A stretch of 64,000 bases of DNA from Kofleriaceae bacterium (GTDB taxonomy: Bacteria; Myxococcota_A; Polyangia; Haliangiales; Haliangiaceae): contig CBDCCZ010000019.1 of assembly GCA_965215005.1 (NCBI GenBank), forward strand, positions 64,001 to 128,000, written 5' to 3'. Position numbers and translations under genes: made by a program. This document shows positions 1 to 64,000 of the stretch, piece by piece. The notes beneath the pieces are model-generated. The model ran no database searches. It had not been told where the DNA came from and saw nothing but the letters and a program-made list of their open reading frames with translations. How positions within the stretch are numbered: position 1 is the stretch's first letter; each line of letters begins with the position of its first letter.

Positions 1-370
1 CGGCAGTCGCTACATCGACCCACGAGGCATCGAGCTGCAGGCTCTCGCCCACGCGAACGATGACCAGCACCAATAACTCGTCGACGCTCAGCCGGGCCCC
101 GAGATCCGCGATGCACGCTGGCAAGCCAATGCATTCCTCTGGCACGCCTGCCGCGGGCAAGCGGCGCGTGGCTTCCGCGCCCGCCACCGTCTCTACGATG
201 AACTGCTCTTCGAGCACCTGCGCCAGCGACTCCGCGAGCGCGGCAGCCTGCTCGGGCTCGACGTTGACCGCCAAGCCAACCACGACCCCCAACCGGCGCG
301 GACGCGCATCGTCGGCGTGGGCGAGCGACGCGCAAACCAGCAATACAATGCCTAGAGCGACCGCGCGCAT
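1..370 (-). CDS. Secreted protein, N-terminal part only (runs off window start)
   Basis: My translation of the reverse strand from ATG 370 gives MRAVALGIVLLVCASLAHADDARPRRLGVVVGLAVNV..., a signal peptide with an AxA site, and stays open to base 1. Confidence 0.65.
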   Translation of the reverse strand, partial: MRAVALGIVLLVCASLAHADDARPRRLGVVVGLAVNVEPEQAAALAESLAQVLEEQFIVETVAGAEATRRLPAAGVPEECIGLPACIADLGARLSVDELLVLVIVRVGESLQLDASWVDVATA

Positions 371-560
371 CCTTAACGTTTTCCCATATGCAGCGATTCA
401 CTGCACGTTAAAGGCGCAAACATCCACCGTGAGATGAGCGTGAGCTGCGGCCACGATGTAATCGTGTTGCGGCCAATGTCGTTTGCTTCGGCTCACGCGC
501 CAGTGGAGCTCAACAACGTCGGCATTGGCAACGTGCGCCACGCAGGGGCCTTTTCGCGCG

Positions 561-1394
561 TCAGCTCTCTTCAACGACTCCAGCGACGCGATAGCCGGTG
601 CCTTGCCGACTCTCGATGACGCGCGCCAATCCACCCGCTTCGAGCTTCTTGCGCACCCGGCGCACCAGCTCGCGCACATTCTCGCTATCGGCGTCGTGCG
701 ACTTGAAGGCCAACGTGTTGGCGAGCTCGTGCCACGGCACATACGCCAGCAGCGCCTCCTGCGCCTTCGCTCGACGCTCGCAAAGCAGCTGCAACAGCCC
801 AAATTCCAGCCTCGCGAGCTCAATCACCGCATCGTCGTAGCAAACGATGCCGCCATCGGAGCGCTGCTGCACGACGAAGATGCCCACTTCGCAGTGCACC
901 GTGGCACGGTAAGCGAGCTGGCGACGCTCGACGCGGTTGGTGCGACCAGGCCCGGTCGTGCAGACGCCACCGCTTGGCGCGGTGGTCGAGAACCATAGCC
1001 TCACTTCACCGAATCCGAGCGCGACGCCATGAACGAGCACCGCGCGGCGGATGCGCTGAACAGCGACGAAGGTCCCATTGAGGCTGCCGCGGTCGTGCAG
1101 CCGCCAGCGCCCTTCGCTGCACTCGAGCTCCGCATGCAGCGACGAAACCGACGGATGGAGCAGCGCCACCCCCACCTCATGCCGACTCCGCCCAATCAAC
1201 GCACGAGCGCCAATGCCATGAGCATGCCCCCAGGAATCGAGCAGCCATGCAGCCGGAGCAGTCACCGGCGCAGCGACTACCTGCTCAGGCGTCCACGTCA
1301 CCTCGGGCGCGAGCGAGCGCGCATGATCCGCGCACAAAACACCCACGCTGGCGGCAGCTCCGCACAGCGGACAAGTGGTGGCCTGCTCGAGCAT
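561..1394 (-). CDS. FHA-domain protein with N-terminal Cys-rich knuckle and C-terminal OmpR-type winged helix
   Basis: CPLC...LCADH; FHA motifs IGRS, VSSLHA, DRGSLNGTFV; C-terminal VRRVRKKL...IESRQGTGYRV; likely start ATG 1394 inside track ORF 561..1535. Confidence 0.8.
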   Translation of the reverse strand: MLEQATTCPLCGAAASVGVLCADHARSLAPEVTWTPEQVVAAPVTAPAAWLLDSWGHAHGIGARALIGRSRHEVGVALLHPSVSSLHAELECSEGRWRLHDRGSLNGTFVAVQRIRRAVLVHGVALGFGEVRLWFSTTAPSGGVCTTGPGRTNRVERRQLAYRATVHCEVGIFVVQQRSDGGIVCYDDAVIELARLEFGLLQLLCERRAKAQEALLAYVPWHELANTLAFKSHDADSENVRELVRRVRKKLEAGGLARVIESRQGTGYRVAGVVEES

Positions 1395-1560
1395 CCCGTC
1401 GCCCGCGCAAGATACCACGCCAGCATCCCAGACCACGAGCGAGCCCCTGCACGCGCAACCGCTGCGGCTCGCAGGCGAAACAGCATCGCGCATCCCAACG
1501 GCTTCTGCGTTCGCAGGCGTTCCGTCACCGGCCACCGTGGGTGCGCGAGCACGTCCGATC

Positions 1561-1914
1561 CTACTCGTCGCGAAAGGCTGCTCGCGCCACGTCTATCGGC
1601 AGGAACATGCGGCGGGGCCAGGACGTGGCATCGACAATCACGAAGTCATACTTCTTGGCTATCACAGAGCCAACATCCGTCGACACGGCAGCCATGCTGA
1701 GCGTATAGAACCCGATGACCATCGGCAGCTCATCCGCGACGTCATCAGCCGACGCATCCAGCACGTAGGTGAGGCCGATGTTCGCCTGGTCGCTGGACAG
1801 CGCGTGGCGCCGGAAGTAGTTGTTGAGCGGATGCTTGCCGCACCGAAAGCCGCATGTCGGATCGGCAGGACCGATCCGGCGTGTCCGGTAGGAGGGGCTT
1901 GCTGGTTCGGTCAC
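1561..1914 (-). pseudogene. GNAT-family (AtaT/TacT-like) toxin with apparent internal in-frame deletion
   Basis: Has FRCGKHPLNNYFRRHA and VIGFYTLS (toxin N-half) and YDFV...RMFLPI (C-end), but no acetyl-CoA-binding segment; only 117 aa; GTG start overlaps the antitoxin stop (GTGA). Confidence 0.75.
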
Positions 1915-2255
1915 CGACGGCGACGCTTCGCGGCCGCCTGCAGGCGTGCGCGGGGCTTCGCGGGAGCATCTGCCAGCGCTTGCATCTTGGCGAGCGACGA
2001 GTCCGGCAGCTCGAGCTTGTCCGGCGAGAGAGCCCATTCCAGCGCCGTGCGTGTCGGCGTCATCAGCTCGCAAACAGCCTGCAGGTCACGAGGATCCTGG
2101 ATGACGAGCCGGCGGCCGCGACGGATCTCCAAGATCGCCTTCAGGAACAACGACAAGGCCTCATCGATGATCTGGCTGCGGCTCAGCCCGAGCTGGTCGG
2201 CAAGCTCCTGAACGGCAGAGCCTCGACTATCGGGTACGGTGGCTTCGAGACGCAT
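1911..2255 (-). CDS. Ribbon-helix-helix antitoxin (DUF1778-like C-terminus)
   Basis: MRLEATVP...ELADQLGLSRSQIIDEAL (RHH); C-terminal LADAPAKPRARLQAA; translationally coupled to the GNAT gene. Confidence 0.75.
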   Translation of the reverse strand: MRLEATVPDSRGSAVQELADQLGLSRSQIIDEALSLFLKAILEIRRGRRLVIQDPRDLQAVCELMTPTRTALEWALSPDKLELPDSSLAKMQALADAPAKPRARLQAAAKRRRR

Positions 2256-2269
2256 GGCGGATCTCGTTC

Positions 2270-2283
2270 CCTCAAATTTGAGG
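2270..2283. promoter_or_regulatory. Perfect 14-bp palindrome CCTCAAATTTGAGG, candidate TA autoregulatory operator
   Basis: Perfect palindrome just upstream of the antitoxin ATG; further inverted repeats at 2348-2367 and 2374-2386. Confidence 0.45.
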
Positions 2284-2513
2284 CAATACCCAGGGATACC
2301 GGATCTGCGCCAATTTCCCAAGCTCGAAGCGTTGAGACACCACCTCGTGACGCACGTCATCGACGTGAGCATGACCGTATTACGGTAGCTTCCAGATCGG
2401 ACCGGCCAATGGCGACATTACCGTCGTCCTCGCCGATGACCGAGGCTGGGGGCACCGGTTTCGGCGAAGCGACCTCTTCCCACGCAGGAGCCACGTGCAT
2501 CCTCGATGTCGTT

Positions 2514-2842
2514 GCAGGCGGGCCTGCGATGCTTGAAGGGGGTGCCGCGCCTGCCGTCTCTACGTCGTGGAGGGGGGGGGTGACGGAGACGGCAGGCGGG
2601 CCTGCGATGCTTGAAGGGGGTGCCGCGCCTGCCGTCTCTACGTCGTGGAGGGGGGGGGGGTGACGGAGACGGCAGGCGGGCCTGCGATGCTTGAAGGGGG
2701 TGCCGCGCCTGCCGTCTCTACGTCGTGGAGGGGGGGGTGACGGAGACGGCAGGCGGGCCTGCGATTCTTGAAGGGGGTGCCGCGCCTGCCGTCTCTACGT
2801 CGTGGAGGGGGGGGTGACGGAGACGGCAGGCGGGCCTGCGAT
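2514..2842. repeat. Tandem ~78-bp hairpin repeat, 4 full copies plus a partial one
   Basis: Units start at 2514, 2592, 2672, 2749, 2826; nearly identical apart from a G-run of 9/11/8/8; internal stem CGCCTGCCGTCTC...GAGACGGCAGGCG. Confidence 0.95.
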
Positions 2843-2854
2843 TCGATGGCGTTC

Positions 2855-3730
2855 TCAGTGCTCCTCCCCGTGCTCGGAGGAGCGCCGCATCTTGGCGGTG
2901 AGCGTCTCGATTTGGTGCCGGAGCGTCGAGTTGCCCAGCACCGCCGGATGTGCCAGAGACTCTCGCGCCGATGCCTCGCTGGCCGCGCGCTGGACCATCG
3001 CGCGCAGCCGGCCGATGACGCGCGGCGTGAGACCGGTCAAACGAATTGCAAAGGCACTGCCCGCAGCATCACTGCGCATCGCCACGACATGCGCCTCGAT
3101 GGACAACACCAGCTCATCGGGCAGATGCAGCGCAACGACCAGCCGCTCCCTTGGCTGAAGCCGATGCGAGCCGCGCAAGGTCAGCACGTTGCGACCCATG
3201 GCATGTGCGTCGCACAGCCGCGTTACCTGATCCCAATGACGGCACGAAACCTTGATCTTGCGAGTCACGCGGCGATTGCTCCGGGCATCGAGAGGGATCG
3301 TGGGGTGCTCGGATGCAATCAGCCTCGGCACCGCCGCCGTCGACATCTCGCTTTGCGTCCCGCGCGCCACGCGCGACATTCGCTTCTCGAGCACTCCGAT
3401 CAACGACTTCACGTCGGCGACCGTCCAAACCTTCGGCAACAGATGACCGAGCGCCGCGGCATCGGCAACCATCGGCGCATCGCGTCCAGCACGGGTGCAA
3501 AAGGCAATGGGCATGGCAGGCGCCGCTGCGTGGATTGCTCGCGCCAGCTCGACGCCATTCATCACCGGCATCTCGAGATCGGTGATCACCGCGTCGAATT
3601 CGTCGGTGGCCATCATCGCCAGCGCGTCCTCGGCGTGCAGCGCAACCTCGGTTGCGTGGCCCAAGCGACGCAGCGCACGGCGAAGCAGCGTTCCAAAGCT
3701 CGCATCGTCGTCTACAACCAGAATCTTCAT
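2855..3730 (-). CDS. Response regulator receiver with C-terminal PilZ-like domain
   Basis: MKILVVDDD...ITDLEMPVMNG...LLPK; C-terminal RSNRR followed by a beta-rich PilZ-like region. Confidence 0.8.
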   Translation of the reverse strand: MKILVVDDDASFGTLLRRALRRLGHATEVALHAEDALAMMATDEFDAVITDLEMPVMNGVELARAIHAAAPAMPIAFCTRAGRDAPMVADAAALGHLLPKVWTVADVKSLIGVLEKRMSRVARGTQSEMSTAAVPRLIASEHPTIPLDARSNRRVTRKIKVSCRHWDQVTRLCDAHAMGRNVLTLRGSHRLQPRERLVVALHLPDELVLSIEAHVVAMRSDAAGSAFAIRLTGLTPRVIGRLRAMVQRAASEASARESLAHPAVLGNSTLRHQIETLTAKMRRSSEHGEEH

Positions 3731-3928
3731 TGGTAAGGCCGAATCACGTGGGAGGGATTACGCATCACTTCCTTCGTGTACGGGGCTGGTTAGCAGTTTC
3801 CGGGCCGAAGAGGAGAAGCAGTGATTTCGGGTGATTGGATGGCTTCTTGAAGCGCATCCGCAACCATTGTTTACACCTGCCGCAAATTGCGTTGACACTC
3901 CCGCAATAAACGTTGTCACCTCTCGCCG

Positions 3929-5503
3929 GTGGAGGCGCGTGTGCAGGGCAGGGAAACGACAGCGGACCGACCGCGCATCCTGGTGGTCGACGACGAGCCA
4001 GACAACCTCGAGCTGCTGGTGCGCATTCTGCGTTCCGTTGGCCGCCTCACCTGCGCCAGCACCGGGCCGGAGGCACTCGAAATCCTCCGCGGCGGCTCGT
4101 TCGCGGCCATCGTCACCGATCACAACATGCGCGGGCTCACCGGCGTTGAGCTGCTCGAGCGCGCCGCCCGCATCGCGCCGCAGACCGAGCGCATCTTGGT
4201 ATCAGGCTACGGCGACGTCGAGGTTCTCACCGACGCGATCAACCGCGGCCACGTCTCGTGCTTCTTGCGCAAGCCCATCGAGCCGCGCGTATTGCGCGAG
4301 ACCGTACGAAAAGCAGTGGCGCAGCCGGCGCTGGCCTCGCGCCGCGCCTTGGTGCTGGCCAGTCCGCCGCTCGCCAGCCGCATCAGCGAGGCGCTGCGCA
4401 ATTCGGGGCTCGAGGTCGCCCTGGGCGAGGACTTCAGCGGCGCCGGCCGTCCCGAAGATGTGGTGCTGTGGAAAACCGATGTCTCGACCAGCTTGATCGA
4501 TCGAGTGAGTCGGGTGCTGCGCGACGAAGCCGAGCTCGGCCGCCACCGCACGCAGCTCGGCCTGCGCGAGATGATTGGTGGCAGCGCCGCAATGCGAGAA
4601 GTATTCGATGCCGTCGAGCGCGTCGCACCAACCGACGCCACGGTGCTGGTTCGCGGTGAAACTGGCACCGGCAAAGAGATGGTCGCGCGTGTGGTTCACG
4701 CGCTGTCGCGCCGACGCGAGCGCCCCTTCGTCGCCGTCAACTGCGCAGCGCTGCCCGAATCGCTCGTCGAGAGCGAGCTGTTTGGCCACGAGCGCGGCGC
4801 CTTCACCGGCGCCCAGACTCGCAAGCTAGGCCGCTTCGAACGCGCCGACGCCGGCACGCTGTTCATCGACGAGGTCGGTAACATGCCGGAGGCGGTGCAG
4901 GTCAAGCTGCTGCGAGTTCTGCAGGAGCGCGCCTTCGAGCGCGTCGGTGGCACCGAGACTCTTAAAGTCGACATTCGCTTGGTCGCTGCCACCAACCTCG
5001 ACCTCGAGTCGGCGATGGCGGTCGGCCACTTCCGCGAAGATTTGTTCTATCGACTCAACGTCGTGCCGATCACCCTGCCGCCGCTGCGCGAGCGCAAAGA
5101 CGACTTGCCGCTCCTCACGCAACACCTGCTCGCCGAGCTGCAACGTCGGGTCGGCAAAGAGGGCATTCGGATCTCTGCCGCGATGATGCGACGCATCCAC
5201 GATTACGACTGGCCCGGCAACGTGCGCGAGCTCCAGAACGTGGTCGAGCGGGTGGTTGCGCTCACTCCCTCCGGCGGCATCGCCGACTTCCCCGATATCC
5301 GCATGCGCGGGCCGCGCCAAGGCTTGACCGCGCTGGTCCCGGAGAAGCCGTCGGCGACGCTCAGAGAGATGGTCTCCGAGCTCGAGCGGCGGCTCATCGC
5401 CCAGGCGCTCGAACGCAACGGCGGCAACCGCAGCCGCGCCGCCCGCGACCTCGGCATCACGCGCCAAGGGCTCGCAGTGAAGCTCAAGAAGTACGACTTG
5501 TAG
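3929..5503 (+). CDS. Sigma-54-dependent response regulator (NtrC-like enhancer-binding protein)
   Basis: REC domain, Walker A GETGTGKE, GAFTGA, FREDLFYRLNV, WPGNVRELQN, Fis-type HTH. Confidence 0.95.
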   Translation: MEARVQGRETTADRPRILVVDDEPDNLELLVRILRSVGRLTCASTGPEALEILRGGSFAAIVTDHNMRGLTGVELLERAARIAPQTERILVSGYGDVEVLTDAINRGHVSCFLRKPIEPRVLRETVRKAVAQPALASRRALVLASPPLASRISEALRNSGLEVALGEDFSGAGRPEDVVLWKTDVSTSLIDRVSRVLRDEAELGRHRTQLGLREMIGGSAAMREVFDAVERVAPTDATVLVRGETGTGKEMVARVVHALSRRRERPFVAVNCAALPESLVESELFGHERGAFTGAQTRKLGRFERADAGTLFIDEVGNMPEAVQVKLLRVLQERAFERVGGTETLKVDIRLVAATNLDLESAMAVGHFREDLFYRLNVVPITLPPLRERKDDLPLLTQHLLAELQRRVGKEGIRISAAMMRRIHDYDWPGNVRELQNVVERVVALTPSGGIADFPDIRMRGPRQGLTALVPEKPSATLREMVSELERRLIAQALERNGGNRSRAARDLGITRQGLAVKLKKYDL

Positions 5504-5579
5504 GAGCAGAGCTCCGCCAAAAATGTCCAATATGCCTCCGCCCCCTAAAGGGTGAACGAGAGCGCCCGATTCGAGTCTC

Positions 5580-5969
5580 GTGAGCGGAGACGTGTGGAGC
5601 GAGCGTGAGTGTGGATGTGGGCGCAGCAATCGCGCGCATCGGTCATTTTGCGGCGGCTGTGGGGCCCGCTTGGCGCAAGCGTGTAGACGCTGCAGCTTCG
5701 CCAACGAGGCAGACGATGCCTATTGCGGCGGTTGCGGCGTTGGCATTGCCGATGAGCTCCAGCTGCCCGTGGTCATCGTCGGCCGCGGCACGCCGGTTCC
5801 GCGAGCTCGCTCCAGATCGGATACCGCGCCACTTCCCGAGGTCCCGGCACTGCCGGTCCTGTCGGTGCCGCCCCCCCGCATGGACTCGCCTTGGAATGAA
5901 ATCCCCGACGAAGAGGATGACAACCCAATGTCCTCGTCGTTCTTCTCGCCGCTGGGCTGGCGGCGTTGA
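5580..5969 (+). CDS. Double zinc-ribbon protein
   Basis: CGC..FCGGCG..CRRC..YCGGCG followed by a Pro/acidic tail. Confidence 0.7.
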   Translation: MSGDVWSERECGCGRSNRAHRSFCGGCGARLAQACRRCSFANEADDAYCGGCGVGIADELQLPVVIVGRGTPVPRARSRSDTAPLPEVPALPVLSVPPPRMDSPWNEIPDEEDDNPMSSSFFSPLGWRR

Positions 5970-5983
5970 TCCTTGGAGACTCG

Positions 5984-6367
5984 ATGACCCCTACTGCGCT
6001 CATCATCGACCACTCGCCAATCTCCAGTCAGCTCATCGCGCGGCTCCTCGAACGCGGCGGCTTCCACGTCGTGGGCACCAGCCACGATGGGCTTCTCGGG
6101 CTGCGTTTAGCCGCTGAGCACCGTCCGAGCCTCATCACCCTCGATTTGGTCCTGCCGTCCCTCACTGGCTTGCAGATGGCAGCGGCAATTCGGCGGTCGG
6201 CGCCCGACGTCGCCATGATGGTCATCAGCGCCATCAATGCGCGCACTCGCGTCGATGCCGCGAGCAAGCTCGGCATCGATTACTACATTCTCAAACCGAT
6301 CTCGCAGGAGCGCCTGGTCGAGGTGGCCTGCTTGCTGCGCGCGGACCTCGAAACCCGCGCTGCGTGA
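5984..6367 (+). CDS. Single-domain response regulator (CheY-like)
   Basis: ALIIDHS, ITLDLVLP, YYILKP; GGAG RBS before ATG 5984. Confidence 0.85.
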   Translation: MTPTALIIDHSPISSQLIARLLERGGFHVVGTSHDGLLGLRLAAEHRPSLITLDLVLPSLTGLQMAAAIRRSAPDVAMMVISAINARTRVDAASKLGIDYYILKPISQERLVEVACLLRADLETRAA

Positions 6368-6383
6368 GCAAAGGAGCGAGCCC

Positions 6384-7250
6384 ATGGAAATCATCGCCGC
6401 CAGCACCGAAGCCGACTCGTTCTCAGAGCTCGAGCTCGCCATCCGCGATCTCGAAGCCCTCGAGACCATGCCGGTCATCGCGCAACGCCTGTTGGCGGTG
6501 ACCGCGCAACAAGACTGCGAGATGCACGAGGTGCAAGCGCTGGTGAGCGCCGACCCCGCGCTCGCAGCGCGCATGATGCGGCTGGCGAGTGCGCCGGTGT
6601 ATGGCAGCCGCGCAGCGCCCAATTTGCGCTCGGCGCTGATTCGCATCGGCATGCGCGATATCCGCCGCATGGTGACCGCAGCAGCGTTGATTCAGCGGCA
6701 TCGGCCGCAAAAGCGCGGCATTCGCGAGCTGTGGGCCTATTGTCTGCGCTGCGGCTCGGTCGCCGAGTCGCTCGCTGCTCGCCTGCCGAGCACCCGCATC
6801 GATGATCCGTTCTTGCTCGGGCTATTGCACGAGCTCGGCACCTTCGTGCTGTGTAGCCTGCGCGGCGCGCCGTATCAAAAGCTCCTGCGCGGCCCCGGCG
6901 ACGAGGAGCAAGTGCTCGCCGAACAAGCCGAGCTTGGCTTCGATCACACGCTGGTGGGAGCCTTGATCGCCGAGCAGTGGAATCTTTTCCCCGGCCTCGA
7001 GTACGTGATGCAGCTCCACCACACGCCCCTCATCGCCGACGAGCTGGCGCTCGAGCCGGATATCGCCGCGGCGGTCTACGTTGTCGGGGTCGCGCGACAG
7101 TATGCCGGCTCTGCGCTCCCCACCGATGCCGCACTCCACGGTGCGCTGTGCGAACGGCTCGGTATCGGCGCTGAGCAAGTGCTCGACGCCGCTCGCGATG
7201 GCATGGCTCGCTACGAGAGCCTCTACGCCTCGCTTCTCGGCGCCCGCTAA
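6384..7250 (+). CDS. HDOD-domain protein
   Basis: DPALAARMMRLAS, GLLHELG, LGFDHTLVGALIAEQWN...HH; AAGGAG RBS. Confidence 0.9.
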   Translation: MEIIAASTEADSFSELELAIRDLEALETMPVIAQRLLAVTAQQDCEMHEVQALVSADPALAARMMRLASAPVYGSRAAPNLRSALIRIGMRDIRRMVTAAALIQRHRPQKRGIRELWAYCLRCGSVAESLAARLPSTRIDDPFLLGLLHELGTFVLCSLRGAPYQKLLRGPGDEEQVLAEQAELGFDHTLVGALIAEQWNLFPGLEYVMQLHHTPLIADELALEPDIAAAVYVVGVARQYAGSALPTDAALHGALCERLGIGAEQVLDAARDGMARYESLYASLLGAR

Positions 7251-7349
7251 GACGCGACGCTCAACGCGCCATTTACCTGAACACGCGTTCCGCGCACGCG
7301 CGGCAAAGCGTCATCGACGCGGCAGAAAAATTGCCCCGCCTCGATACCC

Positions 7350-8243
7350 ATGGGTATTGAGGAAGGAGTGACGGGAACGCGTGTGGCACCGACCAACACC
7401 GGGCGGCGCAAGCGGCGCAATCGCCGGCTGCGCGAGCCGCTGCGGCGACGTCTGCCACCGCTGCGCACGTGGCGCCAGGTACTGGCGCGGACGCTGCGGC
7501 GCATGTTGCCGGCGCTCACGGTGCTCGGCGCAATCGCTGGCACCGGCCTGCTCCTCTGGGGCAGCTATCGGTATGCGACCACCTCGCCGCGATTTGCTGT
7601 CGACAACGTCGAAGTTGTTGGCGGCGAGAAGCGCGATGCGGTGTGGGCGCGCGCTGCGCTCGGCATCGATGGCAAAGACAACATCTTTCGCATCGATCCC
7701 AACGCCATGGCCAAGACTCTGGAAGCCGATCCTTGGGTGGCGAGAGCGCATGTGCGGCGCGAGCTTCCCGATACCGTGGTGATCGAGCTCGATGAAAACC
7801 AGCCGGTAGCGCTGGTCGAGCTCGACGGCCTTTACTTGACCACGCAGGTCGGCGCGCTGTTCAAGCGCGCGCGCATCGCCAACGGCGAAGGCGAAGCGCT
7901 GCCGGTGATCACTGGATTTTCGCGGCGCGCTTATCTGCAAGACCCCGCGCCCACCGCCGCAGCAATTCGCCGCGCGCTGGCCCTGCTAAGCGCGTATCGA
8001 GCCGATCCGAGCCGGCCGGTGCTCGGCGAGATTCACTGGGACCCCGCCCGCGGCTTCACGCTTCTGTCCTTCGCGACCGGCCTAGCGATTCGCGTCGGCA
8101 GTGGCGATGACCAAGAGGTGCACGCGCGGTTGGCGGCGTTCGATGCCGCTTGGGACGCGCTCGACGCCGATGAACGCAAGCGCGCGCGGGTGGTGCATGC
8201 CACCGGCGCCACTCGCCCCGACTACGTCACCGTGAGCTTCTAG
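7350..8243 (+). CDS. ftsQ: Cell division protein FtsQ
   Basis: Basic N-tail, one TM helix, POTRA (DPWVARAHVRRELPDTVVI); directly upstream of ftsA. Confidence 0.9.
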   Translation: MGIEEGVTGTRVAPTNTGRRKRRNRRLREPLRRRLPPLRTWRQVLARTLRRMLPALTVLGAIAGTGLLLWGSYRYATTSPRFAVDNVEVVGGEKRDAVWARAALGIDGKDNIFRIDPNAMAKTLEADPWVARAHVRRELPDTVVIELDENQPVALVELDGLYLTTQVGALFKRARIANGEGEALPVITGFSRRAYLQDPAPTAAAIRRALALLSAYRADPSRPVLGEIHWDPARGFTLLSFATGLAIRVGSGDDQEVHARLAAFDAAWDALDADERKRARVVHATGATRPDYVTVSF

Positions 8244-8254
8244 AGACGACACAC

Positions 8255-9496
8255 ATGGGCAAGACCAAGCGAGATGAAATCATCGTCGGCCTCGACATCG
8301 GCACCACCAAGATCGCCGCTATCGTCGGCGAGATCGGCGACGATGGCATCGACATCATCGGCATCGGCACCGCACCTTCGAAAGGGCTGCGCAAAGGCGT
8401 GGTGGTCAACATCGATGCCACGGTGCAGGCCATTCGCCACGCCATCGATGAAGCCGAAAATATGGCTGGCTGCGAGATTTCAACGGTCTACGCCGGCATC
8501 TCCGGTGGCCACATTCGCGGCATCAACTCGCATGGCATCGTTGCCGTCAAAGATATTGAGGTCATGACCACCGATGTCGCCCGCGTCATCGAAGCGGCCA
8601 AGGCGGTAGCGATTCCCATGGACCGCGAGGTCTTGCACGTGTTGCCGCAGCAGTACGTGATCGATGAGCAAGATGGAATTCGCGATCCGCTCGGCATGGC
8701 CGGCGTGCGGCTCGAGGCCAAGGTCCACATCGTCACCACCGCCGTTACCAGCGCGCAAAATGTCGTCAAGTGCGCCAATCGTTGCGGCTTGCAGGTAGCG
8801 GATATCGTGCTCGAGCCGTTGGCTTCGGCCGAAGCCGTCGCCGAAGAAGATGAAAAAGAGCTCGGCGTCGCGCTCATCGACATTGGCGGCGGTACCGCGG
8901 ATATTGCGCTGTTTTGCGACGGGGCCATCGTCCATACCGCGGTCTTGCCTCTCGGCGGAAGCCACGTCACCAGCGACATTGCGGTCGGACTGCGCACGCC
9001 CATCGAGGCGGCGGAGGCGATCAAGAAAAAGTATGGCTGCGCGCTGCCGTCGCTCGTCGACGAGAGCGACACCATCGAGGTGCCGTCGGTTGGCGGACGC
9101 GAGCCGCGCATCTTGTCGCGCCAGATTCTCGTGCAGATCATCGAGCCGCGCATCGAAGAAATCTTTGAGCACGTGCGCGCGGAGATCGAGCGTTCGGGGT
9201 ACTACGACAGCTTGGCCGCCGGCGTTGTGCTCACCGGCGGCACGACGATCATGCCCGGCGTCATCGAGCTCGCGGAGTCAGTGCTGGAGCTGCCAGCACG
9301 GCGCGGCATCCCGCATGGCGTTGGCGGCTTGGTGGACATGGTGCGATCGCCGCAGTTTTCCACCGGCGTAGGGCTGGTGCGCTATGGCGCTTCCGTCGAT
9401 GAGCAAATGAGCGTGCCGACGCGCGCTCATGCTCACAACCCGAGCGAGCGCGGGTTTCTCTCCAAGATGTGGACTCGACTCGCCGAGATGTTCTAG
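8255..9496 (+). CDS. ftsA: Cell division protein FtsA
   Basis: VGLDIGTTKI, IDIGGGTADIA, GVVLTGG, amphipathic C-terminal helix. Confidence 0.98.
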   Translation: MGKTKRDEIIVGLDIGTTKIAAIVGEIGDDGIDIIGIGTAPSKGLRKGVVVNIDATVQAIRHAIDEAENMAGCEISTVYAGISGGHIRGINSHGIVAVKDIEVMTTDVARVIEAAKAVAIPMDREVLHVLPQQYVIDEQDGIRDPLGMAGVRLEAKVHIVTTAVTSAQNVVKCANRCGLQVADIVLEPLASAEAVAEEDEKELGVALIDIGGGTADIALFCDGAIVHTAVLPLGGSHVTSDIAVGLRTPIEAAEAIKKKYGCALPSLVDESDTIEVPSVGGREPRILSRQILVQIIEPRIEEIFEHVRAEIERSGYYDSLAAGVVLTGGTTIMPGVIELAESVLELPARRGIPHGVGGLVDMVRSPQFSTGVGLVRYGASVDEQMSVPTRAHAHNPSERGFLSKMWTRLAEMF

Positions 9497-9600
9497 CGCG
9501 CCGCGCTGCTCGACCACGAAATTGCACTTAATGCGGCCGAAAATTTGCCCACCTCAAGAAGCGCATCGATAACCAGGCAAACGCGGGGAGAACAACGTTT

Positions 9601-11019
<1,419 letters not shown>

Positions 11020-11047
11020 ATCGCGCAGCCAGCGCTTCCCCGCGCGT

Positions 11048-11076
11048 CGCCGCCGGCAATCGTCGGCGGCGTTTTT
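11048..11076 (+). terminator. Intrinsic terminator after ftsZ
   Basis: CGCCGCCGGC-AATC-GTCGGCGGCG followed by TTTTT. Confidence 0.75.
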
Positions 11077-11104
11077 CGTTCTGGGATTGCTGCTATAAGG
11101 AGGC

Positions 11105-11716
11105 GTGCTGTTTGCTGAAGAGCACGCTCGCTGGCTGCTCGTCCTGCACACCGGCTTAGCCGTTGCGCTGGTCGGCTCGGCCACGCACTTGGTCATTTGG
11201 ATGCGCGGCTTTGCGCGCGGCCGCTTCACCCGCATGGCCGCAATTCGCCGTTTCTCATTGATCACGCTGCTGCTCTTCGTCGCCACCTTCTTGGTCGGCA
11301 ACGCCGTTTATCCGGTTTATAAGGTGCGGGTCAAAGTCGAGTATCTCGAGAACAGCAGCGCCATTCGAGACGATCTCGCGAGTCGCGGGCAAGCCAAGAG
11401 CGACATTGCCCGCCGCTGGGAAACCCAGCAAGGGCGCGCGGCTCCAGCTCCGGTCGCCAACGAGCCGCCAATCGTGCCGCGGCAAACTGCCAAGATCGCC
11501 CGCTGGTTCGATGTGAAAGAGCACTGGGTCGCTCTTGGCATGGCTCTGTCGCTTGGTTGTTGGCTGCTCCTGCGTCTTTGGGATCCCAAGCGCGATGGCC
11601 CCCATATCGCCAACTTCGCGCTTGCCTTCGCAATTGGCGCCGCTTTTACCGTCTGGCTCGGCGCTATCATCGGCGTTCTGACCACCAGCTATCGCGCCGT
11701 TGGCAATCTCGGCTAA
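11105..11716 (+). CDS. Hypothetical membrane protein (about 4 TM helices)
   Basis: Hydrophobic segments; AGGAGG RBS before GTG. Confidence 0.7.
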   Translation: MLFAEEHARWLLVLHTGLAVALVGSATHLVIWMRGFARGRFTRMAAIRRFSLITLLLFVATFLVGNAVYPVYKVRVKVEYLENSSAIRDDLASRGQAKSDIARRWETQQGRAAPAPVANEPPIVPRQTAKIARWFDVKEHWVALGMALSLGCWLLLRLWDPKRDGPHIANFALAFAIGAAFTVWLGAIIGVLTTSYRAVGNLG

Positions 11717-14477
11717 CGCGCCAGCACCTCACCAAGCACGGGCGGCGGCGTAGGAGTCAAGCCTGCGCCGCGCAACGTTGCTTCGGCAGTGGCTTCCGGG
11801 CCGCTCACGAAAATGATCGCTTGCGCGACGTTGAGCTGTTCATCGATTAGCCGCAACACCTGCGCCGGACGCAGCCGCGCAACGCTGGTCATCATCTCTT
11901 GCAGCACGCGCTCATCCCAGCCCTTGAGCCATGCGGTGACTATTTCCCCGGCCACCGACGAGGAACTGATCGCATCAGCGAGCATGCTCTCGTAAACTTT
12001 GCGCCGCGCCCGCACGAAGTCTTCAGCCAGGGTGGCGCGATCTCGTAGCCCCGCAAGCTCGGCAACGATGGCACCGAGCGCCACGCCGGCGCGCCGCGCG
12101 TCGAGCTCGCCGCTGATGAGAAGGGTGCCGTCGTCGAACCCGACGTTGACGCCATAGCTTGCGCCTAACGTCTCGCGAATCGTTCCCAGGCGCTGCTCGA
12201 TGATCTGCTCGAGAACCAACGCCGCGGCCGTATCCTGCTGCTCGATCGTCATCGGCAGCGCGACCACCAGCTGCGGCTGCACCAGCTCGTCATCGACATG
12301 CGCCACGCGGGCGCCGCGCTGCGGTTGCGGCTTTGGCCTGTCCGGCGGCGGCGCACCGGGTTCGGTCGGTCCCGTCCAGTCGCCAAACAGCCGGCGAATG
12401 CGCGCCGTCATGTCGGCGGCATCGAAGCGGCCGGTGACCACGAGCAGCGCCTCTCCTAAACGATGATGCGCCGCGTGGAACTCCTTCAGCTCGGCAGTGC
12501 TGATGCGCGCGAGCACGCTGCTGGCACGTTCGTCGCGAGCGCGCGGATGGTCGGGGCCGTAGAGCAAAGCCGCCAGCATAGGCCCGCTGCCTGCTGGCTC
12601 GTCATCTTCTGCGCGTTCCACCGCCTTGCGCAGCCGCACCAAGTCTTCGCCATCGTAGTTGCCGTGCTGCGCCCGCCAATACAGCTGCCAGAGCAGTCCA
12701 TCCGCATATGGGTCGAGCCCCGTGATGCGAAAGGTGGTCGACTTCTCGTCAGTGGCGGTATCGATCGCGCCGCCCATCAAGAGGATGCTGCGCACACTGC
12801 GATACACGGCGTAGGTAGGCAGCGCCGTGACGTCGTTGCTGAGCAGCTCAGCGGCGAGCGCCGCGGTGCCTGGCGCATCATTTGGGTCGTAGAGCGAGCC
12901 GGCGCGATACACCAGTCGCATATCCACGACCGGATAGGACAGGTCCGAGACCAACGCAACCTCCAGGCCCGTCGGAAGCTTGAGCCGCTGCACCTCGGGC
13001 CGGGCGCGCTCGCCCGGCAGCGGCAAGTCGCGCTCCGCATCGGCGGCCTCGACCGGCGCTTTCCAGCGATCGATCTCGAACGCTCCCAGCTCGTGTGCTG
13101 CGGCGAGCTCGACGCGCCGCGCAGCCGGCGCATCCTTGCCATCCGGCACCAGCAGCGCCACATGGCTCATGCTCTGGCGAAAGTGTTCATCGAGATATTG
13201 GTGAACCGACTCGTGGCTCAGCTGATCGATCACGTCGAGATCCTGGTGCATGAGCCGGTCGTGGTTGGTGTACTGCAGATAGTCGGCGATACCGGCCGAG
13301 CGGGCGGCGAACGACTCGTTCTGGCGCACTAGCGAGCTGCGCAGCCGCGCGCGCAACACGTCGAAGAGGAGCTCATCCACACCTTCGAGGAGCGAGGGTT
13401 GGATGCCGTTGAACAGCTCGACCGCGCGCGGCAGATACTTTTCATCCTCGACGGCGAGATAGAACGCCACCGCTCCGCCCCGCCAACCACCGAGACCCGA
13501 CAAGCCAAAGCCGGTGATGAACTCGTTATCATCGCGAAGCTCGCGAAGCTTCATTCCATACAGCTCGACGATAAGCTGCAGCGTGCTGTAGTCGGGACTG
13601 CCCCATGGCGGCGCGGCGAACAGCAGCGCCACCGCCGGTTCTTCGACACTCACCTGGTGCCGAGTTTGGCCGCCGCGCAGCCGCGGCGACGTCACTGGAA
13701 AATCGAGGGCGCGGACCTCATCGAGCGGCTGCAGTGGTCCAAACATCGCGGCCACCCGCTGCTCGGCCGCGGCGACGTCGATGGCGCCACTCACCACCAA
13801 GATGGCGTTCTTGGGCTGATAATGCCGCTCGAGGAACGCGCAGGCATCGGGCAGTGTGGCAGCAGCCACCTCGGCGACACTGCCGCCAACGGAGTGCCCG
13901 TAGGGATGATCGGCGCCAAAGGCCAACCAGCCGCAGCTCGTCTTGCACTTGCGCTGCAATGGGTGGCTCCTCTCCCAGCTCGCGTAGCACCACCTGTTGC
14001 TCGCGGGCAAATAGCGCCGGCTCGATCGCTTCGCAGCCCCAACGCAACCGATCTGCCTCCACTGCAAGGAGTGTCGCGAGCTGCTCGCGCAGCGCGGTTG
14101 CGGTGTAGTGGGTCTCATCCCAGTTGGTGTAGGCGTTGTAGACCAGCGCATCGCTGGGCGAGTCGCTCGAACAACGTCGGCCCTTGGTGAGAGAGCCGCA
14201 TGACGTAGGTGAGGTGCTCGACCAGATGCGCCATGCCGGCGTGAGCGGCCGGATCGCTGCTGGCGCCGGACTGATAGCGCGCGTCGACCTTGACGAGGTT
14301 GGTGTTGTCGTCGCGCACCAGCGCCACCATCATTCCCGACTGGGTCTGGTAGAGCCGAGTGGCTTCGGAAAAGACAATGTCGCGGGGTCCCGAACGCAGC
14401 GCGGGGACCTTCAGCGGGACGGCAGTGGCGCATCCGGCCGCGAGCAGGGCGATCGACAACAGGCGAACGAGAGACAT
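11713..14477 (-). CDS. M16 (insulinase-family) zinc peptidase lipoprotein, two apparent +1 frameshifts
   Basis: Lipobox LAAGC, HLVEH (HxxEH), NAYTNWDETHY, HY.PKNAILVVSG; frame changes near 14157 and 13925. Confidence 0.85.
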
Positions 14478-14571
14478 CAGAGCTCCTTGAGGGCGCTTAT
14501 CCTACGGACCCGCGGCGCGATTACCAGCGGCAGAAGTTGGCAGACATGTGCGCGGAGCTCGCTTCCCAGGC

Positions 14572-15390
14572 TCAACCGGCAGCGGCGCGAAAGGCTGACC
14601 ACATCGCCGACAGTGGCGCCGGTCGGCCGGTCCACAGCGAAAACGCCTGCGCCCCTTGGTGAACCAGCATGCCAGCGCCATCCACAGTGCGCAGCCCGCG
14701 CGCCGCGGCAGCAGCCAACAGAGCCGGCACGCGATGGTAAACCAGCGACGCCACGACCGCCGTGTCGGGCACGAGCTCGAGCGGAATTGCCGCTGGCAAC
14801 GCGGCTTCACGCGGGCCAAGCGCCGCCGAGGTGCAGTCGATTAAGAGATCGCAGGCGGGAAGCTGCGCCGCTAGCGAGGCTGTGGTCCAAGGCTGCGCCG
14901 CCGCCCACGAGACCTTCGCCGGCGACCGCGCCACCACCGTCACGTCCGCGTGCTGCTGCTGCAACCCGGCAGCGACTGCGCGCGCGGCGCCGCCGCCGCC
15001 GAGCAGCACCGCACGGGCCCCGGCGAGCTCCATCGGCCGCGCCTCGAGCAGCCCGTCGACAAATCCGCCGGCGTCGGTGTTGTGGCCAATCACCTCGCCC
15101 TCCGCGAGCTCCAGGCAGTTGACGGCACCGATGCGCTCCGCCTGCGGAGTAAGGCGATCGCACAGCGGCAGCACCGCGCGCTTGTGCGGCACGGTGACGC
15201 TAGCGCCGAGCAGCTGCAGCGCACGCAGGCCGGCGACAGCCGCTTCGAGCTGCGCGGGCGCAACCTCAAACGCCACGAAAACCGCATCGATGCCCGCCGC
15301 CGCGAACGCCGCGTTGTGCAGCGCCGGCGACAGGCTGTGACGCACCGGCGCGCCAAGCACGCAGGCCACGCGCGTGGGTGCGCGGATCAC
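14572..15390 (-). CDS. aroE: Shikimate dehydrogenase
   Basis: [44 protein letters not shown]. Confidence 0.95.
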
Positions 15391-16754
15391 TCGCTTCGTC
15401 CCGAAGGCGCGTCGCTGGCGATCTCGCTTCGCCCCGAAGGCGCCTCGCTCGCGTCGCGGATGCCGCGGATTTCGCAATCGAGCACGCCGCGCGCCAAACG
15501 TACCTCGAGCGGCTCGCCCACGGCGACCTCGCGGCAATCGCTCACCACGTGCGCGCCGCGCTTGGCGATCGCGTAGCCGCGCTCGAGCACCGCCAGCGGG
15601 CTGAGCGCGCCGAGCCGAGCGGCGAGGTCCGCCAGCTCGCGATGACTGCGGTCGACCCGCCGGCGCAGCGGCGGCGCCACCCGTGCATCCAGCTCGGCAA
15701 GCCCCCGTGCCGCGCGCTCGAGCCGCGTCCGCACGCAGGCGTCTAGTCGCGCAGAAAGCGCCGTTAGCTCGCGCTTTTCCGCCGCCAGCCGCACCGCCGG
15801 GTGCTGTGCCTCGAGCGTTCGCACCACCTCGGCCAACGCGTGTTTGCGCCGCGCCATGGCCTGCTCGAACCGCCGTTCCGCCTGGCCAATGGCTCGGTCG
15901 ACGTCCTGCCGGGCATCGCGCAGGCGCAACGCCAACTCACGCCCGAGGCGTCGCTCTTCTTTAATGAGCAGCGCCTCGAGCTCGACGAGCACCGGCACCG
16001 CCATCTCGCCCGCCATGGTGGGTGTCGCTGCGCGATGATCGGCGGCTAGATCCGCCAAGCTGGTATCAATCTCGTGCCCCACCGCGCTGATCACCGGCAC
16101 CGAGCAGCCGGCAATCGCCCGCACCACGCGCTCATCATTGAAAGCGGATAAATCATCGGCCGAGCCACCGCCGCGGCCGACGATCAATACATCGACGTCG
16201 GTACGACAGATCGCGGCGATCGCGCGGCAGATGCGGGTAGGAGCACTCGGCCCTTGCACCACCGCGTCGGCGACCAAGATCGGCACCGGATAGCGTCGCT
16301 GCACTGCTTGGATGATGTCGCGCACCGCCGCGCCACTCTTAGAGGTGACGACGCCAATCCGGCGGGGCAGGTGCGGCAACGGCCGCTTGCGCTGCGCGTC
16401 GAACAGGCCCTCGGCGGCAAGCTTTGCTTTAAGCTGCTCGAGCGCCAGCGCCGCCGCGCCTAGCCCCGCAGGCTCCGCGACCTGCACGTAAAGCTGAAAT
16501 TTGCCATCGCGCTCGTAGATGCCCAGCCGCCCGCGACAGCGCAGGTGCAGCCCATCTTCCATGGCAAATCGCAGCCGCGCCGCATCGCTGCGCCACATCA
16601 CCGCGCGCAGCTGCGAGCGACGGTCTTTGAGGCAAAAATAGATGTGGCCGCTGGAGGCGCACACCACGGACACGGTCTCGCCTTCGATCCACACCGTGCC
16701 CACACCGCCTTCCAATGCGTGGGTGGCCGCGCGAACCACGTCGGCAACGGTCAT
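15387..16754 (-). CDS. xseA: Exodeoxyribonuclease VII large subunit
   Basis: [50 protein letters not shown]. Confidence 0.95.
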
Positions 16755-16898
16755 GGGGTGCTCACGACTGCCCCGGGCGGCTCCGGGTGCCGGGGCGAGG
16801 CTCGACATCTGGCGACCGTACACGCGCCGTTGTCAGACGTCCAGCGGTGCACCGGCGGTGGCAGGAAACCGGCAGCCGAGCTACGATTCGGGCTCCCG

Positions 16899-18047
16899 AT
16901 GGCCAGCGAAGTCGATAGCCAAGACAGCTCCGGCGATGAGCTGGCGCGTCATCCGGGACGTCCGTTTCCCGCTGGCGCCATCGATCCTGAGCTGCTGTCG
17001 CTGCGCCGGCCGCGAACGCCGATCGGGCCGCTCTTGGCGGCCAGCATCGTGGTGTTCTGCGCCTACATTCTTTGGATTCTGCGCGATGACCTGCGCTTTT
17101 CGCAGCAACCGGAGACGCCCCGCGAGGTCACCTTGGCGGCGGTGATCACCGGCGACGTGGGCGATGAGACGTTCGTCCAAATCGAAGCGCCGATCGATCG
17201 GTCGGTGGCGGTGCGAGTTAGCAAGAACACCGGCGACTTGGGTCATCGACTTGCCCCCGTGCAAGGCTCGGGCGGCCGCCTTTGGGTCATGACCGAAGGC
17301 AGCGCTTGGCGCTCCAGCATTGCCTACGATGAGCTTTACACCGGCCGCTTGCGCCGCTTCGATGACGTTACGTTTGCCGACGACGTCCGCCGCCACCTGC
17401 GTGCCCGTGGACTAACGCCGCGCTTCGTCACCCCCAGCGCGGTGCAGAAGGCCCTGGAGTCCAAGGCCTCCGAGGTCGTCGAGCCCGGCGGCGAGGTCGT
17501 CGCAGTAACCGCTGAGACGCCGGTGCTCGTGGCCGAGACCCGGCGCGATCGCAGCGAGGTGCACGTCATAGCCACCGCTCGATTCACCAGCGTCGAAGCT
17601 TGGCGGCGGGCCTTGCGCGCGGCTGGCATCGAACCCGCAGCGCCGCCCAAGGTGCGCGACGACGAGGATCGCGAGCTGGTGTGGATTTTCGAGGTCGCGG
17701 CCGCGCCCGAGGAGCTGCGCCGCGCGCTCGTCGCGGCCCGCTTGTACTCCGCCTACGTCGAGCCGATCGTGGTGCGCCACCGGATCGCGTGGAGCGAAGC
17801 TGCAAGCGGGAGCCGCGGGGCTGCCGGTGGGCGAGCGCATCATTCCGTGGAGTGAGCTCGACCTGCTCGCGCTCGAGGTGCCACGGCCGGTGCCGGAAAC
17901 GGCGCGCATCGTGCTCACCGACGAGTCTCCTGCCGGCTATTGGTACGTGCCGATCTTGTATGTCGTTCTTGGCGTCTTTGGGCTGCTGTTTGCCTGGGCG
18001 CTCGCGCGTTCGCTGCGCCGAACCGATTCTCCAGCCCCACTTTCATC

Positions 18048-18051
<4 letters not shown>
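16899..18051 (+). CDS. Hypothetical membrane protein, apparent +1 frameshift near 17797
   Basis: N-terminal TM in ORF ending 17855 and C-terminal TM in ORF 17827..18051; removing one A joins them; stop overlaps the cysS ATG. Confidence 0.65.
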
Positions 18052-19539
<1,488 letters not shown>

Positions 19540-19595
19540 CTGGTCGGTTTGCCGCTCAAACCGGCGAAACCGCGCTGGCGAGTGCGTGAGCGCGG

Positions 19596-19856
19596 TTAGG
19601 CCGGCTGGCTCAGCAGCGCGTCGAGCTCACCGCGTTGGTCCAAACCCGAGAGCTCGGAGTAGCCGCCGATCGAGCGTCCGTTGATGAAGATCTGCGGGAC
19701 CGTGCGTTGCCCCGTGGCTTCGACCAGCCAATCGCGGGTCGCTTGGTCGCCAGCGACATCGATCTCTTCAACCTCGACGTTTTTGCCGCGCAGAAGCTGC
19801 TCGGCACGCACGCAGTAGGGGCACCATTGGGTTCGATACATCTTTACTTCAGCCAT
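19596..19856 (-). CDS. grxC: Glutaredoxin 3
   Basis: CPYC, TVPQIFING, IGG. Confidence 0.92.
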   Translation of the reverse strand: MAEVKMYRTQWCPYCVRAEQLLRGKNVEVEEIDVAGDQATRDWLVEATGQRTVPQIFINGRSIGGYSELSGLDQRGELDALLSQPA

Positions 19857-19862
19857 CGTCTG

Positions 19863-20733
19863 CTACTCCTCCGTGTCTTCGCTGAGGTAGGCCAGGATTA
19901 CCTCATCGAGACTCTTTTCCGAGATCAGATCGTGCCCAAAGATGCCATCGGCGGTTGCCTCGCGCGACCGTCGTGACTTGATCGGCGGCGCATAGGGCTC
20001 GGTGCCGTTCACGACCTTGGGCGGCGGCGCCGATGATCACCGCCGGGCGCGACACCACCACTCCGGAGGTGCTGGGCCGCTTGTTGCGTCCAGCCTCCGT
20101 TTGCGGCCGCGGCGGCACCGGCGGCGGTTGGCTGCGCACCGGCGTGCGAATGGTGGTCGACACCGGCCGCGGACCAGCCGCGCGCGCCGGAACCGGCGGC
20201 GGCGCCACGGTGGCCACGGGCGGAATGGGAATTGACGTCGAGCGACCGCGGCGGTGTTGGCGATACTCGCCGGGCCGCGCGCCTTGCAATCCGGGCGGCA
20301 GCGGCGCCGAAGACAGCGCCGGCGCGTGGACGTGGGCTGGCTCGTCGTCGTCGACCGCCGCGTAGGTATCGGTACCAAGGGCGCCGACGTCAACCGGAGG
20401 AGCCGTGATTGCTCGCGCGTCTTCTTGGCCGGCATCCACCGGCAAGAGATCCGGGTGCTCGCCTAAATAGCTATCGATCTTGCCGGTGAAATCACCGCGA
20501 CGAAGGTCCTTCAACACAGCTTTGTGCTGGGCCTGCATCAGTGACTTCACCACATCTTCGGCAGCCTCGGCATCGTAGTCGAGTTTCCGCGTATTGAGGA
20601 TTACGCCCCCGTGAAACAGGTGCGTAAAGATATGCGGATTATCGACGCCGGAATCCTCGGTCTGGACGTGGAACACCAGCCCGCGATACCGTACGTTGTG
20701 GTTATAGCCGAGGATCGGCGATCGCTTACCCAC
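19863..20733 (-). CDS. Hypothetical protein with Pro-rich linker, apparent +1 frameshift near 20028
   Basis: N-domain GYNHNVRYRGLVFHVQTEDSG; a shifted frame ends GIFGHDLISEKSLDEVILAYLSEDTEE* just upstream of grxC; AGGAG before GTG 20733. Confidence 0.7.
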
Positions 20734-20883
20734 GACTCCTAGGAAGTTATCACGACCCGTCGTGGGCCCCAACACCGGCGTAACAGAGATCGGCGGCTCG
20801 ACCGCTGGCCTCGTGGTTGATACTCTTACCCCGCGAGGGTTCGGTACCCTCGGCACTTTTCACCCCCAGCCTGAGAGAGAGCA

Positions 20884-21474
20884 TTGGACGCCCAGAGCAC
20901 GGAGCGGCGGTTTGTCGAGATCATTAGCGAATGGCTAATCTCCCTGCCGCACGATCTCAAAATCCTCTTCGAAGCCAAAGACGACGAGAACCTCGACCGC
21001 TCTGCGCGCGAGCTCGCCGTCGGTACCATCCTCTACGTGATATCGCCGAACGACCTCGTGGCCGATCGTCACGATAACTTTACGAGTTATTGCGATGACG
21101 CAATTCTCGTTCGGATGGTGTTGGCGCAAGTCGTAAGCGACAACGATGAGGATACCGAGTTCTTCAAGAGCCGGTTTCCTGACTTCTTCGACGATCTCGA
21201 GGAGGAGCTCGCCATCTGCAAGAACGCGATGGGTGAGCTCTACGAATGGCTCGAATCGAAGATTCCCACGCTCCCCAAGATGGAGCACAAAGGTAAGAAG
21301 GTCCGCGACTACATCACCAACGACGAAGACGGCGAGACACTTTTCGACGAAGGCTTGGCCTTCCGCACCGAATATCCGGTGGAAGAAGAAACGCTCGCAG
21401 ATAAGTTGAAGAAGGCCTCGACGGTGCTCGAGGTCATCAAGCGACGCAAAGCCGAAGAAGCGCGCGTGGCTTGA
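20884..21474 (+). CDS. YkvA/DUF1232-like protein
   Basis: YVISPNDLVAD...YCDDAILV motif; acidic soluble C-terminus. Confidence 0.65.
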   Translation: MDAQSTERRFVEIISEWLISLPHDLKILFEAKDDENLDRSARELAVGTILYVISPNDLVADRHDNFTSYCDDAILVRMVLAQVVSDNDEDTEFFKSRFPDFFDDLEEELAICKNAMGELYEWLESKIPTLPKMEHKGKKVRDYITNDEDGETLFDEGLAFRTEYPVEEETLADKLKKASTVLEVIKRRKAEEARVA

Positions 21475-21530
21475 TTTCCAGCCAAGGGCGGTAACTCGCC
21501 GAGCAGCGCCTCAGCAAGCGACGCCGCCGC

Positions 21531-22343
<813 letters not shown>

Positions 22344-22450
22344 CCTACCGCAGCCACGCCACGGGTCGAAGCGGGAGTGGCGTGGATGGGAAACGGCGAC
22401 AGGTAAGCGCCCATGCGCCAAGCAGTCGCGGTGGAAGCTAGAGTAGCCAG

Positions 22451-22678
22451 TTAGCTTGGGGATTTACCGCAGTCGCTGTCGGCCGACTCTGCATCGGCGG
22501 GCAGCTCCCGGCGGCCTTCGTACAACCACAAGAGTTGCAGAAAAGTCACCGACTTATCCTGCAGTTCTTCATACATCCGGCTGATGCCCGGGTACCACTC
22601 TTCGGCCATGGGCAGTTGGTGCTCTGTAATACGACCACGCACGACCCCGGCTGTTGGCAAGTGACGTACCAGCTTCAC
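22451..22678 (-). CDS. Small hypothetical protein
   Basis: 75-aa ORF ([25 protein letters not shown]) with protein-like composition and GGAGAG RBS. Confidence 0.5.
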
Positions 22679-22753
22679 GACGTTGCTCTCCCGTCACCCA
22701 CACTGGAGTCCCGTGCTTGACGCGGTCGCGCCCCTTGGCTAGACGTCTTGCAC

Positions 22754-23725
<972 letters not shown>

Positions 23726-23774
23726 TGCTGGGTCGAGAATCATCGGCGCTATTCGCGGAGCTATAGGGACGAGC

Positions 23775-24434
23775 TCAAAGCGCCGCGCCCACCGTGAGCG
23801 CGGCGCTGACTACAATGGTCGAGTCGGTGCCGTCGATGAGTAGGTGCGCGCCGACATCGGTGGCGATCGCCAGCGGTCCCCAAAGGCCGAGCTCAGTCTG
23901 CACGCCGCCACCAATCGCCGGGAGCTGCTCGCCGTACTGCAGGCCGAGCTCGCCGTGAAACAGCATCGCAAGCTGCGGGCGCGCGCTGCCCGCTTCGAAC
24001 GTTACGCCGCCCAGCAGCAAGCCGCCGCTGTCGTCATAGCGGCGCCAGCGAGCGGCGACGCCCCAGCGGCCGAGTCTGCCGCCCGGGAGCGCCTCGACAA
24101 ACATCGCCAGCCCAGCGGTGTCGGGGCCCGTAGCCACGTAGCCGCCTGCGCCTACGCTTAGGTGCAGCGGGCGCATATCGGAGTCGTCGCTATCCGCTGA
24201 CGATGGATTGGCTGCCGATTGCGAAGCGCTAGGGTGCGCGTTCAACGGCGCCGCCTGCGCGACGTTGCAGCACCAAGCGAGGACCAGAGCGCTGCCCAGT
24301 GCAGCGACAGGCCCCAACGACTTGCCTCGGCGACCGCCACGGGACGTTGCTGATCGCGGCCGCCTCGCAGCAAGCGCGGCGCGGGATGCTTGGACGAGCT
24401 TGGCGATGGACCTATCATAAAGAGACGCGCCCAC
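23775..24434 (-). CDS. Hypothetical exported/outer-membrane beta-strand protein (true start probably further in)
   Basis: Signal-like LVLAWCCNVAQA followed by Gly-rich amphipathic strands. Confidence 0.55.
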   Translation of the reverse strand: MGASLYDRSIAKLVQASRAALAARRPRSATSRGGRRGKSLGPVAALGSALVLAWCCNVAQAAPLNAHPSASQSAANPSSADSDDSDMRPLHLSVGAGGYVATGPDTAGLAMFVEALPGGRLGRWGVAARWRRYDDSGGLLLGGVTFEAGSARPQLAMLFHGELGLQYGEQLPAIGGGVQTELGLWGPLAIATDVGAHLLIDGTDSTIVVSAALTVGAAL

Positions 24435-24499
24435 CTCGTCGCTCGATTGCTACAGTGACTTGACGCGCTCTCCACCTCTCACGCCGCCGGCGGTAGCCC

Positions 24500-25639
24500 A
24501 TGGAACCCAATCGAAAACTGCGTAAGCCGGGGCTAGAGCATTTCATGAAGTTCGTGCGCGAGCTTCCCGACCAGTCGCCCCGGCAGATGTTCGAGCAGCT
24601 CGCGGGGCATGGGTATCGCGGCCAGGACGATGCGCGGCGTGCCCTGTGCCTGATGGCGTACCGGCACGTCCGCCGGATCAAGCGCATCTACCTCGATGGC
24701 GTCGATCGCAGCGAGGTCGCACGCAAGTCCAACTACCTTCTCGTTGGCCCCACCGGCTGCGGCAAGACCTTCATGGTCGAGCAGCTGTTCGGCAAGATTC
24801 TCAAGCTACCGACGGCGCTCGTCGACATCACCACCTACTCGGAAACCGGCTACGTCGGTCAAGACCCGAGCACGATCCTCACTCGGCTGCTGCACGCCGC
24901 GGATGACAATCCGATGCTCGCCTCGATTGGCATCGTCTGCCTCGACGAGTTCGACAAGATCAGCTCCGGGCAGAACAACGCGATCTTTGCCGGCGCCGGC
25001 ACTACCAAAGACGTCACCGGAATGGGCGTCCAGCGCGAGCTCCTCAAGATGCTCGAGACCAGCGAGGTGGTCGTTCCGCTCGAGCTCACGCACTCGACGT
25101 ATGGCGATCACGTGGTCATGTCCACGGCCGACATCGCCTTCCTGGCCGCCGGCGCCTTCTCCGGCTTCCAGCAGATCTCGCATCGCCGCGCGAGCCGCGA
25201 CAGCATCGGCTTTGGCCGCATTCGCGCGGCGCGCCTGGTGGGGCCGGATGCGATCGCGGTGAGCTTTACCGACGAAGAAGTCGAAAATGTCGCCAACTTT
25301 CAGGCCTACGGCTTTCTGCCCGAGCTCATTGCGCGCTTTACGCGCATCGTGCCATTTCGAGCCCTCGACGCTGCCACGCTCCGAGAAATTCTCCAGGCGG
25401 AGGTCATCGAGCGCATGGTGCGCGAGTTTGCTGGCGAAGGGTTCGAGCTGCGAGTCGATGAGGGCGTGCTCGATTTCATCGTCACCGATGCGCTCAAGCG
25501 CGAGACCGGTGCCCGCGGGCTCGCCTCCACGCTCACTCGTCACCTCGAGGACATCGCGTTCGAGGCGTTCGGCGGTGACACCGGTGGTAAGGTCGCCGTC
25601 CGCATGATAGATGGCGCCATCGCCGTCACCCGCTCGTGA
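24500..25639 (+). CDS. ClpX-like AAA+ ATPase lacking the N-terminal zinc-binding domain
   Basis: GPTGCGKT, GYVG pore loop, LDEFDKI, DVTGMGVQRELLKMLE, IGF loop, TGARGL. Confidence 0.9.
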   Translation: MEPNRKLRKPGLEHFMKFVRELPDQSPRQMFEQLAGHGYRGQDDARRALCLMAYRHVRRIKRIYLDGVDRSEVARKSNYLLVGPTGCGKTFMVEQLFGKILKLPTALVDITTYSETGYVGQDPSTILTRLLHAADDNPMLASIGIVCLDEFDKISSGQNNAIFAGAGTTKDVTGMGVQRELLKMLETSEVVVPLELTHSTYGDHVVMSTADIAFLAAGAFSGFQQISHRRASRDSIGFGRIRAARLVGPDAIAVSFTDEEVENVANFQAYGFLPELIARFTRIVPFRALDAATLREILQAEVIERMVREFAGEGFELRVDEGVLDFIVTDALKRETGARGLASTLTRHLEDIAFEAFGGDTGGKVAVRMIDGAIAVTRS

Positions 25640-25681
25640 CCGCCAACGGAATCAGCGGCGCGGCGATTCCGTTGGAGTACC

Positions 25682-26938
<1,257 letters not shown>

Positions 26939-26940
26939 TC

Positions 26941-27612
26941 ATGGGTTTCAAAGCGCGCAGCTCCGCCAACGGCCAACCTCTCGTGGTTGCTCTGCCCAAA
27001 GGCCGAATCCTCGACGAGGCAGCCAAGCTCTTCGCAGCGGCCGGCTATGATCTCAGCCCGGTATTCGATGCCTCCCGTAAGCTGGTCTACGACTGCGGCC
27101 CGCTCAAGGTGTTGGTGCTGCGGTCCTCCGACGTGCCCGTCTACGTCGGCTACGGCGCCGCAGACGTCGGTATCGCCGGTCGTGACGTTCTCGATGAAGC
27201 CGGCGCTGATCTCTATGAGCCGCTCGATCTCGGCATTGGCGCCTGCAGCATGATCGTCGCGGAGCCAGCGGCGCGCCCGGTCGACATGCGCTCGCAGATG
27301 CACATCCGCATCGCGACCAAGTACCCGCGAATCACGCGTCGCTACCTCGAGAAAACCGGCCACACCGCCGAGGTCATCAAGCTATCCGGCGCCATCGAGC
27401 TCGGCCCGCTCACCGGGCTCGCAGACCGCATCGTGGACATCACGCAGACCGGCGAGACGCTGCGGCAAAACGGGCTGGTCGTGGTGGATACCATCATGGA
27501 AATCAGCAGCCGCTTAGTCGTCAACCCCGCGAGCTTGAAGCTGCGCTCCAATGCCGTATCCGACCTCGTCGCGCGGCTGGAAGCGGAGCTCGAGGTCGCC
27601 CGCGAGTCGTGA
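26941..27612 (+). CDS. hisG: ATP phosphoribosyltransferase, short form
   Basis: [42 protein letters not shown]. Confidence 0.95.
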
Positions 27613-27841
27613 ACCAACGGGAGACGCGATGATCGCCGAGTAGGCGTGCGTTGGCCTTAGCAGCGGGCAGCCCCGTGGGTCGGGTTGCTGCATCTGCGCC
27701 GCGGCTCGGCGGAGAATGAGCGTCGACGGCGACTCGTGAGGCGCTTGAGAAGATCGCGTCCTACTCGAGCGACTCGCCCTGCAACAGGCAGGCTCCTCGT
27801 GAGAAGCGGCGCAAGTGTAGTATTCTGTAGCGACCTGTTCG

Positions 27842-28534
27842 ATGAGCTCTGATTTACGATCGCTCGTGGCCCGTGAGCTGCGATTGCACCCGCGGGTGGC
27901 CTACCAAGGCCTCTTCGCCGGGGAAGACGCAGCGACCGAGCTCGCCGCTGCGCTGCCACCGCTGCCGCCGTTTCGCCACGACTACGCGGGCGCCATCACG
28001 GTCATCGACTGGGATCACCGGCTGCCGTCCAAGCAGCTGTGGCTACGTATTTACGCCTATTACGCGCAAGCGAGTTACGAGGCTGGCCAAGAAGCCTGCG
28101 ATGACCGTCTCGAAGAAATCGGCGCTCGCGACCGCTACCCTGAGTTTGACGTTCCCGATTTCGCCGAGCTTCCCGCCGACGAGGCGTATGAAGTCGAGCT
28201 CGCCCCCGACGGCACGATCGGACGCTGCCGGCTAACCTCCGCATGGCGACGAAGCATCGCGCGCGCCGATGCCGAGGCCGCCGTGGCGCTGGCCAAAGGC
28301 TCGGAAGAATTTGCCCGACTGGCGAGTCTCGCCGCCAAGCGGCCACGCAACCTCGGCGATCTCGAAGCCGTCTCGTGGACGCCACCATGCGAGACCCAGC
28401 ACCCGCAGTGGACGCTCGACGTCTGGTATCTACTCGCCTTCGATGGTCGCGTTGGCACCGGGCGCAGCTTCCTCATCGACCTCGACGATTCCGCGGTTAT
28501 CTCCGTGCGCGACTTCTCCGTGCGCACGGGTTAG
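27842..28534 (+). CDS. Hypothetical protein
   Basis: 230-aa ORF with normal codon usage; no recognised family. Confidence 0.7.
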
Positions 28535-28569
28535 AGGTCCACGGCGGCAGTCGCGAGTTGCGACCTGCC

Positions 28570-29220
28570 CTAGCGCGACTCGAGCACGCTCGGGGCCAGC
28601 TCGCGGTCGAGCGCAGCGGCAAGATCATGGGCGAGCGCGCGCTTGACCTCGTCTAAATCGAGCGCGCTTCGCGTCTCGGCGGCCAAGCTGGTCATCACCC
28701 CCGCATCAAAGCCACACGGATTGATACGCGCGAAATAGGAGAGGTCGGTGTTCACGTTGAGCGCGAGGCCGTGAAACGTGACCCATCGTCGACACGCGAT
28801 GCCTATCGACGCGAGCTTCTTGCCGCCAGTCCAGACGCCCGTCTTGCCGCTCTCGCGGCCAGCCGCAACGCCATACCTCGCGCACGTAGCGATCACTCCC
28901 TCTTCGAGATTGCGCAAGAACCGGTGCAGATCGCGCTCGCCTTCGCCGAGTGCAACGATCGGATACGCGACCAGCTGGCCAGGCCCGTGATAGGTGACAT
29001 CGCCGCCGCGCTCGATGGAGAGCACCGGCACATCACCAGGCGTGAGCACATTGGCGGCGGCCGTACGACGACGGCCGAGCGTAAACACGTGCGGATGCTC
29101 GAGGAGCAGCAGCGTATCTCGCGCGGCCTCTTCTTTGCGCGCACTCACTAGATGGAGCTGGCGCTGATGCGCAGCCGCATAGTCGATGAGACCGAGATCG
29201 ATGACGTGAAGAGCGGGCAC
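28570..29220 (-). CDS. lipB: Octanoyltransferase
   Basis: EHPHVFTLGR, RGGDVTYHGPGQLVAYP, KLASIG, HGLALNV, INPCG. Confidence 0.95.
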   Translation of the reverse strand: MPALHVIDLGLIDYAAAHQRQLHLVSARKEEAARDTLLLLEHPHVFTLGRRRTAAANVLTPGDVPVLSIERGGDVTYHGPGQLVAYPIVALGEGERDLHRFLRNLEEGVIATCARYGVAAGRESGKTGVWTGGKKLASIGIACRRWVTFHGLALNVNTDLSYFARINPCGFDAGVMTSLAAETRSALDLDEVKRALAHDLAAALDRELAPSVLESR

Positions 29221-29347
29221 GAGAGAGCGCCAACGTAGCGCGGCTGGAGGCGCCAGCAAAGCGGCGTACCACGAGACAACGAGAGCTATGCGGCGACCGT
29301 CGACCCGCAGAAGAGGAAGTTGCCGCTAGCCGCAAGCGAGTGCGAGC

Positions 29348-29857
29348 TCAGCTGTCACGATAGCCCGCGTGCAGCTCGCGCGGCCAATAACGCACCGGCT
29401 CCACCCCCGCCGCTGCGAGCTCGGCGGCAATGCGCTCGTAGTCGTAACAGTTGAGCTCGTACTGATTGCCCCATGGGTCGACTAGATTGAACGCCCAACA
29501 AAGGTCGAAGTCGACGATGTCGACGATTTGCAAGGCTCGTCCCGCAGGGCTGTTGATCTTGCCGGGCAGCGAACGGGCGAACGCCATGAACTCCTCGGCA
29601 TCGAGGCTAAAGGCGACGCCCGTCTTCTGCGGGATCATCGGGTGCCCCTCGCTCGCCTCGAACAGCGCGAGCATCGTTCGCCCACCGTCAGCAGAGATCT
29701 GCAGTGGCCCGCCTTCGAAGCCCTTCGCCCAGAAGTCGAACCGTTCTACCGGCGTGAACCCCAGGTGCTCGGCGTACCACCGCGCTGCCAAGTCCCGGTC
29801 CGGCACCCGAATGTGCACGTGGTCGAGCCGGCCCATGCGGAACTTGGATTCGCTCAT
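29348..29857 (-). CDS. VOC/glyoxalase family protein
   Basis: LDHVHIRVPD..AARWYAEHLG; DPWGNQYEL. Confidence 0.85.
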   Translation of the reverse strand: MSESKFRMGRLDHVHIRVPDRDLAARWYAEHLGFTPVERFDFWAKGFEGGPLQISADGGRTMLALFEASEGHPMIPQKTGVAFSLDAEEFMAFARSLPGKINSPAGRALQIVDIVDFDLCWAFNLVDPWGNQYELNCYDYERIAAELAAAGVEPVRYWPRELHAGYRDS

Positions 29858-29897
29858 CGCAGACTTTCTTTATCGAGCATGCGCGCATCCTACCTGC

Positions 29898-31076
29898 CTA
29901 ATGACAGAGGGGATGCCGCCTCATTACCTCGATTTGCTGCGCGCTAAGGGCAAACCGCTCGCTGCCGCCGGAGGGACTCATCAGATTCTCACGAAAGTCA
30001 GACTCACACGGCTCGGAGTGGCACTCCGGCGTGTCACTGAGCGGATCGTGGTCGCGACGGTCCAGCTCGCTTAGATGATAGAGCCCGAGATAATGGCCAA
30101 CCTCATGCGCCACCGTCGTGGCCACTGCGTCGAGATCGACCCGACCATCGGCGCCGACGAACGATTCCAAGCCAACCAGCACTCCAGCGGTCGGCCGCTC
30201 GCGCTCAAGCGGTCCCGGCAGCCCCAACGTATAGCCGCGTAACCCGCTGAGCGAACGCACCAGCAACACCGGAATCGTCCGCGGCTGTGAAGCCCCCGCC
30301 GCACGCGCCGTCTCGAGCATCGACTGCACCCGCGTGAGCGCATCGCGGTCGCTCTGCAAGTCGAGCTGCGTGCTTCCGAAGCTCAGCCGAACCGCCGTCG
30401 GCGTCTGCGCAACCAGCCCCGCATCCGAGAAAATCCGCCGCACGCGCCCCGCTAGCCAATCAACAGCTTCACGCGTGTGTTCCTCCGACAGCGCATCGTC
30501 GGCAACGATGAACTCCAGCGCAATCGCGCACTCCTCCGCAGGCACCGCCCCTTCCCCCGCCTGATACACCCGAATCGTGATGTCCTCATCCTCGATGCGG
30601 CCGCCGTCCCCCGCCTCCGCGCGCACCACCAACCGATACCGGCCCGGTAGCAGCTGCGTCTCCGCTCGATTGGGCACCAACCAATCCACGAACCCCGGCA
30701 CCGTCCGCGCCGCCCGCGTCACCAGCTGCCCCGCCTCCACCAAATCCTGACCATCCGGCGCCACCAGCGAGCTCAAAAAATACCGCCCCTTGCTCCCCTC
30801 CACCTCGATCAATACCGAGCGACTCGAAGCCCCTACCTCCACCGCCACCGGCTCCGACAGCCCCGCCCGAATGTGCCCCGTGTACTGCGACAACACCACG
30901 TCATCGAACGGCGCATCCCATCCATCCCCCACCGAAGCCGCACACGACAGCTGCGCCACCATCGCCAGCACCAGCAAAGCAGCGGGCCGCCCGCGATCCA
31001 GCAAGAACCGCAGGCGGCCAAGGGGGAGGCACTTCCGCACCATTCCCCTCATCAGCAACATTAGTGCCCATCGCAA
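29898..31076 (-). CDS. Putative lipoprotein with C-terminal zinc metallopeptidase (M43-like) domain
   Basis: HEVGHYLGLYH, DPLSDTPEC, ENLM Met-turn; lipobox-like QLSC; start uncertain. Confidence 0.75.
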   Translation of the reverse strand: MRWALMLLMRGMVRKCLPLGRLRFLLDRGRPAALLVLAMVAQLSCAASVGDGWDAPFDDVVLSQYTGHIRAGLSEPVAVEVGASSRSVLIEVEGSKGRYFLSSLVAPDGQDLVEAGQLVTRAARTVPGFVDWLVPNRAETQLLPGRYRLVVRAEAGDGGRIEDEDITIRVYQAGEGAVPAEECAIALEFIVADDALSEEHTREAVDWLAGRVRRIFSDAGLVAQTPTAVRLSFGSTQLDLQSDRDALTRVQSMLETARAAGASQPRTIPVLLVRSLSGLRGYTLGLPGPLERERPTAGVLVGLESFVGADGRVDLDAVATTVAHEVGHYLGLYHLSELDRRDHDPLSDTPECHSEPCESDFRENLMSPSGGSERFALSAQQIEVMRRHPLCH

Positions 31077-31231
31077 ACAGTGACCCAGCCCGCAATTCCA
31101 CCCTCCCCTCCGCCACCAAGCGCTTGATATCCAACAGATCGCTACCCCGCCGCCTCACCCCCTAGGTGGCAACTGTCCCCGCCACCCGGTCGCATCCGGA
31201 CCGCCCGCCGCCGAGCCAGCGGGCGTTCTTT

Positions 31232-31559
31232 CGTCGATCCATCGTCTGCTCTGGCTCATCCACCACCAAGACCGGCACGAAGCCGCCCGTTCCCGCAGTC
31301 GATCTTGCAAGCGGCTCCGAGCTAAGCCTCTTGCGCCATTACTGAATTCGGTGCGAAGCCACCCCTGTTCGACGCGAATAGCCGGCGTCACTTTCGCCGC
31401 TCGCCGCCAAACTCCTCCAACATCGCCGCACCCTCCGCCGCGCTCCACCGCCCGGCGGGGCAGGGTCTTGTCCCTGATCTCGATCTCGTTGATGGTTCAT
31501 GCCGTCGTACTGACCATGAAGCCGCCCATCGCAGTAGGTGCGGGAAGTCGGGCGGATAC
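31232..31559 (-). mobile_element. Truncated, diverged IS66 left end with tnpA pseudogene
   Basis: Reverse complement starts GTATCCGCCCGAC like the full copies; matches tnpA to CAGACGATGGATC; TAT>TAA nonsense codon. Confidence 0.85.
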
Positions 31560-33140
31560 CGCTAATCCTTAGCTAGAGAAGATTGCACGCTACAGTTGAC
31601 GCAGCGACTTTCTGGATGGCTTCAGGCGCGCTCGGAAGCCAAGGAAGTTGCTCCGTAGACCACGCGACGACACTGCCGTCTTCCGATCCTGTTATTACAG
31701 AAGAGTCTTGCATGCGAACAAACAGAACCGGCTGATGATGAGCTCCAATCGCAGCGCGACGCCCAGTATTCAGGTCCAGAAGAGTCACGCGACCAGATTT
31801 ATGGCCGACAGCGAGCACGTCTCCGGTGCGTGAGAGATCAACGGTAGTAGCGCTTGCAAATGGAGGAAGAGGAATCGATGTGTCACTTATCAGGTCACGT
31901 ACGAGCAGCTCACCGTCACTAGCAAGGGATGCGAGACGAGAGCCATCTTCGCTTATTACTGTGAAAACTACCGGTGCGGCGTGAGTATGTGCGTAGCTCA
32001 ACTCCACAGAGTCACCTAGACGGAACGTAGTCACACGACCCTCGCCGTCCCCCTGTGCTGCTGTGGAAGAACTACGACGCAATGCACTGGATGTGGAGCC
32101 GCCCCTGAGCCTGAAGACCTCGCGCCTGCGGCCATCACGCAGCAGTATCGCAGCGACTGAGCCATCACCTGCGGCAACGAGAAGTTCCCGATCATCACGA
32201 AAAAACTGTAGCTCTCGGACAGTCGAACTGAGCCTGCCAACCACTCTCTCCTCACCGCTCGCCAAATCGACGATTCGAATCTCTCCTTCGCTAGAAGAGA
32301 CCGCCAAATGTCTTTCATCGGCAGAAAACACAATCCCCGTCGCCGACGCCGCAAAGCGGCCCAGAGTTCGAATTTCGCCGGAATCAAATTCAATGAGAGC
32401 ATAGCTACCATCACGGCCTACGATGCCGACGTCGCGGCCGGAGGGTGATAGGCGCGCGCGCATGCTCTGGCTCACGGGGGTGATAGTCCGTCGGAGACCC
32501 GCTTGACGATCCCACAAGAGCAAAGCCCCCGTACTAGCTCTTGCCAAAATCCGCATTGTGCTTTCGCTGGTCTCCAGCCAATGGATCGGCTGCGATTGCT
32601 GAAGCCCAACCTCAGCAACCGGTGGAAGCTTCCAGACACGGGCAGTGCCATCGGCGGAGACAGAGACTGTAGTGCGAGCGTCGGAGAAAAAATCAACAAC
32701 ATGCGCAGTCGTGGTGTGCCCCTTCAGAACCTGACGGGTCTTTGAAATGAAGTCTCCGATGATCAACTCTCCACTCGCCGAGGCGGCGATAAAGAAGCGG
32801 CCATCCGCTGAAATCCGAGCTGCATAAAATCCCGCGGGTTCAGCTAGAAATTCATCCGGCCTCACGAAGTCATCGAGAGCCCAGGCTAACACGCGCCCAT
32901 CACTGCCAAACGTGATCAGTTGCCGCTCAGCCTCCCGAAACTGCGGTATAGCGGTTGAAGAATGTCCAGCCAAGTGCTGGCACTCCCCCGTTTTCAGTCG
33001 ACACACGCTGATACGCGGATCACTAAACGATGTGGCTGCGACAAGACCAGACTTCGGCTCGAACTCGAGGTACATCAGCTCGTATCCGCCCGACAGCCCG
33101 CACCTACTGCGACGCGCGGCTTCATGGTCATTAGGAGAGC

Positions 33141-33530
33141 ATGAAGCATCAACGAGAGCGAGATCAGGGCCAACCAGCTGCCCCGCCGAGCGGGCGTGCG
33201 CGGTGGAGCGCGGCGGAGGGAGCGGCGATGTTGGAGGAGTTGGCGGCTAGCGGCGAGAGTGACGCCGGCTACTCGCGCCGAACCGGGGTGGCTTCGCACC
33301 GAATTCAGTATTGGCGCAAGAGGCTTAGCTCGGAGCCGCGTGCGAGATCGATGGCGGGAACGGGCGGCTTCGTGCCGGTCCTGGTGGTGGATGAGCCAGA
33401 GCAGACGATGGATCGGCGGCAGGTCGAGGTCACGCTACGAACTGGCGCAACGATGGTGTTTCGTGGCGACTGGAATGCGGTGTCGCTACGGCCTTGGATG
33501 GCAGTCTTGGGAGGCGACCATGCTGAGTAA
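33141..33530 (+). CDS. tnpA: IS66 accessory protein TnpA
   Basis: HTH-like SGESDAGYSRRTGV..IQYWRKRL, FVPV. Confidence 0.85.
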   Translation: MKHQRERDQGQPAAPPSGRARWSAAEGAAMLEELAASGESDAGYSRRTGVASHRIQYWRKRLSSEPRARSMAGTGGFVPVLVVDEPEQTMDRRQVEVTLRTGATMVFRGDWNAVSLRPWMAVLGGDHAE

Positions 33531-33858
33531 CCGTGCCGCGCGCGTCTTTGCGTATGCGTCGCCGTGTGACATGCGCAAGCAGATGGATGGGCTGTCGACG
33601 CTGGTGCGCGAACAGCTCGAGCGGGAGCCAGAAGGTGGCGACCTGTATCTGTTTCGCAACCGTCGCGGCGATATGATCAAGATCTTGTTCTTTGATCAAG
33701 GCGGGTACTGCCTACTAAGCAAGCGGCTGGTGAAGGGCACGTTTCAGATGCGCCTTTCGATCAAAAATGATCAATGCGCTGCTGAGATAACGCAAGCGGA
33801 GCTAAGTCGACTGCTTACGCGCGCTGAGTTGGTGCAAGAGATGTCGCAAAGCACTTGA
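33520..33858 (+). CDS. tnpB: IS66 accessory protein TnpB
   Basis: PCDMRKQMDGL, LYLFRNRRGDMIKILFFD, KRLVKGTF. Confidence 0.92.
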   Translation: MLSNRAARVFAYASPCDMRKQMDGLSTLVREQLEREPEGGDLYLFRNRRGDMIKILFFDQGGYCLLSKRLVKGTFQMRLSIKNDQCAAEITQAELSRLLTRAELVQEMSQST

Positions 33859-33886
33859 ACTTCGATCCGCCGCCTGCTAGCGAAGA

Positions 33887-35494
33887 GTGCAGGTGACGGC
33901 AGCGCGCACAGAGGTTCACGAGGCACTTGAGGCGCTCGATGCGCTTCGAGACAAGGTGAGCGACGCGGAACGCGCGACGGTGGATCGCATCATTGCTCTG
34001 CTGAGCTCGCTCGGAGACGAGGTGTCCGAGCTCAGCGAGCGCGTGCGATGGTTGATCGGCGCACCATATCGCAAGAAGGCTGAAGCGGTGCCCGCTGGAC
34101 AGTTAGCGCTGGATCTGTTGAATGTGCTCGCCTTCAACCGCGAAGTGACTTCCCCGGAGCCAGTGGAAGTTGAACGCAGCGCGCCGGCAAAGCCAAAACA
34201 GAAGCGAGTGCGTCGTGGCAAGGAGCTACGTGTCGAGGTGGTCGAAGCACGCCTCACTGGCGACGAGCGTAACTGCGGCTCGTGCGGCAAGACCCGAGCG
34301 GAGCTGCCGCCAGATATCCAGCGGCGAATCATCTTTCAGCCGGCGCAGCTTTATAAGCTGGAAGAGCACCGCTTCAAGTACGCATGTCGGCGTTGCGATG
34401 ACGGCATCGTAACGCCGCCGCCTCAACTTCCTGCAAAGCCCATCTCCGGTAGCATGGCGTCAGCCAGCTTGCTTGCCCATTTGGTGGTTGGCAAAGTGCT
34501 CGATGGTCTGCCGATTGAGCGTATCGCCCGCAGCCTCCGCCGCCATGGTGCAAATCTAGCTGCGTCGACCCTCAACGACTGGTTTGGCGAGACGGCACGC
34601 ATGCTGGCGTTTCTCCATCCGCTCCTGCGAACAGAGCTTCTAAAGTCTAGACTCATCAGTTTGGACGACACACCGCTCAAGGCACAAAGCCGCGGCTCGC
34701 CAAGCGGCAAGACGATGGTGCGCGGCCGTCAATGGCTTTACCTTGGCGACATCAGTCGTATCGCTTACGCTGAATTCAGCGAAGACTGGAAAGGAAAGCA
34801 CCCTCGCGCCGTGCTTTCCGAGTTTTCCGGAAGCATCCAAGGCGACGGCTATGGCGGCATCAATCCACTATTCGCCCGCGATGGTGGACCTATCCGCGTC
34901 GGCTGCAACGACCATGCACGCCGCAAATTCGTGGCTGCGCTCGAGCAAGGCGATCGACGAGCCCAGCCGATCGTCGACATCTACAAAGCACTCTACGCCA
35001 TCGAACGCGAGGCTAAAGAGCGCGGGTTAGATGACGTGGGGCGGGGCACGCTGCGCGCTGCCGCGTCGGTGCCGACCTGGAAGCGGCTCACAGAGGCCGT
35101 TGCCAAACTCGCGCCGCAAGCAGGCAGCAAGAGTCCATTGGGCAAAGCCGTCGTCTACTTTCAGCGCCAGCTGCCAACACTCGAGGTCTTTCTTACCGAC
35201 GGCTCGCTGCCCATCTCCAATGCTCACGTCGAGCGCCGGCTGCGCACCGTCGGCATCTTCCGCAAAAACTGCCTCTTCGTCGGCAGCGTCGAGGCAGGTC
35301 AGCGCTTTGCCATCCTCCTCTCGCTCGTTCTCCAGTGCGAGCTCGACGGCGTCAATCCCTACGACTACTTCGCCGACGTCATCGACAAAATCGCTAACGG
35401 CTGGATGATGAGCCGCGCCCCTGAGCTCCTGCCACGCGCCTGGCTCGCCGCCCGCGAGTGCCCAGAGCAGCCCGCCGGCGATACTCTCTCCTGA
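33887..35494 (+). CDS. tnpC: IS66 DDE transposase TnpC
   Basis: CGSC..CRRC zinc finger, LDDTP, QGDGYGG, CNDHARRKF, SNAHVERRLR, ELLP. Confidence 0.95.
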   Translation: MQVTAARTEVHEALEALDALRDKVSDAERATVDRIIALLSSLGDEVSELSERVRWLIGAPYRKKAEAVPAGQLALDLLNVLAFNREVTSPEPVEVERSAPAKPKQKRVRRGKELRVEVVEARLTGDERNCGSCGKTRAELPPDIQRRIIFQPAQLYKLEEHRFKYACRRCDDGIVTPPPQLPAKPISGSMASASLLAHLVVGKVLDGLPIERIARSLRRHGANLAASTLNDWFGETARMLAFLHPLLRTELLKSRLISLDDTPLKAQSRGSPSGKTMVRGRQWLYLGDISRIAYAEFSEDWKGKHPRAVLSEFSGSIQGDGYGGINPLFARDGGPIRVGCNDHARRKFVAALEQGDRRAQPIVDIYKALYAIEREAKERGLDDVGRGTLRAAASVPTWKRLTEAVAKLAPQAGSKSPLGKAVVYFQRQLPTLEVFLTDGSLPISNAHVERRLRTVGIFRKNCLFVGSVEAGQRFAILLSLVLQCELDGVNPYDYFADVIDKIANGWMMSRAPELLPRAWLAARECPEQPAGDTLS

Positions 35495-37822
35495 GGCCAG
35501 AGCGTCGGCGTCCCCGTCCTCGGCGGCTCTTCCTGGTTCACTACATCTCACGCCTGCCTTTTCGCACGGCCGCACCGCCTTAGGCAGGTGCGCGCTGTCG
35601 GGCGCTTACATCAGCTCTTCAAATTGAGTGGAGAACGTCCTCCAGCCGCCGCTGCGCAAGTCCAACACGCCTACCATGCCCTCCAAGCCCCCGCATATCA
35701 CTGTCTGAGCATCGGGGGAGAACGCGGCGCAGATAACCCACTTTTTGAACGGACGCGTAGAAGAGAGAATGCCCTTAGCGGGATCGATCACGACGACCTC
35801 GCCACGCTCAGTACCCACTGCAAACAGCTGGTGCGGGGCCGCAGCGGCGACAAGGCTCCGAGGAGGGGACGGCAACTTCCACGACGTCACCTCGTTTGAA
35901 TCGAAGGCCCATGATTCGGCAGTACCATCCGCGTGCACGGAGACCAATAAACGTTCTCCAAGGAAGCCGAGTCGCACGGCTGGAGAATCAACAGCGCGGC
36001 TAGCGACGAGCCGTCGGGCCCTAGCATCCCAAACCTCGATCTTCTTATGACCTGTTGCGATGTATCGATCATTGGGGTGAACTGCAACGTCTATGAAGAA
36101 GTTGTTGGGGTTGAGCGCCGGCACGCTGATGGTGAGTGTCGCTACGCCTTCGGCGAAGGCATCAGCCAACACTTGCTGCGCAGCGGCGGGCTCAGCATCG
36201 ATGACACTGGGGAACTCGTGAAGGAGCTCGATGGCGCTCGTTGGCGCCGTGGAGACCAAGTTGTTTGCCTGTAGCAACACGAAGCGATTGCGCTCCGTTT
36301 CCGCGGCTACTTTCTCGCGGGCGGCGATGCTTCGCTGACGCTGCGCCTCGTTTCGTTCCTCGACGACTCGTGCGACCGCAAACGCTCCGACGAGAAGCGC
36401 AGCGAGCAGGCCCGTGGCGATGGCTCCCAGTAGTGTTCTGTGGCCGGCGATCCATCGCCTCGCCAGGTCGTGCCATGAGTAGACGTGAGCTCCGACCAGC
36501 TGGCCGTCTTGAAAACGGCGAAGATCGGCGGCGAGCTCAGCGCCGTTTGCATAGCGCTCCGACGGGTCCCGCGCCATCGCTCGAGTGATGATAGCGACCA
36601 GTCCCACCGGAATCGGCTGGCTTACGACCATGGCGATATCGGCGGGTGCACCGCGGCGGACGGCTTCGACGATCTCCTTTGGTTCACTGCTAGCGATGTC
36701 GGCGTAGGGGCGCGAGCCGCAAACGATCTCGTAAAGAATTGCGCCCAGCGCGTAAACATCGGTCGGCTCGGCAACCTCATGCCCTGCGGCTTGTTCGGGC
36801 GACATATACGCGGGAGTTCCCACGACCTCGCCGTAGATCGTGACCGTATCGCTTACCGGCACGTCATTGGAGAAGTGCTCATCTTCCGATTGCGCTTGGC
36901 CTCGCAAGTCCTTCGCCAAGCCCCAGTCGATGACGACGGTCTCACCGTATTCACCGAGGATGATGTTGGCGGGCTTGAGGTCGCGATGGATGATGCCTTT
37001 GCTGTGGGCATAGGCGATTGCATCCGCGACGGCGAGCACGTTTGGAAGCAGCCGGAGGCGCGCTTCTAGTCCATCGCACGACCCGATCACCTCTTTTAGA
37101 GACCGGCCCGCGACGAACTTCATCGTGTAGAACATCTCGCCATCTGGCCGGCAGCCAGCATCGTGAACGGGCACGATTGCGGGATGTTCTAGACGAGCGG
37201 TGATTCGCGCCTCGCGCACAAATCGCGCTTCGGCACGATCACTGCGGTGCAATAGTTCCTTCACCGCGATAGGGCGGCCGAGGTCGCGGTCGTAGGCGAT
37301 TAGCACGCGGCCTAGCCCGCCCTGCCCGTGCACGGGTCCTAACTGATAACGCTGAGACTCCCGTAGCGGAAGCCGTTCACCAAGCGCTCGAGCCGACGGC
37401 AATGCGTCATCGGGCATCGCGGTGGAAACCGTCTGAGCATCGTCCTGCTGCGTCAGCGTCCGATCGCCGCCCGTATGCAACGTGGTGCGCTTCACCGCTG
37501 AAACCGAGGCGTGCCGTGCGGGTTGGAGTCAAGCATATTTCGCGATGCCCCTCCTCTACGGACAGTCTCGTCTGTCGACAGTGCTGGCCTCGAAGAGTTT
37601 GCGAATGCTGGATGCCACAGAGGTGCAACAGGTTGCAACCAGCAATTGCTTAGTCGGTCCCCGGCTGGCCACGGAGAGGTGATCAACAACAAGTCCCGCC
37701 ACGCCTCTGCCGCGAAAACGGTTACGCCAGCAGGAACACGCTTCGCGTGCAGACACGGCTTCGCTACGTGCGACATTCGCTCGCTCGACTGAAGCGCTGC
37801 GGCGCAGGTGCTGGAAGGGCGC

Positions 37823-37857
37823 GCCCCGATGCCGTGTACCGGCCACGGCATCGGGGC
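37823..37857. other. Perfect 14-bp GC-rich hairpin (terminator- or REP-like)
   Basis: GCCCCGATGCCGTG-TACCGGC-CACGGCATCGGGGC. Confidence 0.6.
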
Positions 37858-38213
37858 GGCATGTTCTTGTGGGCAGGAGCACATAGTCTCGCATGCAGTC
37901 GACCTGGGCCCGAGTCAAGAGCGTTGACCCAGCTGACTGTTCGATGAAGTCGGCTGGACCTTATGAAGGTTGATTGCCCGCGACAACCTCTAGCGGCGGC
38001 AAGGATTGGCAAATGAGGGACGGCGGCGTGACTACCTAGCGAGCGATGGCGCCGCTGCGGTGACTCCGCCTTCACCCGGCCGTCCCTCGAGCTTACGCGC
38101 AACCGCTACTGTCCGAGGCGCTCGTGGAGAGCATTCCCTGTTCGGCGCGTTCTTCCACGTGACGTGTCTTCGCGGCCAGCAATCCGCTCGGTTGAGGAGC
38201 CTTATTGTTGGCG

Positions 38214-39581
38214 CTACCGCTCGATCACGACGCGCGACACCCGACTATGAAAGGCATCGCCGTCACTGTTACGGTCAGAGTGAAGTGCGGAAACGTAGCT
38301 CGAGCGCTCCGGCAGGTGCGTCGCCCGCGCTTTGAGATTGTAGTAGGTAAGCTCGTCAGGGTGCGGCCACTCGCTACGTGCCGACGCTGGCAGCTCAGGT
38401 AGCAGATACGTGCCGTCCTCGCGTACCGGTGAATAGACCGACCAGTAGTAGGACGTTGGCCGAGAAGGGTCGTCAATCTGCCCCCACATCGAGCCGTGAA
38501 TGATGGTCGTGCCCGCTCCCTTCGGTACCTGCTCGAGCTCGAGCTTCCACACTGGCGCGCTCCAATCGACCGCATCTGCAAGCCGCAGACGCCCGGGAAA
38601 CTGGTCGCCTTCTATAGTGATGCGGAGCTCTTGCGAGTCCTCGCTGAGCGTCCCGTCGTTCAGCTCAAAGTTCCACGAGCCTTCCACATTGTCGTCCTTG
38701 CTGAGCCAGCCTCCGATGTCGTAGCGGAGACGCCGCGCGGCGGGAAGTTCCCAGCGCCCCGTCGTGGGAGCATCGCGTGGGCCGGCGGTACTTACGGAAA
38801 GGCCGTCTGCTTTGATCTGCCCCCAGAGGCTGTAGGGATGATCGCTCAGTGGGCTCGGAAGATCTTGCCCGTCAACGTAGATAAAGCGCTCCGCCGGTCG
38901 CAAGTCCTGCGCTGAGACGAAGGTGCGACCTCGCAGCTCCGCGGTCTCGCTATCCCGCTCGATAGAAACTTTCTGGCGTACGTACGCGACCTCGCCCTCA
39001 TCGCTCTCGAGGCGCAGCAACAGACGGGCGCGACCATCATCTATGCAGCGCTCGGGCGCACCGGTCTGTTCGATGCTGACATACCTGATATCAGGAGGTA
39101 ACGGGGGATAGTGATAATAACTACCAGCGCAGCTACCTGCAGAGGCTACTCGCCAACCGTATACGTCGCTGTAGATGTCGAGTAGTCGGTTATCGATGTC
39201 GATGGCTGCATATCTGGTGTCAGAATCGCGTCTCCGTCGATCGATCAAAGTGTGAATCTCGCCCGGCTTAGCTCCCCACCAGGTCCTAAGGCGATATGAG
39301 GAGCCTAGGCGCGCGGCATCGACGACGGTGAAGGCATCTCCTTCGCTCCAGTCCGCAAACTCCGCCCATCCCTCGGAGTCAGTCGTGGTCTCGTTCTTCA
39401 CTGAGCCATCGGGATGGCTAGTAAAGAGGGGAACACCGGCAATTGGCCGACCGTTGGCCTCGACGAAACGAACCCGCAGCTCGGAGCCATCGTGCATCTG
39501 CGGCGCGTCCTCCGGACTCGCCGTTTCGTCTCCGCAGGCAGCAACGGAAGCTATTAGTAGAAAAAGCAGTAAGTGGCGCAT
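38214..39581 (-). CDS. Hypothetical lipoprotein, beta-rich
   Basis: MRHLLLFLLIASVAAC lipobox; carboxypeptidase-regulatory-like N-domain (GRPIAGV..TTDSEG). Confidence 0.75.
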   Translation of the reverse strand: MRHLLLFLLIASVAACGDETASPEDAPQMHDGSELRVRFVEANGRPIAGVPLFTSHPDGSVKNETTTDSEGWAEFADWSEGDAFTVVDAARLGSSYRLRTWWGAKPGEIHTLIDRRRRDSDTRYAAIDIDNRLLDIYSDVYGWRVASAGSCAGSYYHYPPLPPDIRYVSIEQTGAPERCIDDGRARLLLRLESDEGEVAYVRQKVSIERDSETAELRGRTFVSAQDLRPAERFIYVDGQDLPSPLSDHPYSLWGQIKADGLSVSTAGPRDAPTTGRWELPAARRLRYDIGGWLSKDDNVEGSWNFELNDGTLSEDSQELRITIEGDQFPGRLRLADAVDWSAPVWKLELEQVPKGAGTTIIHGSMWGQIDDPSRPTSYYWSVYSPVREDGTYLLPELPASARSEWPHPDELTYYNLKARATHLPERSSYVSALHSDRNSDGDAFHSRVSRVVIER

Positions 39582-40048
39582 GGTAGATAGTGGCAAGAGC
39601 ATCTGCGTCCTAGGCTGGCAGAACATCGAGAACGGAGTTATTAGGCGCGCGTATACCCTATGCACGGTTGTGCGTCACGCTCCGAATGCGGGAGGAGCCG
39701 CACTTGTGCAGCTTCGCAACAACAAGCAAAGCGCGCCCATGTGCGAAGGTGGCGCTCAAAGACTGCATGAGCAGGCCGAGGTCGCTCACCGCCACGAGGT
39801 CCACCATAGGTAACCTGCAACCGGAGGCGCCACGGCTGGACGAAACCGAGCCGATCTAGCTCCGCGAGTGAGCGCTCACGCGGGCGCAGCGCATCTCGCC
39901 AGCGACCTGCTCAGAATCCAAGCCGCCCTTGGCCACTTGCGCGGCATGGGTGGCCACGCAGTAGCCAGCTCGTTGGGACCCTCTCCGGCTAAAAGAAGGT
40001 CCCAAAGTCGCCCGAAGGCTTCATCTAACAAGAACCTGAATGATTTCG

Positions 40049-40121
<73 letters not shown>

Positions 40122-40278
40122 TGATTGATTCGGTTTTCAGGCTCTCGATAGAGAGGCGTGTATGAGTAACAGGGGCGGGGCGGGGTGTCAAGGTGCGGGC
40201 GAAGGGGCTTTGCGGACGGGCTGAGGGGGCGGGATTCGGGGTTTGACTTGGGGGACGGGGGGAGGCTAAAGGGCGTCG

Positions 40279-41022
40279 GTGGCGAAGATTCGGCTGGATA
40301 AGCTGCTGGTCGATCGGGGGCTCGTGCAGAGCCGTGAACGGGCGCGAGCGCTGATCTTGGAGGGCAAGGTTCGGGTCGGAGCGATGGCGGCGGCGAAGGC
40401 GGGAACGATGGTGGATCGAGGGGCGGATGTGCGGCTGGTGGAGGAGGACCATCCGTATGTGTCGCGGGGGGCGCTGAAGCTGGTGAAGGGGCTGGAGGCG
40501 TTTGGCATTGAGCCGGCTGGAATGACGTGTTTGGACGTTGGCGCGTCGACGGGTGGCTTCACGGATGTACTGCTGCGGCGCGGGGCGAAGCAGGTATATG
40601 CGATCGACGTGGGGTATGGGCAGCTGGCGTGGCCGCTTCGGCAGGATGGGCGGGTGGTGGTTCTAGAGCGTGAGAACGTTCGGCACCTGGCGACGGAGAG
40701 GGTTCCGCACGGCGCGGACCTGGCAGTCATCGACGTGTCGTTCATCTCATTGACGTTGGTGCTGCAGAAGGTTGCTGCGCTGCTGGGGCCACCTGGAGGC
40801 AAGCCGATTGTGGCGCTGGTGAAGCCGCAGTTCGAAGCGGGCAAGGCGGAGGTGGGGAAAGGCGGTGTGGTGCGCGACGAGGGGGTTCGACTGGCGACTG
40901 TTTACAAGGTGCAGGAGTGGGCAAAGGAGCATCACTTCATCGTCGGCGATGCGGTCGAGTCGCCGATTCGCGGACCGGCCGGCAACGTCGAGTTCTTGCA
41001 GCTGATACGCTCGCCTTTATGA
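40279..41022 (+). CDS. tlyA: TlyA family rRNA methyltransferase
   Basis: S4 domain RLDKLL, YVSRGALKL, LDVGASTGGFTD, LVKPQFE, GNVEF. Confidence 0.95.
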   Translation: MAKIRLDKLLVDRGLVQSRERARALILEGKVRVGAMAAAKAGTMVDRGADVRLVEEDHPYVSRGALKLVKGLEAFGIEPAGMTCLDVGASTGGFTDVLLRRGAKQVYAIDVGYGQLAWPLRQDGRVVVLERENVRHLATERVPHGADLAVIDVSFISLTLVLQKVAALLGPPGGKPIVALVKPQFEAGKAEVGKGGVVRDEGVRLATVYKVQEWAKEHHFIVGDAVESPIRGPAGNVEFLQLIRSPL

Positions 41023-42011
41023 AGCTCGTGGTTACTGGCGCAGCTGGGTTCATCGGCTCGCATACGTGTGCTGAGCTGGTGTCGCGTGGTCATGAAGTCG
41101 TAGGAGTGGACTCATTCGACGATTTCCTCTATCCAGCGTCGGTGAAGCGAGCGAATGCCGAGGCGCTCGTTCATGCGGTCGATCCAGGACGATTTCGCCT
41201 CTCTGAGGTCGACATCACGCAAGGCGAAGCAATCAATCGAATCATTGTCGAGTCTGGGGCCGACGCAGTTTGTCACTTGGCAGCGTTGGCCGGAGTTCGA
41301 CCTTCTCTGCGCGATCCGGCTCGGTACATCCGTACCAACCTCGAGGGTACAATCTACATTCTCGAGGCTTGCCGTGCCGCCGGCATCGAGCGGGTGGTGT
41401 TTGCTTCATCGAGCTCGGTATATGGTGCTCGTGCCGCTTACGAAGATGAGCTCTCAAAGGTTGAGCCATTCCGCGAGGACGCGCCGTGTCTCACGCCGGC
41501 CTCCCCTTATGCGGCAAGCAAACGCGCTGGGGAGCTCCTGTGCTCGTCCTATCGCGACCTCTATGGCCTGGGAATCAGCTCGCTGCGATTCTTCACTGTG
41601 TACGGGCCTCGGCAGCGGCCGGACATGGCGATTCACCGTTTCTTCCGCGCGATTCACGACGGAACTTCCATCACGATGTATGGCGATGGCTCGTCGAGGC
41701 GCGACTACACGTTCATAGAAGATATCGTCGCGGGAACGGTTGCGGCGTGTGAGCGAGTCGAGCCCGGAGCGTACCGCATCTACAATCTCGGCGGGACGCA
41801 AACCACCTCGCTGGCCGACCTGATCGAGCAGATCCAGCAAACGATGGGCAAACGCGCAGAGATCCGCCGTGCGCCGAATCAGCCGGGTGATGTCCCTATT
41901 ACCTATGCGGACATCACGAACTCGAAAGCGGATCTCGATTACGCTCCGACAACGCCCCTATCGGTGGGCCTCTCGCGTTTTTGGGAGTGGTTTCAAGCCC
42001 ACGAAAGCTGA
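41019..42011 (+). CDS. NAD-dependent epimerase (UDP-glucuronate 4-epimerase-like)
   Basis: GAAGFIG, HLAALAGVRPS, YAASK, RFFTVYGPRQRPDMA. Confidence 0.9.
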   Translation: MKLVVTGAAGFIGSHTCAELVSRGHEVVGVDSFDDFLYPASVKRANAEALVHAVDPGRFRLSEVDITQGEAINRIIVESGADAVCHLAALAGVRPSLRDPARYIRTNLEGTIYILEACRAAGIERVVFASSSSVYGARAAYEDELSKVEPFREDAPCLTPASPYAASKRAGELLCSSYRDLYGLGISSLRFFTVYGPRQRPDMAIHRFFRAIHDGTSITMYGDGSSRRDYTFIEDIVAGTVAACERVEPGAYRIYNLGGTQTTSLADLIEQIQQTMGKRAEIRRAPNQPGDVPITYADITNSKADLDYAPTTPLSVGLSRFWEWFQAHES

Positions 42012-42012
42012 G

Positions 42013-43344
<1,332 letters not shown>

Positions 43345-43360
43345 CGTTACGCACGCTATC

Positions 43361-44272
43361 ATGACACACGTGACGGTGGAGCTACGCGAGTTAGATCGAG
43401 CAGATTTGGGTGAGGCGAGCGCGCTCTTGGCTGCCGCATGCCCGCATGATGCCGCCGCGGCCGTCGCCGAAGAGAAGCTGTTTGGCACCGTGCCCGGCAG
43501 CGATTCGAGCGACACTCTCGGCGCGTTCGTGCGCGATCACCTGGTGGGGCTCGTAGCGACCGCCGGGCAATGGCTGCGGCTTCTTGCGGTGCATCCGGAG
43601 GTGCGTGGGCGCGGCATTGGAACCGCGCTACTCGCCGCCGGAGAGAGTGCCGCAACTCGTGCCAAAGCGGCTCGGCTGCGCACCCTCGATCAACCCGGCA
43701 ATTACTTATCTCCGGGCATCGACGACCGCGCCGCTGACGACATCGCGTGGCTCGAACGACGCGGCTATCGGCGCGTCGGCGAGAACACGAATTTGATCGT
43801 CGACGTAGCGGCGAACCCACGCATCACCGAGGAGCGGGTTCTCGAGCACGTGCGACGCCTCACCTCCGACGGCTACACGATTCGTCGCGCTCGCCAAAGC
43901 GATCGAGCCGATGTATGTGCGTTTGCAGCCGACTTCGCCCCAGCATGGGCCTTCGAGGTCGCGAGCGCTATTGGGCACGAGCCTTCAGGCGTTTGGATTG
44001 CGGTCGCCCAAGGCGAGGGCCGGCTCGCCGCGTTCGCTGCGCACGACGGCAATAACCGCGGGCTGGGATGGTTTGGGCCTGCAGCGACGGCGCTACCGCA
44101 CCGGCGTATGGGGATAGGCGAAGCACTGTTTCTGGCCTGCCTCCACGACGTCGCAGTGGCAGGCCATCAGGTGTGTGAGATTGCCTGGATTGGGCCGAGA
44201 AAGTTCTATGAGCGCATTGCCGGCATCACCGGTGAGCGACGCTTCGTAGTCCTTGCCAAGGAGCTTGGATGA
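43361..44272 (+). CDS. Tandem GNAT acetyltransferase
   Basis: VHPEVRGRGIG and PHRRMGIGEAL acetyl-CoA motifs. Confidence 0.85.
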   Translation: MTHVTVELRELDRADLGEASALLAAACPHDAAAAVAEEKLFGTVPGSDSSDTLGAFVRDHLVGLVATAGQWLRLLAVHPEVRGRGIGTALLAAGESAATRAKAARLRTLDQPGNYLSPGIDDRAADDIAWLERRGYRRVGENTNLIVDVAANPRITEERVLEHVRRLTSDGYTIRRARQSDRADVCAFAADFAPAWAFEVASAIGHEPSGVWIAVAQGEGRLAAFAAHDGNNRGLGWFGPAATALPHRRMGIGEALFLACLHDVAVAGHQVCEIAWIGPRKFYERIAGITGERRFVVLAKELG

Positions 44273-45272
44273 GTCCTCTGCATCGGGTGTGGCTGCCGTG
44301 AGAGCGATGCTGCTTGCCGCGGGTTTTGGAACCCGCCTCGGCGCGTTGTCAGAAGATCGACCCAAGCCGATGCTGCCGGTCTGCGACCTGCCTATCTTGC
44401 AGTATGGAGTTTCGCTGCTGGTCGGCCATGGCATCACCGACATCGTCATCAACGTGCACCATCGCGCGGATTCAGTGGAGCGGGCCCTAGGCGACGGCTC
44501 CCGACTGGGCGCGCGCATTCGCTATTCGCGCGAGGCGACGATTCTCGGCACCGGCGGCGGACTGAAGAACGCGCTGCCGCTCCTCGATCCCAATGGCCAC
44601 GACGAGCCGTTTCTATCGCTCAACGGCAAGCTGATTTTCGACGTCGACTTGCATGCAATCACATCCGCCTACGAACGCGCCGGCGAGCCGCTGGGACTGC
44701 TGGTTGTGCGGGCTGTGCCAGACGCGGCAAGTTGGGGAGCAGTACGATGTGTCCCGAGCGGCGATGGGCTGCGCGTTGAGGACATTTTGGGCGAAGGTGC
44801 GCACATGTTCACCGGCGTACACATGACCCGTCCGTCCGTGGTGGCGCGGTTGCCAGAAGGTGAAGCGTGCATGGTTCGTCAGGGGTATCTGCCGTGGCTG
44901 CGGCAAGGCGGCTACGTTGCCGCATGTGAGGCGGGCGGATACTTCGCCGAGCACTCGACGCCAGAGCGATACCTGGCGAGCAATCTAGAGCTGCTCGCGG
45001 GCGAGCCGCTACGCTTCCCGCCAGGACCTCTGCGCGGCGTCGCTCAGACCGCGGTGGTGGCTGCATCCGCCAGGCTCGTTGAGCCGGTTCGCGTCGGGCC
45101 GGGCGCGCGTATCGGCCACGGTGCAACGGTAGGCCCTGGCGTTGTCGTCGGCTCCGGCGCGGCGATCGCCGACAACGTTCAGATCGAACGTGCCGTGGTT
45201 TGGCCCGGCGCGCGCGTAGAAGCCTCCGTAGCGGATGCAATCGTGACGCCCAAGGTCACGTTGAACGTGTGA
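44265..45272 (+). CDS. Sugar-phosphate nucleotidyltransferase with left-handed beta-helix tail
   Basis: LAAGFGTRL..RPKPMLPV, LGTGGGLK, hexapeptide repeats. Confidence 0.88.
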   Translation: MDESSASGVAAVRAMLLAAGFGTRLGALSEDRPKPMLPVCDLPILQYGVSLLVGHGITDIVINVHHRADSVERALGDGSRLGARIRYSREATILGTGGGLKNALPLLDPNGHDEPFLSLNGKLIFDVDLHAITSAYERAGEPLGLLVVRAVPDAASWGAVRCVPSGDGLRVEDILGEGAHMFTGVHMTRPSVVARLPEGEACMVRQGYLPWLRQGGYVAACEAGGYFAEHSTPERYLASNLELLAGEPLRFPPGPLRGVAQTAVVAASARLVEPVRVGPGARIGHGATVGPGVVVGSGAAIADNVQIERAVVWPGARVEASVADAIVTPKVTLNV

Positions 45273-45281
45273 TCGCGCCGC

Positions 45282-45637
45282 TCAGCGCGCACAACCCTTG
45301 GCATCGAGCGCGTTGTTCTCTGCGATGCACGACGCCACGATTCGGCGCGCCGTGTCGCCGGTTTTCAGCCGCTGGCGTGCGGTGGTGCCCCCGGCTCGAT
45401 TGGCGCGAAGAGCCATGTCCAAGGCACTGAGCTTGGCTTGCTTGAGCTCACATTCATCAGCCAACGCCGGCACCTTTTCAGCGCAGGCACATAATCTCGA
45501 GATGTAGGCCTTGCAGGCGTCTTCGCCGCGAGCAGCCTCATCGACTGCAAGCGGTGGCGGCATCTCCGCAGGCGCGGGTGTCTCAGCGCTCTGGTTGCAG
45601 CCAACGCCCAGGAGAACGAGAATGACGAGCGCACGCA

Positions 45638-45641
<4 letters not shown>
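45282..45641 (-). CDS. Small Cys-rich lipoprotein
   Basis: Lipobox LLGVGC; paired cysteines. Confidence 0.7.
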
Positions 45642-46429
<788 letters not shown>

Positions 46430-46452
46430 CCAACGCAGATGCTACCACCGAA

Positions 46453-46481
46453 TTGACAAGCCAGCATGAGACGCCGATGCT
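46453..46481 (+). promoter_or_regulatory. Sigma70-like promoter
   Basis: TTGACA-17 nt-GATGCT. Confidence 0.4.
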
Positions 46482-46491
46482 TAAAGAACCT

Positions 46492-46671
46492 ATGGCCTCT
46501 GGGCACACGGACCTTATGGCGTCCTGGTGGGGTTATGCCGAGGCCGACCCCACCGTCGTCGGGGTCTTGGTCGCGGTGATCGCCGCGATCGCGGTCGCGT
46601 TCACCGCATTCCGCCTTCGCGAGGCTTTGCGCCGCAGGCACAGCCACTCCAGCCGACGAAGGCGAGACTGA
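46492..46671 (+). CDS. Small single-TM protein
   Basis: VVGVLVAVIAAIAVAFTAF followed by a basic tail; start uncertain. Confidence 0.45.
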   Translation: MASGHTDLMASWWGYAEADPTVVGVLVAVIAAIAVAFTAFRLREALRRRHSHSSRRRRD

Positions 46672-46678
46672 CGTGTCG

Positions 46679-48232
46679 ATGGTCGCGCGTGGACACGTCG
46701 GCGATCGTCCCTTCAGCCGGACCATCTTTGCGATTGGCGCCCGCGGGTTTTCCGGCGAGCTGCTGCTAGAAGAAGCGGGTCGTCGCTATCGCGTGGCCTG
46801 GCGCGACGGCGCGGCAATAGCTGCGGACAGTCCCGCACCAGCTGATGCGCCGACTCGACTGGCAGCGGCGGCCGGTCTCATCGACCGCGTTGCGGTCGCC
46901 GACGTGGTGCGCGCAATGAAGGAGCGGCCCGCCGAGGATCCGCTCACGATTCTCCTCGACGTGGCCAAACTAGCTCCTGCGCGCGCTGCCGTCATCAGCA
47001 AGCGCGCATTCGCGCAGGCAGCGCTGCGACCATTCGCCCTCGAAAACGCGCGCTTCACGCTTCTCACCCAAACCGATCTGCAACCGCGGGCAGAGTGCAC
47101 GCCGCTCGATTGCCGCTGGCTCATCCTTCACGGAATTCTCGCGCACTACTCGAGTCAACGCGTTGCCAGCGAGCTTGGCGCCGTAGTCGCTGGCTCGTTC
47201 CGGCTCAGCGAAGCGGGCCATTCCGCTGCAGCTGCATTCGGTTTCGGCGAGCAAGATCGGCTGCTTCTCGCCGCGCTCCGCAGTCAGCAGCACAATTATT
47301 CGGAGCTGGTCGAGCTCGATCTCAAGCTCGACCGCTACCGCGTCGGCGCGTGTCTCCTGGCGCTAGCGGCCTGCGGGTATCTCGAAATGAGCGCAACGCC
47401 AAATCGCGCGGCAGCGAGAGCTTCCCGCGATACGCTGGCGCCTCCGCCCGGAGCGCGCGCAAATCCCGCGTCGGACCTGCAAGCGGAAACCATCCGCACT
47501 CTGATCCGCACTAAGCAGATCCTGCTGGACCGGGACGCCAGCCATTTCGAGCTGCTCGAGCTCGGCCAGGATGCCAGCAGCGATGACGTTCGCGCTGCGT
47601 ATTTCGCGCTGGCCAAGCAGCTTCATCCCGACCGACTACGCGCGGCGGGAATCGCGGACCTCGGGGAGCAAGCTCACCGGGTGTTTGCGCAGATCAACAA
47701 GGCGTTTGCCACGCTGAGCGATGCGAGTAAACGAGCTGCCTATGAAGATGTTTTGCGTGCGGGCGGAGAGAAGGCAGTGCGCGCTCAGCAAGCCGCCGCC
47801 GAGGAGCTCGCGGAACGAATCTTCGCTGCTGAGGAGGCGTTTTTGCGCGGAGAGATGGCCCTTCGCCGGCGCAACTTCAGCGATGCGATGCGCGAGCTAC
47901 AGCGCGCCATCGAGCTCAATCCCGAGGAAGGAGAGCATTACGCCTACCTTGGATGGGCGCGATGGTGCAGCCAGACGGAAAAGAATCAACCGCTCGCCGC
48001 CGAGGTCGAGGCCGCCCTTAAGAAGGCGATCGAGCTCTCACCGATGAGCCCAACCGGATACTTGTTTCGCGGTCGTGTCGCCAAGCAACTCGGCAACAGT
48101 GACACCGCAGCAGAGTGCTTTCGTAAGGTCGTGGAGCTCCGGCCCGACGAACGGGAGGCGCAGGTCGAGCTGCGCCTCCTCGAGAAGGAGGATGACAAGA
48201 AAGGCTTGCTGGGGCGTTTCCGCCGCAGCTAG
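46679..48232 (+). CDS. J-domain and TPR protein
   Basis: HFELL..AKQLHPDR..INKAFATLSD..RAAYE; C-terminal TPRs. Confidence 0.88.
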   Translation: MVARGHVGDRPFSRTIFAIGARGFSGELLLEEAGRRYRVAWRDGAAIAADSPAPADAPTRLAAAAGLIDRVAVADVVRAMKERPAEDPLTILLDVAKLAPARAAVISKRAFAQAALRPFALENARFTLLTQTDLQPRAECTPLDCRWLILHGILAHYSSQRVASELGAVVAGSFRLSEAGHSAAAAFGFGEQDRLLLAALRSQQHNYSELVELDLKLDRYRVGACLLALAACGYLEMSATPNRAAARASRDTLAPPPGARANPASDLQAETIRTLIRTKQILLDRDASHFELLELGQDASSDDVRAAYFALAKQLHPDRLRAAGIADLGEQAHRVFAQINKAFATLSDASKRAAYEDVLRAGGEKAVRAQQAAAEELAERIFAAEEAFLRGEMALRRRNFSDAMRELQRAIELNPEEGEHYAYLGWARWCSQTEKNQPLAAEVEAALKKAIELSPMSPTGYLFRGRVAKQLGNSDTAAECFRKVVELRPDEREAQVELRLLEKEDDKKGLLGRFRRS

Positions 48233-48241
48233 CCGGCAAGC

Positions 48242-48583
48242 CTAGTCGTCGCTGTCATTGTCAGTGTCGTCATCGCTGCTTGGCGGCGCGTGGTTGGCGT
48301 CTTCGCTGTACCAGCTCTCGAGAGCCGAGATGATGGCCCGCGCCTGCTTCTCACTCGAGATGTTGAAGCTCGACTGCTTGCGATACTGACCGTTCCACTT
48401 TTTGTAGCGCACGATCGCGACCTTCGGCGCGCGCCACTCCTCGGTCTTGCGGTCGAGTTCCTGGAACAGGAACATCAACGTCGACCAGGCCCCCTTGGAG
48501 AGGACCTCTTTGGCCAGCTCCCGCCGTACGGCGCGGCCGTCTTCTTCGTAGTCATACGTGATCTCATCGATGGTCTCGGCCAT
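48242..48583 (-). CDS. Hypothetical protein
   Basis: 113 aa, GGAG RBS, acidic tail. Confidence 0.75.
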   Translation of the reverse strand: MAETIDEITYDYEEDGRAVRRELAKEVLSKGAWSTLMFLFQELDRKTEEWRAPKVAIVRYKKWNGQYRKQSSFNISSEKQARAIISALESWYSEDANHAPPSSDDDTDNDSDD

Positions 48584-48595
48584 GTCGTCTCCGTT

Positions 48596-48943
48596 CTACC
48601 TCGCGCTTGCGCCAGAAGCGGCGGCTAATTCATCGAGTCGGGCACGCGCGGCATCGTCGGCAGGAAACAGAGCCACCGACATGCCGGCGGGCTCGCCTTC
48701 AGCGCCATCGCGCAGCGCCACGACCCGGGCCTCGAGCTGCACGGCCGATCCGCCTTCGGGGGCGAGCTTGACTGTGAAAACTTCATCGACCTCGAGGAAG
48801 AACGGCCCGACCAAGAACGCCCCCTGGGCGGTCAATTCGCGCACTCCGAACATCGCGTAGGGCTCCCGCGAATCCCCCGCGAGAAGCGAGGCAATCAGGG
48901 GCTCGCGCCCGCCAGCGGCAGCTACATGCGTCATGACATTCAT
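48596..48943 (-). CDS. PilZ-like domain protein
   Basis: RELTAQGAFL..ARVV..GMSVALF; no RxxxR motif. Confidence 0.65.
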   Translation of the reverse strand: MNVMTHVAAAGGREPLIASLLAGDSREPYAMFGVRELTAQGAFLVGPFFLEVDEVFTVKLAPEGGSAVQLEARVVALRDGAEGEPAGMSVALFPADDAARARLDELAAASGASAR

Positions 48944-49806
48944 TTCGATGTTGGCGCGGTGGCCTGTACCACAGAGCGCGTCGTAACGGCAAGGCGCCCC
49001 TGCTCGATCCCCGGTGCGGCTAATGGGAACCGCCGCGTGCGCTCGAGGATGACAGCCAAAGAAGAGGTGTCCTCTGCGAGTAGCTGGGTCAGGTGCGCGC
49101 GAGGCACCAGCAGCCTACCCGTGTCTTGGGTGCGGCAGCGCAACGTTACGCCGGGCGTGGGCCCCTGCACCGACACGACTAGCTCCTCATCGCTCGCAAT
49201 CACGGCAGCCGAATTTCTGGCTGGCTCCCAGCGCACCACGAGCCCATCGCCGGCGAGGCTCGCATGCGGCCTCGTGATCGGCGGCAGGTCGCCGTAGGCG
49301 TCAAGCGCCCCAATGTGTGCACCGCCTTCCCCCACTACCGTTACCGCGGTGCCCTCAGAGACGGCTATGGGAACCGCGATTTCATCGTATTCGACGCCCA
49401 TCACCTGCGGGAACATAGGCGCCACGTGCCGAGGAGTGACAGTCCAAGATTCCAGCCCGTCGATTTGGAAATGGATTTCGCCCGCATCTAAATGATGCAA
49501 CACGCGACGCTCTGGCAGGCGCGCCAGGGCCATCTCGACCTCCGCCGAAGCATCCCGCAGCACGCAGGTTTCGAGCTCTAAGCGAGGCGGCGTAGCGCCC
49601 GCGAGTGCATGCGCCGTCGCTGCGTCGATCGAACCGAACCTGATGAATCGCGCTCGCGCTTCTAGGTAGGGGGTAGGCTCGGTAACGTCCAGTACAACCT
49701 CCAGCTGGGCATCCAGTGTGCTGGCTAACCCTTCCACTGGCGGCGCCCCTTCCCCGGCGGAACAGGCACTGGCTAGCAAACAGCATGGCAAGAACGAACG
49801 AGACAT
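48940..49806 (-). CDS. Hypothetical lipoprotein
   Basis: MSRSFLPCCLLASAC lipobox. Confidence 0.65.
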   Translation of the reverse strand: MSRSFLPCCLLASACSAGEGAPPVEGLASTLDAQLEVVLDVTEPTPYLEARARFIRFGSIDAATAHALAGATPPRLELETCVLRDASAEVEMALARLPERRVLHHLDAGEIHFQIDGLESWTVTPRHVAPMFPQVMGVEYDEIAVPIAVSEGTAVTVVGEGGAHIGALDAYGDLPPITRPHASLAGDGLVVRWEPARNSAAVIASDEELVVSVQGPTPGVTLRCRTQDTGRLLVPRAHLTQLLAEDTSSLAVILERTRRFPLAAPGIEQGRLAVTTRSVVQATAPTSK

Positions 49807-49981
49807 AGCGGTGGCACGGGTGTTTGAGCTCCGCGCAACGCTATCGTATTTGACGGCCCTTGGTCCGAGCAAACTGCCGGGGTACTCTCCCTCCGCCAAA
49901 CCTACACGCGCGGCGCTACTCGTGGCGTCGCGGTTCGATTCACGCGCCTCTTAGCGCCTCAAGAACTCGCGGCTTACATAG

Positions 49982-50710
49982 ATGATGCTCAAACCGGTCG
50001 AAAAACAGCGCGTTGCCGAGGAGATCGTAGAGCAGCTTCGCTCTCTGATCCTAACGGGGCAATACCCACCTGGCGCTAAGCTGCCCCCGGAGCGGGAGCT
50101 CTCCAAACGGCTCGGCGTTAATCGCGCATCGCTACGCGAGGCTCTCAAGAAGCTCGAGCATCTCGGACTCGTTCGCATCAGGCAAGGCGATGGAACGCGG
50201 GTGCAAAACTTCATGGAGACCGGTGGTATCGAGCTCATCGCTCACTTGCTGCCGCTTGCAGGTTCCGGCCGACCGGAGATTTTGCGCGACATGCTCGAGT
50301 TTCGCCGCATCATCGGGCGCGAGATCGCCCGGCTGGCGGCCGCTCGAGTCCAGCCCGAACATCTCGCTCGACTCAAAACGATTGCTGAGCAGGCCGCCGC
50401 CGCTGAAGCGCAAGAGCTCTTCGAGCTCGACTTCGACTTCTATATTGCACTCACTGGGGCCACGGGTAATCAACTCATGAGCCTGCTCATCAATACGGTT
50501 CGCGACGGCATGCGCGCGTATGGGCCACTGCTCGCGAACTTGACCGTGTCGCCAGATGCAGTGCGTGAGCATCACCGTGCGGTCATCGGCGCGCTCGAGG
50601 ACGGCGATAGTGACGCGGCGACGCGGGCGGCCGATGCGTATCTCGCTCGCGGCGCTGAGCATGCGCTGTCACTCGCCTCGACCGGGCAGTTGCCGGCGGT
50701 CGGTACGTGA
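49982..50710 (+). CDS. GntR/FadR-family transcriptional regulator
   Basis: KLPPERELSKRLGVNRASLREAL..QGDGT; FCD domain. Confidence 0.92.
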   Translation: MMLKPVEKQRVAEEIVEQLRSLILTGQYPPGAKLPPERELSKRLGVNRASLREALKKLEHLGLVRIRQGDGTRVQNFMETGGIELIAHLLPLAGSGRPEILRDMLEFRRIIGREIARLAAARVQPEHLARLKTIAEQAAAAEAQELFELDFDFYIALTGATGNQLMSLLINTVRDGMRAYGPLLANLTVSPDAVREHHRAVIGALEDGDSDAATRAADAYLARGAEHALSLASTGQLPAVGT

Positions 50711-50728
50711 CATGGTAAAACGCCGACG

Positions 50729-51049
50729 ATGGATGCGCTGACCCGCGACGACGTGAAAGAGATCGCCCTGCTCGCGCGACTTGCGCTGAGCGAAGAAGAG
50801 ATTGAAGAGCTGCGTGGCGAGCTCACTACCATTCTCGCGCACATGGAAGCGCTCTCGCGGGTCGACACGGAAGGTGTGGACCCGATGACGCACCCGGTAG
50901 CAATGACACTGAGGCTGCGGGATGACAGTCCATCGGCATCTTTTGCGAGCGAGGTCGCGACGGCGCAGGCCCCCGAGAGCGAGGATGGTAACTTTCGCGT
51001 GCCTCACGTGATCAAGTCGGCGACGAGCAGCCGGCGGCAGTCGCCATGA
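50729..51049 (+). CDS. gatC: Asp/Glu-tRNA amidotransferase subunit C
   Basis: [23 protein letters not shown]. Confidence 0.93.
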
Positions 51050-52518
51050 GCGCCAGCGAGCTGGCTTTCTTGAGCGTCCGTGAGCAGGCGCGCCGGGTGC
51101 GAGCTAAGGAGCTATCGGCGCGGACGTTGTGCGAGGTTTATCTGCAACGAATCGCGGAGCTGGATTCCCAGCTTGGAGCGTATCTGCTGGTGGATCACGC
51201 TGGAGCCCGAGCGCAAGCCGAGCGAATCGATGCGCAAGTCGCCGCCGGCGGGGATCCTGGGGCGCTTGCTGGGGTTCCGGTCGCGCTGAAAGATGTGCTC
51301 GTCACCCGCGGCGTCGAAACCACCGCCGCTTCCAAGATACTCGCTGGGTGGATTCCGCCTTACGACGCGACGGTTGTCAGCAAGCTCCGCGAGGCCGGCG
51401 CAGTGATCCTGGGCAAGCTCAACTGCGATGAGTTTGCGATGGGCTCGTCCAATGAGAACAGCAGCATTGGACCATGCCGCAACCCGTGGAATCGCACGCG
51501 AGTCGCGGGTGGATCATCGGGCGGCAGCGCTGCGGCGGTGGCCGCGGGACTTTGCGCAGCGAGTCTCGGAACGGACACCGGAGGGTCTATTCGCCAACCT
51601 GCGGCATTTTGTGGCGTCGTAGGCATCAAACCCACCTACGGGCGCATTTCACGCTACGGCGTAATCGCGTATGCGTCTTCCTTCGATCAAGTTGGCCCTA
51701 TCACCCGCAACGTGGACGACGCGGCGCTTCTCCTAGAAGTCTTGTGCGGCTACGACCCGTGCGACGCTACGTCGATCGAGACCGCCGTGCCGCTATCTCC
51801 TGGGGACGTGGCGAGCGTAGAGGGCCTGCGACTCGGCATACCGCGTGAGCTGTTCTCGGTGAATATGGATGAGCAAGTACGTGCCGCTGTCATGACAGCG
51901 ATAGACGCGCTCGAAGCGGCGGGCGCGTGCCCGGTGGAGGTTTCGCTGCCGCACGCAGAGTACGCCCTGCCCGCGTACTATCTGCTGGCCCCGGCGGAGG
52001 CTTCGTCCAATCTCGCGCGCTTCGATGGTGTTCGCTATGGTCGCCGAAGTGGCAACGGCCCTGACGACTTGCTCGACATGTATTGCCGAACCCGCGGCGA
52101 AGGCTTTGGCCCGGAAGTCAAGCGACGAATCATGCTCGGCACGTTCGCGCTCCGCTCCGGCTACTACGATGCCTACTATGCAAAGGCGCAAAAGGTTCGA
52201 ACGCTCATCAAGCGCGACTTCGATCGCGTCTTCGAGATTGTCGACGCCGTGCTGTCACCCACCACGCCGAGTCCAGCATTCGGATTGGGTGAAAAGACTA
52301 AGAGTCCAATGGAGATGTATCTTGCAGACATCTTCACACTGAGCTGCAACTTGGCTGGATTGCCCGGCATGAGCGTGCCGTGTGGCTTTAGCGATATCGG
52401 GCTGCCCATTGGACTGCAGATACTCGGCAAAACGCTCGATGAAGCGACGGTTCTGCAGGTCGGGGCAGCGCTCGAGCGGGCCGTTGGGGCAACGGATCGG
52501 CGCCCGGAGGTCGGTTGA
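51046..52518 (+). CDS. gatA: Asp/Glu-tRNA amidotransferase subunit A
   Basis: [40 protein letters not shown]. Confidence 0.98.
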
Positions 52519-53957
52519 TGAGTGAATGGGAGCCGGTTATCGGGCTCGAAGTCCACGTGCAGCTCGCGACGAGCTCGAAGCTTTTTTCTCCTTCAGCCGT
52601 AAGCTTTGGTCACCCCCCCAACTCGCTGACCGATCCGACGGTTCTAGGCCTGCCAGGCGCGCTACCCACGTGCAACCGGCAAGCGATCGCTCACGCGGTG
52701 AAGCTCGGCCTCGCGACCGGTTGTCGTATTCGCGACAGGTCACGCTTCGCTCGTAAGCAGTACTTCTACCCCGACTTGCCCAAGGGCTATCAGATCTCTC
52801 AGTACGATGAGCCGCTTTGCGAAGCAGGCGCGATCGAGATGTGGTGGCAAGGCGGTCTCCACCGAGTGCGGCTCATCCGCATTCACTTGGAAGAAGATGC
52901 CGGCAAGAGCACCCACGGGGATGGCAAGACATCACTGGTCGACCTCAATCGCGCAGGGGTGCCGCTGTGCGAAGTCGTGAGCGAGCCGGACCTCCGTACC
53001 GCCGCAGAGGCGGCCGAGTACATGCGTGCGCTTCGCCAGTTGGTGCGATATCTCGGCATCTCGGATGGTGACATGGAGAAAGGGCAGCTGCGATGCGACG
53101 CCAACGTGTCGCTGCGCAGGCGCGGTGCAAGCGAGTATGGAACCCGTACTGAGCTGAAGAACATCAACTCCTTTAAGTTCGTTGAAGCCGCGATAGAACA
53201 CGAGATCATCCGGCAAGCGCGCATCCTCGACGGCGGCGGACACATCGTGCAGGAAACGCGCCTGTGGGATGCAGACCGCGGGATATCTCAGGCGATGCGT
53301 TCCAAGGAAGAAGCCGAAGACTACCGCTACTTCCCCGACCCGGATCTTCCAGCGCTCGTAATCGATGACAGCCTTCGTCACGACGTGGCAACGACGATTC
53401 CAGAGCTGCCGATGGTCAAGATGCAGCGCTACGTTGGCGAGCTCGGGCTCGCTGACGATGATGCGCGAACGCTCGCCGCGGAGCGTGAGCTGGCCGAGTA
53501 TTTCGACGAGGTCGTAGTGAGCGCTGGTGTGTCGAATGCGCGGCTCACTGCAAATTGGATTCAATCGGAGCTCCTGCGCGAGCTCAATCGAGAAGGCCAG
53601 AGCGTGGGGAAGTGCAACGTCACACCTGACGCGCTCGGTGAGCTCGTAGGTTTGATCGCCGATGGCACGATCAGTGGGAAGATCGCCAAGAAGGTTTTCG
53701 CCGAGATGTACGCCAACGGAGGCTCTGCCCGCCGCATCGTTGACCGAGAAGGCCTTGAGCAGATAACTGATACCGGCGCCATCGAAGCCGTGTGCGCGCA
53801 GGTCGTCGCCGCGAATCCCGCTCAAGCAGAACAGTTCCGCGCCGGGAAAGAAAATCTGCTGGGCTATTTCGTGGGTCGCGTGATGAAAGAGACCCGCGGG
53901 CAGGCCAACCCGCAGGCGGTGAACGAGATCCTGCGTCGGCTCCTACAGACGGGATGA
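52518..53957 (+). CDS. gatB: Asp/Glu-tRNA amidotransferase subunit B
   Basis: IGLEVHVQL, YFYPDLPKGYQISQ, HLEEDAGK, YRYFPDPDL. Confidence 0.98.
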   Translation: MSEWEPVIGLEVHVQLATSSKLFSPSAVSFGHPPNSLTDPTVLGLPGALPTCNRQAIAHAVKLGLATGCRIRDRSRFARKQYFYPDLPKGYQISQYDEPLCEAGAIEMWWQGGLHRVRLIRIHLEEDAGKSTHGDGKTSLVDLNRAGVPLCEVVSEPDLRTAAEAAEYMRALRQLVRYLGISDGDMEKGQLRCDANVSLRRRGASEYGTRTELKNINSFKFVEAAIEHEIIRQARILDGGGHIVQETRLWDADRGISQAMRSKEEAEDYRYFPDPDLPALVIDDSLRHDVATTIPELPMVKMQRYVGELGLADDDARTLAAERELAEYFDEVVVSAGVSNARLTANWIQSELLRELNREGQSVGKCNVTPDALGELVGLIADGTISGKIAKKVFAEMYANGGSARRIVDREGLEQITDTGAIEAVCAQVVAANPAQAEQFRAGKENLLGYFVGRVMKETRGQANPQAVNEILRRLLQTG

Positions 53958-54044
53958 CGACTGCGTAATCCGTGGCAGCGGTCGGAGATCAGCTGCTAAC
54001 TATCTGATTTTTCTATGGTCTGATCCGTAAATGCGTGAAAGCTC

Positions 54045-54072
54045 TTGACGAATCTGCTCGCCCAACTAAACT
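54045..54072 (+). promoter_or_regulatory. Sigma70-like promoter of rplU
   Basis: TTGACG-16 nt-TAAACT. Confidence 0.55.
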
Positions 54073-54108
54073 CCGCGATTCCTCACGATAACTTCGCGGA
54101 GCGCATCG

Positions 54109-54426
54109 ATGTACGCCGTCATTGAAACAGGTGGAAAGCAGTACCGGGTGGAGCCTGGCCAGACCATTGTGGTCGAGAAGCTTGAAGGCACTGCCGGGGA
54201 CGCTATCCAATTCGAGAAAGTCCTATTGGTTTCTGGCGACGAGAGCGTCGCGGTTGGGCGGCCACTCGTCGAAGGGGCTCGCGTCACTGGACAAATCGTC
54301 GAGCAGGGCAAGGGGCAGAAGCTGATCGTCTTCAAGCTCAAGCGCCGCAAGGACTATCGCCGAAAGAATGGCCATCGGCAGCAGTACACCGCGGTCAAGA
54401 TCAACGACGTGGTCGCGCCCGCTTAA
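54109..54426 (+). CDS. rplU: 50S ribosomal protein L21
   Basis: MYAVIETGGKQYRV, GHRQ. Confidence 0.98.
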   Translation: MYAVIETGGKQYRVEPGQTIVVEKLEGTAGDAIQFEKVLLVSGDESVAVGRPLVEGARVTGQIVEQGKGQKLIVFKLKRRKDYRRKNGHRQQYTAVKINDVVAPA

Positions 54427-54447
54427 GCGGACGGAAGGGCAATCGAG

Positions 54448-54720
54448 ATGGCTCATAAAAAAGGTCAAGGATCGACCCGCAACGGTCGTGACTCCGAGTC
54501 AAAACGTCGCGGCGTGAAGCGTTACGACGGGCAAGTAGTTCGCGCCGGCAACATTCTCGTTCGGCAGTGCGGCACGAAGGTCCATCCTGGCAACAACGTC
54601 GGGACTGGCAAAGATTGGACCCTGTTCGCGCTAGTCGATGGCCAGGTGCGCTTCGAGCGCCAAGGCAAGGGCGGCAAGCGGGTGTCCGTATATCCTGTAG
54701 AGACTGCCCCGCAGGCCTAA
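54448..54720 (+). CDS. rpmA: 50S ribosomal protein L27
   Basis: [16 protein letters not shown]. Confidence 0.98.
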
Positions 54721-54776
54721 GCACTTGCTGGGGCTGAGGGGCAAGGCTCCTCCCGACCCTGCAGTTTAAAGATTTC

Positions 54777-54813
54777 GCCCCGGGTGCCGTCGTTGCTGCG
54801 CCCGGGGCTCTTT
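54777..54813 (+). terminator. Probable intrinsic terminator after rpmA
   Basis: GCCCCGGGTGC...GCGCCCGGGGC followed by TCTTT. Confidence 0.6.
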
Positions 54814-54892
54814 ACGTTTCGGTCGCAGCGCCGGACGGAGCCGATGAGTCGCCATCACCGGCGCAGATAGCTGCGTCTATCCGACTGCAGCC

Positions 54893-55398
54893 GTTCAACT
54901 CTAGACGCGATGAATCGGTTTGCGATCCCTTCCGCTCGAGCGATGAACGGATTCGACATCCCTTCACCTCACTCCAACGGTGAACGGATTCGAGATCCCT
55001 TCACATCTAGACGTGATGAACGGATCTGCAATCCCTTCAACCTCGACGCGATGAATGGATTTGCGATCCTTCACCTCACTCCAACGGTGAACGGATTCGA
55101 GATCCCTTCACCTCTAGACGCGATGAACGGATTTGTGATCCCTTCACCTGTTGACGCGTTGAACGGATTTGCGATCCCTTCACCCTCGACGCGATGAACG
55201 GATTTGTGATCCCTTCACATCTAGATGCGTGGACGGGTTTGCGATTCCTTCACCTCCTTGGCGCGTTGAACGGATTTGCGATCCCTTCACCTCCTTGACG
55301 CGATGAACGGATTTGCGATCCCTTCACCCTCGACGCGATGAACGGATTTGTGATCCCTTCACATCTAGATGCGTGGACGGGTTTGCGATTCCTTCACC
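54893..55398. repeat. Tandem hairpin array, left part (14 units)
   Basis: Core TGAACGGATTTGCGATCCCTTCA at 54911, 54944, 54981, 55017, 55052, 55088, 55124, 55160, 55195, 55230, 55267, 55304, 55339, 55374. Confidence 0.95.
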
Positions 55399-55457
55399 GT
55401 ATCCGCCCGACAGTCCGCACCTACTGCGATGCGCGGCTTCATGGTCAGTAGGAGGGC

Positions 55458-55847
55458 ATGAAGCATCAACGAGAGCGAGATCAGGGCCAATCAGCTGCCC
55501 CGCTGGGCGGTCGTGCGCGGTGGAGCGCGGCGGAGGGAGCGGCGATGTTGGAGGAGTTGGCGGCTAGCGGCGAAAGTGACGCCGGCTATTCGCGCCGAAC
55601 AGGGGTCGCGTCGCACCGAATTCAGTATTGGCGCAAGAGGCTTGGCGCGGAGCCGCTTGCAAGATCGATGGCGGGAACGGGCGGCTTCGTGCCGGTCCTG
55701 GTGGTGGATGAGCCAGAGCAGACGATGGATCGGCGGCAGGTCGAGGTCACGCTGCGAACTGGCGCAACGATGGTGTTTCGTGGCGACTGGAATGCGGTGT
55801 CGCTACGGCCTTGGATGGCAGTCTTGGGAGGCGACCATGCTGAGTAA
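55458..55847 (+). CDS. tnpA: IS66 TnpA
   Basis: Near-identical to 33141..33530. Confidence 0.85.
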   Translation: MKHQRERDQGQSAAPLGGRARWSAAEGAAMLEELAASGESDAGYSRRTGVASHRIQYWRKRLGAEPLARSMAGTGGFVPVLVVDEPEQTMDRRQVEVTLRTGATMVFRGDWNAVSLRPWMAVLGGDHAE

Positions 55848-56175
55848 CCGTGCCGCGCGCGTCTTTGCGTATGCGTCGCCGTGTGACATGCGCAAGCAGA
55901 TGGATGGGCTGTCGACGCTGGTGCGCGAACAGCTCGAGCGGGAGCCAGAAGGTGGCGACCTGTATCTGTTTCGCAACCGTCGCGGCGATATGATCAAGAT
56001 CTTGTTCTTTGATCAAGGCGGGTACTGCTTACTGAGCAAGCGGCTGGTGAAGGGCACGTTTCAGATGCGCCTTTCGATCAAAAATGATCAATGCGCTGCT
56101 GAGATAACGCAAGCGGAGCTAAGTCGACTGCTTACGCGCGCTGAGTTGGTGCAAGAGATGTCGCAAAGCACTTGA
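55837..56175 (+). CDS. tnpB: IS66 TnpB
   Basis: Same protein sequence as 33520..33858. Confidence 0.92.
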   Translation: MLSNRAARVFAYASPCDMRKQMDGLSTLVREQLEREPEGGDLYLFRNRRGDMIKILFFDQGGYCLLSKRLVKGTFQMRLSIKNDQCAAEITQAELSRLLTRAELVQEMSQST

Positions 56176-56203
56176 ACTTCGATCCGCCGCCTGCTAGCGA
56201 AGA

Positions 56204-57811
56204 GTGCAGGTGACGGCAGCGCGCACAGAGGTTCACGAGGCACTTGAGGCGCTCGATGCGCTTCGAGACAAGGTGAGCGACGCGGAACGCGCGACGGTGG
56301 ATCGCATCATTGCTCTGCTGAGCTCGCTCGGAGACGAGGTGTCCGAGCTCAGCGAGCGCGTGCGATGGTTGATCGGCGCACCATATCGCAAGAAGGCTGA
56401 AGCGGTGCCCGCTGGACAGTTAGCGCTGGATCTGTTGAATGTGCTCGCCTTCAACCGCGAAGTGACTTCCCCGGAGCCAGTGGAAGTTGAACGCAGCGCG
56501 CCGGCAAAGCCAAAACAGAAGCGAGTGCGTCGTGGCAAGGAGCTACGTGTCGAGGTGGTCGAAGCACGCCTCACTGGCGACGAGCGTAACTGCGGCTCGT
56601 GCGGCAAGACGCGAGCGGAGCTGCCGCCAGATATCCAGCGGCGCATCATCTTTCAGCCGGCGCAGCTCTATAAGCTGGAAGAGCACCGCTTCAAGTACGC
56701 ATGTCGGCGCTGCGACGACGGCATCGTAACGGCGCCGCCTCAACTGCCTGCAAAGCCCATCTCCGGTAGCATGGCGTCAGCCAGCTTGCTTGCCCATTTG
56801 GTGGTTGGCAAAGTGCTCGATGGTCTGCCGATCGAGCGTATTGCCCGCGGCCTCCGCCGCCATGGTGCGAATCTAGCTACGTCGACCCTCAACGACTGGT
56901 TTGGCGAGACGGCACGCATGCTGGCGTTTCTCCATCCGCTCCTGCGAACAGAGCTTCTAAAGTCTAGACTCATCAGTTTGGACGACACACCGCTCAAGGC
57001 ACAAAGCCGCGGCTCGCCAAGCGGCAAGACGATGGTGCGCGGCCGTCAATGGCTTTACCTTGGCGACATCAGTCGTATCGCTTACGCTGAATTCAGCGAA
57101 GACTGGAAAGGAAAGCACCCTCGCGCTGTGCTTTCTAGTTTTTCCGGCAGCATCCAAGGCGACGGCTATGGCGGCATCAATCCGCTATTCGCCCGCGAAG
57201 GTGGACCTATCCGCGTCGGCTGCAACGACCATGCACGCCGCAAATTCGTGGCTGCGCTCGAGCAAGGCGATCGACGCGCTCAGCCGATCGTCGACATCTA
57301 CAAAGCACTCTACGCCATCGAACGCGAGGCTAAAGAGCGCGGGCTAGATGACGTGGGGCGGGGCACGCTGCGCGCTGCCGCGTCGGTGCCGACCTGGAAA
57401 CGGCTCACAGAGGCCGTTGCCAAACTCGCGCCGCAAGCAGGCAGCAAGAGTGCATTGGGCAAAGCCGTCGTCTACTTTCAGCGCCAGCTGCCAACACTCG
57501 AGGTCTTTCTTACCGATGGCTCGCTGCCCATCTCCAACGCCCACGTCGAGCGCCGGCTGCGCACCGTCGGCATCTTCCGCAAAAACTGCCTCTTCGTCGG
57601 CAGCGTCGAGGCAGGTCAGCGCTTTGCCATCCTCCTCTCGCTCGTTCTCCAGTGCGAGATCGACGGCGTCAACCCCTACGACTACCTCGCCGATGTCATC
57701 GACAAAGTCGCTAACGGCTGGATGATGAGCCGCGCCCCTGAGCTCCTGCCACGCGCCTGGCTCGCCGCCCGCGAGTGCCCAGAGCAGCCCGCCGGCGATA
57801 CTCTCTCCTGA
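56204..57811 (+). CDS. tnpC: IS66 transposase TnpC
   Basis: 535 aa; 9 substitutions versus copy 1 by my comparison. Confidence 0.95.
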   Translation: MQVTAARTEVHEALEALDALRDKVSDAERATVDRIIALLSSLGDEVSELSERVRWLIGAPYRKKAEAVPAGQLALDLLNVLAFNREVTSPEPVEVERSAPAKPKQKRVRRGKELRVEVVEARLTGDERNCGSCGKTRAELPPDIQRRIIFQPAQLYKLEEHRFKYACRRCDDGIVTAPPQLPAKPISGSMASASLLAHLVVGKVLDGLPIERIARGLRRHGANLATSTLNDWFGETARMLAFLHPLLRTELLKSRLISLDDTPLKAQSRGSPSGKTMVRGRQWLYLGDISRIAYAEFSEDWKGKHPRAVLSSFSGSIQGDGYGGINPLFAREGGPIRVGCNDHARRKFVAALEQGDRRAQPIVDIYKALYAIEREAKERGLDDVGRGTLRAAASVPTWKRLTEAVAKLAPQAGSKSALGKAVVYFQRQLPTLEVFLTDGSLPISNAHVERRLRTVGIFRKNCLFVGSVEAGQRFAILLSLVLQCEIDGVNPYDYLADVIDKVANGWMMSRAPELLPRAWLAARECPEQPAGDTLS

Positions 57812-57926
57812 CGCCAAAGCGCCGGCGAGCCCGTCCTCGGCGGCTCTTCCTGGTTCACTACATTTCACCCCCGCCTTTTCGCACGGCCGCACCGCCTTAG
57901 GCAGGTGCGCGCTGTCGGGCGCTTAC

Positions 57927-58502
57927 CCTTCACCTCCTTGGCGCGTTGAACGGATTTGCGATCCCTTCACCTCCTTGACGCGTTGAACGGATTTGCGATC
58001 CCTTCACCCTCGACGCGATGAACGGATTTGGGATCCCTTCACATCTAGATGCGTGAACGGGTTTGCAAATCGTTCACATCTAGACGCGCTAAACGATTTG
58101 CGATCCCTTCACCTCCTTGACGCGTTGAACGGATTTGCGATCCTTCACATCTAGACACGTTGAACGGATTTGCGATCCCTTCACTGCGCTCCGATCCCAT
58201 TCGCTCCACGGTGAATAGATTCGCGATCCGTTCAGCTCACGCCACGATGAATCGACTCGCGACACGTTGACCTCTCGCCGGCGGTGAACTGAATCCAGCT
58301 CTGAGTCTGGGCGTTATGAACGGGGCCGAGTTTTGTTCACTCATCGGCACGGCACCCCATCGCAGTAGTGCTGAATGGATTCGTCAGAGGTTCACTCGTC
58401 GACGCTTCACCGGGTGCTGCTGCGACTGTGTCTCCAGGGGCTCGAATCGGTGAGTACGGAGACATAAGGAGGAATTCGGTGAATGATTTCGTCAAACGTT
58501 CA
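57927..58502. repeat. Tandem hairpin array, right part (7 good units, then ~6 degenerate units)
   Basis: Cores at 57947, 57984, 58019, 58054, 58090, 58126, 58161; degenerate units, mostly TGAA-N15-TTCA, at 58212, 58248, 58285, 58317, 58372, 58480. Confidence 0.9.
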
Positions 58503-58583
58503 CGTCATGGTCGCTTCGCCGGCGGTGAGACTTGACCTCGACTGGGCTAGGGCCCTAAACGCGTAGCGAAAGAGGTCGCCCTC

Positions 58584-59588
58584 ATGCATTTCATCGATGA
58601 TGCCAAGGTTCACGTAAAGGCCGGAGACGGTGGCAACGGCTGCGTGGCGTTTCGCCGAGAAGCGCACGTTCCGCGCGGCGGCCCTGCCGGGGGCGACGGG
58701 GGCGACGGGGGCAGCGTAATCGCCGTCGCCGACCCTCAGCTTTCGACGCTGCTCGACTTCAAATACAACCGTCATTATCGAGCCGAGCGAGGCGAAGATG
58801 GCCGCGGCAAGGATCAGTACGGCAAGACCGGTTCGGACCTGATCCTGAGAGTCCCCGTCGGCACCGTCATCCATGATGCGGAGACGGGGCATCGCCTGGC
58901 CGACCTAGACCAGGCTGACGCTCGCTTCGTGATCTGTCAGGGCGGAAAGGGTGGGCTCGGCAACATCCACTTTTCGACTCCATGGAATCAAGCGCCAAGA
59001 GACTCCTCGCCGGGCACTCCGGGCGAAGAGCGGCACGTGCGCTTCGAGCTCAAGCTGATGGCGGATGTCGGGCTTCTCGGCTATCCGAGTGTGGGCAAGT
59101 CGACGTTCATCTCCAAGGTCTCGCGAGCGCGCCCGAAGATCGCCGATTATCCATTCACCACTCTGGTGCCGAACCTCGGGATGGTTCGGCTCTCCGATGA
59201 CCGTTCACTCGTTGTCGCCGATATCCCTGGCCTCATTGAAGGCGCCGCGGACGGCGCCGGACTGGGTCATCGGTTTTTGCGACACGTGGAGCGCACCCGC
59301 GTCCTGCTGCACATCCTTGAGGATTCGTTGACCGCGGGTCCTGAGCGCAACCCCCAAAAGGATTTCGACACGCTCAACGCCGAGCTCGCCAAGTATGCGC
59401 CCGAACTGGCAGCGAAGCCGCAGGTGGTGGCACTTAATAAAGTGGATCTCACCGAGACTCGTGACAGCGCCGATGCATTGACGAAAGCCTTCGCAGCCCG
59501 CGGGATCGACCTGCACCTGATATCAGCCGCCACGGGTGAGGGCATTCCGCAGCTCCTGGAGCTCATCTGGCACACGGCTCGGGCGTAG
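58584..59588 (+). CDS. obgE: GTPase ObgE/CgtA
   Basis: Gly-rich Obg fold, GYPSVGKST, YPFTTLVPNLG, DIPGLIEGA, NKVD. Confidence 0.98.
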   Translation: MHFIDDAKVHVKAGDGGNGCVAFRREAHVPRGGPAGGDGGDGGSVIAVADPQLSTLLDFKYNRHYRAERGEDGRGKDQYGKTGSDLILRVPVGTVIHDAETGHRLADLDQADARFVICQGGKGGLGNIHFSTPWNQAPRDSSPGTPGEERHVRFELKLMADVGLLGYPSVGKSTFISKVSRARPKIADYPFTTLVPNLGMVRLSDDRSLVVADIPGLIEGAADGAGLGHRFLRHVERTRVLLHILEDSLTAGPERNPQKDFDTLNAELAKYAPELAAKPQVVALNKVDLTETRDSADALTKAFAARGIDLHLISAATGEGIPQLLELIWHTARA

Positions 59589-59911
59589 GTGCTGCCGAAA
59601 TCCAGTTTGAGTGAGCGCGTGCACAGCGTTTGAACCCTTCGCTTCGTGATTCGGTCGAAGGTCGAGGATGAGCACGCGGCGTTTGTCGACCACTCCGCTA
59701 GCTCTGTCAGCGCCGGCACGACACAATGGGCAGCGCCGTGGAACTCACTCCCGCGGCGATTAGAACCGCAAGGGGCGCGGCTCGCGCTTGATGCCCCAAA
59801 TCACCGATGTTACAACTAGTTCCGCTTAATCCGAGCGCGGGGGAACTTGCCGTCCGCCACCCGCGCGGGCAATCCCGGACCAGATCCGGGGACCAAGGTT
59901 GGAGGGATCCT

Positions 59912-60748
59912 GTGAGCCGATCGTCCATTGCCGCGCGCGGCGCCGTTCTATCCGTCGTCGCAGCGGCGCTCTTGATCACCAGCGCCGCGTCGGCGCAAAC
60001 CACGCCGCCGTCTGGCACCGTCCCCCAGGGTGCCGATCAGCCCGCCGACCAGGCGTCTCCGGCAAACACCACCCCGGGCACCGCGCCGCCCGAGGGAGTA
60101 CCGCCCGAAGGAGTACCGCCCGAAGGAGTGCCGCCCGAGGGAGTACCGCCCGAGGGAGTACCGCCCGAAGACGATGCACCCGCTGGGGATCCCACGGCCG
60201 CTTCCGAAGGCGACGCGGCAACCGGGGATATGCCAGTGAATCTTCGCTTGCGCCGACTAGAGCAGCAGGTGCAAGCACTCAAGGAACGGGCATGGCGGGC
60301 CAAGGCACGCGTCGGCATGCTCAAAGAGGCGGTTCTCGGCGGCGGTGTCGGCGCCCAAGCAACCATCGTCCACGAAGACAAGATGGGCAGCTCGTTCCGG
60401 CTCGAGAAGCTTGTTTACGCGCTCGATGGCACGCAAATCTTCGCGCGCAACGATGAGAGCGGCAACCTGCACAAGCAAGAGTCGTTCGAGATCTTGACTG
60501 GCCCTATAGCGCCGGGCAGTCACACCCTGAGCGTGTTGGCGGTGTACCGCGGGCACGGCTACGGTGTCTTCAGTTACCTCAACAAGTATAAATTCACGGT
60601 CCGGTCGAGCCATACCTTCACAGCAAGTGAAGGCAAGAGCACCCGTATCGAGGTGGTCGGCTTCGAGAAGGGCGGCGTAACGACACCGCTGGAGAAGCGT
60701 CCGGCTATCGACTTCAAGGTCTCCAACTCCCAAGGCCCTGGAAACTGA
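59912..60748 (+). CDS. Secreted protein with PPEGV repeat, coiled coil and beta-rich C-domain
   Basis: GGAGG RBS before GTG 59912; signal peptide ending ASA-Q. Confidence 0.8.
   Translation: MSRSSIAARGAVLSVVAAALLITSAASAQTTPPSGTVPQGADQPADQASPANTTPGTAPPEGVPPEGVPPEGVPPEGVPPEGVPPEDDAPAGDPTAASEGDAATGDMPVNLRLRRLEQQVQALKERAWRAKARVGMLKEAVLGGGVGAQATIVHEDKMGSSFRLEKLVYALDGTQIFARNDESGNLHKQESFEILTGPIAPGSHTLSVLAVYRGHGYGVFSYLNKYKFTVRSSHTFTASEGKSTRIEVVGFEKGGVTTPLEKRPAIDFKVSNSQGPGN
60086..60169 (+). repeat. 15-bp coding tandem repeat (PPEGV x5 plus PPE)
   Basis: CCGCCCGARGGAGTR units at 60086, 60101, 60116, 60131, 60146, 60161. Confidence 0.95.
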
Positions 60749-60750
60749 TC

Positions 60751-63111
60751 ATGAAACCACGCGCCACGCATCTAATGATGGGGCTCGCGGCCGCGGTCGC
60801 GCTAACGGCGGCCCACCGCGGTGCGCGAGCCGACGCCGTCGACAGGATCGGAAGACGTCTCATCGAGCTGCAGGGCGAGGCGCAGGGGCTATCGCAGGGC
60901 ATTCGCCGTCCAGAGCAGCAGGCGCCAGCAGACGCAGACGCGCGCCGTCTCATCGATGCACAGGTTGCGTTTGGCATCGGCAACTTCGACGACGCAGCGC
61001 TCATGCTCTACGACTTTGTCGAAAGCAATCCGCGTCACCGGGCGATTGATGAAGCGCTGTACTACCTCGCCGAGTCGCTGTTTCAGAAAGGTGACAACGT
61101 CGCCGCTCGCAGCTTCTTTCTCAGACTCGTCAACGACCATCCTCAGAGTAAGTTCTATCAACAGGGTCTCGAACGACTGGTAGAGCTCTCGCTGAAGCTG
61201 CGCGATGCGACGGGTGTTGATGCTTGGCTCACCGCGCTCGCCAATCTGCCAGCGGGTGCGCGACGACCATCGGTGCCTTATGTTCGCGGCAAGTACGCCT
61301 TCTTCTCCGAGAACTATGCAGAGGCGTTACAGCATTTCCGCGAAGTGGAAAGCGGGTCTCAGTACTGGTTCCAGGCGAAGTACTTCACGGGAGCATCCCA
61401 CATCGCCCTCGGAAATCTGACCGAAGCGGTGCAGGCCTACTCGGAGCTGGTCAAGGCTCGCCCGCAACGTCCCGAGGACAAGCGGGTCCTAGAGCTCGCG
61501 CACATGGCGCTCGGACGCCTCTACTACGAACGCGATCAACCATCCAAAGCGATCGACGAGTATCTGATGATCTCCCGTCGATCGGACTTATTCGATGAAG
61601 CGCTCTACGAGGTGGCGTGGGTGTACGTAAAGAGCAAACAGTTCGAAAAAGCACTGCGCGCCCTCGAGCTGCTCGCACTAACCGATCCAACGTCTTCGAA
61701 GATGCCGGAGGTGCGTATTCTCGAGGGAAACCTCCGCATCCGAAAAGCGCAAAATCTTGCCGCGCTCAGCACCGGCAACGACGTGGAGGAGTACGTCAAG
61801 GCGATCCGCACCTTCGAGAAGACGCGAGAAGCGTTTGATGAACCATACCAAGAGCTGGTGAAGGCGATCGAAGCGCAGCAAGATCCATCGGTCTATTTGG
61901 CGCAAATCACGGGACGAACTTCGGAGGCCTTCGACGTGCAGTCGACGTTGCCCGAGACGGCGGCGGCATGGATTCGCGAGCAGCCAGAAGTTCAGCGCGT
62001 AGTTGGAATAGAAACGGACTTGGCGCAAATTTCCGATGAAATCGGCGAAGCGGAGCGCACCATTGGAAGGCTCGAGCACGCCATCTCATCGCCGTCACGG
62101 GTGCACATTTTTCCCACCCTCGCAGACAAACGCACCCGCTCGACCGAGATCCTCGAGGAGCTGTTTCGCCTTCGCCAGGAGATTGCTCAGCACGAGCGTG
62201 GACTGGTGGGCAAGTATGCAACTCCGACGGAAAAAGCCGAGCTTCAGCGCTTGCAGTCGCGGCGCGCTGAAGTTGCCGCTCAGCTAGCCGAGTTACCCAA
62301 TGCCGGATCTCCCTATGGTCAGCGCGTCGAGCTAGCCAAAGAGCAGTTCGATCAACTGGATCAACGGGCGGCGGAGATTCGCACGGTGATCGATACAACG
62401 ATGGCAACCATCATCGCGCTCGAGAAGTACATGAATGATGAGGACGAGGAAGGCCTGTCCAAGAGCGAGGCGAGCGCATATCGCGACAACATTACTGAGC
62501 TTCAGGCTGAGCTGCTTCAGCTCCAGCGCGAGCTCGAAGATGTTCGGCGAGAGATGGTCTTGGCTAGAGACCTCGCAGGAACGGGTGACGAGGTCGCCGA
62601 CCGTGCCGTCGGTTTGCGCGCGGCGCTGCGCCAAGCGCTCGATGACGAGCACCGATACATGACGCAGATCTTCGCTCGCGCCGGCGGCCGCGACCGCACC
62701 AAGGCTGATCAAATCACCTCCCTCACGCGCACCGCCAATGCCATTACGGTAACGCTGGACCAAAGCAACGAGAAGATCGACAAGATCGTTGACCTGGCGC
62801 TCGCCGACGTCCGCGGTGACCTCGAGGAGGAGAAAGCCAAGCTGGCGGCGTACAAGCGCGAGTTCATCACCTACGAAGGCGAGTCTCGCGAGCTCGGCGG
62901 CGCGATTCTCGCTTCGAGCTTCGGCGAGGTGAAGGACAAGTTCTACGACATCATCGTCCGCTCGGACATTGGCATCATCGACGTGACCTGGTCGCAGAAA
63001 GAGAGCGTCGACGAAGCGACGCAGCGTCTCGGTCTCGATAAACAACGCGAGATTCGAACCTTGCGCGAAGACTTCCGCGAGCTTCTCGAAGGGGAGCTGG
63101 GAGAAGAGTGA
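60751..63111 (+). CDS. Secreted TPR protein with long coiled-coil C-terminus
   Basis: Signal peptide; TPRs (EALYYLAESLF, LAHMALGRLYYE, EALYEVAWVY); heptad-rich tail. Confidence 0.85.
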   Translation: MKPRATHLMMGLAAAVALTAAHRGARADAVDRIGRRLIELQGEAQGLSQGIRRPEQQAPADADARRLIDAQVAFGIGNFDDAALMLYDFVESNPRHRAIDEALYYLAESLFQKGDNVAARSFFLRLVNDHPQSKFYQQGLERLVELSLKLRDATGVDAWLTALANLPAGARRPSVPYVRGKYAFFSENYAEALQHFREVESGSQYWFQAKYFTGASHIALGNLTEAVQAYSELVKARPQRPEDKRVLELAHMALGRLYYERDQPSKAIDEYLMISRRSDLFDEALYEVAWVYVKSKQFEKALRALELLALTDPTSSKMPEVRILEGNLRIRKAQNLAALSTGNDVEEYVKAIRTFEKTREAFDEPYQELVKAIEAQQDPSVYLAQITGRTSEAFDVQSTLPETAAAWIREQPEVQRVVGIETDLAQISDEIGEAERTIGRLEHAISSPSRVHIFPTLADKRTRSTEILEELFRLRQEIAQHERGLVGKYATPTEKAELQRLQSRRAEVAAQLAELPNAGSPYGQRVELAKEQFDQLDQRAAEIRTVIDTTMATIIALEKYMNDEDEEGLSKSEASAYRDNITELQAELLQLQRELEDVRREMVLARDLAGTGDEVADRAVGLRAALRQALDDEHRYMTQIFARAGGRDRTKADQITSLTRTANAITVTLDQSNEKIDKIVDLALADVRGDLEEEKAKLAAYKREFITYEGESRELGGAILASSFGEVKDKFYDIIVRSDIGIIDVTWSQKESVDEATQRLGLDKQREIRTLREDFRELLEGELGEE

Positions 63112-64000
63112 TGCGACATATCCTGCGCGCCGCGGTGGTTGCGGCGGTTCTCGCTCCGCTGGCTATACCGGCGCTTTCCAACGCACAGCCGGCGAATCCA
63201 ACCCAGGCGCGCCCGCCGCGCGTGCCGCCTCCCCCGCAGGCGGGCCCGACGGATCAGGCGCCGCTCGACATGAGCGAAATCGAGCTTCTTACGGAAATCG
63301 AGGATGACTACCGCCGCTATACCGAAGCGGCCGAGCGTCACCGCGAGCGCATGCGCGCCATCCTCAAAGGCGAGTTCGACGAGCGTCGCCGCACGCTTGA
63401 GAAACGCTACGACGAACGCATTGCACGCGCCGAACGCGAACGCCGACGCCGACATTTAGAAGCCGTCGCACTGCTCGAAAAGTTCATCAAAGAGCACCCA
63501 AATCAGCCGCAGTTCACGCCCGATGCGATGTTCCGTTTGGCCGACCTCTATCTTGATGAGGCGGAATGGGAGCTCGAGCGAATCGAAGAAGAAGGCAACT
63601 TCGATGAGGAGCCCATCGCCGATTACTCGCGAGCGATCGCGCTGTGGGACGAGATCATCGAGAAGTTTCCCGACTACCGACAGTTGCCTGGCACCATTTA
63701 TCTCCGCGCGCACTACGGCAAGATCGAAGATGAGCGCAAGTCGCTCCAGCTGTTCCTGTCGCTCGTCTGCGCAAACAAGTATTCGCCCTCGGGCGAGCCG
63801 CCACCGATGATGACGGAGGCAGAGGTCCGACAACGGTACGATCAACGCGCCCTCGCCAATCCCTACGCGGATTGCGTACCGATGAAGGACGCTGACCCCG
63901 AGCTACTAAACCACGCCTGGATTCGCGGAGTTGGCGATCATCACTTCAACGTGCCTGGCGAGCTCGACGAGGCGATTGCTGCCTATAACAAGGTGGCTGG
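63111..64000 (+). CDS. Secreted TPR protein, N-terminal part (runs off window end)
   Basis: ATG overlaps the previous TGA; MRHILRAAVVAAVLAPLAIPALSNAQ; FTPDAMFRLADLY, IEKFPDYRQ. Confidence 0.8.
   Translation, partial: MRHILRAAVVAAVLAPLAIPALSNAQPANPTQARPPRVPPPPQAGPTDQAPLDMSEIELLTEIEDDYRRYTEAAERHRERMRAILKGEFDERRRTLEKRYDERIARAERERRRRHLEAVALLEKFIKEHPNQPQFTPDAMFRLADLYLDEAEWELERIEEEGNFDEEPIADYSRAIALWDEIIEKFPDYRQLPGTIYLRAHYGKIEDERKSLQLFLSLVCANKYSPSGEPPPMMTEAEVRQRYDQRALANPYADCVPMKDADPELLNHAWIRGVGDHHFNVPGELDEAIAAYNKVA

Follow-up and report, generated by a model that had tools for sequence, protein, structure and literature searches.

A minisatellite of predicted TetR operators between rpmA and obgE of a Kofleriaceae bacterium as a candidate natural DNA sponge

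E. coli datA and the DnaA-box clusters of B. subtilis are conserved titration loci, those of the datA type consisting of a few boxes and concerning the replication initiator. The natural decoys described in PMC8599769 are dispersed, mostly intragenic sites, and the decoy sites treated in PMC7505660 raise the expression of an auto-repressed transcription factor and of the targets of that factor. In the synthetic DNA sponges presented in PMC7686491, arrays of 10-80 tetO altered the output of the circuit. Within the TetR family, FadR of B. halodurans is described to bind as a dimer of dimers, its TGAATGAA half-sites being nested at a distance of 4 bp (PMC5397183). Here we report on an array of 23-bp dyads in the genome of a Kofleriaceae bacterium, located in a window of 64,000 nucleotides (the whole stretch of DNA that was analysed, to which all positions refer unless a contig is named).

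The dyad array and its IS66 insertion

The array lies between rpmA and obgE and comprises 21 core and 6 degenerate units (about 25 copies overall). The original prediction treated 54893..58502 as a single non-coding array, overlooking that 2,528 bp of these 3.6 kb are an IS66 element. The features of the region are the following:

54109..54426, + strand: rplU (L21), PF00829, E 4e-42
54448..54720, + strand: rpmA (L27), PF01016, E 8e-37
54777..54819, + strand: GC-rich hairpin with a U-rich tail, possible rplU-rpmA terminator, present in the MFE fold (z -2.0)
54892..55398, no strand: left sub-array, 14 operator-like 23-bp units with starts from 54911 to 55374 and linkers of 10-14 nt
55391..55398 (left) and 57927-57934 (right): 8-bp target duplication, copies flanking the IS66 element
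55399..57926, + strand: IS66-family element, 2,528 bp, terminal inverted repeats; one of its three + strand ORFs encodes a 535-aa transposase
55458-55847, + strand: tnpA-like ORF of the IS66 element, no Pfam match
55837-56175, + strand: tnpB of the IS66 element, PF05717
56204-57811, + strand: tnpC of the IS66 element, PF03050, PF13005, PF13817
57927..58183, no strand: right sub-array, 7 units with starts from 57947 to 58161
58212..58502, no strand: degenerate tail, units at 58212, 58248, 58285, 58317, 58372 and 58480
58532..58561, + strand: candidate sigma70-type obgE promoter (TTGACC box), recognized by eye, 29 bp beyond the last unit
58584..59588, + strand: obgE GTPase, PF01018 (E 3e-62) and PF01926

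Elements of the IS66 family are defined by terminal inverted repeats and an 8-bp target duplication. The element at 55399..57926, which splits the array, belongs to this family, as it carries genes for TnpB and a DDE TnpC, inverted repeats and the 8-bp duplication; its domains and its three ORFs are also those of the family, and nothing in it is unusual. Eight full-length copies, this one included, are present in the genome with 97.6-100% identity, along with partial copies; the target duplication is exact in six of the eight copies for which both ends were found, and no common target motif is evident among their insertion sites.

Without the IS, the gap between rpmA and obgE measures 1,327 bp. 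The expectation that rplU-rpmA-obgE is normally compact did not hold in this family: of 24 genomes, only six have the cluster in compact form, nine have 1.9-2.8 kb with other ORFs between rpmA and obgE, and in the other nine it is split, rearranged or unassembled. An origin of the array as a remnant of the gap-filling ORFs of relatives was rejected, as only low-complexity matches were obtained. The terminator call for 54777..54819 is weak because a consensus terminator scan did not pick up the hairpin. The candidate promoter falls below the threshold of a consensus promoter scan, and boxes resembling its TTGACC are also located 5' of obgE in three relatives.

Most of what had been read from the repeats themselves was confirmed. 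Counting units with at most 5 mismatches from TGAACGGATTTGCGATCCCTTCA gives 14 core copies at 54911-55396 and 7 at 57947-58183, in agreement with the 21 or so good palindromes expected; the period is mostly 35-37 bp, and the linkers, from a few related families, are 12-14 nt long except for the first (10 nt) and the last (28 nt). Substitutions are concentrated in the loop (7 of 13 distinct core substitutions lie inside the 5-nt centre), and four of the six degenerate copies keep TGAA-N15-TTCA exactly (58212, 58317, 58372 and 58480, not 58248 and 58285), a pattern that is exact in 19 array units. Three unit-plus-linker types are present in identical copies. A duplication of 144 bp, made up of units 8-11 and units 12-15, extends across the IS site, as supported by a 143-bp exact match of the IS-free sequence to itself at an offset of 144. 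The genome is rich in minisatellites (64 arrays with a period of at least 20 and at least 3.5 copies). The array is far beyond chance, since elsewhere in the 6.2 Mb no two TGAA-Nx-TTCA sites with the same x (8-25) occur within 300 bp. Public contigs of short-read type are identical to the region in five pieces, and none of them joins across the IS site, so that they are uninformative on IS-free alleles; the region was found in one sequencing run, possibly that of the source sample, with no RNA run listed alongside.

A TetR-lon circuit and its predicted operator

On contig C54, unlinked to the array on contig C19, a tetR gene (G000:C54:123007-123594) is located directly upstream of lon. It is an intact ORF of 196 aa with TetR-family matches and a weak match to FadR (E 4e-9, far below the cut-off). 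Three TGAAY-N13-RTTCA sites are found at this tetR-lon locus, two of them overlapping TTGACT-box promoters, and the motif TGAAYGRA-N7-TYCRTTCA is conserved at the promoters of tetR and of its partner lon. Of 26 homologous tetR loci of other Myxococcota, 19 carry TGAA-N15-TTCA; with the locus on C54 this makes 20 of 27, among them all 17 that have lon alongside. These 27 loci hold 36 exact sites, whereas the other spacings from 10 to 20 give 0-4, apart from spacing 11, whose 11 sites are a nested sub-pattern. By comparison, the operator is found at none of 30 lon loci in 15 genomes without this TetR, two 57%-identical lon genes with at most a left half-site being among these loci, and is absent from the three other lon paralogues of the array genome. 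A TetR of this type is present in 5 of 137 family genomes and in 21 of 300 genomes; a pattern search gave no viral homologue, and in three relatives six further sites that may be operators have no clear target in common. We consider it very likely that the TetR is the binder of the conserved tetR-lon operator. The literature searched was not found to describe a conserved Myxococcota TetR-lon circuit with a predicted operator, and such a circuit is in itself one product of this work.

A matrix was built from 31 operator sites of 19 other genomes, leaving the array genome out; it is biased in that its sites were chosen by exact TGAA-N15-TTCA and that the lon sites overlap the -10 box. Its 23 best matches in the genome are headed by the three tetR-lon sites (35.9, 29.9 and 26.0 bits), the other 20 being 19 array units and one site inside an ORF. 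Seventeen array units score 23-25 bits, ten of those in the left sub-array lying at 23.3-24.0, which is within the training range (15.6-34.1), below the native sites and higher than only 8 of the 31 training sites. The four exact tail units, at 58212 (24.5 bits), 58317 (17.1), 58372 (17.6) and 58480 (24.2), keep TGAAY-N13-GTTCA, with G, the commonest base of the operator, at position 19. Of random genomic sequence, 0.27% attains the matrix score of the unit interior, and of random quasi-palindromes 1.6-4.8%. Exact runs of 18 and 15 nt are common to the array and the lon promoters of two other genomes, while none of 3,000 random 53-mers reached 15; likewise, the best blastn match of the IS-free gap to 148 kb of tetR-lon DNA (E 3e-5) falls on a lon operator. 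The similarity of the flanks is not significant, as 14% of random sequences reach it. Judged by sequence, the array consists of predicted operators, given that it has the fixed-spacing TGAAY-N13-RTTCA dyad and that the cognate tetR is intact in the genome. The multi-site protein-binding platform that the original prediction had listed among its candidates is the one that gains support, and the C54 regulator of lon is the likely binder of the array units.

Weighing the readings of the array

The best reading is in our opinion that of an amplified operator array which binds and titrates the TetR repressor, with a probability of roughly 0.6. The array could instead exert local control of obgE, through upstream operators or an inducer-released roadblock to rplU-rpmA read-through, amplification of the core being secondary; this would tie ObgE to the lon regulon. 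The oldest and most diverged units are the nearest to obgE and keep the invariant arms of the operator, and 29 bp separate the last unit from the candidate -35 box. Nevertheless, we hold local control to be unlikely, since native operators mostly overlap promoters or sit just 5' of the gene, which the array units do not, since the exact site is upstream of obgE in none of 29 relatives, TetR carriers G011, G012 and G021 included, and since a terminator-like hairpin and the IS stand in the path of read-through. Just as unlikely, in our estimate, is an inert operator-derived minisatellite, whose amplified variant would bind too weakly to matter and evolve by drift. It would account for a sub-optimal position 19 (C in most units, against 3 of 62 symmetrised training rows), for the presence of the array in one genome with many other minisatellites, for the tolerated IS and for the recent 144-bp duplication. 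It agrees less well with the 13 distinct core substitutions, whose loss of matrix score is below that of random substitutions (P 0.018), with a natural tetR site (L399) that has the same ATCCCTTCA ending as the array units, or with the tail units, which keep 8 of 8 arm bases at an interior identity of ~40-47%, although this conservation is partly circular because the tail units were found by their arms. The outer arms hold 2 of the 13 core changes, too small a depletion for significance (P 0.12), and the variability of the inner 15 positions is uncorrelated with the information content of the operator (rho -0.06). That a neutral quasi-palindromic satellite resembles the TetR operator by coincidence is very improbable: the link was made post hoc, among perhaps hundreds of regulators, and a Polyangiaceae genome without this TetR has an unrelated 3-copy TGAA-N15-TTCA repeat with a similar linker, but here the agreement with the operator extends to arms, spacing, interior and upstream TTGACG box, and among the matches listed, 145 unrelated GTDB/IMG-VR loci where TGAA-N15-TTCA is paired, not one scored as high in both units.

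The remaining readings concern other types of repeat. The array was rightly said not to be CRISPR, its linkers being short (10-14 nt) and repeated, not unique. The genome has cas1 and a 79-repeat CRISPR array on contig C14, to whose repeat the array units are unrelated (alignment no better than shuffles, 154/500); of the matches of its spacers to the region, the 10 listed are all of 9-10 nt. A processed structured RNA array, also proposed originally, now seems very improbable, be it of TIGR or CRISPR type. In its favour, the mean period is ~36 nt, single units taken alone have folding energies of about -5 to -10 kcal/mol, and the three arm changes (units 10 and 14) retain G-U pairs on the + strand. 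Against it, unique spacers are absent, within-unit pairing probability in the full-length fold is only 0.06-0.07, Rfam gave no match, and the search of the genome yielded neither a Nop-domain nor an IS110 protein. The fold predicted for the array is not one of per-unit hairpins; the whole-array folding z-scores (-5.9 and -8.2) were not taken into account, since in any array of dyads the units pair with one another. TIGR-Tas was rejected on the same lines, with no PF01798 or PF02371 match in the 93%-complete genome, rpmA, IS66 and obgE as neighbours, and near-constant unit interiors in place of two variable 8-12-nt spacers per unit. The suggestion of a REP/BIME-like satellite fails, as the unit occurs at one locus only at up to 4 mismatches in the genome; of five PF01797 (RAYT/Y1 transposase) matches none is on C19, and four of the five loci were inspected and lack the unit. 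Neither does the unit fit the parS consensus used for comparison (two parS-like sites are on C54), and its similarity to a dispersed 150-bp element of the genome is no better than that of shuffles (298/500). Contrary to the claim that no long + strand frame survives, the first eight units are crossed by a 95-codon ORF (54910-55197) with no real homologue. A decayed gene for a 12-residue repeat protein, in frame MNGFAIPSPLDA, is the least credible reading. The length of the higher-order unit (144 bp) is divisible by three, and synonymous changes make up 7 of 13 core substitutions where 3.4 would be expected (P 0.014, best of six frames), an excess that is not significant after allowing for six frames. 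Units of 35 and 37 bp, which move the frame into stop codons, speak against it, as do 10 matches (8 inspected, all of them unrelated repeats of low complexity) in 1.84 billion representatives.

A putative sponge and its counterparts

Neither the 137 family genomes nor the 400 phylum genomes yielded a second long operator array, and the degenerate 23-mer has no match in GTDB or IMG/VR. At up to 3 mismatches the 23-mer occurs in 7 of 400 phylum genomes, one isolated match each; the linker motif is matched in 5 of 400 class genomes, twice only in G422. A metagenome scan gave 106 matches, the 80 among the matches listed all being single, and no array was present in the screen of the loci obtained, while a generic TGAA-N15-TTCA tandem scan of GTDB gave at least 115 matches. 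G422 carries beside groEL (L074) a 3-copy 36-bp repeat with a similar linker (0/500 shuffles, the match being partly imposed by the search), which has only 10 bits on the operator matrix; this genome and five others with tandem matches are without a close TetR homologue.

Returning to the titrating operator array, we propose that a ~36-bp piece resembling a lon promoter-operator, with a -35-like TTGACG box and the 23-bp dyad, was its founder, amplified through slippage or unequal recombination and split later by IS66. The box is 3 nt from the dyad in the array units, against 5-6 at native promoters, and the copies therefore keep the operator and lose the promoter geometry. Each unit is probably bound by two repressor dimers (a dimer of dimers). 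The 17-19 medium-strength sites, against 3 native ones, could soak up the repressor, which would raise basal lon and tetR expression or lower their induction threshold. Since the units appear to be amplified copies of a predicted repressor site, the array may be a natural DNA sponge; the preponderance of array sites over native ones (19 to 3 among the top 23) and their separation from the targets (C19 and C54) are consistent with it. The evidence that selection keeps it as a sponge is modest and we only tentatively entertain the idea: a recent IS insertion was tolerated, and drift may suffice because a second long array is absent from the genomes mentioned above. Slightly more speculative still is a chromosomal operator minisatellite acting as a tunable sponge in trans, in which copy number resets the threshold of the Lon circuit and leaves the regulated promoter untouched. 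If this were true, a non-coding minisatellite, known so far from one genome, would tune a distant proteolysis gene through its copy number. A simple screen is suggested, namely of orphan CRISPR-like arrays against the operators of their own hosts.

Among known systems, the TIGR arrays described in PMC12045711 share the ~36-nt period and differ in their variable dual spacers, lacking here, and in their Nop-domain gene, found here neither next to the array nor elsewhere. The nested TGAAYGAA half-sites with a 4-bp offset, the 22-32 bp class and the G-T-x-Y recognition helix are like those of FadR-type operators, although TGAA and TTCA stand 10 nt apart in the FadR site as printed, against an outer spacing of 15 nt in the array units. 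Extra sites would compete for a limited regulator as in the natural decoys and titration loci described; unlike decoys and datA-type loci, this array is a minisatellite of ~25 sites in one genome. With the synthetic tetO sponges it shares tandem TetR-family operators without a working promoter, remote from the target gene; as described, those are engineered and plasmid-borne, whereas this array is natural, chromosomal and imperfect, for a different TetR and with a predicted effect. If the TetR binds it, the array would be a natural counterpart of the operator sponges of synthetic biology.

The array and its IS66 insertion

The repeat array proposed between rpmA and obgE is present, with 21 units at no more than 5 mismatches from the 23-bp dyad TGAACGGATTTGCGATCCCTTCA, but it is not the single uninterrupted span of 54893-58502 originally claimed, since an IS66 element lies inside it:

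54911-55396: left block, 14 units with ≤5 mismatches to TGAACGGATTTGCGATCCCTTCA
55399-57926: IS66 element separating the two blocks, 2,528 bp, with an 8-bp target duplication and Pfam matches to tnpB and tnpC
57947-58183: right block, 7 units with ≤5 mismatches to TGAACGGATTTGCGATCCCTTCA
after the right block, ending at 58502: degenerate tail, 6 units

The genome holds eight full-length IS66 copies that are 97.6-100% identical, and the element is therefore recent; a second full copy in the window (33082-35609) is 97.6% identical with its own 8-bp duplication, and a fragment lies at 31232-31559. Units 8-11 and 12-15 form a 144-bp duplication, 143 bp of which match exactly, and, as it spans the insertion site, array expansion predates the insertion. 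Five pieces of the array region are identical in public contigs from one run, which may be the source sample. In the unit at 58054-58076, the top scorer of the array (25.3 bits), the right half is a closer copy of the left arm than in other units, resembling template-switch correction of a quasi-palindrome. Upstream of obgE, the last tail unit is overlapped by a possible ORF of 18 codons that follows an exact AAGGAGG ribosome-binding motif (58466-58535).

Once IS66 is removed, the rpmA-obgE gap measures 1,327 bp. The cluster had been regarded as normally compact, which does not hold for the family: 6 of 24 genomes show a compact arrangement of the two genes, and in nine they lie 1.9-2.8 kb apart, with reverse-strand ORFs filling the gap (L349-L359). 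The best matches of these ORFs in this genome are just 31-41% identical, and thus they appear lost from it. The suggested search of relatives gave no long array in samples of 137 family and 400 phylum genomes, in which short-read assemblies lose repeats; this genome is the sole representative of its genus among 138 family genomes searched. Its class is also that of a Polyangiaceae genome, which places it in Myxococcota.

The predicted operator motif of tetR-lon loci

Outside the array, TGAA-N15-TTCA occurs at 28 sites in the genome. Three of them extend to TGAAY-N13-RTTCA and are grouped on contig C54 in a stretch of no more than 1.2 kb:

site overlapping the promoter (TTGACT box) of a TetR-family gene encoding 196 aa
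site overlapping the promoter of lon, the gene following tetR
site further upstream of the other two

A search for homologues of this TetR recovered them from 5 of 137 genomes of the family and from 21 of 300 at phylum level. In 27 tetR loci of about 3.5 kb each the motif occurs 36 times, and every other spacing from 10 to 20 occurs 0-4 times, except spacing 11, whose 11 occurrences reflect a nested TGAAYGAA half-site. The site is present in 20 of these loci, including all 17 with lon alongside, and is missing from seven; in one of these, a lon promoter at a distance of 3.3 kb carries a site pair. It was found in none of 30 lon loci (from 51 lon matches; one with only 81 bp upstream) in 15 genomes without this TetR, and therefore the motif tracks TetR. 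Autoregulation is usual in the TetR family and, together with this co-occurrence, leads us to infer that TetR binds the predicted operator.

The tetR-lon locus is conserved across Myxococcota (L376:8600-12276, equivalent to C54:122.6-126.3 kb; L378-L403), with lon downstream of tetR or divergent and the operator common to both promoters; the three exact sites here compare with one or two in relatives. Two parS-like palindromes lie on the same contig (C54:14389 and 14658). Site pairs occur in four of the genomes searched for arrays: at the lon promoter 3.3 kb from tetR, at two isolated places and in the Polyangiaceae genome G422. The latter, which lacks a close TetR homologue, has three 36-bp copies 3' of groEL (L074:2960-3110; G422:C4:171.9 kb), carrying TGAA-N15-TTCA and a linker resembling that of the array.

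Origin of the array and alternative readings

In two family genomes the lon operator reads TGAACGGATTTAGATTTTGTTCA, whose first 11 and last 4 bases are common to the array unit. The training set of a position matrix consisted of 31 sites in 19 other genomes; besides the three native sites, an in-gene site and an overlapping duplicate were excluded. When the 6.2-Mb genome was scanned, 19 of the top 23 hits were array units; the three native sites and a single site within an ORF made up the rest. Seventeen units score 23-25 bits, exceeding 8 of the 31 training sites (10 with a flat background), in a matrix biased by training sites chosen for exact arms and by overlap with -10 boxes; in most units position 19 is occupied by a rare C, and the score falls short of that of the native sites. 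The unit interior, which was unused in site finding, is equalled by 0.27% of random sequences and 1.6-4.8% of random quasi-palindromes. Of 13 promoter contexts, two have a stretch in common with the array letter for letter, of 18 and 15 nt (7-12 nt in the other eleven); none of 3,000 random 53-mers had a run reaching 15 nt. The top Blastn match of the IS-free gap to tetR-lon DNA was a lon operator (E 3e-5); flank similarity between array and operator contexts was not significant.

We consider the array, with a probability of roughly 0.6, to be an amplified operator fragment, predicted to bind and titrate TetR. Such a fragment would most likely have been amplified inside a tolerant rpmA-obgE gap, where the array is flanked by a hairpin resembling a terminator and by a candidate promoter of obgE, both weak and missed by a consensus scan. 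If bound, the array's 17-19 sites against 3 native ones would leave less free repressor. TTGACG stands three bases ahead of the dyad in four linkers, whereas the TTGAC box stands 5-6 bases ahead in 12 lon promoters, and promoter spacing is thus broken in the copies. That the match to the operator is coincidental appears very improbable given the matrix scores. Local control of obgE by the array operators is possible, though unlikely. An inert satellite of operator descent seems about equally doubtful. The genome has 64 tandem arrays (period ≥20, ≥3.5 copies), about eleven apart from this one having a non-triplet period, so that amplification as such is ordinary. The matrix penalty of core substitutions is smaller than that of random changes (one-sided post hoc P 0.018, n 13), while their depletion in the arms (2/13, P 0.12) and the correlation at inner unit positions (rho -0.06) were not significant; in the tail, the three units that have diverged furthest retain 8/8 arm bases and 6-7/15 interior matches, although it was by their arms that they were recognised. 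One young minisatellite-like repeat lies at window 2514-2842 (77 bp, 4.2 copies, 97% identical, variable G run).

A processed structured RNA, one of the candidates originally advanced, is very improbable: a unit in isolation forms a hairpin, but in the whole left block pairing within units has a probability of 0.06-0.07, or 0.28 (+) and 0.59 (-) with pairs restricted to 40 nt, and Rfam gave no match near threshold. Least probable of all is a decayed gene; one of the six frames renders 7 of 13 substitutions synonymous (P 0.014), but the coding frame retrieved no homologue. The REP/BIME candidate likewise fails, since the unit occupies a single locus away from Y1 transposases. A CTAG-bounded, MITE- or REPIN-like element of about 150 bp with two strong hairpins occupies at least 66 places (e.g. 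L210:679-833), at times in tandem (C38:43184-43703), and one copy lies near one of five Y1-transposase-like genes. The statement that the array is not CRISPR stands, its linkers being short and recurring and its unit unrelated to the repeat of the CRISPR array beside cas1 on C14 (150751-156409 and L208, 79 repeats), where the cas1 profile match holds one TAG stop. According to PMC12045711, TIGR arrays require variable dual spacers and an adjoining Nop-domain gene; the array has neither, and this class was rejected.

Comparison with known systems

A known case of titration is datA. In searches at title and abstract level, mainly of the open literature, neither a natural tandem operator array nor this TetR-lon circuit turned up; the operator motif may be on record in regulon databases or supplements. 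The array is known from one genome, and its role is predicted from sequence. FadR of B. halodurans binds as a dimer of dimers to nested half-sites of a similar kind (PMC5397183), which fits the 23-bp array site. Titration by decoy sites is already known (PMC8599769); as described in PMC7505660, when a regulator represses its own gene, such sites raise its expression and that of the genes it targets, and TetR circuits are shifted by arrays with tens of tetO copies (PMC7686491).
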